Shown here: in pieces, positions 1 to 64,000 of the stretch | How positions within the stretch are numbered: the first letter of the stretch is position 1 | Layout of the letters: each line of letters starts with the position of its first letter | NCBI GenBank assembly: GCA_044343545.1 | Contig: JAWBZR010000002.1 | Coordinates: 3,522 to 67,521 of the forward strand | Direction: 5' to 3' | DNA from: Candidatus Aenigmatarchaeota archaeon | GTDB taxonomy: Archaea > Aenigmatarchaeota > Aenigmatarchaeia > CG10238-14 | DNA length: 64,000 nt | Notes under the pieces: model-generated | Told to the model about the DNA's origin: nothing | Databases searched by the model: none | The model's input: only the letters and a program-made list of their open reading frames with translations | Made by a program: the position numbers and the translations under genes

Positions 1-435
1 CTTTATTTTAATGTTTTCAATTTTATTTTGCAATTCAATTATTCTTTTTTCCAATGAAGACATTTCTTTTGATAATTGGTTTCTATTCATTTTCCTTACG
101 TCAACAAGTTTCTTTGCTTTTTTTATGTTTACTTGATTTTTTGAAATTAACATTGCGCCGAAAAGAAACAAAACTATATATATGGTAGTAGAAACTAAAC
201 TTCCAAGAGATAGTATTATGGATGAAAAAGATGTTACTATACCCGCGACATAAGCAGCAATAGCAATGATGGTAGCGGCAGCAAATGCAAATATTTTTGG
301 AAATCTTATAAATGAAAAAAATCCAAAAGTCAAAACAAGCAACACTATTTCTGGAACTATAACAGCGTTAACAAAATCTTGATTTTGTGCTGAAACAATT
401 TTAATGAGCAGCAAAGCAAGTAAAAACCACTTCAT
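1..435 (-). CDS. Membrane protein, partial (runs off window start). N-terminal hydrophobic helices, then a Lys/Glu-rich coiled-coil-like tail.
   Basis: ATG at 433-435 on minus. No in-frame stop down to position 1. Two to three predicted TM helices in the translation. Confidence 0.3.
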   Translation of the reverse strand, partial: MKWFLLALLLIKIVSAQNQDFVNAVIVPEIVLLVLTFGFFSFIRFPKIFAFAAATIIAIAAYVAGIVTSFSSIILSLGSLVSTTIYIVLFLFGAMLISKNQVNIKKAKKLVDVRKMNRNQLSKEMSSLEKRIIELQNKIENIKIK

Positions 436-465
436 AATTAAAATAAATAGCAATTTTAAAAGAAA

Positions 466-849
466 TTATTTTTTCATTTTATTTTTCTTTCTGTGTAAGA
501 TTATTTGTCTAAGAGTTAGCACACCCTTATATTCCCCTTTTTTATTTACAACAGGAACTGTGAGATAATCTTTTTCTAACATTACTTTAGCTATTTCTTC
601 TATATCATCATTTTCTTTTGCACAAAAAACAGGCGAAGTCATAATATCTTTTGCAAAAGTTTTCTTAGGATCTTTACCCTTAGCCAAAACCCTTGAAACC
701 ATATCTCTCATTGTTATAATTCCCAAAACTCTTTTGTTTTTCAGAACTATGATGGATTTTGATGATCCCATTTTTTTTGCAACTTTAAAAACATCATCTT
801 TTTCATTTACTGTCTTTGTTTTTTCCAATTTAACTTCTTTAACTTTCAT
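466..849 (-). CDS. CBS-domain pair protein
   Basis: 127 aa with two CBS-like repeats (IITMRDMVSRVL..., DIMTSPVFCAKENDDIEEIAKVMLEKDYLTVPVV). Confidence 0.65.
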   Translation of the reverse strand: MKVKEVKLEKTKTVNEKDDVFKVAKKMGSSKSIIVLKNKRVLGIITMRDMVSRVLAKGKDPKKTFAKDIMTSPVFCAKENDDIEEIAKVMLEKDYLTVPVVNKKGEYKGVLTLRQIILHRKKNKMKK

Positions 850-888
850 AATTAAAGTAATATTAATTTTTAAATTTAAATTAATTTT

Positions 889-1389
889 ATGGCTTTTGAA
901 AATGCGAGAAGGATAGGAAACAGGGTATGGGAAGACAGAGGTTATTTAAGAAATTTACTAATGGAATTGTTATTCAAAGATCCCATAAGAATATTTGAAG
1001 GTATATTTAAAGGGGAAATAGAAAGAAACCCGTATTTTAGGAATGAAATAGAAAGAGTTGTAAAATCACATCGATATCAGTTGGATAAAGCAAGAGCCAC
1101 GGATTTGTATGATTTTACTGTCAGCGCAGCCCAATTGGCGAGTTTGCTTGCTAGTTGTGGAGTAGATTTTCCCGTTGAAAGAATCGCAGAAATAGTAGAA
1201 GCTATACCAAAAATACCTTATATAGTTGGTTATGGAAGAAGATATGGTGCATGGTATGGTTTGGCCTTAGCTATATATGAATTGTTGACATTGTTAGATC
1301 CAACAAACATCTTGGATATGTTACCCACATACACAATGGCAGAATTTTATATGATATACAGAGAGCTAAAAAGAAAAGCAAAATCATAA
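889..1389 (+). CDS. Hypothetical protein
   Basis: 166-aa ORF of non-low-complexity composition with no recognisable motif. Convergent with gatE. Confidence 0.3.
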   Translation: MAFENARRIGNRVWEDRGYLRNLLMELLFKDPIRIFEGIFKGEIERNPYFRNEIERVVKSHRYQLDKARATDLYDFTVSAAQLASLLASCGVDFPVERIAEIVEAIPKIPYIVGYGRRYGAWYGLALAIYELLTLLDPTNILDMLPTYTMAEFYMIYRELKRKAKS

Positions 1390-2880
1390 CATTTCTTGAA
1401 TTTTTTTCTTTACTATTTTGTTTACAGTACTGCCGTCTATTTTCCCTCTCACTTCTGACATGACCAAACCCATTAATATCTTTTCGGCATTTCCTGCTTT
1501 CAACTTTTCTTTATTTTCCTTTATTTTCTTTTCAATCACTTCTTCCAACTCTTCGATGCTTATGCTTTGCAAACCAAGAAGTTTTATTAGCTTTTCAACA
1601 TCCTTTTCTTTTGTTATGTTTTCAAGTAAAGCAGGTATAGCCTCTTTAGCAATTTTGCCGTTTTTGCAAGCTAACAACACATTTATTATGTCTTCATCTT
1701 CTATTTCATCAACGGCAACACCTTTTCTTGAAAGATCTTTCAGCGTGTTCGTTAATGTCGAGGCAGCAATCATTTTGTCCACGCCCATCTCCACTGCTTT
1801 TTCAAAAATTTGCCATTTTTCATTAACAAGCTGATTAGCTATTTCAGTTGGTAAATTGTAAATGTTAACATACCTTTCCAATTTTTTATTTAAACTTTCA
1901 GGCAAATTTTTTCTAATATTTTCTATCAAGCGTTTATCGACTATTATAGAAGGTATGTCAGTTTCAAGATACAATCTCGCGGATGTTGAAAGGGGGCGTA
2001 AAAAGATTGTCGTGCAATCCTCCCTTGCTAACCTGACGCTATTTTCAATCTTTTCACCTCTTTTTAAAGCTTCTAATTGTCTCTCAGCTTCTTTAATGAC
2101 GACATCTTTTATCTGGCCTAACCGTTGAACGTGCTTTATTTCTGTCCTCGCACCACCTTTTATTGATACATTCACGTCTTGCCTAACTACACCCAAACCT
2201 AATTTCACTCTTCCAGTGGATTTCAATATTTTTCCTATATTTTCCGCCGTTTCTAATGCTTGTTCTGGTGTTGTTATATCAGCCTTAGTGCTTATTTCAA
2301 TTTCGGGCATTCCAAGTCTATCGAGCCTGAAGACATGCCTTTCAGCATCAACTATTCTTGCAGAATCTTCCTCTAGGGAAATGGAGGATATACCTACCTT
2401 ACCAAGAGACGTGTCAACGAAACCATTTAATCCGATTATCATCGTCCTTTGAAATCCAGAAACATTAGACCCATCTATGATGATTTTACGCATCACAAAA
2501 ATTTCATCAACTATTTTTGCATTAAAAAGCTCTGAAATCATAAAAGCCGTTTCTAAAGCTTCTTGATTAGGCAAGTGTGGAGGTTCTTCATCTAATTCTA
2601 CCAAACAATTCGCATCATCAAAAAACTCGTAAACAATCTTTTTTTCTTTCATAGCTTCTTTTATTGCTGCAACGTCAATTTCGCCAAACTCGCTAAAAGA
2701 CGGATGCAAATATCTCTCTATTATTCTGTCAGGCTTTCTGTTAACCAGCTTGTTTGGGCAATTACAAAATAACTTTTTTTTCGTTGCCAACTCCCAATGA
2801 ATTTCCAAACCAACTTTCAAACCAATTTTTTGCCAATCCATATTTGAAAAATTATCAATCTTAAAAATTAAAAGCTTCAA
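1384..2880 (-). CDS. gatE: Glutamyl-tRNA(Gln) amidotransferase subunit E (GatE), short form
   Basis: N-terminus MDWQKIGLKVGLEIHWEL...KLFCNCP...CLVELDEEPPHLPNQEAL is GatE-specific. C-terminal YqeY/GatB tail domain present. 498 aa versus about 620 typical. Confidence 0.8.
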   Translation of the reverse strand: MKLLIFKIDNFSNMDWQKIGLKVGLEIHWELATKKKLFCNCPNKLVNRKPDRIIERYLHPSFSEFGEIDVAAIKEAMKEKKIVYEFFDDANCLVELDEEPPHLPNQEALETAFMISELFNAKIVDEIFVMRKIIIDGSNVSGFQRTMIIGLNGFVDTSLGKVGISSISLEEDSARIVDAERHVFRLDRLGMPEIEISTKADITTPEQALETAENIGKILKSTGRVKLGLGVVRQDVNVSIKGGARTEIKHVQRLGQIKDVVIKEAERQLEALKRGEKIENSVRLAREDCTTIFLRPLSTSARLYLETDIPSIIVDKRLIENIRKNLPESLNKKLERYVNIYNLPTEIANQLVNEKWQIFEKAVEMGVDKMIAASTLTNTLKDLSRKGVAVDEIEDEDIINVLLACKNGKIAKEAIPALLENITKEKDVEKLIKLLGLQSISIEELEEVIEKKIKENKEKLKAGNAEKILMGLVMSEVRGKIDGSTVNKIVKKKIQEML

Positions 2881-3045
2881 TTATATCTTTAATTTAGTCC
2901 TTCTCCAATTTCTTCTCAACAAACCGGCCCTTCTATTTCTTGCTCTTTTCAAGCCAAATTTTTTTATATCCACCCATCTTGGTGCTTGTTTCACTTTACT
3001 AGCTTTTATTTGTCTCAACTTTCTACTCAACATCTTTCTGCCCAT
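2881..3045 (-). CDS. rpl39e: Ribosomal protein L39e (ORF not in supplied track)
   Basis: 54-aa translation MGRKMLSRKLRQIKASKVKQAPRWVDIKKFGLKRARNRRAGLLRRNWRRTKLKI. The HWRRTKLK-type C-terminus is the L39e signature. ATG at 3043-3045 and TAA at 2881-2883. Confidence 0.6.
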   Translation of the reverse strand: MGRKMLSRKLRQIKASKVKQAPRWVDIKKFGLKRARNRRAGLLRRNWRRTKLKI

Positions 3046-3050
3046 TAATA

Positions 3051-3818
3051 TCACAACATCTTCCTAATTTCCTTCGCTTTTTTAATGGCCAAATCAATCA
3101 TATCATCAACATTTTTAATACTTAAAGCTTTTATTCCACCTTTCTGCATAGAGCAAATGTAATTATCTTCTCTAATCCCTATGCTCAGCCATGCATCAGC
3201 CACTTCTTCCTCTTCTCTATTCAAATCTATAAGATATTTATCCATAATTTTTGATATAGTTACGGTTATTGGTGTGTGTAAAATAGGCAATTTTCCCGAA
3301 TATTCGCCTCTAAATATCTTATCATTCTCGTATTTTGGTATTTTAGTATTCATTAACGCAGCAACCGATGCGAGAGACGAGGCATCGAAAAGGTTGCCGT
3401 CATGATTTATTATGTGTATATCAATATAAACACCCCAAACTTTTTGTCCTTCTACTATGCACAACTTTTCCAAATCAATACATTTAGATTCTCTTATTCC
3501 TCTATCAACAACTCTTGCAAGCTCCGTTGCATCTTCAGATGGAGGGCCAGGTAAAAATTCCGGATGAGCTATGGGTGCAAATTCTGCATGAGTTTTTAAA
3601 ACACCTTCATTCGGCATGTCAGGAAAGGGCGTTTCTATTTCCATTTTTATGCCAGCAATAACGTCAGTCTTTCCTATTTTAACCCTTGCCGAGCCTTCAG
3701 CTTTTTCGATAACATCTCTTTCTATCTCTATTTTTCTAAACTCGTCTAATTTTCTTCCATCTATTCTTTCATTTTTTTCTATCAATTTTAGGATATATTG
3801 AGATCGAAGCATAATCAC
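3051..3818 (-). CDS. rrp42: Exosome complex component Rrp42 (non-catalytic RNase PH-like)
   Basis: 255-aa RNase PH fold. Last gene of the Rrp4-Rrp41-Rrp42 triplet. Overlaps the rrp41 stop. Confidence 0.8.
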   Translation of the reverse strand: MIMLRSQYILKLIEKNERIDGRKLDEFRKIEIERDVIEKAEGSARVKIGKTDVIAGIKMEIETPFPDMPNEGVLKTHAEFAPIAHPEFLPGPPSEDATELARVVDRGIRESKCIDLEKLCIVEGQKVWGVYIDIHIINHDGNLFDASSLASVAALMNTKIPKYENDKIFRGEYSGKLPILHTPITVTISKIMDKYLIDLNREEEEVADAWLSIGIREDNYICSMQKGGIKALSIKNVDDMIDLAIKKAKEIRKML

Positions 3819-4531
3819 TCACTATACTTGTCTTTTAATGTTTTTATTTGCATCTTATACACTTCTTCTCCAGCCTTGAAGATTTCATTAATCAGCTTTT
3901 TTATTTCATCTTTTGTCAATTCACCATCCATTTGCAACAAAGTAATTTCTTTTTTGGTTGCCGTGAATGCAAGAGGCATGTCAGCTTCAGAATTGTTATC
4001 TTCCAAGCCATTTAAATCTAAAATTAGAGTATCGTTAATCTTACCGCCAGATAAAGCGACGACAAGATCTTTCATTGGAACCCCCGCATCGGCAAGTGCA
4101 AGAGAAACAGCATTGACACTTGTAACTCTTGTAGAACCATCTGCTTGCAATATTTCGATGAATATGTCGATTGTAGTTTTTGGATAATTTTCCAAGAAAA
4201 GTACAGGCTCTATAGCTTGCCTTATTACTTTCGATATTTCTATTTCCCTTCTCGTGGGACCTGGTTTTACACGCTCATCAGTAGAAAAAGGCGCCATGTT
4301 GTATCTACATTGCACTACTGCTCTATCGCTTTCTTGCAAGTGTTTCGGCAGCAACAACCTCGGACCATAGACGGCAGCAACAGCAATTGTTTTTCCGAAT
4401 CTCACCATAGCAGATCCATTTGCGTTTGGGATGACACCGATTTTCATTTCCATTTCCCTCAATTCCAAGGGTTTCCTTCCATCCAATCTTCTTCCGTTTT
4501 TTATGAGCTCCACGTCCTTTAATTTTGTCAA
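3815..4531 (-). CDS. rrp41: Exosome complex exonuclease Rrp41 (catalytic RNase PH-like)
   Basis: DGRKPLELREMEMKIGVIPNANGSAMVRFGKT phosphate/RNA-binding motifs. 238 aa. Confidence 0.85.
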   Translation of the reverse strand: MTKLKDVELIKNGRRLDGRKPLELREMEMKIGVIPNANGSAMVRFGKTIAVAAVYGPRLLLPKHLQESDRAVVQCRYNMAPFSTDERVKPGPTRREIEISKVIRQAIEPVLFLENYPKTTIDIFIEILQADGSTRVTSVNAVSLALADAGVPMKDLVVALSGGKINDTLILDLNGLEDNNSEADMPLAFTATKKEITLLQMDGELTKDEIKKLINEIFKAGEEVYKMQIKTLKDKYSE

Positions 4532-4537
4532 ATCGAA

Positions 4538-5209
4538 TCACCCTAACATCTTAGTAATTTCTTCGGTCAAACCATAGATGTGAGATTTTTCATCAATTCT
4601 TTTTATTGCCATAATAGCTTTGTCAATGTTTTCACCAGAAACCCAAACAACACCATTCTGCCCAACTCTTATCATGGTTTTTGTTTTTTCCTTTATCAAA
4701 TTTATCATGCTGCCCTCCTTTCCTATGAGTCTTGGCACCTTGCTTGGCGTGATGGTAACCAGAACACCACCTTTTAATTTCTTAAAGGCAGGACCTTTCA
4801 TAGTTAACTGTATATCACCTCTTTTTGCAGATAGTATTTGCGCATATATAACATCACCTTCATCATAGTATCTATTCAACAAAACCCTTTTGAGATCTAT
4901 GAATTCATCCACACCTTCGGATAATGATAAGAAAGAAAGCCAGGGAGATCTTATATCTACGATCCAACCAACCTTCTCAACTTCTATAACTATTCCTATA
5001 ACATGATCTCCTGGTTTTGGGACATAAACCCCAGAGAGTGGAATAACGGAAATATAGTTTCCGCTAACGGACAATATTCCAAGATATTTTGAAACTATGT
5101 TTCCCTTTTCATCTATGTAAGTTCCTGAGCTAGCTAAATATTCCTTGCTACTTCCCAAAACTCTACCTGGCCATGCTATTTCTCTGACGCCGCTATTTTC
5201 TTTACTCAT
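4538..5209 (-). CDS. rrp4: Exosome RNA-binding subunit Rrp4 (S1 + KH domains)
   Basis: 223 aa with N-terminal, S1 and KH architecture. Sits between SBDS and rrp41. Confidence 0.8.
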   Translation of the reverse strand: MSKENSGVREIAWPGRVLGSSKEYLASSGTYIDEKGNIVSKYLGILSVSGNYISVIPLSGVYVPKPGDHVIGIVIEVEKVGWIVDIRSPWLSFLSLSEGVDEFIDLKRVLLNRYYDEGDVIYAQILSAKRGDIQLTMKGPAFKKLKGGVLVTITPSKVPRLIGKEGSMINLIKEKTKTMIRVGQNGVVWVSGENIDKAIMAIKRIDEKSHIYGLTEEITKMLG

Positions 5210-5919
5210 ACATCTTCCCTTCTCAATATATCTGATTTAAAGTTTCCATGAGTAGCATCTCCAATGAATTTCAACAAATCCATTTGAACACCTGCAGGTA
5301 TGTTTGCAATCACTTGCAATGACCCGTCACTTTGCCACTTTTCTTCAAACTCCGGAACGAATCTTCTTATCGAGGAATATACCTTTCCAGCATACTGGGA
5401 AGGTATAGTTACTTGTATCAAAACTCTTTGCATTTTTATTGGAAGCAAACTTTTAATAGCTTTTATTACTCTATCCACTTGCGCTTCGGCATCTAAAAAA
5501 GGATCAATTTGCACGCCAGCCTGCTCCATAGCATTTATCAATCTGTTTGGTGGATGTGGAAGGTTCGTTTGAGGATTTATAGCTCTTTTTGATATTAATT
5601 CTGCTATTTGCGATTTCTTTTCCTCTATCATTTTCCTTCTTTGCTCTGTTGTTATTTGCATTTCTCCTTCAATCAAAATTTTTTTTATTATTTCATCGAT
5701 TTTGGTTGTTCCAAAACCTTTTTGAAGCTCGTCCATGGAAACCAAATCGCCTTTTCTCGCATCTCTGAAAACATTTTTCACCGCCACTATGTCTTCAATC
5801 TCTCCAATTTTCGTTTTTTTAAATTCATCAGCTTTGTATGGGTCTACGAGAATTTCGAAATTCAATCCACTCTTTTTTAACCTACATATAACAGCCTCAT
5901 CCACGCTAACCATAATCAA
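5206..5919 (-). CDS. sdo1: Ribosome maturation protein SBDS/Sdo1
   Basis: N-terminal FYSH-domain pattern (RLKKSGLNFEILVDP...VFRDARKGDL...GFGTTKIDEII). Conserved superoperon position. Confidence 0.75.
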   Translation of the reverse strand: MIMVSVDEAVICRLKKSGLNFEILVDPYKADEFKKTKIGEIEDIVAVKNVFRDARKGDLVSMDELQKGFGTTKIDEIIKKILIEGEMQITTEQRRKMIEEKKSQIAELISKRAINPQTNLPHPPNRLINAMEQAGVQIDPFLDAEAQVDRVIKAIKSLLPIKMQRVLIQVTIPSQYAGKVYSSIRRFVPEFEEKWQSDGSLQVIANIPAGVQMDLLKFIGDATHGNFKSDILRREDV

Positions 5920-5923
5920 CCAT

Positions 5924-6634
5924 CTATAGTAATTTTTTTATTTCATCATCAGTCAAAGTTGTAAAACCTTTATCGTCTCTTATGATTGCAACTTCGACAG
6001 AATCAGAATCTTTCACTTTTTCAGATTTTTTGATAGCTTCGATTATAATCTTCAAAGCATTCTTTTCATCCATATCATTCTTATATTTTTCTTTGAAAAT
6101 TTTGTTGGCTATCGGGGCACCTCTGCCGATGGAATAAGCCAACCATTCAAACAACATCCCGGAAGGATCTGATTCTATCAAATGAGGACCTGAATGGTCA
6201 ACACCGCCTATTAAGAAAGACACGCCAAATGGACGCAAGCCTGCATAAAGTGTTGAAATTTGCATCCTATCTCCTAAAACTTTTGATAATGACCAAACAT
6301 CTATCGGCTCTTCATATGTGATTCTGTGAATTTGAGCTTTTACTCTTAATAAGTTGACCAAAACTCTTGCATCTGCTAATAAACCTGAAGCAACAGTTCC
6401 TATGTGGTCATCCAATTTAAAAAGTTTTTCAGTACTTTTCGTTACGGCCAAATCCATCTGTTGCTTTACTGTTGCCAAAATTACACCATTCTTGAATGTT
6501 ATTCCAAGAGATGTAGTCCCTTTTTTAACAGCTTCTTTAGCATATTCTACCTGAAACAATCTACCGTCAGGGCTAAACACAGCTATAGTTCTATCATAAC
6601 CCATATATTCTGGTAAAACTGCCGGCATGACCAT
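5924..6634 (-). CDS. psmA: Proteasome subunit alpha
   Basis: YDRTIAVFSPDGRLFQVEYAKEAVKKGTTSLGI alpha-subunit N-terminal signature. 236 aa. Confidence 0.9.
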   Translation of the reverse strand: MVMPAVLPEYMGYDRTIAVFSPDGRLFQVEYAKEAVKKGTTSLGITFKNGVILATVKQQMDLAVTKSTEKLFKLDDHIGTVASGLLADARVLVNLLRVKAQIHRITYEEPIDVWSLSKVLGDRMQISTLYAGLRPFGVSFLIGGVDHSGPHLIESDPSGMLFEWLAYSIGRGAPIANKIFKEKYKNDMDEKNALKIIIEAIKKSEKVKDSDSVEVAIIRDDKGFTTLTDDEIKKLL

Positions 6635-6729
6635 CCCACCTCAATAGTAATGCTTAACTAATTATATGTATTGCAATTTTAAATTGTTTTGAATTTTTAA
6701 ATATTTGCCTTGTCAAGCAAAAATTCAAT

Positions 6730-7092
6730 TCATTTTTTACATCCTTTTATCGTCCCAGATACTTTGAGAATCTTCATGCAAACTCTGACATCACCCAATC
6801 TTGTTATTAAACCAAGCGATGCTATCGTCGAAGCAACGGATAGATGGTTGCATCTAATTATGCAGGTCTGCTCATCTTTATTCCATCTATCTTTCAATAA
6901 CCATACAGATGTTTTCGCCACACCATGTTCTCCCAAAAAATCAAGCATCGTATTCCAAATGGCGCTTTCCAAGTCAGAATATTCTATGGGTTCTTCAGAT
7001 ATAACTTTGAACAATACATATCTATGCTTCTCTCTCAGTGTGGGCGGAAGCACCTTTAGTTTCATAATTCCCTCACGCCTGGCATTATCCAT
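6730..7092 (-). CDS. rnp2: RNase P protein component Pop5 (Rnp2)
   Basis: LPPTLREKHRYVLFKVISE...LKVSGTIKGCKK matches the archaeal Pop5 pattern. Confidence 0.75.
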   Translation of the reverse strand: MDNARREGIMKLKVLPPTLREKHRYVLFKVISEEPIEYSDLESAIWNTMLDFLGEHGVAKTSVWLLKDRWNKDEQTCIIRCNHLSVASTIASLGLITRLGDVRVCMKILKVSGTIKGCKK

Positions 7093-7772
7093 TTGGGTGA
7101 TTTTCTTTCATTAATTTGCTCGATCATTTTTTTTGGTACGACGCTTAAACTATTTTTAGCTTCCTTTAATTCCAAGCCAAGCAATACTCCCATGGAAATG
7201 AGTTGTTTGGGATCTCTTAGTTGCCAGTGCGAAATCGCTCCGGAACAAATAATAATTGGTGCATTATACTTTTTGCAAAGTTTTACATTCTGCATCATAT
7301 TTTTCAGTACGAGCGACCTCGTAGCTTTGGTGTTTATCAAAATATTTCTGAAATTAATTTCTATTGCTACATTATTCTTTGCAGCCTCTCTTGCAAGCAC
7401 GTGATTTAAACCAGAATCCTTTCTGTTGAATTCCGGATGCGTCAATATATCAACTTCTGGTGTTCGAACGGCAGCTCTATTCAGCTTCAAATCATGGCCT
7501 CTTACCAAAAGCATGTCGTATTCTCTTCGCAACTTCACCAATTTTTTTAACTCATTTATGTTTCGCGCTTCAAAACCAAGAAATATTTTTATCTTCACTT
7601 CCTTTTCGACTCTGTCTATTTCCCTTTGCAACTCATATATTTGCTCTTTATTTTTGAAGTATTCTGCAAAACAAATTCCAGAAAAACCCAACATCTTTGC
7701 TTGCGATGCTAATTCTTCTAACGTACTTTCACCTTCAGAAAAGGCAGAGTGAACGTGCATGTCAAAATACAT
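7062..7772 (-). CDS. rnp3: RNase P protein component Rpp30 (Rnp3), PHP/TIM-barrel-like
   Basis: MYFDMHVHS start. 236 aa. Conserved position upstream of pop5-psmA and overlaps pop5. Confidence 0.65.
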   Translation of the reverse strand: MYFDMHVHSAFSEGESTLEELASQAKMLGFSGICFAEYFKNKEQIYELQREIDRVEKEVKIKIFLGFEARNINELKKLVKLRREYDMLLVRGHDLKLNRAAVRTPEVDILTHPEFNRKDSGLNHVLAREAAKNNVAIEINFRNILINTKATRSLVLKNMMQNVKLCKKYNAPIIICSGAISHWQLRDPKQLISMGVLLGLELKEAKNSLSVVPKKMIEQINERKSPKWIMPGVREL

Positions 7773-7823
7773 ATAAGTAATATTGTCTTTGCAATCTTTA
7801 AATGATTGGTGAAAGTGGAAATT

Positions 7824-8342
7824 CTATCTTAATCCTCTTGCCCTTTTTCCAGAGGCCGTCAAGCCTCTAAATACTCTTCTTGTGTGTTGTGGTTCACAAA
7901 TCCAGTTTATTTTAGGGTCGCTTTTTATTGCAGGATGATGCTTATCGACGAGAATGACTTCATACCAAACATATTTACCATCTTGACCAACCCAATAAGA
8001 GTTTAGCACTTCGAGATTTGGATACTTTTTTGCTACTCTTTGCTCTGCTATTGTTTGCAAAGACAATTTTGGCGTAAATCTTTTTACACCTGCTTTTGAT
8101 GGTTTTCTTCCACCTCTCGTGTAATCCGGTCTATCTCTACCACCTCTTAGCAGCCTAACCCTTACAATAACAAAACCTTGCTTAGCTCTATAACCCAGCT
8201 CTCTTGCCCTGTCTGGTTTTGTAGGTTTTTCAATTCTTACAAATCTTTTTTCTCGCCTCCACTCTATCAATCTTTTTCTCATCAATTCTTTTACGGCTTT
8301 GCTCTTTCTCGTTTCTTTCAAATATTGATACAAACCTTTCAT
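7824..8342 (-). CDS. rpl15e: Ribosomal protein L15e
   Basis: Basic 172-aa protein with [13 protein letters not shown]...[20 protein letters not shown] matching L15e. Confidence 0.85.
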
Positions 8343-8393
8343 AAAAATGTCACAAAAACTATAATTAACGGAAAATTTAAATATTTTCGTTAG

Positions 8394-8684
8394 ATGAATT
8401 ACGAAGATGTTTGGCGTTTAATAAAAAAGATACCACGAGGAAAGGTGACGACATACAAAGAGATTGCTAGGATGTGTAACACGAGAGCATACAGGCTTAT
8501 CGGTATGGCATGCAAGAAAAATCCCTTCAAAGATGTTCCATATCATAGAGTTGTAAAAAGTAATGGCGAACTCGGTGGTTACGTTTTTGGTGTCGAGGAA
8601 AAGCGGAGACTTTTAGTCGAGGAGGGTATCGAAATAGTTAATGGTAAAATTAACTTGAAAAAACATTTATTTGCTTTTAATTGA
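8394..8684 (+). CDS. Methylated-DNA-protein-cysteine methyltransferase C-terminal (DNA-binding) domain protein with Tyr at the catalytic Cys position (alkyltransferase-like)
   Basis: VTTYKEIA...[21 protein letters not shown] aligns to the Ogt PCHRV motif. Codon TAT at 8541-8543. Confidence 0.7.
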
Positions 8685-8759
8685 CAAATCTTCTAACTCA
8701 TAGTAACAAAAACTTAAATACCTCAAAATTCGATTATTATCTTTATCGGGTGAAATGAA

Positions 8760-9068
8760 ATGAACACATGGGTCAAAATACTAATAGGTTTGTTGTTGCT
8801 TGGTTTGCCATTAGCCCTCTATGCATATGATTTAATGACAGCAGGTCCAGTAATAGAATTCAATATTTTGGGAAGAAAAATTCAGCTATCACCCTTAAGG
8901 TCACTTTTGATAGTTATCGAAGGTACAGTACCGCCATTTATAGCTTTGATAGGCCTGTTCATAGTCTGGCTTGAATTGGATGAGCTTAGAATAGAGAGAG
9001 AATTAAAAGCAGAAGAAGAAAAAGAAAAAGAAGAGGAAGAAAAACCAAAAAAGAAAAAAAGTAAATAG
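8760..9068 (+). CDS. Small membrane protein with two TM helices and a charged KEKEEEE...KKKK tail
   Basis: Hydrophobic segments plus a low-complexity acidic/basic C-terminus. Confidence 0.35.
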   Translation: MNTWVKILIGLLLLGLPLALYAYDLMTAGPVIEFNILGRKIQLSPLRSLLIVIEGTVPPFIALIGLFIVWLELDELRIERELKAEEEKEKEEEEKPKKKKSK

Positions 9069-9070
9069 AT

Positions 9071-10108
9071 ATGGGAGTACAAATATCTCCAATAATACCG
9101 AAGCAAGCAATAAACCTACAAGATCTCTCTGGCAAAAGAATAGCTATAGATGCTTTTAACATTATTTTTCAATTTCTTTCTATTATTAGACAAAAAGATA
9201 CTGGCGAGCCTTTAAGAGATAGCAAAGGAAGAGTTACTTCACACCTTTCAGGTCTTTTTTATAGGAATTTGAATTTTTTAGAGGCAGGTATAAAACCAAT
9301 ATATGTTTTTGATGGGGAACCGCCAAGAATGAAAAAAACAACAATAGAGTTTAGGGAAGCAAAAAGAGAAGAGGCCTTGAAAAAATGGGAAGAAGCCTTG
9401 AGGGAAGGGAGAAAAGAAGATATAATGGTTTATGCTCAAGCATCTTCGAGAATTACAGATGAAATGATAAAAGAAAGTAAAGAATTGTTGAGGGCTTTGG
9501 GCATACCCATAGTTCAAGCTCCTTCCGAAGGTGAAGCCCAAGCAAGTTATATGTGCATTAAAGGGGACGTGTTCGCCAGCTCGAGTCAAGATATGGACTC
9601 TTTGCTTTTTGGCTGCCCCAGACTTGTGAGAAATCTTTCAATAACTGGTAGAAGAAAGATGCCGAGAAAAGAAAAGTGGATCGAAATAAATCCGGAATTG
9701 ATAGAGCTTGAAACGGTTTTAAGAGAGTTGGGTATAACAAGAGAACAACTCATATTGGTAGGAATGCTTGTAGGAACCGATTATAATCCTGAAGGCATTC
9801 CTGGTTTCGGTCCTAAAAAAGCTTTGGATTTTGTCAAGGAAAAAAGAACGCTATCAGAAGTTCTAAAAAGCATAGAATGGATATCAGAAAATGATGCAGA
9901 AGAAATATTCAATTTTTTCATGAACCCAAAGGTTACAGATGATTATGAGATAAAATTTGGAGAAATAGATGTTGAAAAAGTGAAAAAAATTCTTGTAGAT
10001 GAGCATGAATTTTCCGAAGAAAGGGTTAACAGCAATCTGCAGAAATTTGTTGAGGCAAAGAGAAAAGGAATGCAGTATAACCTTTCATCTTGGTTCAAGA
10101 ATGAATGA
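9071..10108 (+). CDS. fen: Flap endonuclease 1 (FEN-1)
   Basis: N-terminal nuclease domain (RIAIDAFNIIFQFLS, VFDGEPP), intermediate domain, H3TH region (LVGTDYN) and a C-terminal PIP-like tail. Confidence 0.9.
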   Translation: MGVQISPIIPKQAINLQDLSGKRIAIDAFNIIFQFLSIIRQKDTGEPLRDSKGRVTSHLSGLFYRNLNFLEAGIKPIYVFDGEPPRMKKTTIEFREAKREEALKKWEEALREGRKEDIMVYAQASSRITDEMIKESKELLRALGIPIVQAPSEGEAQASYMCIKGDVFASSSQDMDSLLFGCPRLVRNLSITGRRKMPRKEKWIEINPELIELETVLRELGITREQLILVGMLVGTDYNPEGIPGFGPKKALDFVKEKRTLSEVLKSIEWISENDAEEIFNFFMNPKVTDDYEIKFGEIDVEKVKKILVDEHEFSEERVNSNLQKFVEAKRKGMQYNLSSWFKNE

Positions 10109-10793
10109 ATCTTTCCAAAAACCCCTTTAGTCCTTTTTGCTCATATTTTTTCGTTATTTCTTGCACAGTTTCCCAAGTTGTCCTTATGTTTTTCGGCATC
10201 TTTCCATTATTTTCCCTTGCCAGCTTTTCTAAAAATTCTATGGTCTTTGGGTCGTGACTATAACCCACGCCAAAATCAAAACCAAACTTTTTTTTGAGTT
10301 CCTCAATTTTTTTATCTCTTTCAACTTTTGCGATTATTGAAGCTGCAGACACGACAGGATACTTTTTGTCAGCATAATTTTCAAACACGAAGATCGATTT
10401 TTTAGCTTCTTCGTTGAGTTTTGACTTCAAGAAATCCTTGAATTTGTTGCTGTTGTAGCTCGGCGTATCTATTATAACCTTATCAGGCAGCAGCATGTTT
10501 ATCGCGTCAGCCATTTTTATTGCTTCTATTTGATTGAGGTTTAAGCCGCTTCTTCTCATGGAATCTATGTTGCATGCAGAAACTTGAAGGACGATGATGT
10601 TTTCTGCAATACTTTCTATTTCTTTCGCTAACTCTTCCCTTTTTTTTGGCGATAGTTCCTTTGAATCTCTAACTCCTATTTTTCTCAATTCACTTTCTTT
10701 GTCTTCCTCTACTATCAAGCCACAAATAACTAACGGTCCTATAACAGCACCTCTGCCAGCTTCATCCAATCCCATTACTTTGATCAAAATCAC
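10095..10793 (-). CDS. rnhB: Ribonuclease HII
   Basis: MGLDEAGRGAVIGPLVICG catalytic N-terminus. 232 aa. Confidence 0.9.
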   Translation of the reverse strand: MILIKVMGLDEAGRGAVIGPLVICGLIVEEDKESELRKIGVRDSKELSPKKREELAKEIESIAENIIVLQVSACNIDSMRRSGLNLNQIEAIKMADAINMLLPDKVIIDTPSYNSNKFKDFLKSKLNEEAKKSIFVFENYADKKYPVVSAASIIAKVERDKKIEELKKKFGFDFGVGYSHDPKTIEFLEKLARENNGKMPKNIRTTWETVQEITKKYEQKGLKGFLERFIHS

Positions 10794-10857
10794 CTTTTAT
10801 TATAAATTGTTTTTGCGTTATAAAGTTTCAAATTTTTGTGAAATTTAAGACTTTATA

Positions 10858-11313
10858 ATGCAAATTGAAAAAATTTTGGAAGAGTTGAAACATTCGAGAG
10901 AAATAGACGAAGTCTTGGCAAAATATAACTGGAAAGATTTTGAAAGCATGGTCGAATACATATTTATGCAACACGATTTTTCCGTGAAAAAGAATTTTAG
11001 ATTCAAAACAACCAAAAGATATGAAATAGATGTGTTGGCTGAGAAAGAAATCATATTTTGTGTCGAATGCAAAAGATGGGAGAGGGGTAGAAACAAGAGA
11101 GCTACGCTCTTGCTATCTTCCAATAAACATCTTGAGCGAGTGGAAGAGTTTAAGAAATTCGCGAATGTCAAAAAACATGTTATACCTATGATAATAACTT
11201 TAAGAGACGAAGGTTTTTATTTCGAAAACAAAACGTTTTTCATACCCATATGGTTTTTGAACGAGTTTTTGTTGAATGAAAGTTGGCATACTTCAGGTGA
11301 GCTTTTTAAATAG
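10858..11313 (+). CDS. Mrr-cat / PD-(D/E)xK restriction-endonuclease-fold protein
   Basis: FESMVEYIF...RYEIDVLAEKEIIFCVECKRWE fits the Mrr_cat D...E.K core. 151 aa. Confidence 0.5.
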   Translation: MQIEKILEELKHSREIDEVLAKYNWKDFESMVEYIFMQHDFSVKKNFRFKTTKRYEIDVLAEKEIIFCVECKRWERGRNKRATLLLSSNKHLERVEEFKKFANVKKHVIPMIITLRDEGFYFENKTFFIPIWFLNEFLLNESWHTSGELFK

Positions 11314-11345
11314 CAATATAAATATTTATAAAGTTTTATATACTG
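11310..11345 (+). promoter_or_regulatory. Putative archaeal promoter for tbp: AT-rich TATA-like elements (caatataaatatttataaagttttatata) followed by the Shine-Dalgarno sequence GGAGGTG at 11349-11355
   Basis: TATA-like octamers 20-45 nt upstream of the ATG at 11362. Strong SD 7 nt upstream of the start. Confidence 0.3.
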
Positions 11346-11361
11346 AAATGGAGGTGTAAAA

Positions 11362-11910
11362 ATGGCAAAGTTCGATATAAAAATAGAAAACATCGTTGCT
11401 TCGGCTTCTCTTGGCATCCGAGTTCCTTTAGAGAAGATGATAAAATATTTAGACGGCACGGAATACGAGCCAGAGCAATTTCCCGGTTTGGTTTATAGAA
11501 TAAAGGAGCCTAAAGCAGCAACGCTCATATTTTCTTCAGGTAAAATAGTCTGCACAGGAGCAAGAAGCATAGAGGATGTAAAAAGGGTGATTAAAAAAGT
11601 TATCGATGCAATAAAAAGTGCTGGTTTAGGCAACCCGACAAAGTATACTGTTCAAATAGAAAACATTGTCGCTTCCGCAAAGTTAAAGTCGTCTCTTAAT
11701 CTCGATAAAATAGCATTTGAGGTAGAAGAATCCGAGTATGAGCCAGAGCAATTTCCCGGCTTGGTTTTGAGAATGAAAAATCCAAAAGTAGCTTTTTTAC
11801 TTTTTTCCTCAGGTAAAATAGTTTGCACGGGGGCAAGAAAAATTAAAGACGTGGAAGCTGCCGTCGAAATGCTTTCGAATAAGCTAAAGAGTATAGGTGC
11901 AATTGAATAA
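11362..11910 (+). CDS. tbp: TATA-box binding protein
   Basis: Two direct repeats IENIVAS...EYEPEQFPGLV...SSGKIVCTGAR. 182 aa. Confidence 0.9.
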   Translation: MAKFDIKIENIVASASLGIRVPLEKMIKYLDGTEYEPEQFPGLVYRIKEPKAATLIFSSGKIVCTGARSIEDVKRVIKKVIDAIKSAGLGNPTKYTVQIENIVASAKLKSSLNLDKIAFEVEESEYEPEQFPGLVLRMKNPKVAFLLFSSGKIVCTGARKIKDVEAAVEMLSNKLKSIGAIE

Positions 11911-11971
11911 TTCAAACTACAAAAAAACATTCAACAAAACATAAGAATTTCAGTTGTAAACTTTATTCTAT

Positions 11972-13990
11972 ATGCGAGAGAGAGATATTTTAGATACTTT
12001 TATCGACTTTCTTAGAAATTATTATTATAGACAGTTAGCCGATGTTATAGCACGCGATGAAAAATCGCTTCAAGTGGATTTCAGCCTACTCGACAAATAT
12101 AGCCCGGAAATGGCCGACTTGTTATTGGAAAAGCCTGAAGAAATGTTAAAGTTATTCGAGGATGCGGTTGAGCAAATAGATTTGCCACAAAAGAAGAAGA
12201 TAAAAATAAGAATGTTCAATTTGCCTGAAAGTAGTAAAATAAGAATAAGAAACATCAGATCTGAACATCTAGGCAAATTGTTATGTGTTGACGGGATAGT
12301 TAAGAGAGCTTCTGAAATAAGACCGGAAATTGCTGAAATAGTTTTTCAATGCAGCGAATGTGGAGAAAAGATAACCGTTTTGCAGACAGAGAAGGAAAAA
12401 ACAATTGTTTATCCAAGCATGTGCGAAAATTGTAAATCAAAGAGAGGATTCAAAATTCTTGAACAAAAACTCTACGATGCAAGATGGATAGCAATAGAAG
12501 AGCCGTTTGAGATAACAACGGGTGAGAGACCGTCAGAAATAATGGTTTACTTGAAAGAAGACCTCACCACGCCAAAGATGCAATATAAAACAGACCCTGG
12601 AAATAGAATAAAAGTTATAGGCATATTAAAAGAAGTTCCTAAGAGAGCTGGAAAGGGAGGAAAATCAAGACAAATGGAGGTGTTAATAGAGGCAAACAAC
12701 ATCGAGTCAACCCAAACGGAGTGGGAAGACATAGTCATAACGCCAGAAGAAGAAAAAATGATAAAAGAGCTTTCCAGCGACCCAGACATTTATAATAAAC
12801 TCATAGCATCTTTAGCTCCGGGAATGTATGGTTTAGAAGTTGTTAAGCTTGCTATAATCTTGCAATTTTTCGGAGGCGTTCCAAAAGTATTAAAAGATGG
12901 AACAAGAATAAGAGGTGATATTCATATCCTCATAGTTGGTGACCCTGCTGTAGGGAAAAGCCAATTATTGAAACTTGCTTCTCAAATGATGCCGAGAGCA
13001 AAATACGTTTCTGGTAAGGGTGTGACGGGAGCTGGATTAACTGCTGCCGTTGTCCGTGACGAGCAGTTTCTTGGTGGTTGGGTGTTGGAAGCAGGCGCCC
13101 TTGTTTTGGCGAACAATTCTTTGATAAGTATAGACGAGTTTGATAAAATGGAAAAGAGTGATCAGATAGCAATGCACGAAGCAATGTCACTTCAACAAAT
13201 TTCTATAGCCAAAGCTTCAATTGTAGCCACTTTACCTGCGAAAACAGCTGTTTTAGCAGCAGCCAATCCGAAATATAGCAGGTTCGACCCTTACATACCC
13301 ATAGGAGAGCAAGTCGACATACCAGAAACTTTACTTAGCAGGTTCGATGTAAAATTTGCTTTAAAGGATATACCTAATCCGGAAATAGACGAAAAAATGG
13401 TGGATCATGCTTTGAAGGCAAGACATTTTAATGTGGAAGAAGCAGCACCGTTAATAGATCCAGAATTATTCAAAAAATACGTTGCTTATGTGAGAATGCA
13501 TTGTCACCCTGTTTTAACCGAAGAGGCAGCGAAGAAATTAAAGGAATTTTATTTGATGATGAGAAGTTCATCCGTTTCTGGCGAAAGGCAGGCCGTAGCT
13601 ATAACAATGAGACAATATGAATCATTGATAAGATTGGCCGAAGCGAGTGCTAAGGTTCAACTAAGGAATTTTGTTACAGAAGAGGATGCCGAGAGAGCGA
13701 TTGAGATAATGAAGTATTCTTTGAGACAATTTGGTTTTGACGAAAAAACTGGTACTTTTGACATAGATAAAGCTGAAGGTGGAATGAGTAGTGCCCAAAG
13801 AAGCAAAATAAAGATTTTGTTAGATGTTATAGCCGAGTTGGAGAAAGCTTTCGGGAAACTTATACCATTAGAAGATCTCAAAACTAAAGCTTTAGAAAAC
13901 GGTGTTGATGACGTTGAAATGATGATAAGGAAAATGAAAGAAGAAGGTGTAATTTTTGAGCCGAAGCACGGTTATATACAGAAAATTTAA
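11972..13990 (+). CDS. mcm: MCM replicative helicase
   Basis: C4 zinc finger (CSECGEK...CENC), Walker A GDPAVGKSQLL, Walker B IDEFDKM, arginine finger SRFD, and a C-terminal wHTH. Confidence 0.9.
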   Translation: MRERDILDTFIDFLRNYYYRQLADVIARDEKSLQVDFSLLDKYSPEMADLLLEKPEEMLKLFEDAVEQIDLPQKKKIKIRMFNLPESSKIRIRNIRSEHLGKLLCVDGIVKRASEIRPEIAEIVFQCSECGEKITVLQTEKEKTIVYPSMCENCKSKRGFKILEQKLYDARWIAIEEPFEITTGERPSEIMVYLKEDLTTPKMQYKTDPGNRIKVIGILKEVPKRAGKGGKSRQMEVLIEANNIESTQTEWEDIVITPEEEKMIKELSSDPDIYNKLIASLAPGMYGLEVVKLAIILQFFGGVPKVLKDGTRIRGDIHILIVGDPAVGKSQLLKLASQMMPRAKYVSGKGVTGAGLTAAVVRDEQFLGGWVLEAGALVLANNSLISIDEFDKMEKSDQIAMHEAMSLQQISIAKASIVATLPAKTAVLAAANPKYSRFDPYIPIGEQVDIPETLLSRFDVKFALKDIPNPEIDEKMVDHALKARHFNVEEAAPLIDPELFKKYVAYVRMHCHPVLTEEAAKKLKEFYLMMRSSSVSGERQAVAITMRQYESLIRLAEASAKVQLRNFVTEEDAERAIEIMKYSLRQFGFDEKTGTFDIDKAEGGMSSAQRSKIKILLDVIAELEKAFGKLIPLEDLKTKALENGVDDVEMMIRKMKEEGVIFEPKHGYIQKI

Positions 13991-13998
13991 ATCTTCTT

Positions 13999-14640
13999 GT
14001 GCCGATAAAGTTATTCATGAAAATTGGTTTGATAGATTGGATTCTTGACACTTTTAACCTGAGAAAGCCAATAAGGCTTGGAATATATGGCAGCGTTAAT
14101 GTTGGCAAAACTACTCTCGCAAATAGAATATCTCTCGATTGGACTGGCGAAGAAATAGGAAAAGTATCTGAAATACCACATGAAACAAGATTTGTGCAAA
14201 AAAAAGAAAGAATTGAAATAAAACATGGCGGTAAAAAGATTATAATAAACTTGTTAGATATGCCTGGTTTAGCAACAAAAATAGATTACAGAGATTTTTT
14301 GAAGTATGGAATGAAAAGAAAGGAAGCTAAGGAGAGAGCTAAGGAAGCAACTCAAGGAGTTATAGAAGCAATAAAATGGTTGAACAACGTCGATGCCGTT
14401 TTAGCTGTTATGGATGCTACAAAGGATCCTCTAACTCAAGTGAATGCAACGTTGCTCGGAAATTTGGAAGCGAAGAAAATTCCTGTGATTATAGTTATAA
14501 ATAAAATTGATTTGAAAAACGCAAAGCCGCAACATATAAAGGAAGTGTTTTCACAATATCCATCGGTGGAAGTTTCCGCTCTTACAGGAAAAAACATGGA
14601 AAAACTTTACGAAATGATTGCAAAATACGCGAGGAGATAA
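13999..14640 (+). CDS. Small P-loop GTPase (COG2229-like predicted archaeal GTPase)
   Basis: G1 GSVNVGKTT, G3 DMPG, G4 NKID. 213 aa. Confidence 0.6.
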   Translation: MPIKLFMKIGLIDWILDTFNLRKPIRLGIYGSVNVGKTTLANRISLDWTGEEIGKVSEIPHETRFVQKKERIEIKHGGKKIIINLLDMPGLATKIDYRDFLKYGMKRKEAKERAKEATQGVIEAIKWLNNVDAVLAVMDATKDPLTQVNATLLGNLEAKKIPVIIVINKIDLKNAKPQHIKEVFSQYPSVEVSALTGKNMEKLYEMIAKYARR

Positions 14641-14643
14641 CTG

Positions 14644-15057
14644 ATGAAAAAATTAAAGTTGGATTTCATTTCATCGTCCTTGCTAAGCAATCAAGATCCA
14701 GAAAAGAGAATAGATTTTATTCTAAAAAAAATAAAGGAAGGCTCGATAGTCGTGATAGATGGCGTGTTGAAACCGGAAGAAGAAATGAATTTGATAAGAG
14801 AAACGATGAGAAGAGTAGATGATGGTTTTCCGGGAATCGAGGTTTGCAGCATGAAGAAACCTTCAACTTTCTTTAATGTTTTAATAGACAAATTTATGGA
14901 TCAAAAAGAAAACATTCAAAAATTTTTTGGAACTTTAACTGGAAACACTTCTATTGCTACAAATCTAAGAACCGGCATAACTTTTATAGGTCCGGCTAAA
15001 TTAATTAAAAAGATAAAAAAGAATCCAGATTCATTTTCTATACTGGCAGAGGTTTAG
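14644..15057 (+). CDS. Conserved archaeal protein of unknown function, DUF2073-like. Follows the GTPase with a 3-nt gap.
   Basis: 137-aa ORF tightly packed between the GTPase and a Zn-ribbon gene. Family assignment from memory only. Confidence 0.4.
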   Translation: MKKLKLDFISSSLLSNQDPEKRIDFILKKIKEGSIVVIDGVLKPEEEMNLIRETMRRVDDGFPGIEVCSMKKPSTFFNVLIDKFMDQKENIQKFFGTLTGNTSIATNLRTGITFIGPAKLIKKIKKNPDSFSILAEV

Positions 15058-15060
15058 TTT

Positions 15061-15435
15061 ATGTCCCACAAATGTCTTCGCTGCGGAAAAGTGTATGATG
15101 ATAACGACCCACAAATAATTAATGGTTGCACTTGCGGCTCCATATTTTTCTTCTTTATCAAAGACAAGGTTGAATCCAAGAAATTAGAAGAGATAGAAAA
15201 AACCTTGAATTTGCAAAGAACAACTCTTGAGGCTGAGTTGGAAAAAGAATTCATTAAGGTTGCTACCGGTGAAAACAATTTCGGAATAGAGACGATAAAA
15301 AATCCGAAAGATGGTGTTTATGAAATAAACATCGATGCTCTTATGAAAAGGCAACCTTTGATAATATTAAGGCAAGGAAAAACTTATTTGATACATTTAC
15401 CTTCTGTTTTTGAAAAAGTGAGAGAGAGACATTAA
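15061..15435 (+). CDS. Zn-ribbon protein (COG3364/DUF2072-like)
   Basis: N-terminal CLRCGKVYDD...CTCGS Zn-ribbon, then a coiled-coil region. 124 aa. Confidence 0.45.
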   Translation: MSHKCLRCGKVYDDNDPQIINGCTCGSIFFFFIKDKVESKKLEEIEKTLNLQRTTLEAELEKEFIKVATGENNFGIETIKNPKDGVYEINIDALMKRQPLIILRQGKTYLIHLPSVFEKVRERH

Positions 15436-15454
15436 TGTTTATTTTCCAGCAACA

Positions 15455-15775
15455 TTATTTAATTTCTTGTGATATACCTTCACTTGTTGTCAAGTTTTTT
15501 ATTATACCAGCATTAACTGCTTGATAAATCTCTATCGTCTTGTTTTTTTGTTGGTTATAAAATATTTGTTTTTGATAGCAATAGCAATTATCATCTTTCA
15601 CAAAAGCAAATTCGAGCCCAGCGAATTCACAAAATTGCGTGCATATAGATTTGTCTGGTTTCTTGATCGAATGACTGCCAAGATAAAAACCTGCCAAGAA
15701 AACAGCTATTAAAATTAACAATCCGAGCAAGTCCCTCTTTCTTATTCTTATGTAATCGCTCTCTTGTGTAGGCAT
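15455..15775 (-). CDS. Small membrane-anchored Cys-rich protein
   Basis: N-terminal TM helix. CTQFCEF...DDNCYCY cysteine cluster. Confidence 0.35.
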   Translation of the reverse strand: MPTQESDYIRIRKRDLLGLLILIAVFLAGFYLGSHSIKKPDKSICTQFCEFAGLEFAFVKDDNCYCYQKQIFYNQQKNKTIEIYQAVNAGIIKNLTTSEGISQEIK

Positions 15776-15832
15776 ACAATTTATATCTTTTTCAACAATT
15801 TAAAACTTTTTTATTGAAAAAACAATTTATAT

Positions 15833-16285
15833 TTGATGAAAAAGTTTTTGATATTAACAATAATTTTTATATTGATTTTGTTGAATTCTTCTTTTTCTCA
15901 AGATATAGACGTAACTCTGTATTTAAATTCGAGTAGAATCGAGTTAGATAATGGAATAAATGTTCGAGGGATCGTGACAGAGAATGGTGAACCTCAACAA
16001 TCAACAGTGTATGTGAAGGTGGATGACAAGATTGTTTGCATTATTTTTACCAATTCTTCAGGCATTTACGAATGTTCTTTTAGTTTGAATAAAGTCGGAA
16101 AGTTTCAAATATTCGTCACTGCCATTACTTCATCTCATGCAAAGACGGTGAGCAAGGAAATATCTACATTCATTTCTTTTGGTGAAAAAATTAAAGAAGT
16201 TTATTGCAAGCAAAAAGCCGTGTTGATTCAAAATATCGATGGTTCTATAAAATTTTCTAAAATGAAAATTTGTATTGGCGAGTGA
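15833..16285 (+). CDS. Secreted protein. First gene of the surface/pilin-like locus.
   Basis: N-terminal signal-like MMKKFLILTIIFILILLNSSFSQ. Beta-rich Ig-like composition. Confidence 0.4.
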   Translation: MMKKFLILTIIFILILLNSSFSQDIDVTLYLNSSRIELDNGINVRGIVTENGEPQQSTVYVKVDDKIVCIIFTNSSGIYECSFSLNKVGKFQIFVTAITSSHAKTVSKEISTFISFGEKIKEVYCKQKAVLIQNIDGSIKFSKMKICIGE

Positions 16286-16291
16286 TGAAAG

Positions 16292-17506
16292 ATGAATTGG
16301 TTCGAGTTCGTTCTTTCAACTTTCATTTTTCTTTTATTTTCAACTTTCATCATTTTTTATTTCACAAATAGAGTTTCTTCGAGATTGGATGATATGAAAT
16401 TTTATGAGATGAAAGCTAAAGCAACAATAGTTGAAAGCATTTTACTTTTTCCTGAAGAGTCAGAAAAATTTGAGGAATTTGAAACTATTACTCAAAAAAC
16501 ATATTACAGAGTTTTGATGGTTGATGGAAAAGAGAATCAACGAAAAAAAGAAATAGTAAACTTCTTTATACACATTGACGAGAATTGTGAAAAAAATATA
16601 ACAAAAGATAGTATTTTAATTTTTGATGAAAATGCTACTCAAGTTCCTTTTGTTTTTTATGAAGAAAACTATTGCGGTAACGGAAAAATAAAAAATGCAA
16701 AAATAATTTTTTTTGATTCTTTCAATGCCACAAGAAATTATTTCATCTACTATTCATGTTTAAATTTTACTCGAGAAACAATTTTCAACTCCACTTTGGT
16801 TGGATTTTGGAATTTTGATGAAGAAGGTTTCATAGCTTTAGACAAAACAGAAAATAAAAATCACGGAGAAATCATCGATTTGGAAAGAGTCCCAGGAAAA
16901 TTTGGTATGGCATTGAATTTTTCAGGTCAAGGTTTTGTGAATGTAAGTAAAGGCAACAATCTATCCAATGAAAAAACATCAATAGAATTTTGGGTTTTCA
17001 TAACAAACTTTACCGAAGCAACCATTATTGAAAAATACGATTCATATGGAGTTAAGCTCGAAAATGATAAAATAAAAGGATATGTTGTTGGCTTACCTTC
17101 AAATTATCAACCTTCTTTTTCTATTGATCAGAACAAATGGCATCACATAGTTTTTACGTCCAATGGCACTTTACATAATCTTTACATTGATGGAAGCTTG
17201 CGCAATTCAACTGAATACGAAGCGAATATTCCTTTGAATGTCGGGCCATTAAGTATAGGTGCAACATATGATGGAAGCAAAAAATTTTATGGTTTGATAG
17301 ATGAAGTGAGAATATATTCTCATTTCATGGAGGAAGACGAGGTGGAAAGGGCGAATGATTCCAAACCTATCAACATAATGATATATCCGGAAACAGAGAG
17401 CAAAATTATTTCAATTAATAAAATTAAAGCTATGAAAAATTTTGATTCAAGTCAAATAGATCGAATTTTTGGTTTTCACAATTTCTATGTAGAGGTGGGA
17501 GAATGA
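16292..17506 (+). CDS. Membrane-anchored LamG / concanavalin-A-like lectin domain protein
   Basis: N-terminal TM. LamG signature ...GMALNFSGQGFVNV...WHHIVFTSNGTLHNLYIDGSL...GLIDEVRIYSHFMEEDEV. Confidence 0.55.
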   Translation: MNWFEFVLSTFIFLLFSTFIIFYFTNRVSSRLDDMKFYEMKAKATIVESILLFPEESEKFEEFETITQKTYYRVLMVDGKENQRKKEIVNFFIHIDENCEKNITKDSILIFDENATQVPFVFYEENYCGNGKIKNAKIIFFDSFNATRNYFIYYSCLNFTRETIFNSTLVGFWNFDEEGFIALDKTENKNHGEIIDLERVPGKFGMALNFSGQGFVNVSKGNNLSNEKTSIEFWVFITNFTEATIIEKYDSYGVKLENDKIKGYVVGLPSNYQPSFSIDQNKWHHIVFTSNGTLHNLYIDGSLRNSTEYEANIPLNVGPLSIGATYDGSKKFYGLIDEVRIYSHFMEEDEVERANDSKPINIMIYPETESKIISINKIKAMKNFDSSQIDRIFGFHNFYVEVGE

Positions 17507-17883
17507 AAGGAATAAACTTTATGATAGAGTTGGCAATTTCCATAATTTTAATTTTTTCCATTTTCTATTTATTCACAAAAAACGTGGAAAAAAAAGATTT
17601 TTTGTCAAAACAAAAATATGAGATTTTTCAAGCGCTTGAAATTTTAGATCAATCAAATAATCTTAGGCCTCATGCTTTGAGAAACGAGGCAAATATTATA
17701 AAAGAAAAATTATCGTATTTTTCGCCTACAAAAAATTATTCTGTTGTTATATTTAACAAAACTACCAATACAACAGAAATTCCAAATATCGAAAGTAGAA
17801 ATGTTGCTATAGTTGATTATTTGATTGCAGGTGATTTCGGTCTTTATGAGCCAAGAATAATAAAAGTTTTCATATGGGATTAA
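17503..17883 (+). CDS. Prepilin-like protein with class III signal peptide (MKG|INFMIELAISIILIF)
   Basis: KG cleavage-like motif followed by a hydrophobic helix. ATGA start/stop overlap with the upstream gene. Confidence 0.4.
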   Translation: MKGINFMIELAISIILIFSIFYLFTKNVEKKDFLSKQKYEIFQALEILDQSNNLRPHALRNEANIIKEKLSYFSPTKNYSVVIFNKTTNTTEIPNIESRNVAIVDYLIAGDFGLYEPRIIKVFIWD

Positions 17884-17884
17884 A

Positions 17885-18457
17885 ATGAAGGGTCAGGCCA
17901 TTTTAATGTCAGCAATGATTTTGATAATGGTTTTTACCATAATAGAATTAGACATTTTTAATTTTTTGCAAAATCCAACATTAGATAAAGACTACAATTT
18001 ACACTATTTTGAAAAATTAAAAAAAGAAATAACTCTAGCTTTAACAAACGAAAATTCTGTTGAAAACTTTTTAGATTTTTTACTATTAATAAAACAAGAT
18101 GCTGCTTTGAAAAATTACAATTTTTCTCTTTTTAGTGTCATAGCAACAAACGATACAAACAAACTTAATGTAAGCGTTTTGAATTATCTTGACACTAATA
18201 TCAATGTCACATTGAAAATCAACACGACGCCTCATCAAATACAAAATATTCTATTAATGAAGGGAGAATGTTATAATTTTACGTTTGATATAGAAAGCGA
18301 TAGTGATTACGAACTTGAAATAAATTACACTGAAAACATAACCATACCTATAATTTTTAGAGAAAAAAATAACATTTTTGCTTTCATAGATGTATTTCTT
18401 CAGAATGAAAATATAAGATACATAGATAAATTTCGAAAGTCATATTATTTCTCATGA
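17885..18457 (+). CDS. Prepilin-like protein with class III signal peptide (MKG|QAILMSAMILIMVF)
   Basis: Canonical archaeal pilin N-terminus (KGQ + hydrophobic stretch). 190 aa, Asn/Thr-rich, so possibly N-glycosylated. Confidence 0.45.
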   Translation: MKGQAILMSAMILIMVFTIIELDIFNFLQNPTLDKDYNLHYFEKLKKEITLALTNENSVENFLDFLLLIKQDAALKNYNFSLFSVIATNDTNKLNVSVLNYLDTNINVTLKINTTPHQIQNILLMKGECYNFTFDIESDSDYELEINYTENITIPIIFREKNNIFAFIDVFLQNENIRYIDKFRKSYYFS

Positions 18458-18927
18458 AAGGATTGAATGAATTTGTGGCCATCGCTATTATACTATCTAT
18501 CGCTATATCCGGTATAGTAATTTCGATGGAATTTATAAAACCCATGATTGAAAAATCTCGAGACAATTTTATTGTGAATGAAGCTATAAGCAATATTTTG
18601 AAGATAAGAGATACTTTATATGAAATTGTTAACGAGGGTGAGGGCTCTAGAAGACTCATAAACATAGTAGTCTCTGATGGAACATATACTTTCGATGAAA
18701 ATGCAGATGCAATAAACTTCACATACCAAATGAAGGGAAATTTGGTTTTTTTGGGAGAAAAGCGTGGTATTCAAATTAGAACTGTTGATCGGCAACTAAT
18801 TATGTCACTCAATTTTAGCAACATAGATTTTATCAATGAATTTTACATATATAAAGGAAGTAAAACGATAATGTTAAGTTATGAAGATTTCGAGAATGGC
18901 AAGGCCAAAATATCCATTTCAGATTAA
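18454..18927 (+). CDS. Prepilin-like protein with class III signal peptide (MKG|LNEFVAIAIILSIAISGIV)
   Basis: Same architecture. ATGA overlap with the upstream gene. Confidence 0.45.
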   Translation: MKGLNEFVAIAIILSIAISGIVISMEFIKPMIEKSRDNFIVNEAISNILKIRDTLYEIVNEGEGSRRLINIVVSDGTYTFDENADAINFTYQMKGNLVFLGEKRGIQIRTVDRQLIMSLNFSNIDFINEFYIYKGSKTIMLSYEDFENGKAKISISD

Positions 18928-18986
18928 ATTTATGAGCGGTTAAACCAAAAAATATTAAATAAAGAATTTTACGAATAATATATTGT

Positions 18987-19124
18987 ATGGCAATTTGGAA
19001 AAACATCAAGTGTCCTCGATGTGGTAAGCCAAATGAAAGAGAAGTTTTGAATAAAAGAAACGGTTCTTGCATTTTTTGCGGCTTTAGAATCGCTTCAAAT
19101 CTAAACAATTTTATGAAAAAATGA
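18987..19124 (+). CDS. Small Zn-ribbon protein (45 aa). Below the track cutoff.
   Basis: MAIWKNIKCPRCGKPNEREVLNKRNGSCIFCGFRI: CPRC...CIFC. Confidence 0.3.
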   Translation: MAIWKNIKCPRCGKPNEREVLNKRNGSCIFCGFRIASNLNNFMKK

Positions 19125-19331
19125 AACTTTTAAGCAAAAATGCTACTGTTTTCGCTTTGATTTTTTTCGCAATCCAAGCATATCCATTCATTCTTTTTCT
19201 TTCTCAAACATTTATGACAACCGATTTTCCCGCATCTATCACACTCTCTCATCTCTATGGTTTCGCTGTTGCAATTCAAGCATTTTAGAGTCATCGAATT
19301 AAATATTTGGAAAATTACAAATTAATAAAGT

Positions 19332-20738
19332 ATGGGCGAATCAAAGGAATTTGGTTATTCAGACATAGTAAGGAGAAACATAGAAAATACTGCAAGAGAA
19401 GGCAATGTAAATTCAATAAAGGTTGGCATAGGAGAATCCTATTTTGATGCATTTGCGATAAGGGTGATAAACGCGACACCTTTTCAAGTAGGCATACTTT
19501 CTTCCATTCCACAACTATTCGGTCATATTTCAAACATATTTTCTCATAAAGCTATAGAAAGATTTAGAAGTCGAAAAAAAGTGATTTTGATTTGTGTTTT
19601 AATCAATGCCTTATGCTTTATACCAATATTTTTAAGCGCTTTCATAAAGGGATACGAATTCATCTTCTTGCTCGCTTCGATAACGTTGTATTTTACTTCA
19701 GAGTTATTCCTTCTTCCAGCTTGGGTCAGCTTGATGGGAGATATCATACCAGATCAAATAAAGGGAATATATTTTGGTGAAAGAAACAAATCAATGAAAT
19801 TGTTCGCATTTGTTTCCATGATAATTGGTGGGTTTATTTTGCAAGTAATTTCCGGTTTAAGTTTGTTGCTTTCTTTTGGCATAATTTTTTTCATCGCTCT
19901 TTTGGCAAGATTAATTTCATTCTATTTGTTTTTAAAAATTTATGAGCCGGAATATGTTTTTGATGAATCATTCAAGTTTGGTTTCATCGATTTCGTAAAA
20001 AACTTGAAAAAAACAAATTTTGGCATGTTCGTCATTTTTATGGTCACATTCACCTTTTCTTATAGATTAGCCGCACCATATTTTTCTGTTTACATGCTTA
20101 ACTATCTAAAATTTGATTATTGGAAATTTACTCTCATCAATGCGTCAAGCGTGCTTGCAACAATTGTTAGTATGCCCATATGGGGAAAATATATAGACGA
20201 GTATGGCAATAAAAAGATAATGACATTGACAGCTTTTTGCATCCCACTAATCCCGTTTTTATGGATGCTTTCTAGCAACATCATTTATTTGTTCTTGGTG
20301 GAGTTATTTTCTGGTTTTGTTTGGGCTGGCTTCAACTTGTCGACATTTAATTTTGTATTTTTTTCAACATCGCCAGAAAAAAGACACATAGCTCAATCAT
20401 ACTATAACGTTCTTTTAGGAATTTCTATGTTTATGGGTAGCATGACGGGAGGTTTGCTGATAGAAAAAGTCAAACTTTTTGAAATACCAATATTCAATGT
20501 CTTTGCTGTTTCTACTGCAATGAGATTTTTGACAGCATTCTTGTTTTTGAGAAAAATTGAAGAACCAAAAGAAAAGAAAGAAATAAGCTATTCAAAATTA
20601 CTATTTAGCGCTTCCATCGTGGAAGTGTGGAAATCTTTGCAGAGCACCTTTACTTTCAAAAAGAAAAGAAAAAAATCCTTTTTTGAAAGACTTGCCGAAG
20701 AATTGGAAGAAATTACAAATGCAGGAGGCAGGATTTGA
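19332..20738 (+). CDS. Multi-pass membrane transporter (MFS-like)
   Basis: About 12 hydrophobic segments. 468 aa. The 3' end overlaps tRNA-Leu on the opposite strand. Confidence 0.5.
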   Translation: MGESKEFGYSDIVRRNIENTAREGNVNSIKVGIGESYFDAFAIRVINATPFQVGILSSIPQLFGHISNIFSHKAIERFRSRKKVILICVLINALCFIPIFLSAFIKGYEFIFLLASITLYFTSELFLLPAWVSLMGDIIPDQIKGIYFGERNKSMKLFAFVSMIIGGFILQVISGLSLLLSFGIIFFIALLARLISFYLFLKIYEPEYVFDESFKFGFIDFVKNLKKTNFGMFVIFMVTFTFSYRLAAPYFSVYMLNYLKFDYWKFTLINASSVLATIVSMPIWGKYIDEYGNKKIMTLTAFCIPLIPFLWMLSSNIIYLFLVELFSGFVWAGFNLSTFNFVFFSTSPEKRHIAQSYYNVLLGISMFMGSMTGGLLIEKVKLFEIPIFNVFAVSTAMRFLTAFLFLRKIEEPKEKKEISYSKLLFSASIVEVWKSLQSTFTFKKKRKKSFFERLAEELEEITNAGGRI

Positions 20739-20805
20739 ACCTGCGTATCCACTAAGGAACCAGCTCCTAAGGCTGGCGCCATTGACCAGGCTAGGCGACT
20801 CCTGC
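20720..20805 (-). tRNA. tRNA-Leu (anticodon UAG), long variable arm, no encoded CCA
   Basis: Reverse complement folds as GCAGGAG/CTCCTGC acceptor. Anticodon loop CTTAGGA. T-loop GGTTCAAATCC. 15-nt variable arm. Confidence 0.85.
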
Positions 20806-20848
20806 CTTATTAATAAAAATTATCAATCCTTAATAATTTTATGTTTTT

Positions 20849-21748
20849 TTAAGAAGCCAATTTTATCTTGTTCTTCTTAAACTGTTTCATAATTTCTTTG
20901 AGTAATTCTGATACTATTTCTTCTTTTCTTGAGATATCCACAGTTCTTATCCAAACTTCCAAAGTTATCTTAGTGGCAGTGCAAGATTTTACTAATACCT
21001 TTGGCATAAAAGGTGTCAAATCCATTCCAGATTCTACTATCTTTGAAAACTTCTCAGCCAGGTATTCTATTCTCGCTATTTTTCCTTTTTCTATGATGTC
21101 ATCTAAAATGTTTCTTTTTTTGGGTATGTTAGGAAGCACGTAGGGATGACTTCTGCATACGTCTATTATTATTTTTTCTGCCTTTTCAAGATTGGTATCT
21201 GCACTTAAATCCAAATTGAAAGATATTTTGACAAAATTACCTTTTGTATAGTTTATGATGTTGGTCGTAACCAATACGGAGTTTGGGACATAAACAATAG
21301 AACCATCATACCTTCTGAGAACGGTTCTAAATAAAGTCATATCTTTTACTCTTGATATTCCAGGTTGAGGAAAACCGCCAACTTCAACCCAATCCCCTAT
21401 TTTTAATGGCCTTTCGACTGATATTATTATTCCAGCGATGATATTTTGAAAAGTTTGTTGCGTAGACAAACCTATTATTATTGTGGCTATGCCAGCCGCA
21501 GTCCAAACAGTGCTCAAATTAATACCCAAAATTTTGTTTAATATGAAATAAAAACCCAAAAAATAAAATAAATAGTTCGCGAGTCTAGATACTGTTTTTG
21601 AAAGATTCTTATTGATTTTTTCATCTAAAAATCTTCTCATGAAAAAATAAATCGCATTTCCTATAACAATAACCATTAAAGAAAGAATTATTGAAATTAT
21701 AACCGTTTCAGTTGTTACTGTACCCAATTCGAAGCCGTTCATAAACAC
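20849..21748 (-). CDS. Small-conductance mechanosensitive channel (MscS family)
   Basis: TM3-beta domain pattern ...IIAGIIISVERPLKIGDWVEVGG...G.IVYVPNS. 299 aa. Confidence 0.75.
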   Translation of the reverse strand: MFMNGFELGTVTTETVIISIILSLMVIVIGNAIYFFMRRFLDEKINKNLSKTVSRLANYLFYFLGFYFILNKILGINLSTVWTAAGIATIIIGLSTQQTFQNIIAGIIISVERPLKIGDWVEVGGFPQPGISRVKDMTLFRTVLRRYDGSIVYVPNSVLVTTNIINYTKGNFVKISFNLDLSADTNLEKAEKIIIDVCRSHPYVLPNIPKKRNILDDIIEKGKIARIEYLAEKFSKIVESGMDLTPFMPKVLVKSCTATKITLEVWIRTVDISRKEEIVSELLKEIMKQFKKNKIKLAS

Positions 21749-21858
21749 TTATTATTATTGTTTAGGCCTATTTTAAATAATTTCGTTCTGTTAGGATCAA
21801 TTTCGCAGAAAAATTATGTCGTGTTAAATCAAAATAAATGAAAATCTAGAAGGTGGTT

Positions 21859-23481
21859 TTATTTTTGAATTTTATCGCTTAATTTTTTTATCTTTTCATC
21901 CAACTTCTTTTCAGCTTCCAATCTTTCTAAAGGATAGTCTTTAAAATCGACAAACTTTGTCGCGTACTCCGCTAGTAAGGGATGAACGTCCCTTACTTTT
22001 GATGCAATGGCTTGAGCTATCTTCCTGTAATATTCATGACCTTGAGGGGAGCTTCTCAACTCAGTTAAGTGAGAAATTTCACGCAAATTCAGTTTAAAAT
22101 ACCATCTTACTTTGAAACCCAATGGAACTATGTATTGTGCTTGTAAAGGCATTTTCTTTCTCACTTTCTCAAAAAAATTCTTCGCAGCCTCCATTGCTTT
22201 CACATATTTTGATTCCAATTTCGCTTCTGTAATGTCTTTTGGTACATCAAAACCATAATCAGTGGTGATGAGTTGTCTTTCTTGTGTAAGCATTCTATGT
22301 CTTTGCAAGTCCTTGTACGCGCCTAAAGGAGCCAAAATATCAAAAGTATAATAAGTGTTTTCAAAAGCTCTTCCTATTTTTTGTTGCCTAACTTTTCTTC
22401 TCGATGCATATTCAAAAACAATTTTTTTCTTTTCTTCTAAACTCATATTTTTCACAATTTTTCTCAATTCTTTCAAGCTCATGTCGGTGAAAGGATATAG
22501 CATCGATGCTATAACCTTTTCTTCCGCATCTTGATCATAATCAACAAGCTCAACATAACTTCCATCGTGCTCTTTAGCTTCGAATTTCTTACCTATTTTT
22601 TCCATTGCTTCTCTTGTTTGCTTAAAATATTCTTGCATAGCCTTTCCATGTTCCATTTTGGCTCTTTTCACGAAAGAAGGTATAACCTTATCCAATTCTT
22701 CTTGCATCATCAAAGCCAAATTTCTTACTTCGAAAAGCGGAGAAGCATACATCTTGTTCAGTAGATGCTCAAAAGCTCTTCCATTTCCAAACAGGCCAAC
22801 ATTTGTGAGAGTGGACGCCGGTAAAAGTTGTCTTAGAGTGTCGCATACTTTCGCTCTTATTGTTGCCTGATATGCTCTATCAGAAACATCTTTTGGTTGT
22901 GGATATTTTTTTTGCATGAAATCCGACATTTTTGGTATTAATTCGGAATATGTATCGAACAAGAAATCCATCGTTTCTTCGTACATTTCTCCAAATTCAG
23001 AGCTCATCAATTCGGGATCTCTATAATACTTGTACTTTCCATCTTCCTTTTGGTCGAAAAACACGTATCTCGTGGATTTTTCAAGCGGAGATATGCCTAT
23101 TCTATTATCTTCTAGCATCTTTGCCGCTATTAATTGTGAAACATCTTCGCATGCTACATGAACACCTGCCAATTCAGCTACGGAATCATCACCAAAACCT
23201 ATCAAAACTCTCTCATAAAATTCTTCAGCTTTTTGTGTGGCAATAAACTTTTCAAAATGTTTTCTTTCGTCCATTGAAACAATTTCTTTGAAATTCATTT
23301 CAGGATTTAAAATGAATTCTTCAAGCAAAACTCTTCTTAAACTCTTTGGCGATCTACTATATCTTGCAAACAAAGCACCCTTGACAACTTCCGGCAAGTT
23401 TATTAACACGAATACCGGCTTGTCCAAGTTTGTTAAAAAAGGTTGCAATATTTTTCTTTCTTCTTCGGTAAAATTTTCCAT
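21859..23481 (-). CDS. thyX: ThyX-like (flavin-dependent thymidylate synthase family) protein, unusually long at 540 aa
   Basis: N-terminal ...ALFARYSRS..., mid RHR motif (LQRHRMLTQERQ), C-terminal LREISHLTELRSSPQGHEYYRKIAQAI resembling the ThyX C-terminus. Adjacent to glyA. Confidence 0.6.
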   Translation of the reverse strand: MENFTEEERKILQPFLTNLDKPVFVLINLPEVVKGALFARYSRSPKSLRRVLLEEFILNPEMNFKEIVSMDERKHFEKFIATQKAEEFYERVLIGFGDDSVAELAGVHVACEDVSQLIAAKMLEDNRIGISPLEKSTRYVFFDQKEDGKYKYYRDPELMSSEFGEMYEETMDFLFDTYSELIPKMSDFMQKKYPQPKDVSDRAYQATIRAKVCDTLRQLLPASTLTNVGLFGNGRAFEHLLNKMYASPLFEVRNLALMMQEELDKVIPSFVKRAKMEHGKAMQEYFKQTREAMEKIGKKFEAKEHDGSYVELVDYDQDAEEKVIASMLYPFTDMSLKELRKIVKNMSLEEKKKIVFEYASRRKVRQQKIGRAFENTYYTFDILAPLGAYKDLQRHRMLTQERQLITTDYGFDVPKDITEAKLESKYVKAMEAAKNFFEKVRKKMPLQAQYIVPLGFKVRWYFKLNLREISHLTELRSSPQGHEYYRKIAQAIASKVRDVHPLLAEYATKFVDFKDYPLERLEAEKKLDEKIKKLSDKIQK

Positions 23482-24801
23482 CTATATCATCACATCCTCA
23501 TATATTGGAAAATTTTCGCAAAGATCTATAACTTCTTTTCTTATTTCTTTTATTGCTTCGTTCCTTTCAATTTCTTTTCTGAATTTATTTATTAACAAAT
23601 CCTTATTTTCTTTTGAAAATTCATATTTCATCGCGAGCCGAATCACTTTAATCATGTAATCTGCTATTCTTTCCATTTCAGATTCCTTCATACCTCTTGT
23701 AGTTAATGCAGGCGTTCCACACCTTATGCCACTAGGATAAAAGGGAGATGCATCGTTTGGTATAGTATTTTTGTTGACGATTATTCCAGCTTTATCCAAT
23801 GCTTCTTGAGCGTACATGCCTTTACCATAGCCGAAAGGAGTAAGGTCTATTAAAAGTAAATGTGTATCTGTTCCGCCAGAAACGAGTTTTATATCCATTT
23901 TTATAAACTCTTCAGCCAACTTTTTACAGTTTTTAACTATTTGTTTCGCATATTCTTTGAATTCAGGTTGAGATGCTTCATGCAATGCAACTGCTATAGC
24001 AGCAGTAACATTGTCATGAGGTCCGCCTTGAAGTCCAGGAAAAACAGCTTTATCTATTTTTTCAGGCAAGCTTTCATCTTTTTCTAAACCTTTTCTTGTA
24101 ACCATTATCATCGCTCCCCTCGGTCCTCTAAGAGTTTTGTGAGTAGTTGTTGTTATAACATGTGCATATTTTGATGGGCTAGGATGAACCTTACCAACTA
24201 TTAAACCTGCTATGTGTGAAATATCTGCAACTAAATAAGCATCAACATCATCGGCAATTTCAGCGAATCTCTTGAAATCGATGATTCTTGGATAAGCCGT
24301 GAAACCACACCATATTAATTTAGGTTTGTATTTTTTTGCAAGTTTCTCCATTTCATCAAAATCTATGTAACCATTTTCATTTAAATGATAGTGGACTGAA
24401 TTAAACAACATACCTGAAAAACTTGTTTTCCATCCATGAGTTAAGTGGCCACCATGAGTCATGTCCAAACCCATTATTGTGTCGCCTGGTTTGCAAAGAG
24501 CCAAATACACTGCGAAGTTTGCCGGGCTACCAGAATAAGGTTGAACATTCACATGCTCTACCTTGAAAAGTTTTTTCGCTCTTTTTATGGCCAACCTTTC
24601 TATTTCATCGATGTATTGGTTTCCGCCATAATATCTTTTTCCAGGATAACCTTCTGAATATTTGTTTGTTAAAACAGAACCCAAAGCTTTCAGGACATTG
24701 ACGCTCGCATAATTTTCTGATGGTATCATCACAAGTGATTTTTGTTGCCTTTCTAAATCTTTGCGAATTAAATTAAAAATTTCTTCGTCGATAAAAGGCA
24801 T
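23482..24801 (-). CDS. glyA: Serine hydroxymethyltransferase
   Basis: PLP lysine motif TTTTHKTLRGPRGAMI. 439 aa. Confidence 0.9.
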   Translation of the reverse strand: MPFIDEEIFNLIRKDLERQQKSLVMIPSENYASVNVLKALGSVLTNKYSEGYPGKRYYGGNQYIDEIERLAIKRAKKLFKVEHVNVQPYSGSPANFAVYLALCKPGDTIMGLDMTHGGHLTHGWKTSFSGMLFNSVHYHLNENGYIDFDEMEKLAKKYKPKLIWCGFTAYPRIIDFKRFAEIADDVDAYLVADISHIAGLIVGKVHPSPSKYAHVITTTTHKTLRGPRGAMIMVTRKGLEKDESLPEKIDKAVFPGLQGGPHDNVTAAIAVALHEASQPEFKEYAKQIVKNCKKLAEEFIKMDIKLVSGGTDTHLLLIDLTPFGYGKGMYAQEALDKAGIIVNKNTIPNDASPFYPSGIRCGTPALTTRGMKESEMERIADYMIKVIRLAMKYEFSKENKDLLINKFRKEIERNEAIKEIRKEVIDLCENFPIYEDVMI

Positions 24802-24855
24802 AAATTTATTTTCAAATAATTCATTTAAAAAAATTTTAATATTTTAATAACAAAA

Positions 24856-25191
24856 ATGGATTTAAAGGGATTCTTTAAATTAGAAAAAAATAAAATAATA
24901 TTAACTTTAGTTATCCTTTTAATTTTTCCGTTACCATACTGGAATGGAATTCTTTGTGAAAGATGCGAAAAAGAACCTTGTCCCAAATGCCCTGATACTA
25001 ATTTTGGCCCAGCCTTGTTAGGTTGGTGGTTTACGTGGAAAGGTAGTTTCTATGGCCATTCAAAAATAATAGGAAACTATCATCTTGCACTAAATGTTTT
25101 AGAAAAAATACTACTTCAATTATTAATAATAGGTCTGCCAGTATCATACTTAATATCTTGTTTCATTTTTTGGTTTTTCAAAAATAGATAA
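24856..25191 (+). CDS. Small membrane protein with a CERCEKEPCPKCPD motif
   Basis: Two hydrophobic segments flanking a 4-Cys cluster. Confidence 0.3.
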   Translation: MDLKGFFKLEKNKIILTLVILLIFPLPYWNGILCERCEKEPCPKCPDTNFGPALLGWWFTWKGSFYGHSKIIGNYHLALNVLEKILLQLLIIGLPVSYLISCFIFWFFKNR

Positions 25192-25239
25192 GGATGTCAA
25201 TTAAATTTTTGTGTCTAATGTTGAAGAAATATTGCTTTT

Positions 25240-25311
25240 TGGACCAGGCGGGATTTGAACCCGCAGCCTCTGCCTTGCGAAGGCAGCGATCTACCATTGA
25301 TCTACTGGCCC
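25240..25311 (-). tRNA. tRNA-Ala (anticodon CGC)
   Basis: Acceptor GGGCCAG/CTGGTCC with the G3:U70 alanine identity pair. Anticodon loop TTCGCAA. T-loop TTCAAAT. Confidence 0.85.
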
Positions 25312-25324
25312 GCTTGAAAGTATT

Positions 25325-25345
25325 AAAATTTTTTATTAGAAATAA
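25325..25345 (+). promoter_or_regulatory. Putative TATA box (ttttatta) about 26 nt upstream of the tRNA-Ile 5' end
   Basis: Position and composition consistent with an archaeal TATA at -26/-27. Confidence 0.3.
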
Positions 25346-25360
25346 AATATAGATTTTGAA

Positions 25361-25435
25361 GGGCCACTAGCTTAGCCTGGTTGGAGCGCCTGACTGATAA
25401 TCAGGAGGTCGCCAGTTCAAATCTGGCGTGGCCCA
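25361..25435 (+). tRNA. tRNA-Ile (anticodon GAU)
   Basis: GGGCCAC/GTGGCCC acceptor. Anticodon loop CTGATAA. T-loop GTTCAAATC. Confidence 0.85.
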
Positions 25436-25436
25436 T

Positions 25437-25946
25437 TCATTTTAAGCAAAATTTTTTAATCAAGCAATTTTTGAATCTGGTTATTTCATTTCTAAACGTC
25501 GAATTCTTTTTGTAAAGCGTAAAAAGTAAGAACAAGCCTACTAGATCTAAAATAAATAATTCCAAAGTATATGAAAGTTTGAATGGCGTTTGAGGAAAAT
25601 CATAATTCATGAACGGGTAAAACCAAGGAACAAAATAGGGCAAGTCTTCTACCAAATGCATTATTATGCCGAAAGACACTGACAAAGCAATCAATTTTTT
25701 TCTTGTCATTTCGAGAGTCATTAAACCGAGCAAAATGGCTGCGAATAGAGTGTGACCTATATATCTGCCAGAGGGAAAAATTCCAATTATGTATAGTGGT
25801 TTGTCTATAATATCTGGCAATTGCGAAGCGAAAAGAGCTGTTAAAGGCGAGAGATGTAGCAAGGAAGCGAAAAAAGCCGTTATTCCCAGGTGAGCTAATA
25901 TAAACATAACAATAAAATTTCCCAAGTCTTTATTTAAACTTAACAA
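25437..25946 (-). CDS. Membrane-bound metal-dependent hydrolase-like protein (YdjM/DUF457-like)
   Basis: His-containing multi-TM pattern (ILAHLGITAFFASLLH...YIGHTLFAA...IMHLVED). Confidence 0.45.
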   Translation of the reverse strand: MLSLNKDLGNFIVMFILAHLGITAFFASLLHLSPLTALFASQLPDIIDKPLYIIGIFPSGRYIGHTLFAAILLGLMTLEMTRKKLIALSVSFGIIMHLVEDLPYFVPWFYPFMNYDFPQTPFKLSYTLELFILDLVGLFLLFTLYKKNSTFRNEITRFKNCLIKKFCLK

Positions 25947-26431
25947 ACTTTTCTTGTTAAATTTTCATTTACGAATATAGGAACTTTCATTCTAACAGCT
26001 ATAGCTATTGCATCACTCGGTCTAATGTCAACAGTCAAAAATTTTAAACCTTTTTGAAATGTCATTTCTGCAAAATACGTACCTTCTTCCATCTTGATTA
26101 TTTTCACATTTATTGGCTTTATTTCGTAATTCTCTAATATACTTTTTATTATGTCATGAGTGGTTGGTCTAAAATATGTTATATTTTTTTCTCCTATTTG
26201 AATCGATTCTGCTTGTTGTTGAGTAGTATAAAACTCAAATTCATTGCATTTATTTGAAAGCTTAACGATTGCAAATTCATTTTGAACCAAAATTTCTTTA
26301 ACTTCCAACTTGACAAAACCATCTGTTGATGTAACTTGCTTTAGGATGTATTGATATTGAAAGTAAAGAAGGATTACTGCTATAAGAAAAGATACAACAA
26401 ATAATTTTATCATTTTAGATTTTTTCAACAT
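25940..26431 (-). CDS. Bifunctional nuclease family (DUF151/BFN) protein with N-terminal TM anchor
   Basis: ...FLTVDIRPSDAIAIAVRMKVPIFVNENL matches the DUF151 core. Confidence 0.55.
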   Translation of the reverse strand: MLKKSKMIKLFVVSFLIAVILLYFQYQYILKQVTSTDGFVKLEVKEILVQNEFAIVKLSNKCNEFEFYTTQQQAESIQIGEKNITYFRPTTHDIIKSILENYEIKPINVKIIKMEEGTYFAEMTFQKGLKFLTVDIRPSDAIAIAVRMKVPIFVNENLTRKVC

Positions 26432-26574
26432 TATAATACTATTAATGATGTTTGAGTTAATATTTTTGGCTCAAAGTGGTTTGCATCTGAAAATTTCACC
26501 CAAAAATAATTGGTTGAAAGACGCAACATTTTGAATAGAGCATAGAATATAATTTTATTTTACAAAATTATCAT

Positions 26575-27624
26575 TTGATGAAAATTGCAAAGATGCAAGA
26601 ACGATTGAATAACAGTTTAGTCAAGTGCACCGCATGTTCGCATTATTGTATAATAGCTCCAAATAATACAGGTTTGTGCGGTATAAGAAAAAATATTAAA
26701 GGCAAGCTTTACTTGCTCGTTTACGGTAAGGCAGCCGCTGTTAACATTGATCCCATAGAAAAAAAGCCTCTCTATCATTTCTTGCCTGGGAGCAAGATAT
26801 TTTCTTTTGGAACTTTGGGTTGTGATTTTGGATGTTTGTTTTGTCAAAACTATGACATTTCTCAGTTTCCAAGAGAGATAAGATTAAACGATGATAGAGA
26901 CGAGTTACTAAAAGATGCTATAGAAAAATGCGATAATCTTTCGCCGAAACAAATAGTTGACTATTGTTTAAAACATAATTTGCCTTCAATAGCATATACT
27001 TATAATGAGCCAGCAGTATTTTTCGAGTACGCATATGATACGGCAAAAATGGCAAAGAAGTTTGGTATAAAAAACGTTTTTGTCACCAATGGTTACGAGT
27101 CGAAAGAATCTTTTGATAAAATAAAAAAATACTTGGACGCAGCTAATGTAGACTTGAAATCATTTTCAGAAGAATTTTATTCGAACATTTGCAAGGCAAA
27201 ATTAGAACCTGTTCTGAGGACAATAGAAAGGATGCACGATGCTGGTATATGGATAGAAATTACGACTCTTGTAATTCCTGGAAAGAATGATTCTGAAAAG
27301 GAATTGAAAAACATAGCAGAATTTATAGCATCTATTAGCAAACACATACCTTGGCATGTCACGGCTTTTCATCCAGATTATAAAATGCTTGATGCACCCC
27401 CCACATCTTTATCTACCTTGATTAAAGCTTACAAAATAGGAAAGAGTTCAGGCTTAAAGTACGTATATATAGGTAATGTAAGAGCAGGAGATTATGAAAA
27501 CACTTTTTGTCCCGTTTGCGAAAATGTTTGTATTTCTAGAATCGGCTTTTTCAATATAAAAAACAATTTAATAAAAGGCAGTTGCCCAAAATGTGGTTAC
27601 AAGCTTGAGGGTGTTTGGGAATGA
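26575..27624 (+). CDS. amrS: AmmeMemoRadiSam system radical SAM enzyme (AmrS)
   Basis: Radical SAM CDFGCLFC (Cx3Cx2C) plus N-terminal Cys cluster CTACSHYC. 349 aa. Followed by Memo and AMMECR1 genes. Confidence 0.75.
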   Translation: MMKIAKMQERLNNSLVKCTACSHYCIIAPNNTGLCGIRKNIKGKLYLLVYGKAAAVNIDPIEKKPLYHFLPGSKIFSFGTLGCDFGCLFCQNYDISQFPREIRLNDDRDELLKDAIEKCDNLSPKQIVDYCLKHNLPSIAYTYNEPAVFFEYAYDTAKMAKKFGIKNVFVTNGYESKESFDKIKKYLDAANVDLKSFSEEFYSNICKAKLEPVLRTIERMHDAGIWIEITTLVIPGKNDSEKELKNIAEFIASISKHIPWHVTAFHPDYKMLDAPPTSLSTLIKAYKIGKSSGLKYVYIGNVRAGDYENTFCPVCENVCISRIGFFNIKNNLIKGSCPKCGYKLEGVWE

Positions 27625-28376
27625 TAAGAAAAGCGGTGGTAGCGGGAAGCTTTTATCCTAAAGACAAGGAAAAACTTGAAAAAATGATAGACCATTTTTT
27701 GTCGAATGTTGATGTCGAAGAGTTAAATGCAAAAGGTTTTGTCGTGCCTCATGCAGGCTATGTTTATTCTGGCCAAGTTGCTGCTTATGCCTATAAGATT
27801 ATAAAATCCTTAGGTTGTAAAAGAGTTATATTGTTAGGCCCTTCCCATTTTATTCCTTTTATTGGTTCATCTATTTCAACTGCAGATTTTTGGGAAACGC
27901 CTTTAGGTAAAGTAAAGGTAGAAAAAATTGTCACAAACTTTTTAGATTTTCCCGCAGCACATGCATATGAACATTCTATTGAGGTTCAACTACCTTTCTT
28001 GCAAAGGGTTCTAAAAGATTTTTCTATCGTTCCGATAAGTATAGGAGACGATGATTACAGGGATGTGGCTAATGAAATAGAAAGATTTGTAAATGAAGAA
28101 ACCATCATAATTGCTAGTTCTGACTTGAGTCACTATTATGATTATGAAACTGCCAAGAAGATCGATCAAAAAGCAAACGAAGCCATCCCAAAATTAGATA
28201 TAAAGGCCGCGGAAAATATAGAAGCTTGCGGAAAAATAGGTATACTTGCACTTATGTCTCTAGCAAAGAAAAAAGGCTGGAAAGGTATGAAACTTTTTTA
28301 TGCAAATTCTGGTGACGTGACCGGAGATAAATCAAGGGTCGTTGGTTATGGATGCTACGCGTTTTACGAAATATAA
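27615..28376 (+). CDS. amrB: MEMO1-family protein (AmmeMemoRadiSam system protein B)
   Basis: AVVAGSFYPKD...VVPHAGYVYSGQVAAYAY Memo signature. Confidence 0.75.
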   Translation: MGMIRKAVVAGSFYPKDKEKLEKMIDHFLSNVDVEELNAKGFVVPHAGYVYSGQVAAYAYKIIKSLGCKRVILLGPSHFIPFIGSSISTADFWETPLGKVKVEKIVTNFLDFPAAHAYEHSIEVQLPFLQRVLKDFSIVPISIGDDDYRDVANEIERFVNEETIIIASSDLSHYYDYETAKKIDQKANEAIPKLDIKAAENIEACGKIGILALMSLAKKKGWKGMKLFYANSGDVTGDKSRVVGYGCYAFYEI

Positions 28377-28923
28377 AGAATTTCTTTTAAGTTTGGCAAG
28401 GAAAAGCATAGAATATTTCTTGGAAAAAAGAGAGCTCATGCACGTGAACGAAGAAGAATTAGATAATGAGTTGAAAGAAAAAAGGCCAGTTTTTGTCACG
28501 TTAGAGAAGCACGGTATGTTGAGGGGATGCATAGGAAACTTGCAGCCAACAGAACCTCTTTATGCAGGCGTTATAAAAAATGCTGTGGCCGCAGCCTTTT
28601 ATGATGTAAGATTTTACCCTTTGAGTAGAGATGAATTGGATGAAGTTACGATAGAAATATCGATTTTAAGTGAGCCTAAAAAGATCGAATATAAGACAGT
28701 CAAAGAGCTATTAAGGAAGATAAGACGCTTCAAAGACGGCTTGATAATAAGATGTGGTCATAGGACTGCAACATTCTTGCCTCAAGTTTGGGAAAAACTT
28801 CCCGAAAAAGAGCTATTTTTGAGCGAGCTTTGCTTGAAAGCTGGGTTGAAAGCGGACGAATGGAAAAAAGGTAGTTTGGAAGTTTTCAAATACAATGTGA
28901 TTTGCTTCAAAGAAAAAGGTTAA
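28342..28923 (+). CDS. amrA: AMMECR1-domain protein (AmmeMemoRadiSam system protein A)
   Basis: ...[19 protein letters not shown]... LRGCIG motif. Confidence 0.8.
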
Positions 28924-29240
28924 TCCTTAAAACTTATTTGTATTTGAATGTTTTGTGGTATTTGAACTCTTAATACCTGCCTCAATGCTCTATCATCTGC
29001 TTGCAAATCTATCATCCTTTTATGAATTCTCATTTCCCACCTGTCAAATGTCGCATTTCCATGTCCAGTTCCATCGCCACAAGGAGTTTTCATAGTAACC
29101 ACTCTTAATTTTTTTGTTGGCAAAGGTATGGGGCCTCTCCAATTTACGCCGAATTTTTTGGCTATATCTATTATCTCGTTGCATATGCTATCCAATTGTT
29201 TGGGATCTCTACCTGAAAGTTTTATTCTAGCTATTTGCAT
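28920..29240 (-). CDS. rps10: Ribosomal protein S10
   Basis: [17 protein letters not shown]...[10 protein letters not shown]...[11 protein letters not shown]. Confidence 0.85.
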
Positions 29241-29579
29241 CGCACCATCACTTTGAATTATAAACCAAACTTATATTTAAATAATTTTGTGTTTAGAATA
29301 AAGCTATAAAAGGAGGAGATATGGGGTTAATTTTATGGGTTTCAAACTAATTTATATTATTTTTTGATTCAGAAGGATTGGTAGGAAAGCAAAAATATTT
29401 GCAATCTTTTTTATCTCATAATACCATAGTTTTTTGGCATTTTTATAAAATCTAAGAGTTTACATTAGTGTGAGAAAAATTTAATGCGGGCATCCAGGTA
29501 GATCAGCTATTATATATCTACATTAGGCAAACCTGGATGTTTTTGGAAAAAATATACTGTTCCAACTGATTGGCCTTTT

Positions 29580-29723
29580 TTACAATAAAAGATTATTATT
29601 GCCTATCACAACTTGACAACCACCATCAACTTTGCTTAATAATTTTTCTGGTATTTCGTTTTTGTAAATACAAACAAATGGACAATATTCTCTTCCATTA
29701 TACTCTATAACTGCATAAAACAT
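29580..29723 (-). CDS. Possible small ORF (47 aa) in the tuf-rpsJ spacer: MFYAVIEYNGREYCPFVCIYKNEIPEKLLSKVDGGCQVVIGNNNLLL
   Basis: ATG at 29721-29723 and TAA at 29580-29582. Only 3 Cys. No homology recognised. Confidence 0.2.
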   Translation of the reverse strand: MFYAVIEYNGREYCPFVCIYKNEIPEKLLSKVDGGCQVVIGNNNLLL

Positions 29724-29745
29724 TAAATTAAAAAGAAATAAGGAT

Positions 29746-31026
29746 TTATTTCTTTAAAGGAACAACATCTAAAACAATTCCTGCCGCGACTGTTTGACCC
29801 ATGTCTCTAATAGCGAATCTTGCCAATTGTGGGAAATCTGATTGTTTTTCAACAACCATCGGTTTTGTTGGCACCACTCTTACTCTTGCAGCGTCACCCG
29901 TTTTTATGAAATCTGGATGTTCCTGAACAACGGCACCCGTTTTTGGATCTATTTTTGCAATTATTTCCTCAATCTTGCAAGCTATGCTGGCTGTACCTAA
30001 ATGGAAGACGGGGGTGTAGCCCGCTGTGATGACTGTTGGATGGTTTAAAACAATAATTTGCGCTATGAATTCTTTTGCGACTGTTGGCGGATTGCTTACA
30101 TGACCGCAAACATCTCCTCTTTTAACATCATTCTTGCTAATGCCTCTTACATTGAAACCAATATTATCTCCTGGCCTTGCTTCCGGTTGTTGTTTGTGAA
30201 ACATTTCTATGGATTTTACTTCACCCGTAGCTCCAGAGGGCATAAAAATAACTTTGTCATTCACTTTCAAAATACCTGTTTCCACCCTACCAACAGGTAC
30301 AGTTCCTACACCAGTGATGCTGTAAACATCTTGTATCGGTATTCTTAAAGGCTTGTCGATTGGTTGCTCGGGTGGTTTTACTGTTGCATCCATTGCTTCA
30401 ACTAGTGTAGGTCCTTTATACCAAGGCATTTTATCCGTCTTGTTCACAACATTATCTCCTTGATAAGCTGAAACCGGGACAAACGGAATTTCATCCACTT
30501 TATAACCAACACTTTGCAAAAGTTTCTTTACTTCAGCTACAATTTCTTGATATCTCTTTTCGTCATAATTTACAGTATCCATTTTGTTAACAGCTACAAT
30601 GACTTGATTAACACCCAAAACTTTTATCAAGTAAGTGTGCTCTCTTGTCTGCTCTTGCACGCCTTCTCCTTGTTTGGCAGAAACAACAAGAATTGCAGCG
30701 TCAGCCTGAGATGCACCGGTAATCATGTTTTTAACGAAATCTCTATGACCCGGAGCATCGATGATAGTATAATAATATTTTTTACTTTCAAACGGCGTGT
30801 GCATGATATCAATGGTAACACCTCTCTCTCTTTCCTCTTTTAGTCTATCCATAAGAAAGGCAAATTCAAATGTTTCTTTTTTCAATTCCTTAGCCAACTC
30901 TTTCAATTTTCTTAATTGATCCTCTCTTATAGCACCTGAATCGTATAAAAGTCTACCTATCAATGTAGATTTTCCCGCATCAACGTGTCCTGCAGTCATG
31001 ATGTTAATTTTTGGCAAATCGGCCAT
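29746..31026 (-). CDS. tuf: Translation elongation factor 1-alpha
   Basis: [21 protein letters not shown] GTPase motifs. 426 aa. Confidence 0.95.
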
Positions 31027-31073
31027 GGCTACACCTCCTACATTTATTATATCTTAAAGCTTTTAAATATATT

Positions 31074-33272
31074 TCATTCAAATTTTGGAATTTCAAGTGG
31101 CAAACCTTTTCTTTGCCTGATTTTCTTTATTGTTTGCTCTTGCAAATCTTTAGGAATTCTTTCGAAAACAACATCAATTAAACTGTAAAATCCTTTCCCT
31201 CCCGTCGCAGATTTCAAGGCAGAGTTGAAGCCGAACATTTCAGAAACAGGCATCTTACATTTTATTATTGTTACACCCCTTTCTTCATCCATTTCCAAAA
31301 TTTGACCCCTTCTGTTTTGTATCTCTTTTATAGCACCACCCATCGTTTCTGTAGGTGTATCAATTCTTATTATTTGCTTTGGCTCAAGTAAAACAGGTTC
31401 AGCCTTCATCATAGCAGCCATGATAGCATGACTAAAAGCGGGTAATATTTGTCCAGGTCCTCTATGGATGGCATCTTCGTGTAGTTCGGCATTTATCAAG
31501 CTCACTTTTATTCCTGTACATGGCTCTCTTGCTTGAGGGCCATCATCCATGACATTTCTAAAAGCTTCCTTGAGCATTTCTTCTACTTCATTCAAATATT
31601 GAATACCTTTTGTTTCGTCAACAAGAATGCTTTTGTTATATATTAACCAAATATTTTTAACTTCGGCATGAGAGAGTCCGGCATCAATTAACTTTTTTTG
31701 AACATCCAAATGCTTTTTCTTAAAATCTACTTCAGGAGGTATGTCACCATTGTTTATCAATTCCTCTATTTTTGGATTTATTGGCTCAACTGTGATATAA
31801 AATTTATTGTGTTTGTTCGGCGATTTTCCCTCGACTATTGGTGATTTTGATGTTACAGTCTCTCTGTATACAACTATTGGCGGTGTCGTCGTGAATTCTA
31901 TTCCAGCTTCCTTTAACTTTCTTTCAACCTTTGCATCCAAGTGCAACTCGCCCAAGCCAGAAACCAAATATTCGCCCGTTTCCTCATCTATTTTAACTTT
32001 AATAGTCGTGTCCTCTCTTTCCAGCTTTTTGAGAAATGCTGCTAATTTTGCCAAATCACCAGGATTTTTCGGTTCTATAGCTTTTGTAACCACAGGTTCA
32101 AATATGTGAGTGATTTGCTCAAATGGCTCAATGATATGGTTAGGTCTGCAAATTGTTTCTCCTGAAAATGCTTCACCCAAGCCAACTATGCCGACTATGT
32201 TACCTGCAACGACTTCGTCTACTTGCAACCTATGCGGACCTTTGTATATAGAAACCTGTTGAATCCTTTGAGTTTTTTTCTGTCCAACCAAATAAACTTC
32301 ATCACCAACTTTTAAAGTACCAGAAAATATCCTTGCCGTGGCAACGTAACCGGCATGAGGGTCCGGCATCAGTTTTGTGACTACAGCAGCTAGCACACCG
32401 TTCGGGTTTACGTTTAACATATCTTTGCCAGCTTCACTCTCAATATCACCTTTCCATATTTTCGGTATTCTATACTTTTGCGCCTCGATAGGAGAAGGCA
32501 AATGAGTAATTATCATGTCCAAAACCACTTTATGTAAAGGAGCCATTTTCGCCAACTCATCTTCTTTTTCATTCAACGTATACTCTATTATTTGTTTGAA
32601 GGTAATTCCGTATTTTTTCATGAAGGGAACAGAAATACCCCACTTTTTCAGAGCAGAGCCAAAAGCAACTGAGCCATTTTCTACGTTTACTAACCACTTG
32701 CTTTTAAATTCATCCTCTGCATATTTTTGTATCAAATAATTAACTTCTTGAATTATTTTCGTGAATCTTTCCATCATTTGCTCCGGAGTAAGTTTTAACT
32801 CCTTTATCAACCTATCAGTTTTATTGATGAATAAAACTGGTTTTACTCTTTCTCTCAAAGATTGCCTAATAACGGTTTCTGTTTGTGGCATCACGCTTTC
32901 TACCGCATCAACAAGCACTATGGCACCATCAACCGCTCTCATAGCTCTTGTAACATCGCCTCCGAAATCTACATGACCTGGAGTGTCTATCAGGTTGATA
33001 AGATAATCTTGGTTGTTGTATTCGTGAATCATGCTTGCATTTGCAGCCCAAATCGTTATTCCTCTTTCTTGCTCTTGTGGATCAAAATCCATAAATAACT
33101 GTCTTCCTGCAAGTTTTTCCGATATCATGCCAGCTCCTGCTAACAAGTTATCAGAAAATGTTGTTTTTCCATGATCTATGTGAGCACATGTCCCGATATT
33201 TCTTATATTTTGAGGTTTTTTCATAACTTCTAATATTCTTTCTACCATATCTTTTTCTGCCAAGACATTCAC
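31074..33272 (-). CDS. fusA: Translation elongation factor 2
   Basis: AHIDHGKTT, DTPGHVDF, NKTD. 732 aa. Confidence 0.95.
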   Translation of the reverse strand: MNVLAEKDMVERILEVMKKPQNIRNIGTCAHIDHGKTTFSDNLLAGAGMISEKLAGRQLFMDFDPQEQERGITIWAANASMIHEYNNQDYLINLIDTPGHVDFGGDVTRAMRAVDGAIVLVDAVESVMPQTETVIRQSLRERVKPVLFINKTDRLIKELKLTPEQMMERFTKIIQEVNYLIQKYAEDEFKSKWLVNVENGSVAFGSALKKWGISVPFMKKYGITFKQIIEYTLNEKEDELAKMAPLHKVVLDMIITHLPSPIEAQKYRIPKIWKGDIESEAGKDMLNVNPNGVLAAVVTKLMPDPHAGYVATARIFSGTLKVGDEVYLVGQKKTQRIQQVSIYKGPHRLQVDEVVAGNIVGIVGLGEAFSGETICRPNHIIEPFEQITHIFEPVVTKAIEPKNPGDLAKLAAFLKKLEREDTTIKVKIDEETGEYLVSGLGELHLDAKVERKLKEAGIEFTTTPPIVVYRETVTSKSPIVEGKSPNKHNKFYITVEPINPKIEELINNGDIPPEVDFKKKHLDVQKKLIDAGLSHAEVKNIWLIYNKSILVDETKGIQYLNEVEEMLKEAFRNVMDDGPQAREPCTGIKVSLINAELHEDAIHRGPGQILPAFSHAIMAAMMKAEPVLLEPKQIIRIDTPTETMGGAIKEIQNRRGQILEMDEERGVTIIKCKMPVSEMFGFNSALKSATGGKGFYSLIDVVFERIPKDLQEQTIKKIRQRKGLPLEIPKFE

Positions 33273-33871
33273 CTGGAGGCATCAGCTTCCTTTTCAATTC
33301 TTTCCTTTTCCTTTATTGCTTCGGATTTAGAAGCATCATTTTTGTAAGCATAGTAAATTTCATCAGCCAATTCTTCAGCCATGCTTCTTTTCTTTCCAAA
33401 AGCTTTCTTATAAGCAGCGCGAACCATCATTGTTAAAGCCAAATCAACCCTCCTTTGAGGCGAGGTCACAACCGCTTTTCTAACCATTATACCTCCGGCT
33501 TGATAAGAGGCTAATTCTTCTCGAAGCGCGGCGTTTTCTATTGCTGTCACGAAAACCTTGATTGGATTTTCGTTTGTTCTTTTTTCCAAAATTTCAAATG
33601 TTTTTTTAATTATCTTGTATACGGTTTGCGTTTTTCCAGTATTTCTTCCAGACGTCAAAAGATGCTTTTTTCCTTTATGTCCAGGAACCATCAATTTATT
33701 TGCAAGCCTTTCTACTATGTTCATTTGTGATTTATAAAATTGCTTTTTTGAAAATCTACCTCCACTTCTTGGAATAACAGAAGGTTTCAAGCAAATATAC
33801 ATTTTTAATCCAGGATCTTTTACTTCTATTCCTTCAAACGACCATTTGTTGAAGAGTTTTAATTCTGCCAT
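33269..33871 (-). CDS. rps7: Ribosomal protein S7
   Basis: Conserved S7 core. Position between S12 and EF-2. Confidence 0.9.
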   Translation of the reverse strand: MAELKLFNKWSFEGIEVKDPGLKMYICLKPSVIPRSGGRFSKKQFYKSQMNIVERLANKLMVPGHKGKKHLLTSGRNTGKTQTVYKIIKKTFEILEKRTNENPIKVFVTAIENAALREELASYQAGGIMVRKAVVTSPQRRVDLALTMMVRAAYKKAFGKKRSMAEELADEIYYAYKNDASKSEAIKEKERIEKEADASR

Positions 33872-33876
33872 AAAAA

Positions 33877-34302
33877 CTACCTTGATGGTTTTTGTTTTTT
33901 ACCTTTCAATATTTCTTTTAAAGATACACCGTTAACCTTGACGACTTGATATTTTAAACCCCATTGAGACCCAACAGGCCCACCTTGAGAACCGCCAACA
34001 CCCTCCAACAAAACTTCGTCATGTTCGTTGATGTGATCTATAGCATGATTACCAGGAACAAAAGCGGTAACTTGAATGTTGTTTTTTATTAATTGCACTC
34101 TCACAGCCTTTATCAAACCAGAAGACGGTTGTTTTTGCTCTACAGTTCTTTTAGCCAAAACTATTCCTCTGGCTTGAGGTGCACCCTCGAATGGCTTTTT
34201 CTTGTAAAGTTGCAACTGCCTCCTCATGTATCTTACATCCTTCCATCTAAACTTTTGCCTATTCGAGCGCAACTTTCTAGCTGCAAATTCGCCTCTTGCC
34301 AT
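33877..34302 (-). CDS. rps12: Ribosomal protein S12
   Basis: Basic 141-aa protein with ...[23 protein letters not shown]... pattern. Confidence 0.9.
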
Positions 34303-34303
34303 C

Positions 34304-34720
34304 CTACTTCAACCTCACATCATCTATATCATGTAATCGTTTAAGTATTTCTTTTAATATTTTAAACTTTTGCTTGTTTCTTCCAAAAACTTTGTTTTTA
34401 TCTCTTTTATTTATTTTTATTTCCGCGATATTTTTACCATCCTCTTCTATTATTGTCGCTTCTACGTCAGCCGCGATGATATTCTTTATAAAATCATTAA
34501 TATCCGAAGAATATTCGAACACTTTCACGTGTTTGCCTAATAACTTTTCAACATATTTTATCAAAGATCCACCTTTGCCTATGGCTAGTCCTGCTTTGCC
34601 TTCTTCAACAATATAATAAACAGTATTGTCGTTTTCGAAGCAATCCACAACCCTAACATTGGTTATGTTTTCAAACAAATTCAAGAATCTTATAGTACTT
34701 GTGTTTAACTCCCTCTTCAT
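34304..34720 (-). CDS. nusA: Transcription elongation factor NusA homolog (archaeal two-KH form)
   Basis: KH-domain GKGG-type motif ([22 protein letters not shown]). 138 aa. Confidence 0.8.
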
Positions 34721-34992
34721 TTTTTATCGCTCTCTTTGATTGCTAGTATGCTTACTGAAAAAGGCTTTCCGCAGACAAGACCCAAGTTAACGTTATCCCC
34801 TTCAAACTCCTTTACTTCTACTTTGGCAATTTTTGCGTTGTGAAGGATTTCTTGTTTTTTATCTTCAGGTAAGTTATTTGCAATTACAACCATATCTATT
34901 TTACCACTCTTTAAATTTTTCATAACTCTATTATAACCTAAAATGACTTGTTTGCTTTTTACCTTGTCTTGGATGAGTTTTACTAAATTCAT
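34717..34992 (-). CDS. rpl30e: Ribosomal protein L30e
   Basis: 91 aa. Conserved position between rpoA'' and nusA. Confidence 0.8.
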
Positions 34993-36116
34993 TCTTCACC
35001 AACCTTGCCTATTAATTCGAACATACCAGTGCCTACCGGTACTTGTTGGTTGATCATGACATTATCAAATATTCCTTCAAATTCGTCCACTTCATTTCTT
35101 ACCGAAGCTCTAACAAGATGCTTTATCGTTTCTTCGAAACCTGCTCTTGAAAGAACCGCTGATTGCGTACCAGCAACACCATATCTTCCTACAGGCCTCA
35201 CTTCTCCAGTAAAACACATTATATCCGCAACCAATGTGATATGCCTTTCATCAACATTCAACCCCTGCTGTTTCAAGGTATTGTTTATTTCCCTTATGAG
35301 AATAGTTCTTGCAGCTTCTATACCTAAAATCTTTTCAACTTCGTGAAAATTGTTTGAGTATGTTCTTGTGAAATCCACTTCTTCAAGCTGAAATATTTTT
35401 TCTAAGTTTGATCCAAGTGTTTTTACAACCCAATCGTTTCCTTCTTTTACAACAACAGCATTTTTCACATTTTCCACACCACTTACATACGAGGCGAGAA
35501 CCTTTCTTTTCAATTTTTCAAGTTCTTTTATCGATATGTCTTGCTTGGGCTCTATGGTGATGGAGTTAGTGTGCGGTTTGACTTGATATCCTTTCAAAAG
35601 TTTTTGCAACCTTTCCACTATTTCATCCATTTCCTCTTTTGTAATCTTGCCAAAGTTTATTTTTATTTTTTTGTTGGTAAGGTCAGTTGTAACTTCAGTT
35701 GCAAAGTATTTTACCTTTTTTTCTTTGATTTTTTTCGAAAATTCCTCAGCCGCTTCTTTTGTATTGTGTTTTGGTTTTAGATATATAGTCATCATCGGAG
35801 TAGTAGGTTCTTTCCTCGCATCGAATATTTCTATTAATCTTGGCAAACCTAAAGTGACTTGAATGCCGGCCGAAGCTGCAAAGTGATATGTACGCATTGT
35901 CATTTGCGTCGCAGGTTCGGAAATCGATTGAGCCACAAGGATTCCTATAGCTTCTCCAGGTTGGAACATATTTTTGTAATATTCTCTCTTTACTTCTTCT
36001 ATCAATTTTATTTGCTGCTCTTCATTAAGCTTTCTTTGAGTGATGACCCTTTCCACTTCTTCCTTGAGATTGGCAGGAAAATCATCCAAATAATCTTCTA
36101 GCAATTTTTTCGACAT
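34989..36116 (-). CDS. rpoA2: DNA-directed RNA polymerase subunit A''
   Basis: 375 aa with ...[31 protein letters not shown]... trigger-loop region. Confidence 0.9.
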
Positions 36117-39100
36117 TTATATCACCCTTTTGTATTCTAGACGGGTCTAACCCGTCTTCAGCGGGAACAAATTGGATAATTTTTTTCATCGAATCTCTTA
36201 CAGTTCCATCATATTCTACCTTTAAATCTTTTAATGCACCTATCAATCTTCTTTCCAAGTAACCACTGTGTCTTGTCTTTAAAGATTTATCCATAAGACC
36301 TTCTCTGCTATTCATTGCATCGAAGAAAAATTCAAAAGGCGTTAATCCTGTTTTATAACCATGTCTAACAAAACCTTTGGATTCCAAACTTATATCATTT
36401 CTTTCAAAATGAGTGAATGTTCTCTTATAATAACCTATTCTTATTCTTTCTCCTCTCAAAGTTTCTTGACCTAAACAAGCGATGCATTGAACCATGTTAA
36501 CAAGACTGCCTCTTGCTCCGCTTTTGGCCATTATATATACAGAATTTTCTTGAATGTTTTTCGCAACTAAGTTTGTGATTTCATTAAGCGTGTCCGCTAA
36601 TTTTATTTTTATCAAAGTTTCCAGGGTTTCTCTCGGCGTCTTACCGACAACTCCTTTTATGTTACCTTTTTTGAATTCCTTAATCAATTCATTGACTTCA
36701 TCCTTTACTTTGTCAAGTTGATTGTTAATTTTTTCAATAATTTTTGGAGATACATCATAATCTGATATGGCTATGCTAAATCCATACCTTGTTAAAAATT
36801 CGAGCGAAAGTTTAGTGATATTGAATAAAAACTTCTTAGCATACTCACCTCCATAAACTTTTTCTATTTCATCAAGTATTTTGCCTTTGAAAGCACCAAC
36901 ACCACTTTCATCAATAAAACCTTCAAGCTCACCATTTTTTATGACAATTTTTGTATCGCCTTTAGTATATTCAAAGTTGAAATCTTTTGGCAAGAACAAG
37001 CTGAATATTTCTTGACCCGTAAATTCCTTCTTTTCCGGTACCTCTATTTCAAGATCACATGCTTTTACAAGCGATATCACATCCTTTCTTGGTAATTTCA
37101 TCTTTGTCGTCAAAATATAAAGCCCGGTTATATGATCATTTATAGCACCTATTATTACACTGCTAAACCTCGGACTTCTAAACTGTGTGGATACACGAGT
37201 GAGCAAGTTTGTTTCAACTTGAGCCTCTTTTGTTTGAGGTATGTGCAAATTCATTTCGTCTCCGTCAAAATCAGCATTATATGGTGGAGCAACCGTTAAA
37301 TTAAGTCTAAAAGTATTCCACGGCATAACTCTAACTCTATGTCCCATCATACTCATTCTATGCAAAGACGGCTGCCTGTTAAAGATGGACCAATCACCAT
37401 CTTCTATTTGTTTTTCAACAATATAGCCAGGTTCCAACTCTTTTATTATATCAGCCTTATTTTGCTCGGTAACTTTTTTTCTCCTTCCATCAGGTCTATT
37501 CACATAGTTTATTGTCGGCCATTCAGGATATCTTTCTATCATTTGTTTTATTTTTTCGATGTTTCTCTCGTTAACAACAACAGGTATTGTTAATTCTTTC
37601 GCTATTGATAGTGGAACGCCAACTTCATCTATATCCAAGAACGGGTCAGGACTTATGACAGTCCTTGCAGAATAGTTAACTCTTTTACCTATGAGGTTAC
37701 CTCTAAACCTACCTTCTTTCGTCTTCAATCTTTGTGCGAGTGTCTTTAATATTCTTCCAGATCTATGCCTTGCTGGAGGCACGCCACTAATTTCATTATT
37801 CATATAAGTTGCAACATGGTATTGCAACAATTCCCACAAATCTTGAATAATAAAGTCAGGAGCACCCAAGTCAATATTTTCTCTCAATCTCTTGTTTATT
37901 CTCACAATATCAACAAGTTTATGAGTTAGGTCATCTTCAGATCTTTCACCCGTTTCCAAGGTTATGGAAGGTCTCACCGTGACTGGTGGTATTGGTAAGA
38001 TAGTGAGCACGAAAACTTCTGGTCTCACACCTTTTATGCCAAGATATTGCAATTCTGAATCAGGTATTTTTTCCAATCTTTCTCTTATTTGCACAGGCGT
38101 TAAAACATCTTCATCTTCTTGATAAGTCGTTGGTTTAATATACTTTATTTTCTTTTGTTTTTCGTTGCAATAAGGACATGTAGATTTTACTAACGTTTTT
38201 AGCTTCTTTAATGATTTTTTCTTTTTGAGTTTTTCAGCATCTTCTGGTGTAATTAAAACCTTTCCACATTTTCTGCAAGTATATCTCAATATATTGTAAA
38301 TAAGTTTTGCATAGTTTACGTGGATTACGGGCTTTGTTAACTCTAAATGACCAAAATGACCTCTACATTCACCAACCGTGCCACCACACGTTCTACATCT
38401 TAAACCAGGATCTATAACGCCTAATCTAGGATCCATTAAACCTCCTTCTATCGGGTAACCTTCTTGATCATAAAGTTCTGTTTTGCTAATCTTGGATGCG
38501 GACATCTTCCTTATCATTTCAGGTGTCAATACGCTGAATGTTATTTTATCAATTATATTGAGATCTTCGTTGATTGTAAGTTTCGGATATATAACCATAC
38601 TTTTTAGCTCGTCCAATAGCAACTTGAAGGCGTAAGACATATCGACATCTATGATTTTTGAGCCTCCACACATGGGGCAGAATTTTTTGTTTTTCACCCT
38701 ATCGTTTATCGCTTCTATTCCACATTCTTTGCATATTGGTATTGAAATCTTGTCAGAATCGAACCTTTCTTTAAGCAAAAGGGAGGCGCCATGCGCAATT
38801 AAGCAGTCTTTTTCCATTTCCCCTAATCTCAATCCACCCATTTTTGATTTTCCTTCTGTTGGTTGTTTCGTCAACAATGCTACAGGACCTTTAGATCTAG
38901 CGTACATTTTATTTGAAACCAGGTGGTCAAGTTTTTGATAAAATATACTTCCTATGAGTATCTTGTTCATCAATTTTTGTCCGGTTCTACCGTCGAACAT
39001 AACTTCTTTACCATCATCGTCATAACCAAACTTCTTTAGCATTTCCCTTATTTGCTTTTCTTCTGGAGGATGAAATGGAGGGCTATATATCGGTTCGCCA

Positions 39101-40365
39101 GAAAGAGCGGCAACTTTAGCAGAAATAATTTCTAGAAGTTGACCAATAGTCATTCTTGATGGAATGCCGTGAGGATTAAACACCAAGTCAGGTACTATGC
39201 CTTCTTCGGTGAATGGCAAATCTTCTTCACCTATTATCAATCCAACTACGCCTTTTTGTCCGTGTCTACTCGCAAATTTGTCTCCCACTTCGGGAATCTT
39301 TAAATCTCTTATAACTACCTTCACAAGTTTGTTACCTTCAGAACTTTCTGTGATGAATACCCTATCAACTATCGCATTTTCGGAATGTTTCAATCTTACG
39401 GAAGTTTCTCTTATGTTCTCAAGGCTTGTTGTGAATTGATCTAATCCGCCTAAAAATCTCAAAGGTGAAGTTTTTCCTATCAAAACATCATCTTTCTTCA
39501 CATTAGTTTCCGGATTAACTATGCCATCTTCTGGTAAATGTTTATAAGCATCTTCACCTGCATATCCCCTTATTCCTGGTTGCGGTATTCCTATTACATC
39601 TTCTTGTCCACCTAAATATCTCTTTTCTTCAGCTTCATAAACCCTAAACATGTATGACCAGAACAAACCTCTTTCTATTGAGGATTTGTTTAGCACAATG
39701 GCATCTTCCATGTTGTATCCTAAAAACGACATGACAGCAATGGTAACGTTACATCCACCAGGATGCTCTTTATCGTTGATAATTTCGTTCATATGTGTCT
39801 TTACCAGCGGAACTTGAGGGTAAATCATTATGTTTGATTTCGTGTCAACTCTTAGAGGATAGTTTGAAGCATATATTCCTATGGATTGTCCTATCATCTT
39901 ACCTCCGAAATTAACCCTATCACCTCTGTTAAATTCTGCAAAAGGAACAAGAGAAGTTGCTATGCCAAATATGATAGTGGGATCTAGCTCCAAATGCGTG
40001 TGTTTGGGTGTAAGATCTTTTGGTGTTAACGCAACAAGAGCATTTTCTTCTTCTGTCGCATCCAAGTATTCTATAACACCTTGTTTTATTAGGTCACTCC
40101 ACTTAATTTTTCCTGCTTCCAAGGCTTTTATATGCTCTTCCGTTAATTTAGGTTTTCCCTTTTCTACAACTATTAATGGCCTTCTCGCCCTTCCAGGTTC
40201 AGTAGAAATCATGACTATATCAAAATGATCCAAGTAAGAGACGTTAAGCTGATTCGAAAGCAAACCTTTCCTTCTCTTTTCTCTCAACATTTCTACAAAT
40301 TTTTTTGCATCCTTTACCTTACCGACATATTTTCCGTCCAAAAACACATCAACCATTTTTCTCAA
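36082..40365 (-). CDS. rpoB1-rpoA1: DNA-directed RNA polymerase subunit B' (C-terminal half of split RpoB) fused in frame to subunit A' (1427-aa single ORF)
   Basis: Residues 1-600 carry RpoB C-terminal motifs ([15 protein letters not shown], zinc ribbon CKECG...CPMCG). Residues 603-1427 carry RpoA' motifs (clamp Zn CRTCGG...[22 protein letters not shown]). No stop or start codon at the junction ...[30 protein letters not shown]... at about 38540-38575. Confidence 0.85.
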
Positions 40366-41863
40366 CCTCTTTCAACACAGTATCCTCTATTATTTTGAAC
40401 TCTTTTTCAGTCACTCCAGAAGTAACTTGGGTCATTATCGCTAGATACTTTCTCAACCCAATCGTTGCACCTTCTGGTGTTTGTGACGGGTCAATCTTGC
40501 CCCATTGTGTTGGATGCAAAATTCTTGCTTCGAAATGTTCTTGAGTGGATGTAAGGGGTGACAATACATTTCTCATGTGTGAAAGTGTCTTTACAAAACT
40601 ACCTCTTTCCAACCTTTGTGACACGCCAGTCCTACCACCAACCCAAGAGCCTATTGCTATCGCTGAATTTACTTGGTTCGTTAAAACACTCGATTCGACG
40701 ATGGATTGCAAGGGCGGAAACCTCCCTCTTTTAGTAAGTTTTTGATAATTGTATGTTATTCTCGTTATAAGACCCCATTTACCAAGGAGTATCGACCTAA
40801 ACAATATTTCCAGCAGATCTCCGGACAATCTCAATCTTTTGTTAGAATAATGATCCAAATCATCTTTTGGTGTTTTTTTGAGATGATATTTTATAATCCT
40901 TTCACACGCTTTTATCAAGTAGAAAGCTTTTGTTAAACGATCCTTTTTTTCTTGACCTAAATGAGGAAGCAAATATTTGTCTAGTAACTTGTTGACCCTA
41001 TCTTGTCTATATTCTTTTTGAACAATTTTCAAGAAATCAGCAATCTCTTCCATAGCCTCCTTGCTTGTAGCTGCTTGTGTCTCAAACAAGTTTGGATAAA
41101 ACTCTTGCTGAACTTCAGGATCTTCGGATAAGCTCATAATTATGTCTCTATCCGTTTCTAAACCCAAAGCACGAATTAATATTATTATCGGCATTTTGTT
41201 AACATTCGCAAAACTTATTCTTATTATGCCGTCACCTTTCCTTTCTATTATGTGTCTTTGTATATATCCATCTTTTTCAGAATGAATTCTTGCCGTTTCC
41301 GTCACGTTGGGCGTGGATGACTTTTCTACTATTATTTTGTTTGGTGCTATTTCTTCTATTAACACAAGCACTCTTTCCGTTCCGTTTATGATAAAATAAC
41401 CGCCAGGGTCATCAGGGTCTTCGCCTGCCTTTATCAATTCGTCTCTATCCATTTTGGATAAAGGACAAATTTTTGATTTTAACATGATGGGAAGATCACC
41501 AAAGTTAACCATTACCGGTTCGCTTTCTATGTCGTTTAGGGTTGGTGTCATTTCAAGATACATTGGCGCAGAATACGTGAGGTTTCTTATCCTCGCTTCC
41601 AATGGCAATATAGGTCTTTCCGAGCCATCAGCTTCTTTTATCCAAGGGCCCCATCTATCATTTCCCAAAGGCTTGCCTATCTTAAATTTTCCTAATTTTA
41701 TTCTAAAATCTCCCAAGTCAGGAACTTCTGGTCTTATTTCTTTTATTTGTTTTATTATTGCAGGAATCCTGTTTTCAATGAAATCATTGTATGAATCTAT
41801 TTGAAATTTAACCAAACCTTCTTCCTTGACGAATGATTTTAACATCGTCATATATTCTTTCAT
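40349..41863 (-). CDS. rpoB2: DNA-directed RNA polymerase subunit B'' (N-terminal half of split RpoB)
   Basis: 504 aa with RpoB N-terminal lobe/protrusion patterns. Overlaps the rpoB' start by 17 nt. Confidence 0.9.
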   Translation of the reverse strand: MKEYMTMLKSFVKEEGLVKFQIDSYNDFIENRIPAIIKQIKEIRPEVPDLGDFRIKLGKFKIGKPLGNDRWGPWIKEADGSERPILPLEARIRNLTYSAPMYLEMTPTLNDIESEPVMVNFGDLPIMLKSKICPLSKMDRDELIKAGEDPDDPGGYFIINGTERVLVLIEEIAPNKIIVEKSSTPNVTETARIHSEKDGYIQRHIIERKGDGIIRISFANVNKMPIIILIRALGLETDRDIIMSLSEDPEVQQEFYPNLFETQAATSKEAMEEIADFLKIVQKEYRQDRVNKLLDKYLLPHLGQEKKDRLTKAFYLIKACERIIKYHLKKTPKDDLDHYSNKRLRLSGDLLEILFRSILLGKWGLITRITYNYQKLTKRGRFPPLQSIVESSVLTNQVNSAIAIGSWVGGRTGVSQRLERGSFVKTLSHMRNVLSPLTSTQEHFEARILHPTQWGKIDPSQTPEGATIGLRKYLAIMTQVTSGVTEKEFKIIEDTVLKEVEKNG

Positions 41864-41865
41864 TC

Positions 41866-42120
41866 CTATTCCTCCACAACGATTCTATAATACACAACTT
41901 CTTTTGCAATGCTACTCTTTCTTATTATTTTTATTAAATCTCCGGGTTTCGCTCCTAGCGCCTTCACGACAGGGTCAGTTGATTTTATTTGGGGAAGTTG
42001 ATTCAATTTTGTTATCTTATATTTTTCCAAGATTTTTTGCTTTTCTTCTTCAGAAACAATGTAATGTTTTGGCACCAATTCATGCTCTAAGATGTTAATA
42101 TTGGTTTCTTCTTTCAACAC
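41866..42120 (-). CDS. rpoH: DNA-directed RNA polymerase subunit H
   Basis: 84 aa. [19 protein letters not shown]...[11 protein letters not shown]. First gene of the rpo cluster. Confidence 0.8.
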
Positions 42121-42121
42121 A

Positions 42122-42225
42122 TCACCCTTTACGCTCTGGCCGGGATTTGAACCCGGGTCACGGGAGTTCTGCTTATTATTGACAGTCCCGTATGATTAGC
42201 CTCAAGGATGATTGGGCCAGCTACA
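42122..42225 (-). tRNA. tRNA-Asp (anticodon GUC) with two introns: a canonical 13-nt intron at 37/38 and a 16-nt insertion in the D-arm
   Basis: Reverse complement: GCTCTGG TA GTGTAGCTGGCC[CAATCATCCTTGAGGC]TAATCAT ACGGGA CTGTCA[ATAATAAGCAGAA]C TCCCG TGAC CCGGGTTCAAATCCCGG CCAGAGC G. The spliced form closely matches archaeal tRNA-Asp as recalled for Methanocaldococcus. Confidence 0.75.
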
Positions 42226-42332
42226 CTACCAGAGCAATTAAGATTTTTTTTATTAAAAGAATTTATAAAAATTTTTGCTGGGTTGGCAGTATAGCTATTT
42301 TTGATCAATAACACATCACCGTGAGTGAATGA

Positions 42333-42448
<116 letters not shown>

Positions 42449-42833
42449 TTTACTATTTTATACCAACAAATATTTAAAAATATAATTTTCGTCTACTCGA
42501 TAAAAAATTAAAAATTTTCGGCATTTTAAACATATGATTCCTGTAGTTGCGTGGGATATAGAGAGAACATTGATAACAACAAGCTATGAAAATGATTTTG
42601 CTGCTTTTTTAGCTCTTTTTTTAGGAAACGTAATTACGTTCAAGATAACCAATTTATGTAGATTAAATAGGCCTTACAAAACTTCACCTATACATATGTG
42701 TGATAAAGAGGGTGACGAAGCGGTAAGTTACGTAGGAGTTTCAGCAATCATAGTTGGAAATAAAGAAAATTTTATGGCACAAATATTCAAGTGTTGATAA
42801 TTTTTGTGATGGTAGAGTTATAGGGGTTTTATA

Positions 42834-42948
42834 ATCCCCCCGGCCGGATTTGAACCAGCAACCCTTCGGTTTCTGACGAGCATACGCCGGTGACGAATGC
42901 TTTTAGCAAACGTCTACAGCCGAATGCTCTACCGTTGAGCTACGGGGG
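42834..42948 (-). tRNA. tRNA-Tyr (anticodon GUA) with an intron of about 43 nt at the canonical position
   Basis: Reverse complement: CCCCCCG TA GCTC AACGGTA GAGC A TTCGG CTGTAG[A CGTTTGCTAAAAGCATTCGTCACCGGCGTATGCTCGTCAGAA]A CCGAA GGGTT GCTGG TTCAAAT CCGGC CGGGGGG A. The C1:G72 pair is the archaeal Tyr identity element. Confidence 0.8.
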
Positions 42949-43000
42949 GTCATAATTACAATAATCAATTTAATTAAAATATTTTAACCATATAATTTTT

Positions 43001-44398
43001 CTATTTCACTCTTTTGGAGAAGGTGACGATTTTTTCAGCAATCTTGTTTATGACACTCTTCCCTGATTTATAACTAAAGTAAGCTTTTGGCAACCTTACC
43101 TTTCCATCAATATTCATCGTTGGCTTTATTCTGTACGACAAAACTCTATCTTCTTTCGGTTTAAGTTTGTCTATTCTCCATATTAAATTTGTACCCTTTG
43201 GCGTGACTTTGATTTCAGGTTTCAACGTGTCGAATTCTTTGACAACGATGAATACAGGAGGAACAATATCTTTAACAACAACGTTGTCTATTTCTCTTAA
43301 AGAATTATTTTTTATGTGCAGTGTCACGAGATTTTCTTTTTCCAAATCTAATTTTTCAGAATATTTTTTCATCAATGTTGGTTTGTGTAAGAGGGAAAGA
43401 ATAAATGTCATGAAAAGTAGGAACAAAAATATAACAAAAGCAGCGCTACCAAATCTCAAAGAATATTGTAAGTTTACAGATTGATTGGGCTTGACATCAC
43501 TAAAACTCCACGTATAAGTTATTCTATTTTCTTTTTCTTCGCTTTTTTCTGGCTCAATTTCAGGATAAAAAAAGTATTTGGAAAATTTCGGCATGGTTTC
43601 CGTGATAATTATATTTTGAGGATAATTTCCCTTGTTCGTTACATTTATTGTGAATGTCACTTCCAACAAAGTTTTATGTATCTTTTTTTCTTTTTCTATC
43701 TCGCTATATTTTTTTATCGTGAAAAAACTTGATTTAGAATGAATAGGATTTCCAAATTCATCATACATAAAAACTTGAACTTTGTATAAGCCAGGTTCAT
43801 ATGTATTTTTTATTTCAAACGGTATCGACAAGGTTTTTGTTGTCAAAGGTTGCAGAATCAACTCTTCATCCAAAACCGCTATTTGCTCTTCATCCTTTAA
43901 TATTTTAGTTTTAACCATCACGTGTTTGCCCTGCGTTTTGTCCAAGTTAACTAACATTGGTTTTATGATTAGTGTTTCTTTCGGCGAAAAAACATCTTGA
44001 TTTAACGTCAAGTCAGAAAAATACGTTCCCGTTCTTCTTCTTATATTCAATATTATGTCCAAGCTTGCTATTTTGGTTGTTTGTGTTGATTTTGCTTTGA
44101 TACTAAAAACTACATTTCCCACATCTGCATCTATCGGCGGCTCTATGACAAATTTTATAATTTCTTCTTCGTTCGGATCTAAACTTACAAAATATTTTTC
44201 TAAACTTATCCAGCTACTGGGCCAAATTCCTATGTAAAAAGTATCTCTTTGTCCATCATCGTTGATTATTTTGAACTTGACTGTTGTTTTTTCTAAAGTA
44301 TAAACAGTTTCTGGATAATCCACCATTTCTATTCTTAATGACGATGCAAAGGGGAATAGTAAAAGCAAAAAAACAAGGACGAATTTCACCAGTTTCAT
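43001..44398 (-). CDS. Secreted/surface protein with N-terminal signal peptide and C-proximal TM anchor
   Basis: MKLVKFVLVFLLLLFPFASS signal, beta-rich body, hydrophobic stretch FVIFLFLLFMTFILSLL. 465 aa. Confidence 0.4.
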   Translation of the reverse strand: MKLVKFVLVFLLLLFPFASSLRIEMVDYPETVYTLEKTTVKFKIINDDGQRDTFYIGIWPSSWISLEKYFVSLDPNEEEIIKFVIEPPIDADVGNVVFSIKAKSTQTTKIASLDIILNIRRRTGTYFSDLTLNQDVFSPKETLIIKPMLVNLDKTQGKHVMVKTKILKDEEQIAVLDEELILQPLTTKTLSIPFEIKNTYEPGLYKVQVFMYDEFGNPIHSKSSFFTIKKYSEIEKEKKIHKTLLEVTFTINVTNKGNYPQNIIITETMPKFSKYFFYPEIEPEKSEEKENRITYTWSFSDVKPNQSVNLQYSLRFGSAAFVIFLFLLFMTFILSLLHKPTLMKKYSEKLDLEKENLVTLHIKNNSLREIDNVVVKDIVPPVFIVVKEFDTLKPEIKVTPKGTNLIWRIDKLKPKEDRVLSYRIKPTMNIDGKVRLPKAYFSYKSGKSVINKIAEKIVTFSKRVK

Positions 44399-44442
44399 AA
44401 TTATTAATTATTTTTTTTTTATTTTAATATTAAGTTTTTTCG

Positions 44443-45171
44443 TCATTGTTGCTGCTTTTTACCTAAATTTCTCATCCAATTGTAAAACTTTACGAATATG
44501 CTTTCTTTCCCTTCCTTTTTATCTTCCTTTTTCTCTTCCCTTACCTTTTCTTGAATTTTCACATCTTTCAAACTTTCAAAAACACTCTTTTTTATCACAA
44601 ATCTATCCTTTCCTGTTTCCTTGAAAAACCACGGTAATTCTCTTCCATATTCTTCCGACCAGCTTATATTTTCGAATGGTATAACGTCAGTTTTGTAATA
44701 TTGTTCGTATGGTAAAGGAAAACCTATAGCCAAAACACCGACTGGCCTTAATTTGTCGGGTATTTTTAGAATTCTTTTTATTGCTTCTTCCTCGAAAGCA
44801 TGAACCCATGATGCACCCAATCCTAACGAATGTGCGGCTAAAAGCATGTTTTGAATAGCAGCGCCAGTATCTTGTATTGCATATAAATTTCTTCCTCTTT
44901 CACCAAATTTCAATGAAACTTTTTCCAAGTTTGCACAAACGATTATTAATAGTGGAGCCTCTTCTACGTGTCTTTGACCCAAACAGGCGATAGAAATTTC
45001 TGACTTGGCTTTCTTGTCTTTAACAACTATAAATTCCCAAGGTTGTATATCGCCTGCAGAAGCAGCCAATGTGCCCGCGTGAAGTATCTGTGCTATTAAT
45101 TCTTCAGGAACATCTCTCTTGTCATAAACTTTTACATTTACTCGTGTTTCCATCGCTTCGAAAACATCCAT
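44443..45171 (-). CDS. Nitroreductase-family flavoprotein with a Lys/Glu-rich C-terminal tail
   Basis: ...AGTLAASAGDIQPWEFIVV... and ...AIQNMLLAAHSLGLGASWV... nitroreductase patterns. Confidence 0.65.
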   Translation of the reverse strand: MDVFEAMETRVNVKVYDKRDVPEELIAQILHAGTLAASAGDIQPWEFIVVKDKKAKSEISIACLGQRHVEEAPLLIIVCANLEKVSLKFGERGRNLYAIQDTGAAIQNMLLAAHSLGLGASWVHAFEEEAIKRILKIPDKLRPVGVLAIGFPLPYEQYYKTDVIPFENISWSEEYGRELPWFFKETGKDRFVIKKSVFESLKDVKIQEKVREEKKEDKKEGKESIFVKFYNWMRNLGKKQQQ

Positions 45172-45210
45172 TATTAAATCATTGGTTAACGTGAATAATA
45201 AATTTTTACA

Positions 45211-46935
45211 TTGAGGATATTATTTTTGATGAAATATTCTGAAATAGTAAAAACCTATGATTTGTTGGAGAAAACATCTTCAAAGATTTCAAAAACAGAA
45301 ATTTTGACAGAGCTTTTAAAGAATACACCATCAAGAGAAATGGAGATGGTAGTTTTATTGATTCAAGGTATGGTTTTCCCAAAATATACAGGATATGATT
45401 TGGGCGTAGCGCAGCAATTGATGATAAAGGCTATCTCGAGGGCAACGGGTTTTAGTGTGGAAGACGTAGAAAAGATGTTTAAAGAAAAAGGAGATTTGGG
45501 TGTTACTGCAGAAAATTGTGTGAGAGAAAAAAAGCAAGTTTCGCTTTTGAAAAAAGAGCTAGACGTGGAGACAGTTTTCAAAAATTTACAAAAATTGGCA
45601 TTTTTAACAGGAGAGGGTGCTCAGGAAAAAAAACTCAATTTAATTGCAGAGTTGCTTTCATTCGCAAAACCAGAAGAAGCAAAATACATAGTGAGAACAA
45701 TATTGGGAGATTTAAGGGTGGGCGTGGCTGAAGGAATAATAAGAGATACCATTGCCAAAGCCTTTTTGCCTGAGGGAGACGAAAGTTTACAAGCTTTGGA
45801 GCGTGCCATAAATATCTATCCTAACTTCGGCGAGGTTGCTTTGATAGCAAAAGAAAAAGGTTTGAGTGGTTTGAAAGAAATAAAAGTAAAAATAGGACAA
45901 CCAATTCAAGTGATGCTTGGTGAAAAAGCTGAAAGTATAAAGGATGTTGTCGAAGAATTCGGCAAAGTAGCAGCTGAATACAAGTACGATGGCATGAGAG
46001 CACAAATACACAAAGATGAAAACAATATATGGATATTCACGAGAAGACTTGAAGACGTCACAAAGCAATTTCCGGATTTGGTTGAATTGTGCAGAAAGCA
46101 TTTGAAAGCAAAAAGATGTATAGTCGAAGGAGAAGTCGTCGCTGTGGATAAGAATAAATCACCTTTGCCATTTCAAGTGCTATCACAAAGGATTCAAAGA
46201 AAATATGAAATAGAAAAAATGGTAAAAGAGATTCCCATTCAAATAAACTTGTTCGATGTTGTTTTTGTTGATGGTGTCTCATTGTTCGAAAGTAGCTTGG
46301 TTGAAAGAAGAAAAGTGCTTGAAGAAATCGTGGAAGAAAAAAAGGATGAGTTTATGTTGGCAAAGCAAATAGTTACAGATGACGTAAATTTGCTGGAAAA
46401 ATTTTATAAAGAAGCTTTAGATGCAAAACAAGAAGGAATATTTTTGAAGGTTTTGACTTCGAAATATGTTTTTGGAAGACATGTTGGTGGATGGTATAAA
46501 ATAAAGCCAACGCTTGAAACTTTGGACTTGGTAATAACAGGAGCAACGTGGGGTACTGGCAAGAGGGCTGGTTGGTTAGGTTCTTTCATATTGGCTTGCA
46601 GGGATGAAAAGACAGGTAAATTCTTAGAGTGCGGAATGCTCGGTACTGGAGTGAAAGAAAAAAAATCTACTGAAACTGATATAACATTTGAAGAATTGAC
46701 AAATTTACTAAAACCTTTAATAATTTCTGAAGAAGGAAATAGCGTGAGATTCAAACCGAAAGTTGTAATATCTGTGGATTATCAAGAAATTCAAATATCA
46801 CCAAATTATGAGTCGGGTTTTGCTTTGAGATTTCCGCGATTTGTTGCTTTGCGCGTAGATAAAGGACCTGAAGATGCTGATACTGTTGAAAGAATAAAAT
46901 ATCTTTACGAGCTACAAAAAAAGACTAAAAAATAG
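45211..46935 (+). CDS. lig: ATP-dependent DNA ligase
   Basis: Adenylation motif I EYKYDGMRAQIH (KxDG), OB-fold domain, and a C-terminal conserved motif. 574 aa. Confidence 0.9.
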   Translation: MRILFLMKYSEIVKTYDLLEKTSSKISKTEILTELLKNTPSREMEMVVLLIQGMVFPKYTGYDLGVAQQLMIKAISRATGFSVEDVEKMFKEKGDLGVTAENCVREKKQVSLLKKELDVETVFKNLQKLAFLTGEGAQEKKLNLIAELLSFAKPEEAKYIVRTILGDLRVGVAEGIIRDTIAKAFLPEGDESLQALERAINIYPNFGEVALIAKEKGLSGLKEIKVKIGQPIQVMLGEKAESIKDVVEEFGKVAAEYKYDGMRAQIHKDENNIWIFTRRLEDVTKQFPDLVELCRKHLKAKRCIVEGEVVAVDKNKSPLPFQVLSQRIQRKYEIEKMVKEIPIQINLFDVVFVDGVSLFESSLVERRKVLEEIVEEKKDEFMLAKQIVTDDVNLLEKFYKEALDAKQEGIFLKVLTSKYVFGRHVGGWYKIKPTLETLDLVITGATWGTGKRAGWLGSFILACRDEKTGKFLECGMLGTGVKEKKSTETDITFEELTNLLKPLIISEEGNSVRFKPKVVISVDYQEIQISPNYESGFALRFPRFVALRVDKGPEDADTVERIKYLYELQKKTKK

Positions 46936-47016
46936 AAACAAAATTTATCTCGAATTTTTAAGAAAATATTAATTTTTAAATATTCATAGTTGTAACTATT
47001 AAAAGAAGGGATTTTA

Positions 47017-47835
47017 ATGTTAGGGTCACCACAGCTTATGGATACCTTAAAGGGTATAGGTTTAAATTTATATGAAAGAAAGTTGTGGGTTGCCTTGCTC
47101 GCAAAAGGAGTGGCCACGGCGGGAGAATTGTCGGCAATGACAAATGTTCCAAGATCAAGAACATACGATGTTCTTCAAACGCTTGCAGAAAAAGGTTTTG
47201 TTGTTGTGCAAAGCTCCAAGCCATTAAAATATGTCGCGATTCCTCCTCTTGAAGCATTGGAAAGGGTAAAAAATAAGATGAAGATGGACTATGAAGCAAA
47301 AATAGAAAGGATAGAAAGATTGAAAAATTCTCCCTTGCTGGAAGAATTAGAAAACATACACAAGCAAGGGTTGGAATTAATTTCGCCTGAGGATATAAGC
47401 GGATCTTTAAAAGGCAAATATACTGTATTGCAACAGATAGATAGCATGTTCAAGTCAGCATCTCGCTCCATACATATAGTAACAACTCCTGCGGGCTTGA
47501 ACGAGCTTTACGAAAATCATTATAACATGCTAAAAAATCTAAAACAAAAGGGTGTCGAAATCAAGGTTGCTGCGAGAATTGATGATACATGTAAGGAAGC
47601 TTTAACTGCTTTGTCAAGCATTGCTGAAATAAGGAAAATTGTAGACGAGAAATTACCGATTTTTGGCAAGTTTTACATTGTCGACAATCAACAAACAATG
47701 ATGAGCTTAACTCATCCTGATTCGGCTGATATTCATCACATGATGTTTTGGACGAAGTCAGAGCACACATCAAGAGATATTCTAACACCCATTTTCAATT
47801 TGGTTTGGGAACATTCAGTTCCAATAAAAAGTTAA
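47017..47835 (+). CDS. TrmB-family transcriptional regulator
   Basis: N-terminal wHTH LGLNLYERKLWVALLAKGVATAGELSAMTNVPRSRTYDVLQTLAEKGFV. 272 aa with a C-terminal effector-like domain. Confidence 0.6.
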   Translation: MLGSPQLMDTLKGIGLNLYERKLWVALLAKGVATAGELSAMTNVPRSRTYDVLQTLAEKGFVVVQSSKPLKYVAIPPLEALERVKNKMKMDYEAKIERIERLKNSPLLEELENIHKQGLELISPEDISGSLKGKYTVLQQIDSMFKSASRSIHIVTTPAGLNELYENHYNMLKNLKQKGVEIKVAARIDDTCKEALTALSSIAEIRKIVDEKLPIFGKFYIVDNQQTMMSLTHPDSADIHHMMFWTKSEHTSRDILTPIFNLVWEHSVPIKS

Positions 47836-47840
47836 AAAGC

Positions 47841-49709
47841 CTATCCTATGAAAACAGGTCTTTTTGAAAGCATCATAGGTAATGTTAATTCTTTAAATGG
47901 TTTTCCTTTTGTCGCTTCTTTTATTTCGCTTATCAAGCTTTCAAGGCTCATTTTTTCTTCAAAACTTTTAACACCTCTCTTTCTCACATTAAATATTCCG
48001 CTCTCTCTTTCTTTCTTGCCTATGACAAGAATGTATGGAACCCATTCAATTTCCGCATCTCTTATTTTCTTTTCTATTCTTTCGTTTCTATCATCTATAT
48101 CCACTCTTATGCTATTTTCTTCAAATTTTTTGGCAAGTTCTTTACAATATTCTATATAATCATCGTTTATAGGACACAATCTTACTTGAGTTGGACAAAG
48201 CCATAAAGGCAAGCGTGGATTTTCTCCCTTTTGAGAAGCGATATAAGCCTTTTCAAGCATTGCATATAAACATCTTTCTAAACTTCCGGATGGAGAACAG
48301 TGTAAGATGTACGGATGTTTCTTCTTTCCATCTTCATCAACGTATTCTATTCCAAATCTTTTAGCATTTTCATGATCTATTTGAACTGTCGTGAGAGCAG
48401 ATGCTTTGTTCATGGAATCTATGAAGTTGAATTCAAATTTTGGATCAAAATATGCGTATCTAAAATTCCACATTTCTATAAGCACTGGTTTATTCACAAG
48501 CTTTACTAATGAAATTATGAAATCTTTGTTTTCTTTCCAAAAATCTTTTGTAAATCTAATGGCAACTTCAAAATCGTCTATGGAAAATTCTATATCTTTC
48601 AATGTTTCGATTCCCAACTTGAATTGATTGTAAAATTCTTGTTTGGCTGTGTCTAAATCTTTGCAGAGTGTATGCATATCAGGCATAGTGAATGCTCTTA
48701 ATCTTCTCAAACCAACAAGCTCTCCTGATTTTTCAAGTCTAAAAGAATATCTCGTTAGCTCGAAAAATTTAAGTGGCAAATCTTTGTGAGAGATATTAGA
48801 TGCTGCTAATGTCAAGAATTGTCCGAAGCAAGCTGCAAATCTGAGGAAAAACTTTCTTTTCGCAGATTCAAGTGTATATTGTCTCGCAGGAAATCTATTT
48901 AGATATTCTTTCAATGCAGGATGCTCATAATCATACATTATTGGTGTTTCTACTTCCATAGCACCATACTTTATTACTTTTTGTGTAATCCACATTTCCA
49001 TGAGACTTTTTATTAATCTTCCTTTGGGTAAAAATCTGAAATTTCCAGGGTCAGAACCTGGCTCGTAATCTACAAGTTCCAAAGATTTCATTATCTTTAC
49101 ATGAGGCGGTATGATAGAAACACCTCTAACTTTGGCATACTCATATTCAAAGAATTTTTTTAGATTTTCATGATCTTTATAATCAAATTCTTTTGCATCT
49201 ATCAGTTCGCCTTTTGGTGTCAATATATACCATTCAGATTTCACCTTTTCCTCCTGCTGTAAAGCTTGTGAAATTTCTTCTTTAACTTCTTTAACTTCCT
49301 CCGCTGTAAAAACTTTTAGTTGCTCTGCTAAGGGATGTGCCTTTATTTTTAATTGAAATTGCTTGTTCCATCCAAAAGGTGCTCTGTAAACTTCCAGACC
49401 CTCTTTCTTTGCAAAATCTTCCATTTTTCTTATTATTTCAAGAGCCTCTGAAGGTTTAGCTAAATTTGAACTTAGATGCGCATAAGGGTATATCAAAATT
49501 TTGTTCACTTTTATTGTTTTTAAAGATTCGTTTATTTGCTTTATCGCATGCTTAGCTAAAGATTCATTATCACCTTCTTCTACGGCAACAAAAAGAACTA
49601 CAACATCTTCAATTCTCACTAATTTTTTTTCTATCTTTTCTGCGATAGCTATTTCTCTTTCTATAGGCAAGTATTCTATGAAATCTACGTGTTGTTGCAA
49701 TATTCTCAT
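47841..49709 (-). CDS. thrS: Threonyl-tRNA synthetase (archaeal type with N-terminal editing domain)
   Basis: Class II core (…HCSPSGSLERCLYAMLE…) and archaeal-specific N-terminal domain. 622 aa. Confidence 0.9.
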   Translation of the reverse strand: MRILQQHVDFIEYLPIEREIAIAEKIEKKLVRIEDVVVLFVAVEEGDNESLAKHAIKQINESLKTIKVNKILIYPYAHLSSNLAKPSEALEIIRKMEDFAKKEGLEVYRAPFGWNKQFQLKIKAHPLAEQLKVFTAEEVKEVKEEISQALQQEEKVKSEWYILTPKGELIDAKEFDYKDHENLKKFFEYEYAKVRGVSIIPPHVKIMKSLELVDYEPGSDPGNFRFLPKGRLIKSLMEMWITQKVIKYGAMEVETPIMYDYEHPALKEYLNRFPARQYTLESAKRKFFLRFAACFGQFLTLAASNISHKDLPLKFFELTRYSFRLEKSGELVGLRRLRAFTMPDMHTLCKDLDTAKQEFYNQFKLGIETLKDIEFSIDDFEVAIRFTKDFWKENKDFIISLVKLVNKPVLIEMWNFRYAYFDPKFEFNFIDSMNKASALTTVQIDHENAKRFGIEYVDEDGKKKHPYILHCSPSGSLERCLYAMLEKAYIASQKGENPRLPLWLCPTQVRLCPINDDYIEYCKELAKKFEENSIRVDIDDRNERIEKKIRDAEIEWVPYILVIGKKERESGIFNVRKRGVKSFEEKMSLESLISEIKEATKGKPFKELTLPMMLSKRPVFIG

Positions 49710-50029
49710 AAACTCCCCTCATTATTTTTTATTTCAATAGATTTAAATTTCATACTAAATGCCATTTTTTGCAAAAACATCTTTTCTAAAAAATTTTGTC
49801 TCCCAAGACCCTTTTTTGAAATAACAACTTTTACGCCAAAATCTTTTATCCATTCATGTTTCGAATAAAGCTTTTCAGGTAAACTAATTAATCTTAACTG
49901 GGGGCATTTGTTTAGAATTTCTTTTAATAGTTTTTTACTTGCAAATTTTCTTAAATGAACTATTCGAGTTTCTTTGTTAAGTTTTGAAATATCAGAATAG
50001 CTAGAAATAGAGACTTGTTTGGCATTCAC
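49706..50029 (-). CDS. Hypothetical protein immediately upstream of and overlapping thrS
   Basis: 107-aa ORF with a 4-nt overlap with the thrS start. Confidence 0.3.
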   Translation of the reverse strand: MNAKQVSISSYSDISKLNKETRIVHLRKFASKKLLKEILNKCPQLRLISLPEKLYSKHEWIKDFGVKVVISKKGLGRQNFLEKMFLQKMAFSMKFKSIEIKNNEGSL

Positions 50030-50114
50030 CTTGTCCGTTTATCACCCATACTCTCCACTAATAATTTTTTCAGTTGAATATTTTTAAGTTTTTTGTAATG
50101 CCGTTTTTTATGCT

Positions 50115-50576
50115 TTATATGAAAAAGCTAAACCAATACCATGATAGAGTTGCTATACCACCCACTGTGATGATGAGCGAGCTCATTAGTTTTCTAAAAT
50201 CAATTTCTTTTATGGAAATTTCGACGCCTGCTGAATAAAGAGAAAGCCACACCCACCAATAAATGAGAAAATTAACTACGCTATTCACGAAACCATATTT
50301 CGAGGCAAAAAAGATAGATGATATTATTGAAACAAAAAAGCCTGATATCATAACCATTGAATGATTTTCCACGTTTTCTTCTGTCGTGAGTATTCCTTCA
50401 ATGAGCGAAATTTCTGTTAATAGCGCGAAGAAAGAATAAATGTAATTTTGAGGGGACCATAAAAATATCATCAAGGCCAAGACTAGCGGCAAAAACAAAA
50501 ATACAAAACCAGTTATTTGTATGAATAATTCGCGCCAATTTATTTTATGAAACATATTAAACAGAATTGGTGCCAA
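50115..50576 (-). CDS. Integral membrane protein (4-5 TM)
   Basis: Hydrophobic, Trp/Phe-rich 153-aa ORF. Confidence 0.35.
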   Translation of the reverse strand: MAPILFNMFHKINWRELFIQITGFVFLFLPLVLALMIFLWSPQNYIYSFFALLTEISLIEGILTTEENVENHSMVMISGFFVSIISSIFFASKYGFVNSVVNFLIYWWVWLSLYSAGVEISIKEIDFRKLMSSLIITVGGIATLSWYWFSFFI

Positions 50577-50643
50577 TAATTATAAAATTATGTTTTTTGT
50601 GTGAAGAAAATATTTATAGCAAAAAAATGAAATTAATGAATTT

Positions 50644-50958
50644 ATGAACGTACAATTTGTAGGTTTTGACAAGTTTTCTTCCGAAATAAAAGATGATGTA
50701 AAAAAACAGTGTGATAGGCTTTTAGATAAATGCAAGAGGATTTTTGATGAAAAACATATAAAAACTCTAAAACTTTCGGTAGATAAGCTGAGAAAAAGAG
50801 GAGATCATACATTATTTGAGGTTAAGTGTTATCTTGAAGCGGGGAACAACTTGTTTTATGCTTCACATAGTGATTGGAATATATTGGATGCAGTAGAAAG
50901 GGTAGTTGAAGATATTTTGAAGCAAGTTATAAAGAAAAAGGAGATGCACGAAAGATGA
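50644..50958 (+). CDS. Ribosome hibernation factor-like protein (HPF/RaiA/YfiA, S30AE family)
   Basis: Aligns position by position with bacterial HPF: MNVQFVGFDKF.SEIKDDVKKQCDRLLDK.KRIFDEK.IKTLKLSV...TLFEVKCYLEAGNNLFYASHSDWNILDAVERVVEDILKQVIKKKE versus MQLNITGNNVEITEALREFV..KFAKLEQYFDRI..VYVVLKVEK...[40 protein letters not shown]. Confidence 0.5.
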   Translation: MNVQFVGFDKFSSEIKDDVKKQCDRLLDKCKRIFDEKHIKTLKLSVDKLRKRGDHTLFEVKCYLEAGNNLFYASHSDWNILDAVERVVEDILKQVIKKKEMHER

Positions 50959-50995
50959 ATTTTTAAAATTTCACAAAAATCTTATATTTATTAAT

Positions 50996-51086
50996 AGCCC
51001 CGTCGTCTAGATGGCTTTGCCAGGATAACGGTCAAGGATAGCGGGCTTTGGACCCGTTGACAGCGGTTCGAATCCGCTCGGGGCTA
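50996..51086 (+). tRNA. tRNA-Gln (anticodon UUG) with an insertion (intron) of about 19 nt in the D-arm
   Basis: AGCCCCG TC GTCT AGATGGCTTTGCCAGGATAACGGTCAA GGAT A GCGGG CTTTGGA CCCGT TGAC AGCGG TTCGAAT CCGCT CGGGGCT A. The A1:U72 pair and 3' half match archaeal tRNA-Gln. The 5' half is 19 nt too long. Confidence 0.7.
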
Positions 51087-51121
51087 TAAAATCAAATAGA
51101 TTAATATTTACTCTATTTTTT

Positions 51122-51754
51122 ATGCAATTAAGGCAAGTGTATGATGAAATTGCAGATAGTTGGAGTAATTTTAGAACAAAACCCAAAAAATCCATACCTT
51201 TTGATAGAATAAGAGGTTTTGTGCTGGATGTTGGCTGTGGCAATGCAAGAAACATGATACCTTTGCTTAAGAAAGGAGTAAAATGCGTTGGAATAGATTT
51301 TTCAAAAAATATGATAAAAAACGCTTTGAAGTTGTGTGAAAAGCATGAAGTAGAAGCAGATTTTGTATTAGCAGACATGCTTCATCTTCCTTTCAAGAAA
51401 AAAGTGTTTGACGTGTGTTTATGCATATCAACCCTTCATCATTTGGATGATAGGTTGAAAAGAATAAAAGCTTTAAAGGAAATCAAGAGGGTTTGCAAGA
51501 AAGACATCTACATATTGGTGTGGTACAGATGGCAAATCTTTCACATAAAACATTTATTAAAAAATTTCATGCATTTCGGAGACGTATATGTAGAATGGAG
51601 AAAAAGAAACAAGATATTATATCGATACTATCATCTTTATACGAAGCACGAGCTAGAAAGAGATTTAAGTTTGGCTAGGTTAAAATTAATAGAAATTAAA
51701 ATAACTAAAGAAAATAAAAAAAAGGATTTGTTTGCATATTGCACGGTGGTTTAG
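51122..51754 (+). CDS. Class I SAM-dependent methyltransferase
   Basis: Motif I VLDVGCGNARN, motif post-I GIDFS, DMLHLPF. 210 aa. Confidence 0.6.
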   Translation: MQLRQVYDEIADSWSNFRTKPKKSIPFDRIRGFVLDVGCGNARNMIPLLKKGVKCVGIDFSKNMIKNALKLCEKHEVEADFVLADMLHLPFKKKVFDVCLCISTLHHLDDRLKRIKALKEIKRVCKKDIYILVWYRWQIFHIKHLLKNFMHFGDVYVEWRKRNKILYRYYHLYTKHELERDLSLARLKLIEIKITKENKKKDLFAYCTVV

Positions 51755-52669
51755 GTGAAGTCATGTAGCAATTGTAAAAACAAAGCCATTTACTTTAGAA
51801 TGAATGAAGGTAGATATTATTGCAAAAAATGTTTTTCTAAAAACATTGAAGATAGAGTGAAAAGAGTCATAAGAAATTTCAATTTAGTTGATAATGGAGA
51901 TAATATAGCTGTAGCCCTTTCTGGAGGAAAAGATTCGTCAAACACTCTCTATATTCTTAAAAAAATATTTGAAAAAAATCCTAAAATCAGAATTTTTGCC
52001 ATAATTGTTGATGAAGGTTTTCATTTTAGAAAAGAAGCTATAAAAAAATCTAAAAAACTTTGCGAAGAGATTGGTGTAGAGTATTACATATTTTATTTCA
52101 AGAAAGAGGTTGGGAAAACTATGGATAGTATTGGTAGAAAATTTAAAGATAAAAACATGTGCAGTTATTGCGGTGTTCTTAGAAGGTACTTGATTAATAA
52201 AAAGGCAAGAGAATTAAAGGCAAATAAAATAGCTTTAGGACATAACTTGGATGATGAGGTACAAAGCATAATAATGAATATTTTCAAGGGAGATTTTCTT
52301 CGAATGGCAAGGTTTGATTTTATGCCAAAAATAAGAGAAAATACAAAATTTGTACCACGGATAAAACCGCTTGCTATGATACCGGAGAAGGAGTCTGCTA
52401 TTTATGCTATAACCAACAATTTGCCCATTTCCCTTTCTCATTGCCCATATGCAGCTCACAATCACTTGAGAATGGAAGTAAAGTATTTTTTGAATAAACT
52501 TGAGTTCGAATCTCCAGGAATAAAATATTCTATATTCAACAGTGGAAGAAAGCTTGCTAAAATATTGAAGGAAAATATGAAGATAGGGGAGATAAATAAC
52601 TGCAAGATTTGTGGAGAACCTAGCTCAGAAAGTGTGTGTCAAGCATGCAAGATTATTGAGAAATTATAG
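51755..52669 (+). CDS. ncsA: PP-loop ATPase of the NcsA/Ncs6/TtuA family (tRNA thiolation) with N- and C-terminal Zn-ribbons
   Basis: PP-loop ALSGGKDSS, CSNC...CKKC N-terminal and CKIC...CQAC C-terminal Zn fingers. 304 aa. Confidence 0.7.
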   Translation: MKSCSNCKNKAIYFRMNEGRYYCKKCFSKNIEDRVKRVIRNFNLVDNGDNIAVALSGGKDSSNTLYILKKIFEKNPKIRIFAIIVDEGFHFRKEAIKKSKKLCEEIGVEYYIFYFKKEVGKTMDSIGRKFKDKNMCSYCGVLRRYLINKKARELKANKIALGHNLDDEVQSIIMNIFKGDFLRMARFDFMPKIRENTKFVPRIKPLAMIPEKESAIYAITNNLPISLSHCPYAAHNHLRMEVKYFLNKLEFESPGIKYSIFNSGRKLAKILKENMKIGEINNCKICGEPSSESVCQACKIIEKL

Positions 52670-52759
52670 AATCATCATATAAATCCTTCAAGAGGCTTGA
52701 AAAGATCCTGTTTGACAAATTAAAATCTTTATTATACTCAAGCATTTTTGCCAAGAAAA

Positions 52760-52930
52760 TCACCCTTTTTTATAATTATTTTCAATTTCCGCTATCTTTT
52801 CTTGCAAAAAAGCTATCCTATCTTGCCAATATTTGACCTGCCTCAAGTTTTTTGCTTTGAATAGTTGAGCCTTTGCATTAAACAATTCTTCTCTATAAAA
52901 CCTCAATCTAAGCAGGTCTCGTTTGTTCAT
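52760..52930 (-). CDS. Possible small coiled-coil protein (56 aa)
   Basis: MNKRDLLRLRFYREELFNAKAQLFKAKNLRQVKYWQDRIAFLQEKIAEIENNYKKG. No homology recognised. Confidence 0.2.
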   Translation of the reverse strand: MNKRDLLRLRFYREELFNAKAQLFKAKNLRQVKYWQDRIAFLQEKIAEIENNYKKG

Positions 52931-53032
52931 TTCAAATCACTATATTACTTTTTAGTGGTTCTTATATATAAATGTTACTACTATAAAATAGAAATATTAT
53001 TTTATAGATATTGAAGTAGATAAATTTCAATT

Positions 53033-54607
53033 ATGATTACAGAGAGAGAGTTTGCCAAAATTTTTCTGAAAGAGTTTAGAGCAAGGAAGCCGAAAACAAA
53101 AGAAGAAGTGATCAAGCTTAAAAGAGAATTGGCGGCAAAGTTTGGCATAGAAGAACCGACAAATCCAGATATACTGAAGTATGCAAGCGATGCATTTATA
53201 GAAAAGTACAGATCTCTTTTTGAAATAAAACCGACGAGAACCATATCCGGCGTGGCTACTATTACGGTTGCTTGTAAGCCAGCTTATTGTGGCGGTAACT
53301 GCAGTTATCGTCCTCCTTTAAGCAAGTTTGTGCCCAAGAGCTATTCTGCAAATGAACCAGCTATACAGAGAGCTATAAGAAACAAGTTTGACCCTTATAG
53401 ACAGGTGAGAGATAGATTGAGCCAATATAAAATAATGGGTCATCCCACGGACAAGATAGAAATCATAGTTTTGGGCGGAACCTTTTTGGCAACAGAAAAG
53501 GAATATCAGCATAAATTTATTAAGGGAATTTTTGACGGATTAAACGGAAAGAGAGCTTCCACTTTGGAAGAAGCAAAAAGGATCAACGAAACAGCAAGAC
53601 ATAGATGTGTAGGTTTAACGATAGAGACAAGGCCAGACTATTGTTTCGAGGAGCATGTCGATGCTTTATTGGAGTATGGCTGCACGAGAATAGAGTTGGG
53701 AATGCAATCGATATATAATGACGTCTTGGATAGAGTTAATAGAGGTCATCATGTTGAAGAAACTATAAGAGCTATACAAATTGCAAAGGATTCTGCTTTT
53801 AAGATCATATCTCATGTGATGCCATTCTTGCCTGGCTCAAGTGTTGAGAGGGATATAGATATGTTTAGGGAAATTTTTAGAAGTGAAGATTTGCAAGTAG
53901 ACGAATTCAAGATATATCCTTGCGTTGTTGTTGAAGGAACAAAACTCTACGAGGAATGGAAGCAAGGAAAATATACTCCACCAACTTTGGAAGAAGCAGT
54001 CAAAGTTATTGTTGAAATGAAAAAAATGGCACCTCCTTGGGTGAGGTTCAGGAGAATTTTTAGAGATATTCCGGCAAACGAAATTGTTGCTGGTGTGAAG
54101 AAAAGTAACTTAAGAGAAATAGCGATAGAAAGGTTAAAGAAAGAGGGTTTGTGGTGTAGGTGCACCCGTTGTAGAGAGCCAGGGCATGCAAAGAAAATTT
54201 ACTGGAGAGAAGTAGATAAAAGTCATATAAAGCTTGTCAGGAGAGATTATAGAGCATCGGGCGGAGATGAAATATTTCTTTCGTTTGAAGATGTCAAGAA
54301 TGATGTGCTTGTAGCTTTACTACGGCTAAGAATACCATATAAGCCGCATAGAAGAGAAATAGATGATAAGACAGCGTTGATAAGAGAGATTCATACCTAT
54401 GGAAAAATGGTGCCTATAGATAAAGATGATTCGAATAGCTGGCAACATAAAGGTTTTGGCTCATTGTTGCTTGAAGAAGCAGAAAGAATTGCTAAGGAAG
54501 ATTTTGACAAGAAAAAAATGATAGCTATATCGGGAGTTGGAGTAAAGAGTTGGTTTATGAAGCATGGATATAAGTATGAAGGACCTTATATGAGCAAATT
54601 TATTTAA
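53033..54607 (+). CDS. elp3: Elp3 homolog (radical SAM + GNAT, tRNA U34 carboxymethylation)
   Basis: ...KPTRTISGVATITVACKPAYCGGNCSY..., radical SAM core, C-terminal GNAT (QHKGFGSLLLEEAERIA). 524 aa. Confidence 0.85.
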   Translation: MITEREFAKIFLKEFRARKPKTKEEVIKLKRELAAKFGIEEPTNPDILKYASDAFIEKYRSLFEIKPTRTISGVATITVACKPAYCGGNCSYRPPLSKFVPKSYSANEPAIQRAIRNKFDPYRQVRDRLSQYKIMGHPTDKIEIIVLGGTFLATEKEYQHKFIKGIFDGLNGKRASTLEEAKRINETARHRCVGLTIETRPDYCFEEHVDALLEYGCTRIELGMQSIYNDVLDRVNRGHHVEETIRAIQIAKDSAFKIISHVMPFLPGSSVERDIDMFREIFRSEDLQVDEFKIYPCVVVEGTKLYEEWKQGKYTPPTLEEAVKVIVEMKKMAPPWVRFRRIFRDIPANEIVAGVKKSNLREIAIERLKKEGLWCRCTRCREPGHAKKIYWREVDKSHIKLVRRDYRASGGDEIFLSFEDVKNDVLVALLRLRIPYKPHRREIDDKTALIREIHTYGKMVPIDKDDSNSWQHKGFGSLLLEEAERIAKEDFDKKKMIAISGVGVKSWFMKHGYKYEGPYMSKFI

Positions 54608-55400
54608 GATATGGGGGGTGGGGTATACGATGAGTTGATCGTGTGAGATATTCTAAATTATAAGTTTCATAGGCATATAACCAAAAATGAGTACCTTTTT
54701 TTGTTTGATTTAATAGCATATTCCTTGTTTTTCTAAGACGATCTAAAGGTATTCCATATTCCAAAACTGCCTCTCTCAATGCTTCTCTAGATACATAAGC
54801 TAACTTCTCAGGATCTTCTCCTCTGTCATTTATCACCTTTGCTACCCTTTCAGCCCTTTCTTTCGTTGCTGCATATGGATGCAACATAGTTATGTAGTAT
54901 ACTCCTAGGTGTGGAGCAGGTACGCGTAGACCATTTGAAACTATTACATCAAATCTTTCCTCAAAATCAATATCAATTACGTCTACCCTTCCTTCAAAAA
55001 CACAAAGTGGTACACGACCTAAATATGTTCCAGCATCATATAGACAAAAATCACCATTATATACATGAAATGAAGGGTTTCTTTCTAGCTTTCTTATTCT
55101 ATTAACACCTAAAATAACACCTTCATATCTATTTGTTCTTTCAAGGAAAGTTCCATTATTGCTAACAACGATTCTTTGAACCTCTCCAACACAACCACAA
55201 GCAACGACAATATCCAAATCATTTGGTTCATAATTTAAATTTTTAGACAAATAAAGTAAAAGAAATGATCCTACAATTCTCACTCTATCATATCCTAATT
55301 CATTTAATAAAAATTTAACCGCCTTTTCACCAACATCCTTTCTCATAAAATAGTGATTTAAAAAATAGTTTTTTAAAAATTTATGTTTTCGTTTTGCCAA
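54600..55400 (-). CDS. Nucleotidyltransferase-fold protein (GS...DxD), function unknown. Likely true start at Met19 (about 55346).
   Basis: IVGSFLLLYLSKNLNYEPNDLDIVV NTase motif. Arg-rich and locally GC-elevated unlike its neighbours. 266 aa. Confidence 0.45.
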   Translation of the reverse strand: MAKRKHKFLKNYFLNHYFMRKDVGEKAVKFLLNELGYDRVRIVGSFLLLYLSKNLNYEPNDLDIVVACGCVGEVQRIVVSNNGTFLERTNRYEGVILGVNRIRKLERNPSFHVYNGDFCLYDAGTYLGRVPLCVFEGRVDVIDIDFEERFDVIVSNGLRVPAPHLGVYYITMLHPYAATKERAERVAKVINDRGEDPEKLAYVSREALREAVLEYGIPLDRLRKTRNMLLNQTKKGTHFWLYAYETYNLEYLTRSTHRIPHPPYLK

Positions 55401-55410
55401 AATTTATTTT

Positions 55411-56832
55411 ATGAAATATGACAAAATTCTAAAAGAGGTTTTAAAAAAAATCACGCCTAAATCAAAAGAAGAAAAAAAAATCAAGTCACTGAGTAAAAAA
55501 ATACTTGAAACAGCAAATCATCTTTCATTTTTCTACGGAGCTAAGGCTATTTTAGCCGGTTCATTAACAAGAAATACATGGTTGCCAAATAAAAATGAAA
55601 TAGATGTTTTTATCCTCTTCCCGAAAAATTTGAGCATAAAACATTTAGAGGAAAATGGTTTGGAAGTTGGCAAAAAAATAGTAGAAGAATTAGGTGGCAA
55701 GTGGACAATAGAATATGCGCAACACCCTTACATAAGAGGAACAATAAATGGCATAAACATCGACATCGTTCCTTGTTACAAATTAGAAAAAGGAGAAAAA
55801 ATAATATCTGCTGTTGATAGAACGCAATTTCATGTAGAATACTTGGAAAATAAGATATCTAAAAAATTAAGTAGCGAGGTTAGACTGTTAAAACAATTTT
55901 TGAAAGCTAATGGCTTGTATGGCGCTGATGCAAAAACAAATGGCTTTTCCGGATATTTATGCGAGTTGTTGATAATTCATTACAAGAATTTTTTGAATTT
56001 TCTTGAAGCAGCAAAAAATTGGAGAGTAAAAGAAATAATAGACATAGAAAATCAATGGAAAAAAGAAGAGTACAATCATTTGAAGAAAAAGTTTAAGGAT
56101 GAAGTTTTGATAGTGATAGATCCTGTAGACAAGGAAAGAAACGTTGCTTCGGCGGTTAGCGCTTATAACTTTTTCAAACTGAAAAAATTAGCAAGAGAAT
56201 TTTTGGAAAATCCAAGTGAAAGTTTCTTTTTTGAAAAAGAAATTAAACCTCTTTCTAAAAAAGAATTTGATGAGGTTTTAAAAGAGAGAGGAACTGAAAT
56301 AATAGGTATATTTTTCGAGCCACCAAAGATAGTTCCAGATATATTATGGCCACAATTAAGAAAAGCAACCAAAAGATTAGAAAGCATAATTGAAGAGTAC
56401 GAGTTTTCTGTTTTGAAAAGCGATTGTTGGACTGATGAAAAAAAGATTGCAGTCATTTTATTAGAAATGCAAGTAAGCAATTTACCTAGAATTGATAAAA
56501 TAATTGGCCCATGGGTTTTTGATGAAAAAAACGCGAAAAATTTTGCTGAGAAACACAAAGCTGATGCAATAGCAGGACCATACATAGAAGATAATTGTTG
56601 GGTGGTTGAGGTTAAGAGAAAATGGACATCTGCTAAACTTAAATTAATAGATTCTATAAGTAAAGATAAGGAAATTCTCAAAGCAAAAGGAATACCAAAT
56701 TTTATTGCCGAGCAATTATCAAAAGATTTCAATGTAGTTTCAAACGATGAAATAAAAAATTATTTCAAAAACAAAGAGTTTGCAATATTCATGAGAAAAT
56801 ATTTTGAAAAGGAAAATCTTGCTTTATTTTAG
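55411..56832 (+). CDS. cca: CCA-adding enzyme (archaeal class I tRNA nucleotidyltransferase)
   Basis: GSLTRNTWLPNKNEIDVFILFP class-I NTase head. 473 aa. Confidence 0.7.
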   Translation: MKYDKILKEVLKKITPKSKEEKKIKSLSKKILETANHLSFFYGAKAILAGSLTRNTWLPNKNEIDVFILFPKNLSIKHLEENGLEVGKKIVEELGGKWTIEYAQHPYIRGTINGINIDIVPCYKLEKGEKIISAVDRTQFHVEYLENKISKKLSSEVRLLKQFLKANGLYGADAKTNGFSGYLCELLIIHYKNFLNFLEAAKNWRVKEIIDIENQWKKEEYNHLKKKFKDEVLIVIDPVDKERNVASAVSAYNFFKLKKLAREFLENPSESFFFEKEIKPLSKKEFDEVLKERGTEIIGIFFEPPKIVPDILWPQLRKATKRLESIIEEYEFSVLKSDCWTDEKKIAVILLEMQVSNLPRIDKIIGPWVFDEKNAKNFAEKHKADAIAGPYIEDNCWVVEVKRKWTSAKLKLIDSISKDKEILKAKGIPNFIAEQLSKDFNVVSNDEIKNYFKNKEFAIFMRKYFEKENLALF

Positions 56833-57568
56833 CTATCAGGTCTTGAATTTTTTGTAATATCTGGTAAAACAGTCCAGTTCTTCTAAATAAATGTTCATAC
56901 TTTCCTTCTTCAAAACCTAAACGGCTGCTTATTTCTTTATCTGTGGCCACAACAACTTTGATCAAATCCTCATAAGAAAAATCTATACTTTCGAAATAAA
57001 CATCATCGCATTTTCTTATAGTTTTCTTAACAACGTTGCAAGGAAAGCTAAAACTACATTTTTGGGATATTTTCCAACCTTTTTTCCCAACAAAACTATC
57101 TATTTTATCTTCAAATGGTTTATGACAAGAAAAATAATCTTCTCCTGTTATCTGATGTGTTGGCGTCAACGCATCTGAAAAATAATGAATCGCCATACCA
57201 ATACTGTAATCATCCATTTTTATCGTTTCATTGAATTTTTCAAGAGCAGGACAATAAAAATAATCTCCATCAAAGCATTCAGAGATATCAGCAAAATAGT
57301 GCAAACTTCCTGGAGCTTTTATGGTTGTGTCAATTTTTTTGCATTGCTTTGCATAATAACAGCTATGTTGTCTTTGGTCCTTAACTATTGTGTCCGGCGC
57401 GATGCAGCCTTCTAAAAATAATGTTTTATTTTTTATCACTTCTCTCAAAGCTTCGTTTCCACTATAAATTTGATTGCAAATCCAAACATGAGTTTCACGG
57501 CCCCACGCATTAACTATGGGAAGCATGAATGATAATAAAATCAAAAATTTAAGGTAATATTTCATCAT
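56789..57568 (-). CDS. Secreted Cys-rich protein, possibly a zinc-dependent phospholipase C / S1-P1 nuclease-like hydrolase
   Basis: Signal peptide, then a mature N-terminus AWGRETHVW resembling the W-x-x-x-H metal-binding start of the PLC/P1 nuclease fold. 259 aa. Confidence 0.35.
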   Translation of the reverse strand: MMKYYLKFLILLSFMLPIVNAWGRETHVWICNQIYSGNEALREVIKNKTLFLEGCIAPDTIVKDQRQHSCYYAKQCKKIDTTIKAPGSLHYFADISECFDGDYFYCPALEKFNETIKMDDYSIGMAIHYFSDALTPTHQITGEDYFSCHKPFEDKIDSFVGKKGWKISQKCSFSFPCNVVKKTIRKCDDVYFESIDFSYEDLIKVVVATDKEISSRLGFEEGKYEHLFRRTGLFYQILQKIQDLIAKIKQDFPFQNIFS

Positions 57569-58425
57569 AAGTCCTCATCGTCCATCCTCGGACAAGCCAT
57601 ATTTATTGTTAAATCAAATTTCATTCCAATGATTTTTTCTTTTGATATAGCATCAAAAGCAAGGATATGAACTTTTTTACCCATTTTTTCTAGTTGATGT
57701 TTCAGTGCAAATGCTTCATTTATTCTATTTTGCCCTTTTTTCCAAGATACTAAAATGCCAATGACTTTTGCATTTTTAATCTCTTCATTTTTCCATAACT
57801 TTTTTTTGATGTATTTCATTTTTTCCTTTTCGAAGTCTATTATTTCACCTCTTTCCAAATCTAAAGAAAAAACAGGTTTATTTGAAAGAAGGGCAACTCC
57901 AAGAGGATGAAATTTTCCCGTACCAACGTAAAGAAGGCAAGACGTTTCGAGTTTTAGTGCGGCATCAACTCTGCAGCCCAACACTTGGCCATCATGTTTT
58001 TCTGTTTTTGCAACCTCAACTTTTTTACCCCTACTTTTCAACCATTTTTCAACTTCTTTCATGACAGGTACATATTGCAAGGTTGTAAATAAACCTACAC
58101 TTTCATAATCCTTTATTTTTTGAAATTCTTTTTCAATTATAGGTATTGGATCAACTTTCAAGAAATAATCTACGTAAACGACCGGTATCTCAGAGCTTAC
58201 ACCAAAATCTGAATGACCTATATGCAATATCGCATCACAACCTAATCTTTTCGCTTCAACATCTCTTACATCGCAAGCTCCAAATGTCGGTTCACAACAC
58301 AATACAGTTTCAAATCCATTATTTTGCATCTCTTCATCTATTTTTTGAATTTTTGTTTTCAATCCTTCCGGGTATTGAATGAATATTCTTTTTGCTTTCA
58401 AATTCTTCAATTCTTCAAACATCAA
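57565..58425 (-). CDS. dph2: Diphthamide biosynthesis enzyme Dph2 (2-(3-amino-3-carboxypropyl)histidine synthase), short form
   Basis: ...IQYPEGLK...FGACDVRD...LGCDAILHIGHSDFG. 286 aa. Confidence 0.75.
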   Translation of the reverse strand: MMFEELKNLKAKRIFIQYPEGLKTKIQKIDEEMQNNGFETVLCCEPTFGACDVRDVEAKRLGCDAILHIGHSDFGVSSEIPVVYVDYFLKVDPIPIIEKEFQKIKDYESVGLFTTLQYVPVMKEVEKWLKSRGKKVEVAKTEKHDGQVLGCRVDAALKLETSCLLYVGTGKFHPLGVALLSNKPVFSLDLERGEIIDFEKEKMKYIKKKLWKNEEIKNAKVIGILVSWKKGQNRINEAFALKHQLEKMGKKVHILAFDAISKEKIIGMKFDLTINMACPRMDDEDL

Positions 58426-58457
58426 AAATTAAGATTTTCGGAATTAATTTAAATGTT

Positions 58458-58686
58458 ATGGTTAAATTGTCTTGGAGAGTTAAGAGAAAAGGTTATTGGC
58501 TCTATAAGGATGGTAAAGTTAAAAAAGATGTTGAAACTGAAAAGAGAACATATTTTCTTGTGTATAGCGACAAGGAGCATTCCGTGATATTTGATAAGAC
58601 AAGAAATCAATTCTTGTGCGATTGCGAATACTTTTCTCTAAAACTCACAGAATGTTCACACATTTATGCCGTAAAATTATTCTTGG

Positions 58687-58709
<23 letters not shown>
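58458..58709 (+). CDS. SWIM-type zinc-finger protein (the track ORF starts at 58392; start at Met 58458 preferred)
   Basis: CDCEYFSLKLTECSHIYAV is a CxC...CxH SWIM motif. Confidence 0.4.
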
Positions 58710-58959
<250 letters not shown>

Positions 58960-59016
58960 ATTTTGTTTGGCTTAGTTTATAAACTATTATTAAAATTTTC
59001 TTTTTAATTTTTAATT

Positions 59017-59844
59017 ATGCCTGTAAATGCACCGGCAGAATATTATGCTGCTGAAGAAAAATATAGAAATGCCAAAACGAAAGAAGAAAAAATAAAATAT
59101 TTGGAAGAAATGATAGCACTCTTACCAAAGCATCATGGATCTGAAAAACTTTTGATGGAGTTGAAAAAAAGATTGTCAAAACTCAAAATGCAAAAGGAAT
59201 CTAAACCTGGTAGAACAACTTTTTCTTTAAAAAAGGAAGGCGCCGCTCAAGTTTGTTTAGTTGGTTTAGCAAATTCTGGTAAAAGCACTTTGTTAAAACT
59301 TTTGACAGGCGTTGACGTTAAAATAAGCGAATATCCTTACACGACTACAAAACCTGAAGTCGGCATGATGAGTTACGAAGATGTTTGGATACAAGTAGTC
59401 GAGATACCATCAACTTTTGAACCTATGTGGATGGGTATAGTTAAAAATTGTGATTTAATAATAAAAGTAATAGACGGTAATGAAAATTTGGATGAGCAAC
59501 GAAGAGAAATAAGAAAAATATTTGAGGAGAATAAAATCAGCGTGCCTTCTATAAAAGTTGTCATGAAGAGAAGCATTGATCTGGAAAAGATAAAAAGAGA
59601 GATATGGTCGAAGTTGAATCTTATAAGAATTTATACGAAAGAACAAGGTAAAGAACCTGAGAAAAAACCCATCATATTTAAGGGGAAAGCGACAGTAAGA
59701 GATGTAGCAAAAGAAATACATAAAGATTTTCTGAAACACTTTAGATTTGCCAAGGTATGGGGGAAATCGGTAAAGTTTCAAGGTGCTCAAGTAGGTTTGG
59801 ATCATGAATTGGCTGATAAGGACATAGTTCAAATATTTGCTTGA
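59017..59844 (+). CDS. DRG/Obg-family GTP-binding protein with C-terminal TGS domain (short form)
   Basis: G1 GLANSGKST, G2 YPYTTTKPEVG. C-terminal TGS-like KPIIFKGKATVRDVAKEIHKDF...VKFQGAQVGLDHELADKDIVQIF. Confidence 0.6.
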   Translation: MPVNAPAEYYAAEEKYRNAKTKEEKIKYLEEMIALLPKHHGSEKLLMELKKRLSKLKMQKESKPGRTTFSLKKEGAAQVCLVGLANSGKSTLLKLLTGVDVKISEYPYTTTKPEVGMMSYEDVWIQVVEIPSTFEPMWMGIVKNCDLIIKVIDGNENLDEQRREIRKIFEENKISVPSIKVVMKRSIDLEKIKREIWSKLNLIRIYTKEQGKEPEKKPIIFKGKATVRDVAKEIHKDFLKHFRFAKVWGKSVKFQGAQVGLDHELADKDIVQIFA

Positions 59845-59883
59845 GATGCTTAAATAAATCTTTTTTCTTTCAAATTATTATTT

Positions 59884-60294
59884 ATGGTGTTTGAAGTAGA
59901 AATGTATGCGATAGTAGAAAATAATGGAAAAATTTTGGCTTTGTTAAAAAAATCGACTGATGGGTTTTCAGAAGACAAGTGGTGTTTGCCAGGAGGAAAA
60001 ATGAATTTTGGTGAAGATGCAATAGATTGCTTGAAAAGAGTTGTTAAAGAGACATGTAACTTGGATATAGACATATTAACACCGATAGATGTCTCAGTCA
60101 ACGTGGACGAAAACAATAATAAGCAAACCGTTGCCATAACCTATATTTGCGAGTTCAAGTCTGGTCAAGCAAAACCATCAAAAGAATATAAAGAATGCAA
60201 GTGGTATGAACCGAAAAAACTATCAGAGATAGAAGAATTGGATTGGGTAACAGAGAAAGCATTATATCCTTACATAGATTTCATTTCAGTTTAA
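59884..60294 (+). CDS. Nudix hydrolase-like protein (degenerate Nudix box)
   Basis: GGKMNFGEDAIDCLKRVVKETCNL approximates GX5EX7REUXEEXGU. 136 aa. Confidence 0.45.
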   Translation: MVFEVEMYAIVENNGKILALLKKSTDGFSEDKWCLPGGKMNFGEDAIDCLKRVVKETCNLDIDILTPIDVSVNVDENNNKQTVAITYICEFKSGQAKPSKEYKECKWYEPKKLSEIEELDWVTEKALYPYIDFISV

Positions 60295-61316
60295 TCCACA
60301 AAAACTACTGGTAATTTCGGTAAATTGCAAAAATCTGTTGTGAAGCAATATGCACCTGCATTTAGAAACACTATTTTATCTCCAACCTTTGGATTTTTCA
60401 ATTTTACATCGTACCTAAATATGTCCATAGAGCAGGGAGTGCATCCTTTTATTACATAAGTGTCGCCTTCTTCCAATTCATTTTCCACGAGTAATTTTAT
60501 TGGAACGATTATTGTATCCAACGCTCCATTGTAAACAGAAGCATCAACGATTATGTTATTGTCATAAATAGCTAAAATTTCTGTTTCTAGTTTCGTAGGA
60601 GGCGCGGCAAGAAATCTACCTGGCTCTATAATTGTCTTTATCTCATATTCCTTTAACCAGTCTCTCAATTCTTCAATTTTTTTGAATATGAAATCGATGT
60701 TTCTGGCTGAAGTGTTCTTATAATCAACTGGCAAGCCGCCACCAATATTAACAGCATCTATACTTTTTAATGTTTCTTCTTTCAACATTTGAGATAATTC
60801 GTCTTTCAAGTTCCATTCGCTCGTGTTTTGAGTTTTTCTGTGAAAATGAACGCCCAATAATTTTATCGCTTCATTGTCGCGGAGTTTTGGTATCCATTCA
60901 TTTATCTGTCTTGAGTACATGCCGAAAACAAAATACTTTCCTGTATGAATAGTGTATTCTTTCATTTTCATTCTTAAAAGAAGGTTTATTTTAACTTGAT
61001 TTTCTTTCAAAAAGCTTAATAATGTGTTAAGATCAGCTTCATTATCTACGATAAAATTTTCTATCCCCATTTCTATTAATTCGTTTATTTTATTTTTGTC
61101 CCATGCTTGCGCAACGAACCATACTCTTTTTTTATCTTTCACATAACTCAAAGATTCCATCATATGTATCGTAAAAAAAGAGTCCGTCTTTTCTTCCAAT
61201 ATCCATGCTATTTCTGGAAATGTCTTCAAACTATACGAAACTTCAAGGTTTAAAGATTTCAACTTATTATATTGCTCGAGCAATTTCGAAATGCTCACAA
61301 TAAATCTCGATTTCAT
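60291..61316 (-). CDS. PLP-dependent decarboxylase of the Orn/Lys/Arg/DAP (alanine-racemase fold) family, short form
   Basis: PLP-Lys region SYSLKTFPE (compare YAVKANP). GVHFH, NIGGGLPVDY, EPGR and GAY motifs. 341 aa. Confidence 0.55.
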   Translation of the reverse strand: MKSRFIVSISKLLEQYNKLKSLNLEVSYSLKTFPEIAWILEEKTDSFFTIHMMESLSYVKDKKRVWFVAQAWDKNKINELIEMGIENFIVDNEADLNTLLSFLKENQVKINLLLRMKMKEYTIHTGKYFVFGMYSRQINEWIPKLRDNEAIKLLGVHFHRKTQNTSEWNLKDELSQMLKEETLKSIDAVNIGGGLPVDYKNTSARNIDFIFKKIEELRDWLKEYEIKTIIEPGRFLAAPPTKLETEILAIYDNNIIVDASVYNGALDTIIVPIKLLVENELEEGDTYVIKGCTPCSMDIFRYDVKLKNPKVGDKIVFLNAGAYCFTTDFCNLPKLPVVFVD

Positions 61317-62260
61317 ATTAATCCCTCATCGCTCAAAATATCTAAGGCGGCAAACATCGCTAAAGGAAAAGTTACGCTAACATCTCCTATCACGGTAACA
61401 GCATCGGCAGAATCCTTTATTTTTCCCCAACTTTTTGCTTCCCTCGTTGTAGCTCCACTCAAACTACCCGAATATTCGTGTGCCGTCGTCATGTATACAG
61501 CATAATCCGCACCTCCATTTATTAGAGTACCTAAAATGGCGTGATGTTTTGACACTCCTCCACCTAAAGCTATTATTGCTTTTTTGTCGTCATGAGTTGA
61601 GCTAAAAATTAAATTGGCAAAATCTTGGACAACATCTATTATAAAATCTTTGTGGTCTTGTTGAAACATGAACAAATGAAAGCCAAGAGAACCATCAGTT
61701 ATTGCTGGACAAAATATTGGTACATTATTTCTTGCTGCTTGATATAAAATCGATTTCTCATCGTTTAACATAAATCCTATTTCTCTTAGAAACTCAGAAA
61801 CACAATATCTCTTCTTTTTTTCATAAAGTTTTGGCAGTATTTCTTGCATGAAAGCTTCAAACCTTTCATAACTTTCATTTCTTATTAAAAGATTTCCAAC
61901 TCTATTGATACCTTTTTCATGCAAACCAACATCATCTGCAGCGTAATTGCCGATGAAGAAATCTTCTCCTATAGCTTTCATTATATCTTCTTCTACACTT
62001 CCAACAGTTGTGATTATCACGTTTGCCATTTTCAACTTTATCAATTGAGCGAAAAATCCTCTTAGACCAGAAGTTACCATATTGGAAGTAAATGTCAAAT
62101 AAATTTTTGCACCTTCTCTTTTCATTTTCGTGAAGCATTCTACAGCTTTACCTAGCTCAACACCTTGAAAACCGCAACTACCTAAACTTTTAACCAAATC
62201 CAATACTCGTGTGTGCTTATGCCATTCTATGTCTTTAACTTTTACCATAAATATCACCAA
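61313..62260 (-). CDS. dys: Deoxyhypusine synthase
   Basis: ...YLTFTSNMVTSGLRG...IITTVGSVEEDIMKA...ALGGGVSKHHAI... DHS patterns. 315 aa. Confidence 0.85.
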   Translation of the reverse strand: MVIFMVKVKDIEWHKHTRVLDLVKSLGSCGFQGVELGKAVECFTKMKREGAKIYLTFTSNMVTSGLRGFFAQLIKLKMANVIITTVGSVEEDIMKAIGEDFFIGNYAADDVGLHEKGINRVGNLLIRNESYERFEAFMQEILPKLYEKKKRYCVSEFLREIGFMLNDEKSILYQAARNNVPIFCPAITDGSLGFHLFMFQQDHKDFIIDVVQDFANLIFSSTHDDKKAIIALGGGVSKHHAILGTLINGGADYAVYMTTAHEYSGSLSGATTREAKSWGKIKDSADAVTVIGDVSVTFPLAMFAALDILSDEGLI

Positions 62261-62359
62261 TAAATGAATTTGATTAAATCAACTTATAGAAATAGCCTAT
62301 GGAGTTGTTCTTTTTTTCATTAAGAATATATTTTAAAAGAAAAAATTTATAAATTTTTT

Positions 62360-63208
62360 ATGAATCATTTTCTTTTCACAGAATTAGGAATAATTTTGAT
62401 GTATTTTATCTGCCTAATATACGTTATCAAAAAAGACAAGTCTATGCTTCCTTTTTTGCTTTCAACAACTTTTTATGCTTTATTTTTTGAAAACATGAAC
62501 ATTCTCATATCTTCTGGAAAAGAAGGGAGTTATTATTACAACAAAAATTTTTTCATCAACATTTTTCATTTACCTTTGTTCGTGGCTCTTGCGTGGAGCA
62601 TAATAATGTATACTAGCTTTAAAATAGCAAAATCTGTTGGAGTATCAAAGAAATCTTTACCAATGGCAGCTGCTTTATTAGTGTTGCTCATAGATTTATC
62701 TATAGATGTTGTTGCCATAAGACTTGGCTATTGGTTCTGGGTAGGATACGAATTTAAAGACGGATACTTTGGTGTTCCAGCAAGCAATTTTATAGGTTGG
62801 CTATTGGTTTCTTTTTCATTTTTTTATTTAGAGCAAAATATTAAAATGAAATCTTGGTTGAAATATTTATTTTTACCATTCCTTTCATATTTTACATTTT
62901 TGTTGTTGTTTATTCCTATAACTTTGATTGAAGAAATATTTGTTTTAAACAAAGGCCAACAATTTTTAATTTTCATGTTTCTTTTAATTATTTTCTTTGT
63001 ATCCATAAAAAAGGATTCAAATAAAACAGCTTTTAACATTTTTATTTACTCACTTAGAATGCCTTTCTATTTTTTCGGTTTATATTTTATATTAAGCAAA
63101 CACATGTATGAAGAAAATATTTTATTACTTTTTTTATCAATATTTTTTTTAATCGTCGAGCTAGCTTTAATGTTCGGTGAAATTAAATGTATACACAAGA
63201 AAAAGTAA
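62360..63208 (+). CDS. Integral membrane protein (about 8 TM)
   Basis: Hydrophobic 282-aa ORF. No motif recognised. Confidence 0.35.
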   Translation: MNHFLFTELGIILMYFICLIYVIKKDKSMLPFLLSTTFYALFFENMNILISSGKEGSYYYNKNFFINIFHLPLFVALAWSIIMYTSFKIAKSVGVSKKSLPMAAALLVLLIDLSIDVVAIRLGYWFWVGYEFKDGYFGVPASNFIGWLLVSFSFFYLEQNIKMKSWLKYLFLPFLSYFTFLLLFIPITLIEEIFVLNKGQQFLIFMFLLIIFFVSIKKDSNKTAFNIFIYSLRMPFYFFGLYFILSKHMYEENILLLFLSIFFLIVELALMFGEIKCIHKKK

Positions 63209-64000
63209 TGAAAGAAATTTGCGAAATGTTAAGCAAAGTTGATTTTTTGAAGAGTGAGGACATAAAAAATTTCATTGAAAAACCACCAAAAGAAGATTAT
63301 GGTGATTACGCGTGCAACATAGCATTTTCTTTAGCCAAAAAATTGAGAAAATCGCCAACAGAGATAGCGAAGGAAATAGCAAACCATTTGAAAGCCAAAA
63401 ATTTTGTAGAAAAAGTGGAATCAAGAGATGGTTATGTCAACTTTTTCTTGGATTATAAAAAAATTGCAAAGAAAGTTTTGGAAGAGGTTATGAGTATGAA
63501 AGAAAAATACGGTAGCTCTAATATTGGAAAGGGAAAAAGAGTTATGGTAGAATTTTCCCAACCGAATCCCGTTCATCCCATGCATATAGGTCATGCAAGA
63601 ACAACATTTTTAGGCGATGCTATTTCGAATATACTCGCTTTTAACAATTATCACGTCATAAGAGCTAATTACATGAATGATGTCGGTCTGCAAGTTGCTA
63701 AGTTGGTAACGGCTTATGAGTTGTGGGGCAATAATGAAAAACCTAAAGGCAAGGAAGATGTTTGGTTATGGAATTACTATGTCAGGTTTCATGAAGAAGA
63801 GAAAAAAAATAAAGAGTTGGAAGAGAAAGCAAGAGAAATGCTGAGAAAGTTTGAATTGTCGAGAGACAGAAAAGTTATTAAATTGTGGAGAAAGGTTGTA
63901 AACTGGTGCGTAAAAGGTTTTAAAAAAACTTATAGAGACATTTATGTAGATTTTGATATCTATTTTTACGAGAGTGATTTTAGAGATGAAGGAAAAAAAC
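63208..64000 (+). CDS. argS: Arginyl-tRNA synthetase, N-terminal part (runs off window end)
   Basis: Class I HIGH motif PVHPMHIGHARTT. N-terminal Add-1 domain. TAATG overlap with the upstream stop. Confidence 0.85.
   Translation, partial: MKEICEMLSKVDFLKSEDIKNFIEKPPKEDYGDYACNIAFSLAKKLRKSPTEIAKEIANHLKAKNFVEKVESRDGYVNFFLDYKKIAKKVLEEVMSMKEKYGSSNIGKGKRVMVEFSQPNPVHPMHIGHARTTFLGDAISNILAFNNYHVIRANYMNDVGLQVAKLVTAYELWGNNEKPKGKEDVWLWNYYVRFHEEEKKNKELEEKAREMLRKFELSRDRKVIKLWRKVVNWCVKGFKKTYRDIYVDFDIYFYESDFRDEGKK

What the first reader, a model, noticed from the sequence alone, without database searches (positions are those of the whole stretch)
50644..50958. Bacterial-type ribosome hibernation factor (HPF/RaiA, S30AE fold) in an archaeal genome
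The 104-aa protein aligns residue for residue with E. coli HPF/YfiA across the whole beta-alpha-beta-beta-beta-alpha fold, including the basic C-terminal helix that contacts 16S rRNA. Archaea are generally considered to lack HPF/RMF/RaiA and to use unrelated dormancy factors. It sits alone between a membrane protein and tRNA-Gln, downstream of thrS. It could be a horizontally acquired ribosome-silencing factor useful to a slow-growing or symbiotic archaeon.
Basis: partly seen in the sequence, partly recalled or inferred. Interest (0 to 1): 0.5.

Follow-up and report, generated by a model that had tools for sequence, protein, structure and literature searches.

The report
Archaeal stand-alone HPF/RaiA-like hibernation factor
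This 104-residue gene from a DPANN archaeon (Aenigmatarchaeota) does encode a protein with the fold of the bacterial ribosome-silencing factor HPF, but it is the archaeal version of that domain, which was catalogued in 2025-26, not a recent import from bacteria.

Summary

The interpretation needs correcting. The genome is a Candidatus Aenigmatarchaeota MAG. Two 2026 papers (PMC13324472, PMC12934967) show that HPF domains are widespread in Archaea. They are usually fused to a CBS module (HibA/AHA). Stand-alone "HPF/RaiA-like" proteins occur in about 8% of archaea, mostly DPANN.

The window protein is of this archaeal type:
- It scores 72 bits against a profile of HibA-type C-terminal domains. 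E. coli HPF scores 21 bits and RaiA 15 bits against the same profile.
- Its best PDB sequence match is P. abyssi HibA.
- It shares the length insertions of HibA-type domains.
- It sits in a neighbourhood that is syntenic across Aenigmatarchaeota.

Recent bacterial transfer is therefore not supported. The most likely function is steric block of the small-subunit mRNA/tRNA channel. This is inferred, not shown. It is a new member of a known kind, of modest interest.

The parts
50644..50958 (+). CDS of a 104-aa stand-alone archaeal HPF/RaiA-like protein (S30AE fold; no CBS module and no long-HPF C-terminal domain)
50613..50618 (+). TTTATA, a TATA-box-like element centred about 28 nt upstream of the ATG. 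It would give a leaderless or near-leaderless transcript (inferred).
   Evidence: Read from the sequence. A TTTATA or TTTTAT element at the same distance is kept in the upstream regions of two homologous loci, L004 and L005. The genome is AT-rich, so this is suggestive only.
50959..50972 (+). T-rich tract (ATTTTTAAAATTTC) directly after the stop codon. It is a possible archaeal oligo-T terminator and would make the gene monocistronic (inferred).
   Evidence: Read from the sequence. Not tested.

Best explanation
The gene encodes a stand-alone, archaeal-type HPF/RaiA-like protein. It is the same domain that forms the C-terminal, small-subunit-binding half of the archaeal hibernation factor HibA/AHA, here without the CBS (adenylate-sensing) module.

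By homology, it most likely binds the small ribosomal subunit in the mRNA/tRNA channel at the A and P sites. It would contact 16S rRNA through the basic residues of its two helices and the long beta2-beta3 hairpin. This would block tRNA and mRNA binding and keep idle ribosomes from being degraded during starvation, or when this DPANN cell is off its host.

It lacks both the CBS module and a long-HPF dimerisation domain. It therefore cannot sense AMP/ATP, reach the large subunit or drive 100S formation by the known routes. Control is probably at the level of expression.

Shown here: gene reality, fold, and closest relatives. Inferred: ribosome binding, the site of binding and the physiological role.
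For: Fold:
- The AF2 model has pLDDT 90.9 and pTM 0.83 with beta-alpha-beta-beta-beta-alpha order.
- Foldseek against PDB: ranks 1-32 are HPF, RaiA/YfiA/pY, PSRP1 or RafH, with E down to 5.4e-6 and TM 0.55-0.79.

Sequence:
- PF02482 E=1.3e-4 over nearly the whole profile.
- The family profile's best PDB sequence hit is 9sr9_H residues 286-375, aligned without gaps. This chain is P. abyssi HibA.
- An exhaustive profile search of 1.84 billion representatives gives 33 hits at E<=1e-3. Most are proteins of 97-144 aa, plus two shorter ones of 53 and 88 aa. Six are 364-384 aa proteins matched at their C-terminus. Those six carry CBS domains, and four of them also hit PF02482.
- One such fusion sits next to archaeal markers, a TFS-type Zn ribbon and STT3/AglB.
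- An HMM of seven HibA-type C-terminal domains scores the window protein at 72.1 bits, E. coli HPF at 20.7 and RaiA at 15.1.
- The alignment shows 3 extra residues in the beta1-alpha1 loop and 6-7 extra residues in the sheet. Both are shared with HibA-type domains and absent from E. coli HPF/RaiA. A Trp (W78) replaces the bacterial D-M-Y. This fits the paper's statement that the archaeal domain has two specific insertions.

Mechanism by homology:
- Cryo-EM places the HibA and AHA HPF domains in the same 30S channel as bacterial HPF (PMC13324472; PMC12934967).
- Basic residues invariant in the close family lie on both helices and the hairpin: R25, K29, K31, K48, R50, R52, R86, K98, K99.

Database annotation: NCBI names a 53%-identical Aenigmatarchaeota homolog 'HPF/RaiA family ribosome-associated protein', and JGI names two others RaiA.
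Against: - No experiment exists on any stand-alone archaeal HPF-like protein. [quoted passage not shown]
- The protein falls just below Pfam's gathering score and well below the TIGR00741 cutoff.
- The six fused proteins used for the 72-bit comparison were themselves picked by similarity to this family. That score therefore overstates closeness to HibA in general. P. abyssi HibA alone gives only 17.7 bits.
- I could not dock the model on an archaeal 30S subunit or check contact residues one by one.
- The protein is only mildly basic overall: pI 8.75, with 22 K+R against 19 D+E.
Confidence: 0.75

Rival explanations
1. A bacterial HPF/RaiA gene was acquired recently by horizontal transfer into this archaeal lineage.
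For: The fold and the Pfam/TIGRFAM hits are to families defined mostly on bacteria. PMC13324472 favours an early Bacteria-to-Archaea transfer for the whole archaeal HPF domain.
Against: - The nearest relatives are archaeal stand-alone proteins and archaeal CBS-HPF fusions. The fused proteins I examined carry CBS domains.
- The protein shares the insertions of HibA-type domains that E. coli HPF/RaiA lack.
- Synteny (ligase-TrmB-thrS-DUF1699-membrane protein-HPF-like-methyltransferase-TtuA-like-Elp3-CCA) holds across Aenigmatarchaeota whose proteins are about 70% identical.
- The gene's GC content is 31.7%, against 34.0% for the window.
- PMC12934967 found two domain-specific clades with no intermixing.
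Confidence: 0.04
2. This is a split HibA. The HPF-like protein works in trans with a separately encoded CBS protein that supplies adenylate sensing and/or large-subunit contacts.
For: A stand-alone CBS-pair protein (126 aa, PF00571 E=6e-22) is encoded in the same window at 466..849 (-). Stand-alone CBS modules have been found on dormant archaeal ribosomes (PMC13324472).
Against: - The CBS ORF is 50 kb away and has one CBS pair, not the four-CBS module of HibA.
- PMC13324472 reports that HibA, HPF/RaiA-like proteins and the hibernation-linked CBS-module families tend to exclude one another.
- CBS pairs are common regulatory domains with many roles.
Confidence: 0.08
3. The fold has been reused for a different RNA-binding job away from the ribosome's decoding channel, for example binding double-stranded RNA or tRNA. 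The fold resembles dsRBD, and the gene sits among tRNA and tRNA-modification genes.
Against: - Sequence profiles hit only S30AE/HPF.
- The neighbouring genes are on separate transcription units or the opposite strand.
Confidence: 0.08
4. The ORF is a chance open frame in AT-rich DNA, and the HPF resemblance is coincidental.
For: The Pfam score is just below the gathering threshold.
Against: - Homologs and synteny are conserved.
- dN/dS is 0.08.
- The model is confident.
- The structure-search hits are uniform.
Confidence: 0.01

Closest known systems
Archaeal stand-alone 'HPF/RaiA-like' proteins (Madru et al., Nat Commun 2026, PMC13324472), also called 'canonical/stand-alone HPF homologs' of Archaea (PMC12934967)
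   Same: It is a single HPF-fold domain of about 100 aa in an archaeal (DPANN) genome, with no CBS module. It is related to the HibA C-terminal domain and shares its length insertions.
   Different: Nothing essential differs. This particular protein is annotated 'hypothetical' in NCBI. The class has been catalogued but never tested experimentally. The close Aenigmatarchaeota subfamily has two invariant cysteines (C23, C62) that more distant members lack.
HibA / AHA (CBS module plus HPF domain; P. abyssi PAB0961, PDB 9SR9-9SRF; Hfx. volcanii HVO_2384)
   Same: The HPF domain is homologous. It is the best PDB sequence hit for the family profile and aligns without gaps. The window protein scores 72 bits against a profile of HibA-type C-terminal domains. 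The presumed binding site in the 30S mRNA/tRNA channel is the same.
   Different: The window protein has no N-terminal four-CBS module. It therefore has no AMP/ATP sensing, no PTC loop, and none of the three large-subunit positions described for HibA.
Bacterial short HPF (YhbH) and RaiA/YfiA/pY
   Same: The protein has the same beta-alpha-beta-beta-beta-alpha fold and a similar size, and it is a single domain. Sequence similarity to E. coli and V. cholerae HPF is weak but detectable.
   Different: - Identity is only 10-23% in structural alignments.
- Similarity to E. coli RaiA is not significant.
- There are extra residues in the beta1-alpha1 loop and in the sheet hairpins.
- It lacks RaiA's acidic C-terminal tail.
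- Archaea have no RMF partner: PMC13324472 searched for it and found few or no hits.
Long HPF (lHPF) of Firmicutes, Actinobacteria and Thermus
   Same: The N-terminal domain has the same fold.
   Different: The window protein ends at residue 104, one residue after helix alpha2 (H80-103). It has no C-terminal dimerisation domain (PF16321), so 100S formation by that mechanism is not expected.

Membership tests
S30AE / HPF-RaiA superfamily (Pfam PF02482) | Sequence match to PF02482 at or above the gathering score | tested here: inconclusive
   23.0 bits against a cutoff of 23.7, E=1.3e-4, covering profile positions 9-85 of 88. Related family members score 20-28 bits on either side of the cutoff.
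S30AE / HPF-RaiA superfamily (Pfam PF02482) | beta-alpha-beta-beta-beta-alpha fold superposable on solved HPF/RaiA structures | tested here: met
S30AE / HPF-RaiA superfamily (Pfam PF02482) | Binds the small subunit in the A/P-site mRNA-tRNA channel and inhibits translation | not testable with these tools
   Inferred from HibA/AHA and bacterial HPF cryo-EM structures.
Bacterial HPF/YfiA equivalog (NCBIfam TIGR00741) | Score at or above the equivalog cutoff | tested here: not met
   21.2 bits against 40.9. It should not be filed as a bacterial-type HPF/YfiA equivalog.
Archaeal stand-alone HPF/RaiA-like (HibA-Cter-type domain only) | Encoded in an archaeal genome | tested here: met
   The identical protein is in a Candidatus Aenigmatarchaeota MAG. 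Neighbours are archaeal: RNA polymerase Rpb5/Rpb2 subunits, ATP-dependent DNA ligase, TrmB, ThrRS with an archaeal editing domain, Elp3 and diphthamide synthase.
Archaeal stand-alone HPF/RaiA-like (HibA-Cter-type domain only) | Closer to the HibA C-terminal domain than to bacterial HPF/RaiA | tested here: met
   72.1 bits against the HibA-type C-terminal profile, compared with 20.7 for E. coli HPF and 15.1 for RaiA. The best PDB sequence hit is HibA 9sr9_H. The insertions are shared. Caveat: the fused sequences were selected by similarity to this family.
Archaeal stand-alone HPF/RaiA-like (HibA-Cter-type domain only) | No CBS module in the same polypeptide | tested here: met
   The protein is 104 aa and its only Pfam hit is PF02482. 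The start Met is conserved in all 7 close homologs. The upstream gene is divergent, with a 67-nt spacer.
HibA / AHA | N-terminal four-CBS module fused to the HPF domain | tested here: not met
   There is no CBS domain in the ORF. It is not a HibA/AHA member, only a homolog of its C-terminal domain.
Long HPF (lHPF) | C-terminal dimerisation domain (PF16321) | tested here: not met
   The protein ends at residue 104, one residue after helix alpha2 (H80-103). There is no such Pfam hit.
dsRBD (double-stranded RNA-binding domain) | alpha-beta-beta-beta-alpha fold as the best structural match, with a dsRBD sequence profile hit | tested here: not met

The most novel reading that the evidence does not exclude
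The DPANN stand-alone proteins may not be HibA remnants that lost their CBS module. They could instead descend from the unfused, ancestral archaeal HPF, the partner that fused with a CBS module to make HibA. In that case this 104-aa protein would be a minimal archaeal hibernation factor, showing how the domain worked before it was coupled to energy sensing. It would bear on whether HPF-mediated hibernation dates back to LUCA.

My small NJ tree shows the window clade as a separate, purely stand-alone group of nine sequences (86% bootstrap). It does not nest inside the sampled fusions. The sampling is biased and the domain is short. PMC13324472 reports nesting within HibA clades.
Probability: 0.12. 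Interest if true: 0.5.

Novelty: new member of a known kind. Interest (0 to 1): 0.25.

Why it matters
The finding independently rediscovers, from raw sequence, something that overturned a textbook view only in 2025-26: Archaea do have HPF-fold hibernation factors. For this particular gene the value is modest. It gives a function to a protein annotated 'hypothetical'. It also marks Aenigmatarchaeota, which are small-genome and probably host-dependent DPANN archaea, as carrying the minimal CBS-less form.

No stand-alone archaeal HPF has been tested. A 12-kDa protein like this one would be a convenient reagent for three questions:
- Is the HPF domain alone enough to silence and protect archaeal ribosomes?
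- What does the CBS module add in HibA/AHA?
- How do reduced symbionts keep their ribosomes through periods off the host?

Tried and rejected
- ARAGORN on the window missed the downstream tRNA. It was recovered through Rfam and by deleting a D-loop insertion.
- The single-sequence PDB search gave only E=0.034 to V. cholerae HPF and two chance hits. On its own this is not decisive.
- BLASTP against E. coli RaiA was not significant. The 'HPF/YfiA residue for residue' claim is rejected for YfiA.
- Foldseek against afdb50 was unavailable.
- The search for related loci with the broad alignment A2 failed because it had no conserved stretch. With A1 it found only two more Aenigmatarchaeota loci, so it gave no wider taxonomic picture.
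- The second word-index search returned only 16 proteins and added little beyond names.
- A search for three assembly accessions in the paper's supplement found nothing. The file was cut when stored. I therefore cannot say whether this exact clade was counted there.
- tblastn with CBS modules of HibA-type proteins against the window gave only weak hits (E>=0.029). These led to the CBS-pair ORF at 466..849. There is no HibA in the window.
- Three readings were considered and rejected: recent bacterial transfer, a spurious ORF, and dsRBD. See the rival explanations.
- The position of the 6-7-residue length difference in the sheet depends on the aligner. MAFFT places it in the beta2-beta3 hairpin, while BLASTP and HMMER place it in beta3-beta4. 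Only its existence is claimed.

Full report
**1. Observation**

The window holds an ATG-to-TGA ORF of 104 codons at 50644..50958 on the + strand (sequence).

The identical protein is on record in an NCBI MAG of Candidatus Aenigmatarchaeota (QXO84_00995, 'hypothetical protein'). Six further proteins of 67-74% identity were found, one of which JGI names RaiA. In the alignment of these seven, 48 positions are invariant, including the start Met.

The genomic neighbourhood is clearly archaeal. It contains RNA polymerase Rpb5 and Rpb2 subunits, ATP-dependent DNA ligase, TrmB, a ThrRS with the archaeal editing domain, Elp3, CCA-adding enzyme and diphthamide synthase.

The local gene order is ligase, TrmB, thrS, (DUF1699), a 146-aa membrane protein, the HPF-like gene, methyltransferase, a TtuA-like PP-loop protein, Elp3 and CCA-adding enzyme. 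It recurs in three further Aenigmatarchaeota contigs whose copy of the protein is about 70% identical. In one of them (L004) the DUF1699 ORF is not called and an extra 376-aa gene lies between the HPF-like gene and the methyltransferase.

Between two of those copies dN/dS is 0.08. Against the window copy dS is saturated while dN is 0.19. The gene's GC content (31.7%) is close to the window's (34.0%).

The ORF is therefore a real, vertically inherited, selected gene.

**2. Is it an HPF?**

At sequence level the signal is weak but consistent.
- PF02482 (Ribosomal_S30AE) gives E=1.3e-4 and 23.0 bits, just under the gathering score of 23.7, over profile positions 9-85 of 88.
- TIGR00741 (HPF/YfiA equivalog) gives 21.2 bits against a cutoff of 40.9.
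- V. cholerae HPF is the best PDB hit for the single sequence, at E=0.034.
- Against E. coli HPF, taken from NC_000913, BLASTP gives 21% identity over 87 residues with 7 gap positions and pairwise E=0.004.
- Against E. coli RaiA/YfiA BLASTP finds nothing significant.

The fold is not in doubt.
- An AlphaFold2 model built on the seven-sequence alignment has mean pLDDT 90.9 and pTM 0.83. Its elements are E2-6, H13-34, E39-52, E55-66, E69-77 and H80-103, which is beta-alpha-beta-beta-beta-alpha.
- In the Foldseek search of the PDB, ranks 1-32 are all HPF, RaiA/YfiA/pY, plastid PSRP1 or RafH, with E down to 5.4e-6 and TM 0.55-0.79.

**3. Which kind of HPF?**

A profile of the seven close homologs was searched against PDB sequences. 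Its best hit is 9sr9_H, a 392-aa chain deposited as 'Dehydrogenase', at residues 286-375 and aligned without any gap. According to the paper's data-availability statement this entry is P. abyssi HibA.

The same profile was run with HMMER over 1.84 billion representative proteins. It finds only 33 proteins at E<=1e-3. Most are 97-144 aa stand-alone proteins. Six are 364-384 aa proteins matched at their extreme C-terminus.
- All six carry CBS domains, and four of them also hit PF02482 at the C-terminus. This is the HibA/AHA architecture.
- One of them lies next to a TFS-type zinc-ribbon gene and an STT3/AglB gene, which are archaeal markers.

An HMM built from the C-terminal domains of these six plus the P. 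abyssi HibA segment scores the window protein at 72.1 bits. E. coli HPF scores 20.7 bits and RaiA 15.1 bits. One caveat applies. The six fusions were selected by their similarity to this family, so the contrast is somewhat inflated.

A joint alignment shows that the window protein, the other stand-alone proteins and the CBS-fused domains share features that E. coli HPF and RaiA lack.
- Three extra residues sit in the beta1-alpha1 loop.
- Six to seven extra residues sit in the sheet. MAFFT places them in the beta2-beta3 hairpin, while BLASTP and HMMER place them in beta3-beta4.
- A conserved Trp (W78) sits in front of helix alpha2, where the E. coli proteins have D-M-Y.

This agrees with the published remark that the archaeal domain has two specific insertions.

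A rough neighbour-joining tree (101 columns, 200 bootstraps) puts the window protein in a purely stand-alone clade of nine sequences (86% support). Elsewhere it interleaves stand-alone and CBS-fused forms. The tree is too small and too biased to settle the history.

**4. What is already known**

The library search turned up two directly relevant papers.

Madru et al. [quoted passage not shown]
- HibA is present in 47% of archaeal genomes.
- It reports these as generally nested in HibA clades, implying CBS loss, and favours an early Bacteria-to-Archaea transfer for the domain as a whole.
- Its genome list includes Aenigmatarchaeota.

The AHA preprint (PMC12934967) counts 926 stand-alone HPF homologs in 814 archaeal species of 12 phyla. 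It finds domain-specific bacterial and archaeal clades without intermixing, and argues for presence in LACA and probably LUCA.

Both papers show by cryo-EM that the archaeal HPF domain sits in the same 30S mRNA/tRNA channel as bacterial HPF. NCBI already names a 53%-identical Aenigmatarchaeota protein 'HPF/RaiA family ribosome-associated protein'.

The premise that Archaea lack HPF is therefore out of date, and the class to which this gene belongs has been catalogued, though not tested experimentally.

**5. Likely mechanism**

By homology the protein should bind the small subunit in the decoding channel and sterically exclude mRNA and A/P-site tRNAs. This would keep idle ribosomes intact.

Basic residues that are invariant in the close family lie on both helices and on the long hairpin: R25, K29 and K31; K48, R50 and R52; R86, K98 and K99.

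The protein ends at residue 104, one residue after helix alpha2 (H80-103). It has no CBS domain and no lHPF C-terminal domain. It therefore cannot sense adenylates, reach the PTC, uL5 or L1-stalk positions described for HibA, or dimerise ribosomes by the lHPF route.

A TTTATA element lies about 28 nt upstream of the ATG and is kept in two homologous loci. A T-rich tract follows the stop codon. Together they suggest a monocistronic, leaderless transcript, so regulation is probably transcriptional.

All of this paragraph beyond the anatomy is inference.

**6. Rivals**

- **Recent bacterial transfer.** This is contradicted by the relatives, the insertions, the synteny and the composition (about 0.04).
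- **A 'split HibA' acting with a separate CBS protein.** This is conceivable. A 126-aa CBS-pair ORF lies at 466..849 (-). However, it is distant, has only one CBS pair, and the literature reports mutual exclusion (about 0.08).
- **A non-ribosomal RNA-binding role.** This is suggested only by the weaker dsRBD resemblance and the tRNA-related neighbours (about 0.08).
- **A chance ORF.** This is excluded by conservation.

**7. Verdict**

It is a new, currently unannotated member of a known kind, the archaeal stand-alone HPF/RaiA-like proteins. Interest is modest. The open points are experimental proof for the stand-alone form and whether the DPANN clade is ancestral or a CBS-loss derivative.

Noticed in passing
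window 50997..51087 (+); L005 8367..8461: The tRNA-Gln(UUG) just downstream is 91 nt long. It carries an insertion of about 17 nt in the D-loop (around ATGGCTTTGCCAGGATAA, about 51011-51028). ARAGORN misses it and Rfam scores it at only 29.4 bits. Deleting 15-20 nt there restores a normal tRNA-Gln call. In the syntenic locus L005 the 3' 62 nt are 98% identical, but the extra segment appears to sit at a different place, between tRNA positions 9 and 10. This looks like non-canonical tRNA introns at shifting positions.
   Followed up: partly
window 42835..42949 (-): Rfam calls a 115-nt tRNA (56.7 bits) that ARAGORN does not report. It is presumably another intron-containing tRNA, next to the 5S rRNA at 42334..42448.
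   Followed up: no
window 466..849 (-): This is a stand-alone 126-aa protein made of one CBS pair (PF00571 E=6e-22). CBS modules are the partner domain of HPF in HibA/AHA and occur on dormant archaeal ribosomes. This ORF is 50 kb away and has only two CBS domains, so no link is claimed.
   Followed up: partly
P0009, P0010, P0017, P0019, P0020, P0022, P0023 (distant stand-alone homologs; not in the window): Many of the more distant stand-alone homologs end in a short conserved tail after helix alpha2, roughly [RK]-x(1,2)-P-[AD]-N-[VPA] at the very C-terminus (for example KLPANV, ETPANP, APANP, YPDNA, HPDNV, LPYNA). The window protein and its close relatives lack it. Its function is unknown.
   Followed up: no
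window 50644..50958, residues C23 and C62 (also C30): Two cysteines, C23 on helix alpha1 and C62 on strand beta3, are invariant in the seven close Aenigmatarchaeota homologs. They are absent from the more distant family members, from HibA-type domains and from E. coli HPF/RaiA. They might form a disulfide or a redox or metal site. I did not measure their distance in the model.
   Followed up: no
window 49706..50029 (-) and 47841..49709 (-): A 107-aa ORF with a sub-threshold DUF1699 match (32.2 bits against 33.4) overlaps the thrS start by 4 nt. The pairing recurs in L005 and L006 but is absent from L004. It is a possible small partner or leader gene of archaeal thrS, function unknown.
   Followed up: no

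Follow-up and report, generated by a model that had tools for sequence, protein, structure and literature searches.

A probable BHB intron in the D-loop of a tRNA-Gln(UUG) gene from an Aenigmatarchaeota archaeon

The tRNA-Gln(UUG) gene at positions 50996–51086 (+ strand) of the 64,000 nt stretch of archaeal DNA analysed here (the window) is 91 nt long, as against 73 nt for a normal archaeal tRNA-Gln, and the 18 nt of excess lie wholly in the D-arm. This raises the question of whether the additional nucleotides are spliced out of a precursor, are kept in a mature tRNA with an expanded D-arm, or have broken a gene that is decaying. The evidence set out below indicates that the locus very probably encodes a precursor tRNA-Gln(UUG) carrying an 18 nt protein-spliced archaeal BHB intron at tRNA positions 15/16.

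A first-pass annotation of this DNA had described the acceptor stem, anticodon arm and T-arm as canonical, and this was confirmed in the sequence. The gene reads AGCCCCG UC GUCU AGAUGGCUUUGCCAGGAUAACGGUCAA GGAU A GCGGG CUUUGGA CCCGU UGAC AGCGG UUCGAAU CCGCU CGGGGCU A, in which the acceptor stem is AGCCCCG/CGGGGCU (A1:U72), the anticodon arm is GCGGG-CUUUGGA-CCCGU with the anticodon UUG at 51048–51050, and the T-arm is AGCGG-UUCGAAU-CCGCU, preceded by a 4 nt variable loop, UGAC. The discriminator A is at 51086 and CCA is not encoded. The parts of the gene are as follows.

50996–51086, + strand: complete tRNA-Gln(UUG) gene, 91 nt pre-tRNA body (from the sequence, from ARAGORN after intron removal and from a partial Rfam match)
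50996–51010, + strand: 5′ exon, comprising the acceptor strand AGCCCCG, U8 C9, the D-stem 5′ strand GUCU, and A14 G15
51011–51028, + strand: predicted intron AUGGCUUUGCCAGGAUAA, 18 nt, in the D-loop at tRNA positions 15/16 (sole BHB candidate restoring tRNA-Gln; position common to eight relatives)
51029–51086, + strand: 3′ exon, comprising the remainder of the D-loop (CGGUCAA), the D-stem 3′ strand GGAU, and the anticodon arm through to the discriminator

The exons are collinear and contiguous within 50996–51086, and the gene is therefore neither split nor permuted. A self-splicing intron of group I or group II was rejected on size, the insert being 18 nt long and the catalytic core of such introns hundreds of nucleotides; there were no matches to Rfam intron models in the window. 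An ORF of 123 aa on the opposite strand (51007–51378, −) overlaps both the tRNA-Gln gene and the start of the downstream methyltransferase gene, and is almost certainly spurious.

Standard tRNA searches fail on the uninterrupted reading of this gene. Run on the unspliced gene in default and intron modes, ARAGORN returned either nothing or a spurious tRNA-Val with a 4 nt intron. The Rfam tRNA model matched only 51013–51086, at 29.4 bits (gathering threshold 29), with an alignment that used GGCUUUG as a false 5′ acceptor strand. When exactly 51011–51028 was removed, ARAGORN called tRNA-Gln(ttg) of 73 nt. The spliced D-arm is GUCU AGCGGUCAA GGAU, and its loop fits the consensus AGYGGYCAA, which is the D-loop of the other archaeal tRNA-Gln genes retrieved (>100 compared). 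With A1:U72, the anticodon UUG, a cloverleaf, a 4 nt variable loop and an AGYGGYCAA D-loop, the product has the features of an archaeal tRNA-Gln(UUG). All position pairs in the gene that allowed a fully paired 4 bp helix flanked by 3 nt bulges were then enumerated and each product was run through ARAGORN; the 51011–51028 solution was the only one to give tRNA-Gln. The central proposal of the first-pass annotation, a genuine tRNA-Gln(UUG) with an intron in the D-arm, is upheld. Its insert of about 19 nt at 51015–51033 was correctly placed in the D-arm, but the length and boundaries have to be changed to 18 nt and 51011–51028, at 15/16; the insert string that it quoted was 25 nt long and did not agree with its own coordinates, 51015–51033.

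A strict hBHBh′ motif, that is, two 3 nt bulges around a 4 bp helix with helices of at least 2 bp on either side, can be drawn at the junctions of this intron. Its elements, with their conservation in the nine 15/16 sequences described below, are listed here.

51003–51004, + strand: 5′ strand of outer helix h, U8 C9, pairing with G35 G36 (C9-G35, U8-G36)
51005–51008, + strand: exon strand of central helix H, GUCU (the D-stem 5′ strand), pairing with 51023–51026 (four of four pairs in nine of nine sequences)
51009–51011, + strand: 5′ bulge AG|A, predicted cleavage after 51010 (3 nt bulge AGR kept in nine of nine)
51012–51022, + strand: inner helix h′, UGGC/GCCA with a UUU loop (intron hairpin), present in the whole-gene MFE and centroid structures
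51023–51026, + strand: intron strand of H, GGAU, which mimics the D-stem 3′ strand at 51036–51039
51027–51029, + strand: 3′ bulge AA|C, predicted cleavage after 51028 (3 nt bulge AAY kept in nine of nine)
51030–51031, + strand: 3′ strand of h, GG, which would become G18 G19 of the mature D-loop

The placing of the cleavage sites after the second nucleotide of each bulge follows the geometry of the canonical 37/38 intron, where the 4 bp helix takes in the first two bases of the anticodon (PMC4090602). The outer helix h is weak (2–3 bp, one G-C plus G-U pairs), and its third pair, G7-U37, is feasible only with the acceptor stem open, with which it competes. The GGAT...GGAT repeat that had been remarked upon in the first pass is real (51023–51026 and 51036–51039), and is accounted for by the motif, since the intronic and the exonic GGAU each pair with GUCU, the former in the precursor and the latter in the mature tRNA.

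The ability to draw such a motif is in itself weak evidence, because mononucleotide shuffling of the 91 nt gave a BHB with h of at least 3 bp and h′ of at least 4 bp in 6 % of cases and because the window contains 85 BHB motifs of equal quality on its two strands. What carries weight is that excision restores a consensus tRNA exactly, together with the comparative data, and not the occurrence of a BHB. Folding of the whole gene was also rejected as a diagnostic: the MFE structure of the full 91 nt forms the h′ hairpin with a different outer pairing, not the complete BHB, and its z-score of −1.7 is unremarkable.

Comparative data came from a scan of species-representative genomes in which tRNA-Gln(UUG) genes were sought that are longer than usual between position 15 and the anticodon loop. 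It yielded at least 120 matches; those listed were nearly all archaeal. Intron positions were assigned by BHB enumeration together with ARAGORN. Seven genes among the matches listed, the window's included, have an intron after position 15. The others are from two Aenigmatarchaeota MAGs (L007 and L074), one Micrarchaeota MAG (L079), two Hadesarchaea MAGs (L031 and L049) and a genome labelled Methanosarcinales (L055), the last of which was excluded from the later 15/16 comparisons. A scan of metagenomes provided three further contigs with a 15/16 intron (L121–L123); even with these, the 15/16 group is a small one among the matches listed. Collinearity with the window at about 44.5–53.4 kb was found for L074 (75 % nucleotide identity over 7.7 kb), for L007 (72 %) and for a third Aenigmatarchaeota MAG, L003 (69 %). 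Since these contigs are collinear, the window can be assigned to an Aenigmatarchaeota-like DPANN archaeon, and the tRNA-Gln loci of the window, L074, L007 and L003 are orthologous; L074 and L007 have their introns at 15/16.

In all nine 15/16 sequences, the central helix H has four of four pairs, the bulges are AGR and AAY, and the excised product is 73 nt long, while the lengths of h′ (1–8 bp) and of the intron (14–26 nt) vary. Covariation was assessed in a MAFFT alignment of eight of the nine with the pre-tRNA BHB structure imposed. Helix H was 100 % paired, with both sides changed in two of its four pairs, and h′ was 96 % paired, with both sides changed in four of four. In the outer helix, U8 pairs with G in eight of eight sequences and C9 with G in six of eight. 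The observed pairing was matched by none of 500 shuffles, and sliding the pairing partners reduced it to 25–52 %. The intronic strand of H follows the D-stem of its own gene: GGAU or GGAC occurs with GUCU, GCAC with GUGU, and GCCC with GGGU. The computations thus show the BHB motif, a canonical tRNA on excision, and an intron that is conserved with covariation.

These observations bear on three other explanations of the locus. One is that it is a decaying pseudogene, a tRNA-Gln copy broken by the 18 nt insertion in a genome with a working tRNA-Gln(UUG) elsewhere; the lack of an ARAGORN call on the unspliced gene and a partial Rfam match that only just reaches the threshold of 29 bits would fit such a history. 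The exons are flawless, however: every stem is fully paired, and both the D- and the T-loop fit the consensus. The interrupted gene also occupies a shared syntenic location in three Aenigmatarchaeota MAGs. The BHB geometry has moreover been held through compensatory substitutions and length changes, as neutral decay would not do, and we regard a pseudogene as most improbable. The first-pass annotation had taken its own reading to be refuted if no BHB-like structure could be drawn at the insert boundaries and a second intact tRNA-Gln(UUG) existed elsewhere. With the boundaries as corrected, the sequence admits a canonical BHB, and relatives have kept the gene together with its intron, so that the reading as an intron survives.

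It may instead be supposed that the 18 nt are retained, so that a further hairpin enlarges the D-arm of the mature tRNA-Gln. In favour of this, the UGGC-UUU-GCCA hairpin is a stable one that both the MFE and the centroid structures contain, and the intron's own UGG can be read as containing G18 G19, as it was in the first pass. This is nevertheless very unlikely. The GG inside the insert is absent from L123, L031 and L049, whereas the YGGYCAA that follows the insert is invariant, which places the true G18 G19 in the 3′ exon. What is conserved is the BHB geometry, with its 3 nt bulges and 4 bp helix, and not a shape compatible with a D-loop; the insert varies between 14 and 26 nt, yet its removal always leaves 73 nt. 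The intron could also have the boundaries first proposed, with about 17–19 nt removed from within 51014–51033, at 19/20 or 20/21, leaving the D-loop AGAUGGUCAA. Removal of 17 nt (51015–51031 or a shifted equivalent) does leave a plausible D-loop, there being a GG at both ends, but there is no 4 bp helix with 3 nt bulges at these places, and the exhaustive scan gave only the solution with cuts after gene positions 15 and 33 for tRNA-Gln. For cuts after 17, 18 or 19, a pairable 4 bp helix could not be found by hand and none was present in the exhaustive scan. Nor can these boundaries be applied to L031, L049 and L123, which are without the upstream GG, and they are hardly to be credited.

With the 15/16 intron as the preferred reading, a course of splicing can be proposed. 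Before splicing, GUCU of the D-stem 5′ strand would pair with the intronic copy of GGAU instead of with the real D-stem 3′ strand. The archaeal splicing endonuclease EndA would recognize the resulting BHB and cut after 51010 and after 51028, and a ligase of the RtcB type would join the exons at the predicted junction ...GUCUAG|CGGUCAAGGAU.... GUCU could then pair anew with the exonic GGAU, to give the canonical 73 nt tRNA with the D-loop AGCGGUCAA, and CCA would be added post-transcriptionally to the spliced tRNA-Gln. Cleavage and ligation themselves, and the enzymes that would perform them, we infer, with backing from the experiments on D-loop introns of other archaea described below. A CCA-adding enzyme is encoded in the window (55411–56832), as is the tRNA-Gln-dependent GatE (1384–2880). 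A scan of 49 window ORFs against Pfam found neither EndA nor RtcB.

The GatE-like protein is 498 aa long, compared with about 630 positions in the model NF003107, which it matches above the cut-off (567 bits) in two stretches; this suggests that it is shortened and is without an internal or insertion domain. Three genes lie 3′ of tRNA-Gln on the same strand, together with which they span 50996–54607 (+). These genes and that of the GatE-like protein are as follows.

1384–2880, − strand: GatE-like protein
51122–51754, + strand: Trm9-like class I methyltransferase (among its PDB matches, Trm9 5cm2_Z spans nearly the full length)
51755–52669, + strand: NcsA-type [4Fe-4S] U34 tRNA thiolase (PDB 6scy, E=1.9e-56)
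53033–54607, + strand: Elp3 (TIGR01211, 652 bits)

The Trm9-like, NcsA-type and Elp3 proteins are the enzymes expected for (m)cm5s2U34, here beside one of the tRNAs expected to be their substrates. The collinear matches of L074, L007 and L003 reach into this cluster.

Interrupted tRNA genes are not confined to tRNA-Gln in this genome. Introns occur in half of the window's six tRNA genes, namely those for tRNA-Gln, tRNA-Asp and tRNA-Tyr, the latter two with the following features.

42132–42235, − strand: tRNA-Asp(GUC) with two introns, just downstream of the 5S rRNA gene (42334–42448)
42167–42179, − strand: canonical 37/38 intron of tRNA-Asp, 13 nt, with a good BHB
42196–42212, − strand: D-arm intron of tRNA-Asp, 17 nt, probably at 21/22, relaxed HBh′ (the only solution with four of four base pairs)
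42835–42949, − strand: tRNA-Tyr(GUA), archaeal in its C1:G72 pair, the anticodon loop interrupted by a long intron (43 nt in ARAGORN intron mode; a 46 nt insertion in the Rfam alignment)

The tRNA-Gln and tRNA-Asp genes come from an intron-rich genome. Neither ARAGORN nor Rfam returned a match for the tRNA-Asp gene. Drawn at 21/22, its D-arm intron has H formed by GGCC/GGCU, the bulges CA|A and AA|U, h′ formed by UCA/UGA, and the D-loop AGCUGGCCCA; a drawing at 15/16 is possible but weaker, with mismatches in the central helix H. The quality of the BHB and the likeness to tRNA-Gln introns of the 21/22 class both point to 21/22 as the most likely position. The first-pass annotation had given the tRNA-Asp and tRNA-Gln introns the same position, a proposal that the better drawing at 21/22 does not favour; most likely the two positions differ.

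The same annotation had suggested that the two genes represent a lineage-specific class of D-arm introns. This is contradicted by the matches listed in the species-representative scan, where a BHB intron interrupts the 5′ half of the tRNA-Gln(UUG) gene in more than 110 archaeal cases, spread over Thaumarchaeota, Bathyarchaeia, Woese-, Nano-, Micr- and Aenigmatarchaeota, Hadesarchaea and Thermoproteales. An intron after position 10 (10/11) is present in 65 genes of the approximately 120 matches listed, from Thaumarchaeota and many Bathyarchaeia; these introns, which follow G10, have a conserved AGGA...CCGNCGAR frame and a variable hairpin, A/U-rich and of 16–31 nt. Seventeen genes among the matches listed, from Micr-, Woese- and Nanoarchaeota and Thermoproteales, have an intron after gene position 22 (21/22), and a few of those listed have introns at 25/26 and other sites. 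The insertion points 10/11, 21/22 and 25/26 differ from the 15/16 of the window, while the tRNA, the BHB logic and the use of an intronic copy of the neighbouring exon strand to form H are shared. In Micrarchaeota, tRNA-Gln genes that match the 3′ half of the window gene at 96 % identity over 54 nt have their intron at 21/22, while the 15/16 site is used again in the distant Hadesarchaea. One of the collinear Aenigmatarchaeota contigs also differs from the window in this respect.

JAGVVZ010000002.1 5494–5571, + strand: tRNA-Gln of L003 (Aenigmatarchaeota RIFCSPHIGHO2_02_FULL_35_12), intron at 25/26, syntenic orthologue of the window gene

As the orthologue has its intron at 25/26 and the window gene at 15/16, the position of the intron has changed between orthologues within the phylum. 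Together with its relatives, the window gene thus provides a small data set on the change of intron position between orthologous tRNA genes. It is conceivable, although we put it forward only tentatively, that the D-arm of tRNA-Gln(UUG) is a recurrent hotspot for BHB introns across phyla (at least four positions) with quick turnover in DPANN. Were the hotspot real, one would have to reckon with introns being actively gained, lost or transposed, or with selection for the disruption of this region, beyond the Thermoproteales, from which this has been described, and 15/16 would be an addition to the catalogued positions.

For archaea, it is textbook knowledge that non-canonical BHB introns occupy 'seemingly random' positions. 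The non-canonical (non-37/38) BHB introns of archaeal tRNAs, with the strict hBHBh′ motif, are reportedly the subject of work by Marck and Grosjean in 2003 and by Sugahara et al. in 2007/2008. Reviews give a reported length of 11–129 nt for such introns, typically 12–25 nt (PMC4090602, PMC4033280), and tRNAscan-SE 2.0 detects them; a survey of 217 genomes counted 673 non-canonical BHB introns (PMC8450103). Non-canonical positions, including those in the D-loop, are well established (PMC4090602, PMC3241643, PMC5829648, PMC8450103). The positions given in one review are 20/21, 22/23, 25/26, 29/30, 30/31, 45/46, 53/54, 56/57 and 59/60 (PMC4090602); 15/16 is absent from this list, which ends in 'etc.', the comparison being with that review.

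Two D-loop introns invite direct comparison. That of Aeropyrum pernix pre-tRNA-Thr2(UGU) forms a canonical BHB outside the standard position; it undergoes splicing in vivo, and EndA by itself suffices to cleave it in vitro (PMC3241643). That of Methanopyrus kandleri pre-tRNA-Glu(UUC) is at 20b/21 (PMC5829648). The window gene shares the location in the D-loop with both; it differs from them in tRNA, exact position and organism, and the two other organisms have (αβ)2 EndAs. The M. kandleri intron is a relaxed HBh′, in contrast to the strict motif of the window tRNA-Gln. Among DPANN and Hadesarchaea, an L3 loop in EndA accompanies the disruption of many tRNA genes (PMC5829648).

The consequences for annotation are practical. 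As ARAGORN misses or miscalls the gene and Rfam matches only half of it, genomes of this lineage would appear to be without tRNA-Gln(UUG) unless a BHB-aware search is used; the same point has been raised for incomplete tRNA sets in DPANN (PMC5829648). In its 4 bp helix, two 3 nt bulges and flanking helices, its shortness, its location outside the anticodon loop, the restoration of a cloverleaf on excision and the presence of a multi-intron gene (tRNA-Asp) in the same genome, the tRNA-Gln intron resembles the non-canonical BHB introns already known from archaea. It differs in its host, a DPANN (Aenigmatarchaeota-like) archaeon and not one of the well-catalogued Thermoproteales or Thaumarchaeota. 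The intron is an ordinary member of the known archaeal BHB class, reveals no new mechanism, and adds to that class a clean D-loop example with a strict BHB from the Aenigmatarchaeota.
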